Shown: piece after piece, positions 1-12,936 of the stretch
Numbering within the stretch: position 1 is the stretch's first letter
How the letters are laid out: each line of letters opens with the position of its first letter
Assembly: GCA_034440375.1 (NCBI GenBank)
Contig: JAWXBZ010000005.1
Span: 1-12,936, forward strand
Length of the DNA: 12,936 nt
Direction: 5' to 3'
From: Candidatus Eiseniibacteriota bacterium
Lineage (GTDB): Bacteria; Eisenbacteria; RBG-16-71-46; JABDJR01; JAWXBZ01
Program-made: the position numbers and the translations under genes
Notes under the pieces: generated by a model
The model's database searches: none
Told to the model about the DNA's origin: nothing
The model's input: only the letters and a program-made list of their open reading frames with translations

Positions 1-221
1 CCGCCACCGTAACCGCCGCCGCCACCGGAACCGCCACCGGAGCGGAATCCACCGCTTCCGCCGCCACCACCGCCCGAATCCTTCTTGGCGCGGCGACAGC
101 TGGGACAACGTGTGGGCTCGTTGGAAAAGCCCTTCTGCTGATAGAACGCCTGCTCGCCCGCAGTGAACACGAAGGACGTGCCACAGTCGCGGCAGGTGAT
201 GTTGCGATCATCGAAATCCAT
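1..221 (-). CDS. Zinc-ribbon domain protein (zf-trcl-like) with Gly-rich tail; 3' end runs off the window
   Basis: Manual translation from ATG at 221: MDFDDRNITCRDCGTSFVFTAGEQAFYQQKGFSNEPTRCPSCRRAKKDSGGGGGGSGGFRSGGGSGGGGGYGG. It has two CxxC pairs and the FxFTxGEQxFYxxKGFxNxPxRC signature of this family. SD GAGAGG at 233-228. Not in the ORF track. Confidence 0.9.
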   Translation of the reverse strand, partial: MDFDDRNITCRDCGTSFVFTAGEQAFYQQKGFSNEPTRCPSCRRAKKDSGGGGGGSGGFRSGGGSGGGGGYGG

Positions 222-299
222 GAACTACCTCTCGGGGGAAATGACCTGGACTGGAAACTGGGCAATTGATTTCGGTGTAGGGAGGCGGTCATTTCAAAG

Positions 300-599
300 T
301 CATGCGGACTCCTCCGGGGGCAATTCAATGAGCGGCACACTGCGGGTCATCAGTGGAGCATTCCGGGGAAGTCCGGGGGGATGGCCGAATCGAAAGTTGA
401 CTGACACCATCAACGGGACTGTCCGGCGTGGGATTGACCGAAATTGCTGGGGCGGCATCGATTGGGGAAATCGCAGTGGCATGGAATGGGACCTTAGGAT
501 GTGGGCATCGCAGTTCTGGATCCGGAGTGCAGTCGGACCGCCTGCCCCCAGGGGCCTGATGGAAGATTCGGGGAAGTCGGTCGGCGCTGAACCGTTCAT
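300..599 (-). CDS. Possible 99-aa Pro-rich hypothetical or leader ORF
   Basis: ATG at 599 has AGAGGAG (617-611) 11 nt upstream, and the ORF is co-oriented with the zinc-ribbon gene. No recognisable domain; it may be a non-coding leader. Confidence 0.2.
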   Translation of the reverse strand: MNGSAPTDFPESSIRPLGAGGPTALRIQNCDAHILRSHSMPLRFPQSMPPQQFRSIPRRTVPLMVSVNFRFGHPPGLPRNAPLMTRSVPLIELPPEESA

Positions 600-900
600 A
601 TGGAATCAAACTCCTCTCAACACCAACAATCAAGCAGTTTTTAGCATTCGGGCCAGAGGGGGCGCCACGCGGGTGTTGTGTCGCGGACGGGGAAGGCCGA
701 CAATGATGACAATGTGTGGTCTAACTTGGATTCTTAAGCTGGCCGCCGCGCCGCCGGATCGCAGGCCAGATCGCGCGAATCGGGCAGGCCAGCCCCCCTG
801 CCAGGGTCCCCGGTCGGCGCCTCGCCACGCGGGCGCCGGGATCGCCATCGATCGAACCGCCACCCACCAAGCCGCCATCAATCCGAACGCCATACTCCGG

Positions 901-3759
901 ATGGCCTTTCCCGCGCGCCGATTCGTGCTCGCAGCGCTGGCCCTGGCCGCCTTTGCTCTCCTCGCCCCATCGAAGGCAACCGCCCAGGCCATCTCCTTCG
1001 GCAAGAACAAAATCCGGTACGACAACTTCGAATGGCGCGTGCGGGAGAGTGACCACTTCGACCTCTACTACTACCCCCAGGAGGAGTCGTTGGCGGTCAT
1101 TGCGCTGGCACAGGCCGAGAAGTCGTATGTCGAGCTTTCGGTGCGATGGGGTTTCGCGGTCGAGCGGCGGATCCCGTTCATCATCTACGCGAGTCACCAG
1201 GCCTTTGAGCAGACGAACATCACGCCGGGATTTCTGCCCGAGGGAGTGGCCGGCTTTACCGAGTTCCTGAAGGGGCGCATGGTCGTTCCCTTCAACGGCT
1301 CGGTGTCCGATTTCCGTGGCACCATCCACCATGAGCTGGTCCATGTGTACCAGCTGGCCAAGGGTGAAAGCGTCTTTGGCCGCCACTATCGCGGGCGCCC
1401 GGCCGGTGCGCCGCTCTGGCTGACCGAGGGGCAGGCGGATCTCTGGGCCGGTGATTGGGATGGCATCGGGGAGATGGTTCTGCGCGACCTGGTGCTGGCC
1501 AACCAGCTGCCGTCCATTCCCGACCTGTGGCGATTTTACGGTTCGTTCACCATCTACAAGGTGGGTCAGGACCTCTGCGGCTACATGGAACGGGAGTACG
1601 GCCGCGATGTCATTCCGCGCATCTACGAAAATCTCTGGAAGGCCGAAACATTCAGCCAGGCGCTGGTAATGACCCTTGGCGTCAACGAGGTGGATCTGTC
1701 CGAACGGTGGCACCGCGATCTCAAGTTGCGATACTACCCCGGCATCGAGGATGCCAGATCGCCCACGCTCGATGCCCGGCCCCTTGCCGCGGACAGCGGA
1801 CCCAGCTTCAAGCCCTGCATCGTGCCGAACGCCGAGGGGCTGCCGCCGAATCGCTTCCTCTACATGTCGCCGCGGACGGGCTACTCGAGCATCTACATGG
1901 CCTCATTGAACGGCCCCGAGCAGGAAACGGAGACGATCATCGCCGGGGAGAGCAATGCCCAGTACGAGGCGCTTCATCCGTTCCGCAGCCGGATCGATGT
2001 GACGCCCGCGGGCCGACTGGCTTTCATTTCGAAGTATCACGAGCGGGATGCCCTCTATTTCTATGATCTGAAGGCGCGCAAGGAGTCGGCCCGTTATCAA
2101 TTTGAGGGGCTGGTTGGGCTTCTGTCACCGACACAGAGCCATGACGGGCGGGTCGTGGCCTTCTCGGGTCTGTCTATCGACGGCCGCTCGGACCTGTATC
2201 TCTTTTACGTCGACGACAACCGGCTGGAGCGGATCACCTACGACTGGTATCAGGACCTGGACCCCAGCATCAGCCCCGATGGCCGGCATGTGGCCTTTTC
2301 ATCCGACAGGACACCGACCGGCCATGCCGGTGATCGCAACCTGTTTCTCTATGATCGGCTGACCGGCAAGATCCGCGCCCTGACCCGTGGGGCCCACGTG
2401 GATGGAACACCCGACTGGTCAACCCGTGGCGACCGCATCGCCTTCTCGAGCGACCGACACGGTACGCCGCAAATCCACATCACCGATCTGGCCGGCCACA
2501 CCATCCGCGTCACCGCCATGCAGGGCGGTGCCTTCGATCCCGTCTGGCTGGAAAACGACACCGGCCTTCTCATCACGGTCTATCACCGTTTGCGTTACGG
2601 AATTTACCGACTCGACAATCCGGAAGCATTGGACAGTCCGGTCCTCACGACGGGGCCGCTGGCCGTCGATCTCTCGCCCGAGATGGAGCGCGCCGACACG
2701 CTGGCTGCCAGACCGTGGCGCCTCGAGGATGACCTGGTCCTGCCGCCTGGCCGGGATGCCCCGTACGTTCGGCGCTACGCCTTCGATCTGGCCCAGGCCG
2801 GCGTGGCACTCGACCCGAGCCTTGGTTACGGCGAGGGGATCCAGGCATCGCTCTCCGATCAGATTTCCGATCGACTGATCTTCTTTCAGTTTTCAAACTC
2901 GGCCTCGACCACCAACGAGATCTTTTCCCGGACGAACCTGTCGGTCAACTATTTCAACCTGTCGAATCGGTTTCGCACCGGCTACGGTTTTTACCATGTG
3001 GCCGGCGATTACATCGACGAACTGAACGCCCGCTACTTCGAACGGCGGGCGGGGGTGGATTTGATCGGCAGTTATGCCTTTTCCAAGTTCAACCGGATCG
3101 ATGCGTCGCTCTTCCTGTTCCACTCGGAAAGGACCGACGATTCGTTTCGCGAGGCCCGCAAGGCTCTGCTGGCCTCGAATTATGTCTCGTTGGTGCATGA
3201 CAACACGCTCTGGCTTGAGACGGGGCCGATTGCCGGCTCTCGCTGGAACCTGACTGCCGGCGTTTCCACTGATCTGGAGCGCGCATCGATCGAAAACACC
3301 GCACTCCTGGTCGACTGGCGTAATTATTACCGGCTCGGCCTCCGAACGGCCTATGCCGTCCGCTTCCAGGGGCGCGTCTCGGAGGGAAGCGGTGCCCAGC
3401 GCTTCACCCTCGGCGGCTCATACTCCTTGCGCGGTTTCCCGCGGCGATCACTCTTCGGCACCCGCTCGTTGCTGCTCAACCAGGAGGTTCGCTTTCCGCT
3501 GCTCGACGGGGTTGTCCTGCGATTCCCGTTCGGGGGCGTCGGCCTGCCGGGAGTGCAGGGAGCCATCTTTGGCGATGTTGGGCAGGCGTGGGAAAAGGAG
3601 GAGGGGTTCTTTCCGGATCCCTTCGGGAGCTTCGGACTGGGGCTTCGTTCCAGTTTCGGTGGATTCCTGATTCTCCGCCTTGATTTCGTCCGCACGACCG
3701 ATTTCAAGAAAGTGTCGGGCACCACCGATGTCGTGTTCTTCATCGGGACGAATTACTGA
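901..3759 (+). CDS. Omp85/BamA-TamA family outer-membrane protein with N-terminal peptidase MA-like (HExxH) domain and PD40/TolB-like beta-propeller (~952 aa)
   Basis: Sec signal from ATG 901 (MAFPARRFVLAALALAAFALLAPSKATAQ). HELVH at 1330-1344 plus downstream WLTEG. PD40-like repeats (PTQSHDGRVVAFS, PSISPDGRHVAFSSDR, PDWSTRGDRIAFSSDR). Omp85 loop motif GGSYSLRGF, FGDVGQAW, SFGLGLR, and C-terminal beta-signal VVFFIGTNY. Start 901 is preferred over 163 because the signal peptide begins there; no clear SD. Confidence 0.88.
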   Translation: MAFPARRFVLAALALAAFALLAPSKATAQAISFGKNKIRYDNFEWRVRESDHFDLYYYPQEESLAVIALAQAEKSYVELSVRWGFAVERRIPFIIYASHQAFEQTNITPGFLPEGVAGFTEFLKGRMVVPFNGSVSDFRGTIHHELVHVYQLAKGESVFGRHYRGRPAGAPLWLTEGQADLWAGDWDGIGEMVLRDLVLANQLPSIPDLWRFYGSFTIYKVGQDLCGYMEREYGRDVIPRIYENLWKAETFSQALVMTLGVNEVDLSERWHRDLKLRYYPGIEDARSPTLDARPLAADSGPSFKPCIVPNAEGLPPNRFLYMSPRTGYSSIYMASLNGPEQETETIIAGESNAQYEALHPFRSRIDVTPAGRLAFISKYHERDALYFYDLKARKESARYQFEGLVGLLSPTQSHDGRVVAFSGLSIDGRSDLYLFYVDDNRLERITYDWYQDLDPSISPDGRHVAFSSDRTPTGHAGDRNLFLYDRLTGKIRALTRGAHVDGTPDWSTRGDRIAFSSDRHGTPQIHITDLAGHTIRVTAMQGGAFDPVWLENDTGLLITVYHRLRYGIYRLDNPEALDSPVLTTGPLAVDLSPEMERADTLAARPWRLEDDLVLPPGRDAPYVRRYAFDLAQAGVALDPSLGYGEGIQASLSDQISDRLIFFQFSNSASTTNEIFSRTNLSVNYFNLSNRFRTGYGFYHVAGDYIDELNARYFERRAGVDLIGSYAFSKFNRIDASLFLFHSERTDDSFREARKALLASNYVSLVHDNTLWLETGPIAGSRWNLTAGVSTDLERASIENTALLVDWRNYYRLGLRTAYAVRFQGRVSEGSGAQRFTLGGSYSLRGFPRRSLFGTRSLLLNQEVRFPLLDGVVLRFPFGGVGLPGVQGAIFGDVGQAWEKEEGFFPDPFGSFGLGLRSSFGGFLILRLDFVRTTDFKKVSGTTDVVFFIGTNY

Positions 3760-4904
3760 TGCGGGCGACACCACAGATGTGGGTGATCCCGCCGACGCTG
3801 CTCGCAACATGGACCAGGCTGACGCGTTGCGGGGCGTCTCTGACCTTCCTGCTGTTCGCACTCGCCGGCTGTGGTACCCGCACGCGCGGTGAGGCCATCA
3901 AGCCGCCGGATGACTTGACCGGGGTACCGCCAACCATCGTCTGGACGGCCGACGCCGGACGCGGCATTGATGTCACGCCGACCCGGGCTGGCGAGAATCT
4001 GCTGGTGGCGACGACGGATCGTCAATTCCAACTGTTCCGGATCGATTCGGGCAAACGCGAATGGAAGAAGCGTCTCGATGGCAGTCTCGTCGGTCGCGCG
4101 TTCGTCATCGGTGCGATGGCCTTTGCCGCCACATCACTTCCGGACGGTGCGGTGTACGGCTTTGATCTCGCCCGCAAGAAGATTCACTGGCGGGTGACGG
4201 TCGGCGAGCCGGTGGGGGATCCGATCTTCTTCGAGGGGGCCGTCCTGGTCGGTACGCAGGAAGGAACGGTGTACGGACTTTCGCCGACCGACGGTCGGAC
4301 CATCTGGGTGACCAGCATCGAGAATCATGTATGGGGCTCCTCCTGGTTCGATTCAAGCCGGGCCATTTTCGTGATGCCGGGGCGAAAGGGGCGGCTGGCA
4401 GCCATTGATGGCCGGAGCGGCGAGCGCCGCTGGACAGTCGAACTCGGCCAGCCGCTGGGGGCCGCCTCCGGGGACACCACCCGACTGCTCGTGGTCGCCG
4501 GCGATTCGACGTTGATATCATTGAATCCCGTCAACGGCAATCGATTCTGGATGCGGACGCTCGACTTCCCGTTGCTGGCGGCGGCCACGCCGATCGGCGA
4601 TCGCATAGTCGTGGCCGGCGTGGACGGCCACCTCGCGGGACTCGACGCCTCAACCGGTGAAACAAGATGGTCGCTGCGGCTGGGGGGGCCCTTCGTCTCG
4701 CCGCCGGCGGTCGAGGGCTCGATGATCATGATTGGATCGCCGTCGGGACTCGTCTGGCGGCTGGATTCGGTTTCAGGCGAGGTGCGCGGCCTCTTTCGGC
4801 ACGGCGAACCGGTCCTCGTCACCCCCGCCGTCGTGGATGGCCTCTGGATCGTGGCCGGCGAGCGCGGACTCCTGGCGGCCTGTCGCTGGGAGGCGTCACG
4901 ATGA
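3759..4904 (+). CDS. PQQ-like beta-propeller lipoprotein, BamB-like
   Basis: Repeated Trp-docking motifs (IDSGKREWK, PTDGRTIWV, DGRSGERRWT, NPVNGNRFWM, DASTGETRWS). Hydrophobic stretch and lipobox LAGC (Cys codon 3870-3872). Start overlaps the upstream stop (TGATG, 3757-3761); ATG 3777 is an alternative start. Confidence 0.85.
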   Translation: MRATPQMWVIPPTLLATWTRLTRCGASLTFLLFALAGCGTRTRGEAIKPPDDLTGVPPTIVWTADAGRGIDVTPTRAGENLLVATTDRQFQLFRIDSGKREWKKRLDGSLVGRAFVIGAMAFAATSLPDGAVYGFDLARKKIHWRVTVGEPVGDPIFFEGAVLVGTQEGTVYGLSPTDGRTIWVTSIENHVWGSSWFDSSRAIFVMPGRKGRLAAIDGRSGERRWTVELGQPLGAASGDTTRLLVVAGDSTLISLNPVNGNRFWMRTLDFPLLAAATPIGDRIVVAGVDGHLAGLDASTGETRWSLRLGGPFVSPPAVEGSMIMIGSPSGLVWRLDSVSGEVRGLFRHGEPVLVTPAVVDGLWIVAGERGLLAACRWEASR

Positions 4905-5887
4905 GACGGGCGGTGGCGGCATGGCTCCTCGCGCTCACTCTCTGGTCGTCGTTGTCACCACCGCTCGCCCTGGCGGCGGAGAGCGGCTGGCTCCGACTCC
5001 TGGTGCACCAGCCCGGCCTCATCGACATGGATGGGGAAGAGTTTCTGGATCTGACCGGGCGAAACGGTCGGCGGCCCGTGCCCTGGACGTCCTTCACCGT
5101 TTCGGTCATGGCCGTGGCCGCCGGGGAACATCGACTCGAACTCCGCCCGGCAGATGTCACGGCCGTGCCGCCGTGGGAGACGATCGATGTGTCGGTGGCC
5201 GCGGGCGAAACGCTGACGGTTCGCCTCGGTGCCCCGCTGATACTGACCTCGCCGAGCGGCGCCCGAATTCTGATCGATGGGGAGGAAATTGGCGCCGCGC
5301 CGGTAAGGATCAATCCGACGCGGCTTCCGGGTCGGAAACTGCTGGTTGAGCTTCCCGGTTACCAGCGCCGAACGCTGGAGGGGGATTCGTTGCTCGACCT
5401 GGCGCGGGTGGCCGGCGGGGCCCGCCTCGAACTGGAGCCGTTGACCGAGGGGAAGGCCGGAGTCCTGACGATGCCGCGGCCGACGGGCTGGATCGGCCGT
5501 CATGAAACGCTGGCACTGGTTGGCTCCGCCACGCTCCTCGCGGGGGGCGTTGCCGCCGGGATTCATTTCAAGAACCGCGCCGATGATTACTACGAACAGT
5601 ATCAGCGGACCGGAAACCAGGACGAACAGGAGCGGCTCTTCGACCGGGCACAACAGAATGATCGGCTGTCGCTTATCGGGTGGGGCGTGGGCGAGCTCGC
5701 TTTCTTCGCCACCTTCTTCCTGCTCATTCACGAATCAAAGCGCCCGCTGGTCCCGAACCCGACGGCGCCCATCGATGAGGTTGCCGGGAACGGATCGGGT
5801 GGCTCCGGTCGCACCTTGGCCGGCCTCGCTCCGATGGCACCCGACGGCACGCCCGGCGTCACGCTGCGGATCTCTCATGGATTCTAG
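4901..5887 (+). CDS. PEGA-domain exported or membrane protein (~328 aa)
   Basis: ATG 4901 with SD GGGAGG and ATGA overlap with the upstream stop. Signal peptide MRRAVAAWLLALTLWSSLSPPLALA. PEGA motif LTSPSGARILIDGEEIGAAP...LPGY. Two C-terminal hydrophobic helices flank a charged helix; the protein ends in Phe. Confidence 0.8.
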   Translation: MRRAVAAWLLALTLWSSLSPPLALAAESGWLRLLVHQPGLIDMDGEEFLDLTGRNGRRPVPWTSFTVSVMAVAAGEHRLELRPADVTAVPPWETIDVSVAAGETLTVRLGAPLILTSPSGARILIDGEEIGAAPVRINPTRLPGRKLLVELPGYQRRTLEGDSLLDLARVAGGARLELEPLTEGKAGVLTMPRPTGWIGRHETLALVGSATLLAGGVAAGIHFKNRADDYYEQYQRTGNQDEQERLFDRAQQNDRLSLIGWGVGELAFFATFFLLIHESKRPLVPNPTAPIDEVAGNGSGGSGRTLAGLAPMAPDGTPGVTLRISHGF

Positions 5888-7253
5888 GGTGGCGCGGTGG
5901 TGCCGGGCGTTATGGGTCGGTCGCGCCCCTGCGGTTGTCGGCGGCCCCCATCGGCTCGGCGGCCCCCATCGGCTCGGCGGCCTCCATCGGCTTGCTGGCA
6001 TCGCCATCGTCCTGTTTGCCGGCTGCTCCTCACGCGATCACCTGAACCCGTTCGATCCCGAAAATCCCCTGACGCGGGGCGAGCCGTCACTGGTGACGGC
6101 GGCGGCCGGGGATGGGCTCGTCGATCTTGCCTGGACACTCCCCGAGTTTGACGACCTTGCAGCGGTTCGCCTGCTGCGGACCGACGAGGGAGACACCAAC
6201 CTGGTACTGCCGGTGGATGTTCTGTTCGCAGGAGGCGAGTGGCGCGACAGTACCGTGACGAATGATCGCACTTATTCTTATGTGCTCGAATTCGACTTCC
6301 AGGGGGAAGCCGTGTCCCGCCGCAGCGCCGGGGCTCCGGCGACGCCGGGGCGCGCGGTGATCTGGCTCCTGGACCAGTCGGGCGGGGGGCCGCTTCGAAT
6401 TTCGCCGGATGGCCGGGCCGTGGCCGACCGACCGGGGCAGGGCCGACCGACCGACATGAGTCTGAATCCGATCACCGGCGCGGTGGTGAGCGTCGATTTC
6501 ATCAACCGTCGTGTGGAGCGATTCGATCGGATGGGGGGGGCCGGTGCGGTCCTCGAACTCGGTTCCAACCCGATCAGCGTGGCCATCGCTGAACCGTCCG
6601 ACAGCGTCTGGGTCGGCACCGCGAATCCGTCCGAAATCCGACTCTGGGATCCCGACCTGACGGTGGCCACCAACGTCGACACGGGCTTCGGCGATCCGGA
6701 AGATCTAGCCTTCGATCCGGCGCGCGGCGCACTCTGGATCGCCGACTCCAGGGGGGGACGACTGTTTCACCGGCGCGCGTCGGGCGAGGTGACCGTGATC
6801 GGTGGATTCATCCTTCCCATTTCCGTGGCCATCGATCGGGCTACGGGTGATGCGTTCCTGATCGATCGGGCGCGTCGCTCGCTCTTCCGCGTGGATGCAC
6901 TCGCTGACACGGTGATCTGGACTCGTGCCGGCTTCGGCGGCCTGTACCAGGCGCTGGCCGATCCCATTCGCGGGGGTGTGTGGGTCAGCGACAACCTGGC
7001 TGGAACCATCACGCGCGTGGACGGCACCGGAGCCGTCGTGCGGCTCATCAGCGGGTGGGCCGCACCAACCGGCCTCGCCCTTGATCCCGGGAGTGGTGAT
7101 CTCTGGGTGACCGATGCCAGCCTGGGTCAATTGATCCGTATCCGGGAGTCAGGACAGGTGCTTCAGCGCCTTCGGGGCTTCAGCGGCCCCTTCGCGGTTG
7201 CCGTAACGACTCCAGCGACGGACTCATCAGTGCGGACGCACGGAAATCCTTGA
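5877..7253 (+). CDS. Lipoprotein with FN3-like domain and NHL/SMP-30/Vgb-type beta-propeller (~458 aa)
   Basis: ATG 5877 overlaps the PEGA gene end by 11 nt. Lipobox FAGC (Cys codon 6024-6026) is followed by RDHLNPFDPENP. FN3-like VTAAAGDGLVDLAW...WRDSTVTNDRTYSY. NHL-like repeats PEDLAFDPARGALWIAD, PISVAID, PTGLALDPGSGDLWVTD. Confidence 0.8.
   Translation: MDSRVARWCRALWVGRAPAVVGGPHRLGGPHRLGGLHRLAGIAIVLFAGCSSRDHLNPFDPENPLTRGEPSLVTAAAGDGLVDLAWTLPEFDDLAAVRLLRTDEGDTNLVLPVDVLFAGGEWRDSTVTNDRTYSYVLEFDFQGEAVSRRSAGAPATPGRAVIWLLDQSGGGPLRISPDGRAVADRPGQGRPTDMSLNPITGAVVSVDFINRRVERFDRMGGAGAVLELGSNPISVAIAEPSDSVWVGTANPSEIRLWDPDLTVATNVDTGFGDPEDLAFDPARGALWIADSRGGRLFHRRASGEVTVIGGFILPISVAIDRATGDAFLIDRARRSLFRVDALADTVIWTRAGFGGLYQALADPIRGGVWVSDNLAGTITRVDGTGAVVRLISGWAAPTGLALDPGSGDLWVTDASLGQLIRIRESGQVLQRLRGFSGPFAVAVTTPATDSSVRTHGNP
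5938..5991 (+). repeat. In-frame 3 x 18-bp tandem repeat (TCGGCGGCCCCCATCGGC) encoding GG(P/L)HRL x3
   Basis: Copies at 5938-5955 and 5956-5973 are identical; the copy at 5974-5991 has one mismatch. Confidence 0.95.
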
Positions 7254-7260
7254 CCGGGAG

Positions 7261-7299
7261 GGAGTTGCACGCTAGCCTAAGTTTGGAAATGTGCAATCC
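7261..7299. promoter_or_regulatory. Inverted repeat upstream of recJ (possible operator or hairpin)
   Basis: TTGCAC (7265-7270) and GTGCAA (7291-7296) are 20 nt apart, extendable with one bulge to GGAgTTGCAC/GTGCAATCC. It lies in an AT-richer gap just before SD GGAGG (7304-7308). Confidence 0.35.
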
Positions 7300-7313
7300 A
7301 GACGGAGGCGCCA

Positions 7314-9032
7314 GTGCGAGTCCAGGGGTTCGAGCGGGAGTGGGTCATGGCCCCGTCTCCGCCTGCCATCGATGCGGACTCCATCACCCGATCGTTCGAC
7401 TTGCCGAAAGTCGGAGCCGGGATGCTCCTCCGTAGAGGTCTGACCACCGAAGCCGACATCAATCAATACTTCGATCCCCGCCTCAAATCCCTGCGCGACC
7501 CGTTCCAACTTCCCGACATGCCCGCCGCCGTTGAACGCGCCTGGCTCGCCATCGACCGCAAGGAATCAATCCTCATCCACGGTGACTACGACGTGGACGG
7601 AATGGTCGGCACCGCCTACCTGGTTCGGATGCTCGCCGCGATGGGGGCAAAGACCAGCTACTTCCTGCCGGATCGGGTCCGGGACGGCTATGGCATCGGC
7701 CCGGCCGGCCTCGCCGCCGCTCTCGAGCGGGGCGCCCGCCTCATCATTTGCGTCGATTGCGGCGTCACCGCAGTCGAGGCAGCCCTGGCCGCTCGTTGTG
7801 CCGACATCGATCTCATCATCCTCGACCATCACCAGCCCCCGACCACTCTGCCCGTGGCCGTGGCGGTTGTCGACGCCCTTCGCATCGACGCGACCTATCC
7901 CTTCCAGGGACTGTGCGGCGTCGGCGTGGCGGCCAAGTTCATCCAGGCGATGGCCATGTCGCGGCCGGGGAAGCTCGATCCCGCCGTGTACGTGGAGGCG
8001 CTCCAGCTCGTGGCGCTCGGCACGATTGCCGATGTCGTGCCGCTGCTCGACGAGAACCGAACCTTCGTGATGCACGGATTGAAGGCGCTGGCCCGATCCA
8101 GGTATCCGGGTGTGGCGGCGCTGGCTGGCCTCGCCCGCCTGTCGGGGGCGACCATCACGGCCGAGCAGGTGGCCTACCAGCTGGCGCCCCGGCTCAATGC
8201 GGCCGGCCGGATGGGCGTGCCCTCGCTTGGGGTCGAACTGCTGCTGGCCACGAACCCGGAGCGGGGTGAGTTCCTGGCGCGTGAACTCGACAGTCTCAAT
8301 TTGCGTCGTCGCGAATCGGATCAGTCGGTCACGCAGTCCGCGCGGGCCATGGTCATGGCCACGCCCACGCCTCCTCCGTTCCTGGTGCTCTGGTCCGAAG
8401 ACTGGCCGGCCGGAGTCATCGGCATTGCGGCCGCCCGCGTGGCCGAAGAATTTCGCCGCCCCACTCTGTTGATCAGCATGAACGGTGCCATTGGTCGCGG
8501 CTCGGCCCGCTCGTACGCCGGCCTTGACGTGGGGCAGGCCTTTGCCCGGGCGGGCGACCTCCTGGTGGCTCACGGCGGCCATCGCCAGGCGGCCGGCCTG
8601 TCGGTTCATCGCGATAATCTCGAGCAACTCCGTGAGCGACTGATCATCATGGCCATGGAGGAGCCGGGCGAACCGGGTCTTCTGCCCCTGTCACTCGAAG
8701 CGGAGCTCGAGCCGGCTCTTGTCGATGCGTCCCTGATGACGTTCCTGGACCGGCTGGCACCATTTGGTGCCGGCACTCCCGAACCGCTCTTTCTGCTGCG
8801 CGGACTGCAACTGCTCCAGCCCCCCCGGATTGTCGGCACCGACCACCTGAAACTCACCGTGTCGGCCGGCGGCCGTCCCATGGGCGCCATCGGCTTCGGA
8901 CTCGGCCGCCACGCCGGCGCCATTCGACAGGCGGGTGGTCCGATCGCACTGGCGGCCACGCCCGCCCCGGACGAATGGAAGGGGGGCGGCGCCATTCAGC
9001 TCAAGTTCCGCGATGCGAGGGTGGACGAATGA
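7314..9032 (+). CDS. recJ: Single-stranded-DNA-specific exonuclease RecJ
   Basis: DHH-family motifs GDYDVDG, VDCG, LDHH, LVALGTIADV, PRLNAAGR, GSARS, GGH, and LAPFG...HLKL in the C-terminal region. GTG start with SD GGAGG. Confidence 0.97.
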   Translation: MRVQGFEREWVMAPSPPAIDADSITRSFDLPKVGAGMLLRRGLTTEADINQYFDPRLKSLRDPFQLPDMPAAVERAWLAIDRKESILIHGDYDVDGMVGTAYLVRMLAAMGAKTSYFLPDRVRDGYGIGPAGLAAALERGARLIICVDCGVTAVEAALAARCADIDLIILDHHQPPTTLPVAVAVVDALRIDATYPFQGLCGVGVAAKFIQAMAMSRPGKLDPAVYVEALQLVALGTIADVVPLLDENRTFVMHGLKALARSRYPGVAALAGLARLSGATITAEQVAYQLAPRLNAAGRMGVPSLGVELLLATNPERGEFLARELDSLNLRRRESDQSVTQSARAMVMATPTPPPFLVLWSEDWPAGVIGIAAARVAEEFRRPTLLISMNGAIGRGSARSYAGLDVGQAFARAGDLLVAHGGHRQAAGLSVHRDNLEQLRERLIIMAMEEPGEPGLLPLSLEAELEPALVDASLMTFLDRLAPFGAGTPEPLFLLRGLQLLQPPRIVGTDHLKLTVSAGGRPMGAIGFGLGRHAGAIRQAGGPIALAATPAPDEWKGGGAIQLKFRDARVDE

Positions 9033-11230
9033 GCCTCCCGCCCGGCCAGGCCGACCTCATCCACGACGGACTTCAGGAGATGATCGAGGCGCGGGGACTC
9101 GACGTCGATCGGGCCGCGCTTCGTCAGGCCTTCGACTTTTCGTACAACGCCCACGGCAAGCAACTGCGCGCCTCGGGCGAGCCGTACATGGTTCATCCGG
9201 TGGAGGTGGTCAAGATCCTGATCGAGCTCCTCGATCGCAGGGTCGACACCACGCTGCTCGGGGCCGCGCTCTTGCACGATGTGGTTGAGGACACGAAGAT
9301 TTCGATCGAGGAGATCGAAAGCGCGTTCGGACCGGAGATCGCCCACCTGGTCGACGGAGTGACCAAGATCACCGGCTTCGAATTCGCCAACACAGAGTCG
9401 GAACAGGCCGAGAACTTTCGCAAGATGCTGATGTCGATGGCCCGCGACATCCGCGTCATCCTGATCAAGCTGGGTGACCGGTTGCACAACATGCGCACGC
9501 TTGACTATCTTGCCCCCGAAAAGGCGCAGCGGATCGCCCGGGAGACCCAGGAGATTTACGCGCCGCTGGCGCACCGCCTGGGAATCGGGACAATCAAGTG
9601 GGAGCTCGAGGACCTGTCGTTCAAGCATCTCAATCGAACGTCCTACAAGGAACTGGTTGACCAGGTGGCCATGAGCCGGGCCGAGCGCGAGCGCCTGATC
9701 CTGGCCGTTCAAACGCCGATCATGCGCGACCTGGGGACCCAGGGGATCCGGGCCGAAATTTCCGGCAGGCCCAAGCACCTGTATTCGATTCACCGCAAGA
9801 TGGTCAGCCAGTCGCGGCCGTTCAGCGAGATATTCGATCTCCTCGGCGTCCGGGTGATCGTGCCGAAGAAGGCTGATTGCTACCGGGTGCTGGGGGTGCT
9901 CCATGATCTGTTCACGCCGGTGCACGAGCGGTTCAAGGATTACATCGCCACGCCCAAGGGGAACATGTACCAGTCCCTGCATACGACGGTCATCGGCCCC
10001 GAACACAAGATGGTCGAGATCCAGATCCGCACAAATGACATGCACAAGACGGCCGAGCTCGGCATCGCCGCGCATTACTCCTACAAGGAGGGGCATGGCC
10101 CGGACGCCGAGCTCGACCAGAAGCTGGGCAGTCTCTTCGGCGATGCCGGATTCTGGAGTGGCGACACGTCCGGCGATCCCGGTGAGTTCCTGGATTTCCT
10201 CAAGACCTCGCTGTACCAGGAAGAGGTCTTCGTGTTCACGCCGAAGGGGGAGCTCAAGCACCTTCCCAAGGGTTCGACGCCGCTTGATTTGGCCTACCAG
10301 ATCCACACCGACATCGGAAACAAGACCGTCGGCGCGCGCGTCGGCGGGAAGATCGTCAGCCTGAAGTACGAACTGAAGAACGGCGATTCGGTGCAGATCA
10401 TCACGTCCCCCAGCGCCCATCCGACGGACGAGTGGCTGTCGATCGTCAAGTCGAGCCGCGCCCGGCAAAAGGTGCGGCGCTGGCTCACCGAGCAGCGAAT
10501 GGAGCACTCGGTCAATCTCGGCCGCGACATGCTCGAGCGGGAGGGTCGGCGATTTCACAAGAAATTGCCCGGGGTCAGGGAAATGATTGATACGGCCCAG
10601 TCGTTCGGTTTTCCCGATGTCGAGCGGCTGCTCCGTTCGGTGGGTGAGGGGCATACCGGCGCGCATAACGTGTTGACACGGATCTATCCCGAGATCATCC
10701 AGAGGCGGGATGCGCCGACACCGCTGGAGAAGATTCGTGATTTCGCGGTCGGTGGCGGAAAGGGAATCCGGATCCAGGACGTGGGAAACCTGATGATCGT
10801 CTTTGCCCGTTGTTGCCAGCCGGTACCCGGGGATCAGGTCATCGGCGTGGTCACGCGGGGCCGCGGCCTTTCGGTTCATCGAATTGATTGCCCGAACGGC
10901 TTCGAGGACAAGGTCGGCAAGGATCGACGGACGGAGCTGAACTGGGATGTCAGCGAGGAGAAGGCATTCATCGTCAAGCTGATCATCCACGGCGACGACC
11001 GCCAGAGTTTTCTGGCCGACGTGGCCAACGCCGTCAGCGGCACCAAGACCAACATCAAGAATGCCGACATCAAATCAGTCGATGGCGAAGCCCTCGGCAT
11101 CTTCCTCATCGAGGTGAAAAACCTGGCCCATCTACAACGCGTTATCAAGGCCATCCGCAACATCCGAGGCGTCACCAGCGTCGAGCGGCACCAGGTGCTC
11201 GGCGAGGACGAGGGCGAGACGCGGCACTGA
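9029..11230 (+). CDS. relA: Bifunctional (p)ppGpp synthetase/hydrolase, long RSH (Rel/SpoT)
   Basis: Intact HD hydrolase motifs ([28 protein letters not shown]). Synthetase [19 protein letters not shown] and EIQIRT. TGS (VFVFTPKG), ZFD (CCQPVPGD...HRIDC) and C-terminal ACT. ATG 9029 overlaps the recJ stop (ATGA). Confidence 0.96.
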
Positions 11231-11274
11231 TGCGAGTGTCAGCGCCGATGCAACATCAGATTTTGGCAGCCTGA
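11230..11274 (+). other. 14-codon mini-[17 protein letters not shown] linking the rel stop and the dtd start
   Basis: ATG 11230-11232 overlaps the rel TGA, and TGA 11272-11274 overlaps the dtd ATG. Flanked by a CTGATGCG direct repeat. Translation is unproven. Confidence 0.35.
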
Positions 11275-12518
11275 TGCGCGCCCTGATTCAACGGGTCGCG
11301 CGGGCTTCCGTGACGGCCGGCGATCACCACGCCGCGATCGGTCCCGGCCTCCTGATTTTCCTGGGCGTTCGCCGCGGCGACACGGTCGCGGATGCGGTCT
11401 GGCTGGCGAAAAAGTGTGCCGGCCTGCGCATCTTCGAAGATGACGCCGGCAGGATGAACCGCGGCCTGCTCGAGATCGATGGCGAGGCACTGGTCGTCTC
11501 ACAGTTCACGCTGTACGGCGATGCCGATCGTGGTCGTCGGCCGTCGTTTGTCCTGGCGGCGCCGCCCGAGGAAGCGAATCGGCTCTACGAGGAGTTCGTC
11601 ATCGCACTCCGCGCGGAGGGGGTGCGCCAGGTGGGCACCGGTGTTTTTCAGGCGATGATGAGCGTCGAGCTGGTCAATGATGGGCCGGTGACAGTGATGG
11701 TGGAGTCTCGGCCCGGAATGAGTACCTCGAGTTGGCAAGGCCCGGCGGGCGGAGCCGCAGTGACCGCCGGGTGCGGCGATTCGGCCGCACAGGACTCGGT
11801 CCAGGCCGAGCTCGGTGGACCTGTGAGCGACACAGATACCAGAAACCCGGCCCAGGCCGGGTCAGCCGGATTGTTCGCGGCCGAATCGGCGCGGACCGCG
11901 CTGGCACGTCATCTGCTGTCCTGCCCGGACCCACTGGTGCTGGCCTCCGCATCACCGCGCCGGACAGAGATCCTGGCGCGGGCAGGAATTTCCCATATCA
12001 CGGCGCCAGTGCACGCCGATGAATCGACGCCCCCGGACCAGCCCCCCCTCATGGCCGCCGGGACGATCGCGCGTCGCAAGGCCATGGCCGCGGCGTCAAC
12101 GTGGGTCGGGCGGTGGATTCTGGCTGCCGATACCATTGTTGACTCGGCCGGCCAGGCGTTCGGCAAGCCGGTCGATGACGACGATGCCCGGGCCATGCTG
12201 GGGCAGCTCTCCGGTCGAGAGCATTGGGTGCACACCGGCCTGGCGCTGGTCTCGCCTGGCGGCGTTCTTTTCTCGGGGGTCGAGTCAACCCGCGTCATCT
12301 TCAGAGATCTCATGCCGGAGGAGATCGAACACTACGTCCGGTCCGGCGAGCCGCGTGACAAGGCCGGCGCCTACGCCATCCAGGGGATCGGCGGACTCCT
12401 CATCGAACGGATCAACGGTTCATACGATAATGTGGTGGGCCTGCCGCTGAACCAACTCCTGGCCCTTTTTCGTGAGGCGCTGGGGCAGGGGGTAGCGAGG
12501 CCTGTTGAAGACGGCTAG
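11274..12518 (+). CDS. dtd: Fusion of D-aminoacyl-tRNA deacylase (aa 1-145), a ~74-aa linker, and Maf/YhdE-type dTTP/UTP pyrophosphatase (aa ~220-414)
   Basis: Dtd motifs [32 protein letters not shown]. Maf motifs [40 protein letters not shown]. One continuous frame with no stop between the domains. Confidence 0.9.
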
Positions 12519-12603
12519 CCTGTCTCCGGTCGCGAGTCGGCAACCCCGACCTCCGCCCACCCATGAACCTGATCGTCCAACAGTCCCATTCGGAGATTCC
12601 CTC

Positions 12604-12936
12604 ATGATCGAGACCGTTCGCTGGAAGGGGGGACAGGTCCGCTGGATCGACCAGCGCCTGTTGCCCGGCCGCCTTCAGTTCATTGAATCGTCCGATCTGG
12701 AGGAACTGGCCCAGGCGATCGAGACGCTGGCGGTACGCGGCGCACCGGCCATCGGCATTGCCGCCGCGTTCGGCATCGCCCTGGCCGCGCATCGGGCTGC
12801 CCTCGCTGGCCGGCCGATGACACTGGCCTTGACCGAAGCCGACGCCCGACTGCGCCGCACGCGACCGACTGCCGTCAACCTTTTCTGGGCGCTCGACCGC
12901 ATGGCCCGTGTCGGCAGCGCCGCCGCCAGCGCATCC
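12604..12936 (+). CDS. mtnA: S-methyl-5-thioribose-1-phosphate isomerase (eIF-2B-like family); 3' end runs off the window
   Basis: Manual translation MIETVRWKGGQVRWIDQRLLPG...LAVRGAPAIGIAAAFG...TRPTAVNLFWALDRM gives the signature motifs DQxxLP, VRGAPAI and RPTAVNL. SD GGAG at 12592-12595. Not in the ORF track. Confidence 0.95.
   Translation, partial: MIETVRWKGGQVRWIDQRLLPGRLQFIESSDLEELAQAIETLAVRGAPAIGIAAAFGIALAAHRAALAGRPMTLALTEADARLRRTRPTAVNLFWALDRMARVGSAAASAS

Follow-up and report, generated by a model that had tools for sequence, protein, structure and literature searches.

The window, the whole stretch of DNA that was analysed and an entire contig of 12,936 bp from Candidatus Eiseniibacteriota bacterium, carries on one strand (901–7253) a set of four genes for exported envelope proteins. 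Their functional linkage is well supported by a neighbourhood survey, single-copy adjacency, gene fusions and the presence of a separate BamA in the same genome. We read the set as the complete form of an envelope module that is inherited vertically and centred on a POTRA-less Omp85 barrel; the module would process envelope proteins or control their quality beside BAM. We give this reading a probability of about one half. Gene order and coupling, conservation, single-copy adjacency, fusions, predicted folds and the conserved catalytic and Omp85 motifs were all established by computation.

The sequence-only reading held that the four genes are joined by overlaps and that all carry export signals. 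Both points are borne out by the sequence and by hydropathy, on which we judged the export signals. Genes 1 and 2 meet at TGATG, where the stop codon (TGA, 3757–3759) and the start codon (ATG, 3759–3761) have one base in common, and at the next junction, ATGA, the start of gene 3 (ATG, 4901–4903) overlaps the stop of gene 2 (TGA, 4902–4904). The ATG of gene 4 (5877) lies 11 nt inside gene 3, which ends with TAG at 5885–5887; an alternative in-frame start of gene 4, GTG, is found at 5889. The TGATG junction recurs in 12 of the 38 loci that have genes 1 and 2 adjacent on the same strand, and a candidate start, positioned heuristically in this count, falls within −12 to +5 nt in 30 of them. Since the four-gene arrangement recurs in many phyla, it is more than chance.

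Table 1. Coordinates of the four genes and of the domains discussed in the text
Feature	Position	Strand	Description
Gene 1	901..3759	+	952 aa; exported outer-membrane protein: zinc peptidase, TolB-like propeller, POTRA-less Omp85 barrel (predicted)
Gene 1, peptidase domain	1024..1770	+	about residues 42–290; HExxH and third zinc ligand
Gene 1, TolB/PD40-like beta-propeller	1777..2613	+	about residues 293–571; PD40, TIGR02800, strand pattern of the model, top Foldseek matches are TolB structures
Gene 1, low-confidence linker	2614..2751	+	about residues 572–617; the usual place of POTRA domains in Omp85 proteins
Gene 1, Omp85-type beta-barrel	2752..3756	+	about residues 618–952; run of long strands in the model
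Gene 2	3759..4904	+	381 aa; BamB-like (PQQ_2) propeller lipoprotein
Gene 3	4901..5887	+	328 aa; exported PEGA protein with conserved C-terminal helical hairpin
Gene 3, hairpin module	5507..5728	+	residues 203–276; hydropathy and alignment
Gene 4	5877..7253	+	458 aa; NHL-propeller lipoprotein

The earlier domain calls (peptidase-propeller-Omp85, PQQ, PEGA and NHL) were upheld by Pfam and NCBIfam profiles, AlphaFold2 and Foldseek, apart from an FN3 domain in gene 4, which stayed unconfirmed. The gene 1 product begins with a hydrophobic stretch (residues 8–26) followed by ATA/QA, read as its export signal. Its domain scores are PD40 37.6 bits, TolB (TIGR02800) 103.9 bits against a cut-off of 343, Peptidase_MA_2 22 bits and Omp85_fam 29.3 bits, both below cut-off, and ShlB 22.9 bits against a cut-off of 22.7 (25.1 bits with the barrel alone as query). 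The weak calls among them are shored up by the AlphaFold2 model (pLDDT 79.2, pTM 0.75) and by Foldseek, which matched TolB (E 1.5e-10) and the barrels of BamA/TamA (E about 3e-8 to 1e-7).

The HExxH motif occupies residues 144–148 (nt 1330–1344) and the third zinc ligand is Glu176 (nt 1426–1428); H144, E145, H148 and E176 show no variation among 16 sequences, nor in a set of 30 that includes second-copy paralogues. Modelled alone (pLDDT 83.4), the peptidase domain best matched the peptidase domains of M9 collagenases (7zoc, E 6e-6, TMq 0.58), with M1 aminopeptidases next, and a profile search against PDB sequences gave a collagenase match (E 0.0055) whose alignment covers HExxH and WxxEGxAEY. 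The invariant HExxH...E and the gluzincin-like fold point to a predicted, catalytically intact gluzincin peptidase. Over residues 578–604 of the linker, the model has a pLDDT below 50 and no secondary structure, and no POTRA family was found in gene 1 with Pfam at E 0.01. Omp85 barrels are marked by the L6 motif RG[F/Y] and by [F/G]xDxG; here we find LRGF (843–846) and FGDVG (890–894), with R844 and D892 invariant, and a C-terminal ...GTNY. Against barrel-only chains of BamA, to which the score is normalised, the barrel reached a Foldseek TM of 0.55–0.59.

More than 1,300 homologues were found; their source annotations read 'BamA/TamA family outer membrane protein' or 'PD40 domain-containing protein'. 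Gene 1 belongs to the 'WD40-like' subfamily of Omp85 proteins, which was catalogued in 2014. As described in the part of Heinz and Lithgow (PMC4104836) drawn on here, these proteins have the same plan as gene 1, in which a PD40/TolB-like propeller precedes the barrel and POTRA domains are lacking, and the supplement gives a 'best aminopeptidase hit' for them, so the three-domain design was already tabulated. That part of the article treats them alone, likening them to a BamA-BamB fusion, and gives no partner genes, conserved cluster or function, whereas gene 1 has a conserved cluster.

Gene 2 matches PQQ_2 (113 bits) and the BamB profile TIGR03300 (127.8 bits against a cut-off of 285.2), and has the lipobox LAGC with Cys38 at nt 3870–3872. 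Many orthologues have a lipobox; many Gemmatimonadota copies have a leader peptide only. Of 61 genomes of the window's phylum, only 17 yielded a full-length orthologue, each time between genes 1 and 3, which argues that gene 2 is part of this module rather than of canonical BAM. It was not found in two genomes that retain genes 1, 3 and 4, one of them a complete chromosome; judged from sequence, much of the phylum can do without gene 2. In the genome of the window it is the sole BamB-sized PQQ_2 lipoprotein, the other PQQ_2 protein (contig C103) having 636 aa.

The gene 3 product starts with a hydrophobic leader ending in ALAAE and has a PEGA match of 28.6 bits (residues 114–155, nt 5240–5365). 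Its conserved core is not the PEGA domain but an unnamed C-terminal helical hairpin: a hydrophobic helix, a polar segment AD..Y..Y ... (F/L)D.A.RYDR and a second hydrophobic helix with a conserved E/Q (hydropathy 1.75 and 1.94 for the two helices in 19-residue windows). This module was found in 1,400 representative proteins at E ≤ 0.001, C-terminal in 150 of the 150 listed, all of which have the invariant Tyr and Asp; 149 have the E/Q of the second helix. None of the 32 members scanned has a Pfam family on it. Hairpin proteins and BamB-hairpin fusions start with signal-peptide-like leaders, which would place the partner domains in the periplasm. Since the residues ahead of the first hydrophobic helix are strongly basic, though expected to be periplasmic after an N-terminal signal peptide, the predicted topology is ambiguous and the helices might not cross the inner membrane.

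Gene 4 has a Pfam NHL match of 32.8 bits. Its lipobox, FAGC with Cys50 at nt 6024–6026, stands behind an unusually long n-region, and directly after the lipid-anchored Cys comes an R-x3-N-P-x-D-P motif (nt 6033–6059) in which R53, N57, P58 and D60 are invariant in the alignment. FN3 had no Pfam match in gene 4 even at E 10; a language-model look-alike cluster named 'Fibronectin type-III' (score 0.90) makes it a lead, not a finding.

To return to the neighbourhood survey, it took one locus from each of 80 species, which belong to at least seven named phylum-level groups, and the partner genes proved to be conserved with the Omp85 across phyla. Where 1.2 kb or more of downstream sequence was available (65 loci), gene 2 adjoins gene 1 in 49, on the same strand in 38 and convergently in 11, and it does so in seven named phylum-level groups. 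Where the downstream sequence reaches 3.5 kb or more (56 loci), genes 3 and 4 are both there in 32, gene 3 without gene 4 in 2 and gene 4 without gene 3 in none. Upstream, which served as a control, 52 loci with at least 5 kb held no gene 2-like or gene 3-like ORF and four NHL-like ORFs. Across phyla, no families other than those of genes 2, 3 and 4 recur near gene 1; the rest of its neighbours are lineage-specific housekeeping genes. Some partners are also fused: at three loci a single open frame encodes both a BamB-like domain and the hairpin, and among 23 hairpin-family representatives scanned, all five of at least 380 aa carry a PQQ_2 propeller, two of them as PQQ_2, PEGA and hairpin together. 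In Zixibacteria, Ignavibacteria and much of Gemmatimonadota, neither gene 3 nor gene 4 was found next to gene 1. At 5 of 56 loci no partner gene is nearby; in two genomes with such loci, a BamB-like gene is located about 0.5 Mb away. Across lineages, there is no single fixed complex.

The reverse test covered 61 genomes from the window's phylum, all with a completeness of 90% or more; one of them (G020) is unpublished. Gene 1 was found in all 61, among housekeeping genes. The hairpin gene gave one strong match per genome in 55, and in 54 of these it lies on the same contig within 4.1 kb of the high-scoring gene 1 copy, the exception being a contig break. Gene 4 is likewise single-copy and adjoins genes 1 and 3 in 54 genomes; one family has the gene 4-gene 3 block in the opposite orientation, with the adjacency kept. 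Genes 1, 3 and 4 are co-absent in six genomes, one of which is a single contig, and this is weak evidence because one assembly gap removes adjacent genes together.

A canonical BamA, which the sequence-only reading had left to be looked for, is encoded elsewhere in the genome (contig C140, 452 bits on TIGR03303, above cut-off); gene 1 does not match this profile. That reading's linked envelope module parallel to BAM therefore stands as far as linkage goes, on conserved neighbours, fusions and the separate bamA, and falls as a fixed four-gene set, given the absence of gene 2, or of genes 3 and 4, in some lineages.

As in BAM, an Omp85 barrel that retains the RG[F/Y] and [F/G]xDxG motifs is encoded with a BamB-like propeller lipoprotein and further exported partners. 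In BAM, BamB binds the POTRA domains. Gene 1, in contrast, has no POTRA domain and a built-in peptidase, the cluster has no BamD-like gene, and its partners are an NHL lipoprotein and a hairpin protein, whereas BAM has the lipoproteins BamB–E. TAM likewise offers a second Omp85 beside BamA and an inner-membrane-anchored partner, for which the gene 3 protein may be a counterpart if its hairpin crosses that membrane. However, TamA carries three POTRA domains and its partner TamB is very large and rich in beta structure, and nothing like either is encoded in the cluster. TolB of Tol-Pal is the top structural match of the gene 1 propeller, but gene 1 lacks the TolB N-terminal domain and stays far short of the equivalog cut-off; the genome has further TolB-like propeller genes, e.g., on contig C75. 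BepA of E. coli, a periplasmic M48 metalloprotease with TPR repeats and a soluble BAM partner, shares only the idea of a zinc protease posted at the barrel-assembly site for quality control: it is M48, soluble and not fused to an Omp85 barrel, and the sequence and fold matches of gene 1 included no relation to it. PlpD (type Vd) also has an enzyme domain N-terminal to a 16-stranded Omp85-type barrel, but there the enzyme is a patatin lipase, a POTRA domain is present and conserved partner genes are not known (in part from PMC4104836). The main text on the Bacteroidota BAM (PMC12611786) does not mention propeller, peptidase, BamB or PEGA.

In the module that we propose, gene 1 would sit in the outer membrane and its gluzincin peptidase, capped by the TolB-like propeller, would face the periplasm. 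Gene 3 (the hairpin, here with PEGA) and the NHL lipoprotein of gene 4 would be its constant partners in the window's phylum, and gene 2 an optional adaptor, fused to the gene 3 hairpin in some lineages. The propellers may act as scaffolds for docking and substrate capture, and the peptidase may trim or degrade unfolded envelope proteins at the outer membrane, so that the module would work beside the canonical BAM complex and not as BAM. What we infer is that the proteins assemble physically, that the peptidase faces the periplasm, that the hairpin lies in a membrane, and which class of substrate is acted on.

It is unlikely that the barrel instead exports its own peptidase-propeller to the surface in a type V-like manner, to digest external proteins with genes 2 and 4 as surface substrate binders. 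Surface lipoproteins are common in related phyla, the peptidase fold is nearest to secreted M9 collagenases, a 45-residue unstructured linker precedes the barrel, and the patatin PlpD (part of PMC4104836) is a precedent. Type Vd proteins, however, have the POTRA domain that gene 1 lacks, and many Gemmatimonadota gene 2 copies have a leader peptide and no lipobox. The BamB-hairpin fusion behind a signal peptide fits the periplasm rather than the surface, and the presence of gene 1 amid housekeeping genes in 61 of 61 genomes is unlike typical nutrient-acquisition loci. We would give similarly low odds to an envelope-spanning tether or remodelling device, nearer to Tol-Pal or TAM than to BAM, with the hairpin anchored in the inner membrane and the barrel in the outer one, the propellers as a bridge and the peptidase cutting peptidoglycan-linked or tethering proteins in growth or division. 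The TolB-like propeller suits it, as do the two hydrophobic helices of gene 3 with the near-invariant E/Q in the second, and the fusion lineages in which a BamB-like domain has the hairpin in place of a lipid anchor. Against it are the missing TolB N-terminal domain and low TolB score, the ambiguous hairpin topology with its basic stretch, and the lack of a hairpin gene beside gene 1 in Zixibacteria and Ignavibacteria; gluzincins of this fold are not known to be cell-wall hydrolases.

The variable composition of the cluster and the unlinked BamB-like gene of two genomes would also suit genes that share an envelope process and are co-regulated while their products act separately or transiently, without a stable complex. 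This too we consider improbable, as several lineages have genes 2 and 3 in fused form, and in 54 of 55 genomes the single-copy gene 3 stays next to gene 1, even where the block is inverted. Least probable is that gene 2 is simply the organism's own BamB, serving canonical BamA from an incidental position. It is true that BamB is its top NCBIfam match and that the genome has no other PQQ_2 lipoprotein of BamB size. Yet the score is less than half of the cut-off, the few full-length orthologues found in the phylum are all in this cluster, and the gene adjoins gene 1 in seven named phylum-level groups and is elsewhere fused to the hairpin.

It is worth stressing that what is new here is the set of partners around gene 1, the architecture of gene 1 itself having been tabulated in 2014. 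The fact that this set stays together across several phyla suggests that the four proteins, as predicted from their sequences, probably form one cell-envelope machine, distinct from the usual barrel-assembly complex.

All sizeable genes of the window, the four envelope genes among them, lie on the plus strand of what is one complete contig of 12,936 bp in a metagenome-assembled genome (3.96 Mb, 93.7% complete). The closest relatives of gene 1, at 82–87% identity, are labelled Candidatus Eisenbacteria. When the three gene junctions were read from the sequence, they matched exactly the overlaps which the sequence-only reading had described. Gene 4 may begin at the ATG at 5877 or at an alternative in-frame GTG at 5889, and in either case the genes follow one another without spacers. 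The frame of gene 1 stays open upstream as far as a GTG at 163; its homologues begin at the signal peptide.

Genes of the window and segments distinguished within them (nucleotide positions in the window unless residues are stated)
Feature	Position	Strand	Description
Gene 1	901-3759	+	peptidase-propeller-Omp85 barrel
Gene 1, model segment	residues ~42-290		alpha/beta-plus-helical domain
Gene 1, model segment	residues 293-571		propeller
Gene 1, model segment	residues 572-617		unstructured, low confidence (pLDDT <50 over 578-604)
Gene 1, model segment	residues 618-950		long antiparallel strands
Gene 1, motif	residues 843-846		LRGF
Gene 1, motif	residues 890-894		FGDVG
Gene 2	3759-4904	+	BamB-like lipoprotein
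Gene 3	4901-5887	+	PEGA and hairpin protein
Gene 3, hairpin module	5507-5728 (residues 203-276)		hydrophobic stretches 203-221 and 258-276, polar segment between
Gene 4	5877-7253	+	NHL lipoprotein
Gene 4, repeat	5938-5992		18-bp unit, 3.1 copies, 97% matches
Gene 4, motif	6033-6059		R-x3-N-P-x-D(-P)
recJ	7314-9032	+	
relA/spoT	8975-11230	+	
dtd-maf fusion frame	11274-12518	+	D-Tyr-tRNA deacylase (residues 1-145) and Maf (219-401)
mtnA start	from 12505	+	

Positions 1–900, at the contig start, held no recognisable gene, RNA family or tRNA, and the open reading frames there had no Pfam match. Rfam and tRNA scans of the window gave no matches and the promoter scan returned 0 sites, while the 7 terminators found against 5.1 ± 2.1 expected are uninformative. 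Further downstream, recJ follows gene 4 after a gap of 60 nt. The longest frame of relA/spoT begins within recJ and shares its last 58 nt (8975–9032); the real relA/spoT start is probably later because the family models match only from residue 30–52. The deacylase and Maf domains share one frame of 414 codons; in the nearest relatives they occupy two overlapping frames (for example 19303–20151 and 20129–20845 in surveyed locus L020), and the single frame is either a real fusion or an assembly frame error.

To survey the neighbourhood of gene 1, we ran a pattern search derived from its alignment and collected 80 loci, each from a different species, together with flanks of up to 10 kb. Their depositor labels include Eisenbacteria, Latescibacterota, Gemmatimonadota, Zixibacteria, Ignavibacteria, Handelsmanbacteria, GN15, Glassbacteria and others; all come from metagenome-assembled genomes, and those that are related do not count as independent. 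Frames running from stop to stop, with 70 codons as the minimum, were searched with iterated profiles built from genes 2–4 of the window.

After exclusion of the 15 loci with less than 1.2 kb downstream, gene 2 directly adjoined gene 1 in 49 of 65 loci, and the neighbourhood survey proposed earlier had in this respect a positive outcome. It lay downstream on the same strand in 38 loci and was convergent in 11, all labelled Gemmatimonadota; in 16 of the 65 it was not adjacent. Of the 38 same-strand loci, 12 join gene 1 to gene 2 through the identical TGATG; with starts chosen by a heuristic rule, a candidate gene 2 start falls −12 to +5 nt from the gene 1 stop in 30 of the 38. Genes 3 and 4 were both present in 32 of the 56 loci with at least 3.5 kb downstream (24 with gene 2 on the same strand, 1 with the whole block inverted and 7 without gene 2). 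Gene 3 alone was seen in 2 of these 56, gene 4 alone in none, and neither gene in 22.

As a control, the upstream side of 52 loci with at least 5 kb there yielded no gene 2-like frame, no gene 3-like frame and 4 NHL-like frames. All-against-all clustering of the flanking frames revealed no other family common across phyla. The other neighbours were lineage-specific housekeeping genes (dapF, yicC, cmk, coaBC, udg and dnaB in one group), and in another lineage group a HEAT-repeat protein. The latter, of about 750 aa, lies just upstream of gene 1 in locus L062 (1771–4017) and in 13 other Zixibacteria, Ignavibacteria and GN15 loci, and in these lineages only. The recJ-relA-dtd/maf-mtnA stretch was rejected as a part of the module, its synteny being found in only 3 of the 80 loci.

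A FastTree tree was computed for 76 full-length gene 1 copies, with SH-like support only and with 12 of the 80 primary copies, cut by contig ends, omitted. A second copy restricted to Eisenbacteria, including the one on contig C125 of the source genome, stood apart from the main clade. Within the main clade the branching followed the taxon labels, and each type of gene arrangement formed its own clade. In an Eisenbacteria clade without gene 2 (L025, L027, L030, L032, L036, L038 and L040), a second gene 1 copy lies on the same strand just past gene 4, about 3–4 kb downstream of the first.

The linkage was also studied in the reverse direction, in 61 genomes of the phylum that are each at least 90% complete; they include the source genome and the unpublished genome G020, which enters every count. 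The gene 1 family was found in all 61, usually in two or more copies. The profile of the gene 3 hairpin gave one strong match per genome in 55 of 61, and comparison of coordinates placed this match within 4.1 kb of the high-scoring gene 1 copy on the same contig in 54 of the 55. In the one exception, G035, a contig breaks off at the hairpin gene and one half of gene 4; the remaining half adjoins gene 1 on another contig. Gene 4 gave a single match in 53 genomes which, together with the two pieces in G035, makes 54, always in the cluster; in one further genome the cluster runs off the contig end. One family has the gene 4-gene 3 block in the opposite orientation with respect to gene 1, still next to it.

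Genes 3 and 4 were absent together from six genomes of three genera, one of them a single contig. These six show only the lower-scoring gene 1 pattern, which corresponds to the second copy in sister genomes. Such co-absence supports the linkage weakly, since adjacent genes can be lost together through one assembly gap.

Of the 61 genomes, 17 had a full-length gene 2 orthologue, in every case placed between genes 1 and 3; the remaining matches covered the model in part or lay within larger PQQ proteins. A search of two genomes with genes 1, 3 and 4, one of which has a complete chromosome, gave no gene 2 orthologue. Two Gemmatimonadota genomes that have no adjacent partner carry a full-length BamB-like gene about 0.5 Mb away.

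The Pfam and NCBIfam calls for gene 1 are weak but mutually consistent, and its architecture was read from an AlphaFold2 model built on an alignment of 16 homologues (pLDDT 79.2, pTM 0.75). A Foldseek comparison with the PDB ranked TolB first (E 1.5e-10), followed by BamA and TamA barrels (E ~3e-8 to 1e-7; TM 0.55–0.59 on barrel-only chains). The barrel also scores 22.9–25.1 bits with ShlB PF03865 (cut-off 22.7), and PF01103 is annotated on many homologues, which likewise carry precomputed PF26549 and PF26550 annotations. The C-terminal part is thus predicted to form a BamA-type 16-stranded barrel of the Omp85/TpsB superfamily. In the Omp85 proteins loop 6 bears the motif (V/I)RG(F/Y), and a further motif is (F/G)xDxG. 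We take LRGF of gene 1 to be the signature of loop 6 and FGDVG that of strand 13; in the 16 sequences R844 and D892 never vary, and F890 and G894 are kept in at least 90%.

No POTRA family matched gene 1 (Pfam, E 0.01), and the segment preceding the barrel is unstructured in the model. In this respect gene 1 is like the non-POTRA Omp85 subfamilies of PMC4104836. We assign it to the 'WD40-like' Omp85 group of Heinz and Lithgow 2014 (PMC4104836), which, according to that paper, has a TolB-like propeller and has been likened to a BamA-BamB fusion; its supplement lists architectures of PF07676 with PF01103, a TolB hit and a 'best aminopeptidase hit' for this group. Gene 1 differs from TolB itself, for which we required at least 343 bits with TIGR02800 and an N-terminal TolA-binding domain: it scores 103.9 bits, over the propeller part only.

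Four residues of the N-terminal domain, H144, E145, H148 and E176, are invariant both in the 16 aligned homologues (39–65% identity) and in an alignment of 30 sequences, and correspond to HExxH with a downstream glutamate. Modelled alone from the 30 sequences (pLDDT 83.4), the domain resembled most closely the peptidase domains of M9 collagenases (7zoc, E 6e-6, TMq 0.58), with M1 aminopeptidases and an M30 peptidase ranking after them. Judged by its putative zinc ligands and modelled fold, it is predicted to be a gluzincin of clan MA(E), a class for which we required HExxH, a downstream Glu as the third zinc ligand and a thermolysin-like fold. Membership in the M9 microbial collagenases, which would take significant sequence membership together with activator and accessory domains, was rejected. 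A profile search of PDB sequences aligned collagenases over HExxH and WxxEGxAEY at a marginal level (E 0.0055, 19 bits), the single-sequence search of the same set gave 0 matches, and the domain falls into no collagenase Pfam family.

Gene 2 belongs to the PQQ propeller superfamily (PQQ_2, 113 bits against a cut-off of 27.6) and has a lipobox, LAGC. Its best NCBIfam match is BamB TIGR03300; we required 285.2 bits, a lipoprotein and an eight-bladed PQQ-like propeller for BamB proper, and at 127.8 bits gene 2 stays below that level, as does every other gene of the source genome. The only other sizeable PQQ_2 gene of this genome encodes a 636-aa protein beside secA on contig C103.

The question whether the genome has a separate canonical bamA could be answered positively: a full-length gene on contig C140 scores 452 bits with TIGR03303 (cut-off 297). 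The whole-genome search with this model gave five matches, on C140, C109, two stretches of C100 and C125, and gene 1 was not among them. C109 and C100 carry further Omp85 genes, and the C125 gene is a gene 1 paralogue of 34% identity. This second copy (C125, 24424–27723, minus strand; PF01103, 41 bits) overlaps the start of a GT-C/PMT_2 glycosyltransferase gene, beyond which two frames read, from their sequence, as a probable heptosyltransferase and GmhB. Frames resembling these two also occur 1–2 kb upstream of gene 1 in 4 of the 80 surveyed loci, and the link of the gene 1 family to LPS core genes is a loose one.

The product of gene 3 begins with a leader peptide and contains a PEGA domain (PF08308, 28.6 bits against a cut-off of 20.8). 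As PEGA is absent from short orthologues, it is not the conserved core of the protein; the alignment shows that only about 80 residues are common to all. These form the hairpin, in which two hydrophobic helices, the first rich in small residues, flank a polar segment, AD..Y..Y...(F/L)D.A.RYDR. None of the 32 members scanned matched DUF5683, a lead from the Atlas which was thereby rejected, or any other Pfam family common to them.

Searched against 1.84 billion cluster representatives, the hairpin profile matched 1,400 proteins with an E-value of at most 0.001, 564 of them with one of at most 1e-10, and in all 150 listed representatives the hairpin is C-terminal. Across these 150 one tyrosine and one aspartate are invariant, and one position of the second hydrophobic helix is E (118) or Q (31); if this helix lies in a membrane, as it may, such a buried polar residue would be out of the ordinary. 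Of the 150, 23 were selected by length and scanned with Pfam. Proteins of at least 380 aa had a PQQ_2 propeller in 5 of 5 cases, two of which combined PQQ_2, PEGA and hairpin; PEGA was present in 11 of 13 proteins of 295–372 aa, and no Pfam family in any of 5 proteins of 157–237 aa. Signal-peptide-like leaders were seen on 7 of the 8 shorter forms read (91–226 aa). In loci L047–L049 a BamB-like domain and the C-terminal part of gene 3 share one uninterrupted frame, without PEGA and without a standard lipobox (one has a weak LAVC).

Gene 4 has a lipobox, FAGC, after an unusually long n-region, and then an NHL propeller. Within this n-region of the signal peptide the 18-bp repeat encodes GGPHRL-like units. 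Right after the lipobox cysteine follows R-x3-N-P-x-D(-P), invariant in the aligned orthologues, which could be a docking peptide or a sorting signal. The FN3 domain that had been read into this gene stays a candidate: residues 51–178 gave no Pfam match at E 10, and the sole pointer to FN3 is an Atlas look-alike cluster named for Fibronectin type III (score 0.90).

Taken together, there is strong evidence that genes 1–4 belong together, since their order is kept across phyla, they are adjacent as single copies, the adjacency persists through an inversion, and two of them are fused in some loci. Set beside these observations, the reading in which the four are co-regulated and otherwise separate proteins seems to us improbable. 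The module is modular, and its composition varies between lineages. Gene 1 with genes 3 and 4 is the constant form in the phylum of the window, Zixibacteria and Ignavibacteria have gene 1 with gene 2, and the full set of four is found in Latescibacterota and in some members of Eisenbacteria and Gemmatimonadota.

We favour gene 1 as a periplasm-facing protease station at the outer membrane, for three reasons: Omp85 proteins by default hold their N-terminal domains in the periplasm, the partner domains come after signal peptides, and the hairpin can replace a lipid as the tether of the BamB-like domain. Display of the N-terminal domains of gene 1 on the cell surface seems to us unlikely. At the favoured station, the peptidase may process or quality-control envelope proteins, a role proposed by analogy, as the propeller-plus-peptidase design recalls enzymes that admit only unfolded chains. 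An envelope-spanning device of the Tol or TAM kind would draw on the two hydrophobic helices of gene 3, yet the stretch before the first helix is basic, which conflicts with a simple inner-membrane hairpin behind a signal peptide, and we hold little expectation of it. A bolder reading has about one chance in five: a second Omp85 machine, armed with a protease, that would span the envelope, with its barrel in the outer membrane, its hairpin subunit and the conserved acidic residue buried there in the inner membrane, and as many as three propellers in addition, and that would carry out an essential step of outer-membrane biogenesis or editing, independent of BAM, in Eisenbacteria, Latescibacterota, Gemmatimonadota and their relatives.

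In bacteria, mitochondria and chloroplasts, Omp85 proteins build the outer membrane or cross it. To our knowledge, defined partners and mechanisms have so far been described only for BAM, TAM and the two-partner and type Vd secretion systems, and our literature search found no paper giving partners or a function for the propeller-bearing Omp85 proteins. This subfamily, an orphan since 2014, now has a concrete list of conserved partners: a BamB-like lipoprotein, an NHL lipoprotein whose N-terminal peptide is conserved, and a hairpin module that had no name before and occurs in at least 1,400 protein clusters. Every genome sampled from one phylum has the gene 1 family of the module, and the partner list opens the subfamily to direct experiments in cultured relatives. 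An envelope-spanning, protease-armed Omp85 machine, if true, would join BAM and TAM as a new class that has defined partners of its own. Should the protease act at the outer membrane, these bacteria would have a built-in quality-control or maturation step without counterpart in the model Proteobacteria.
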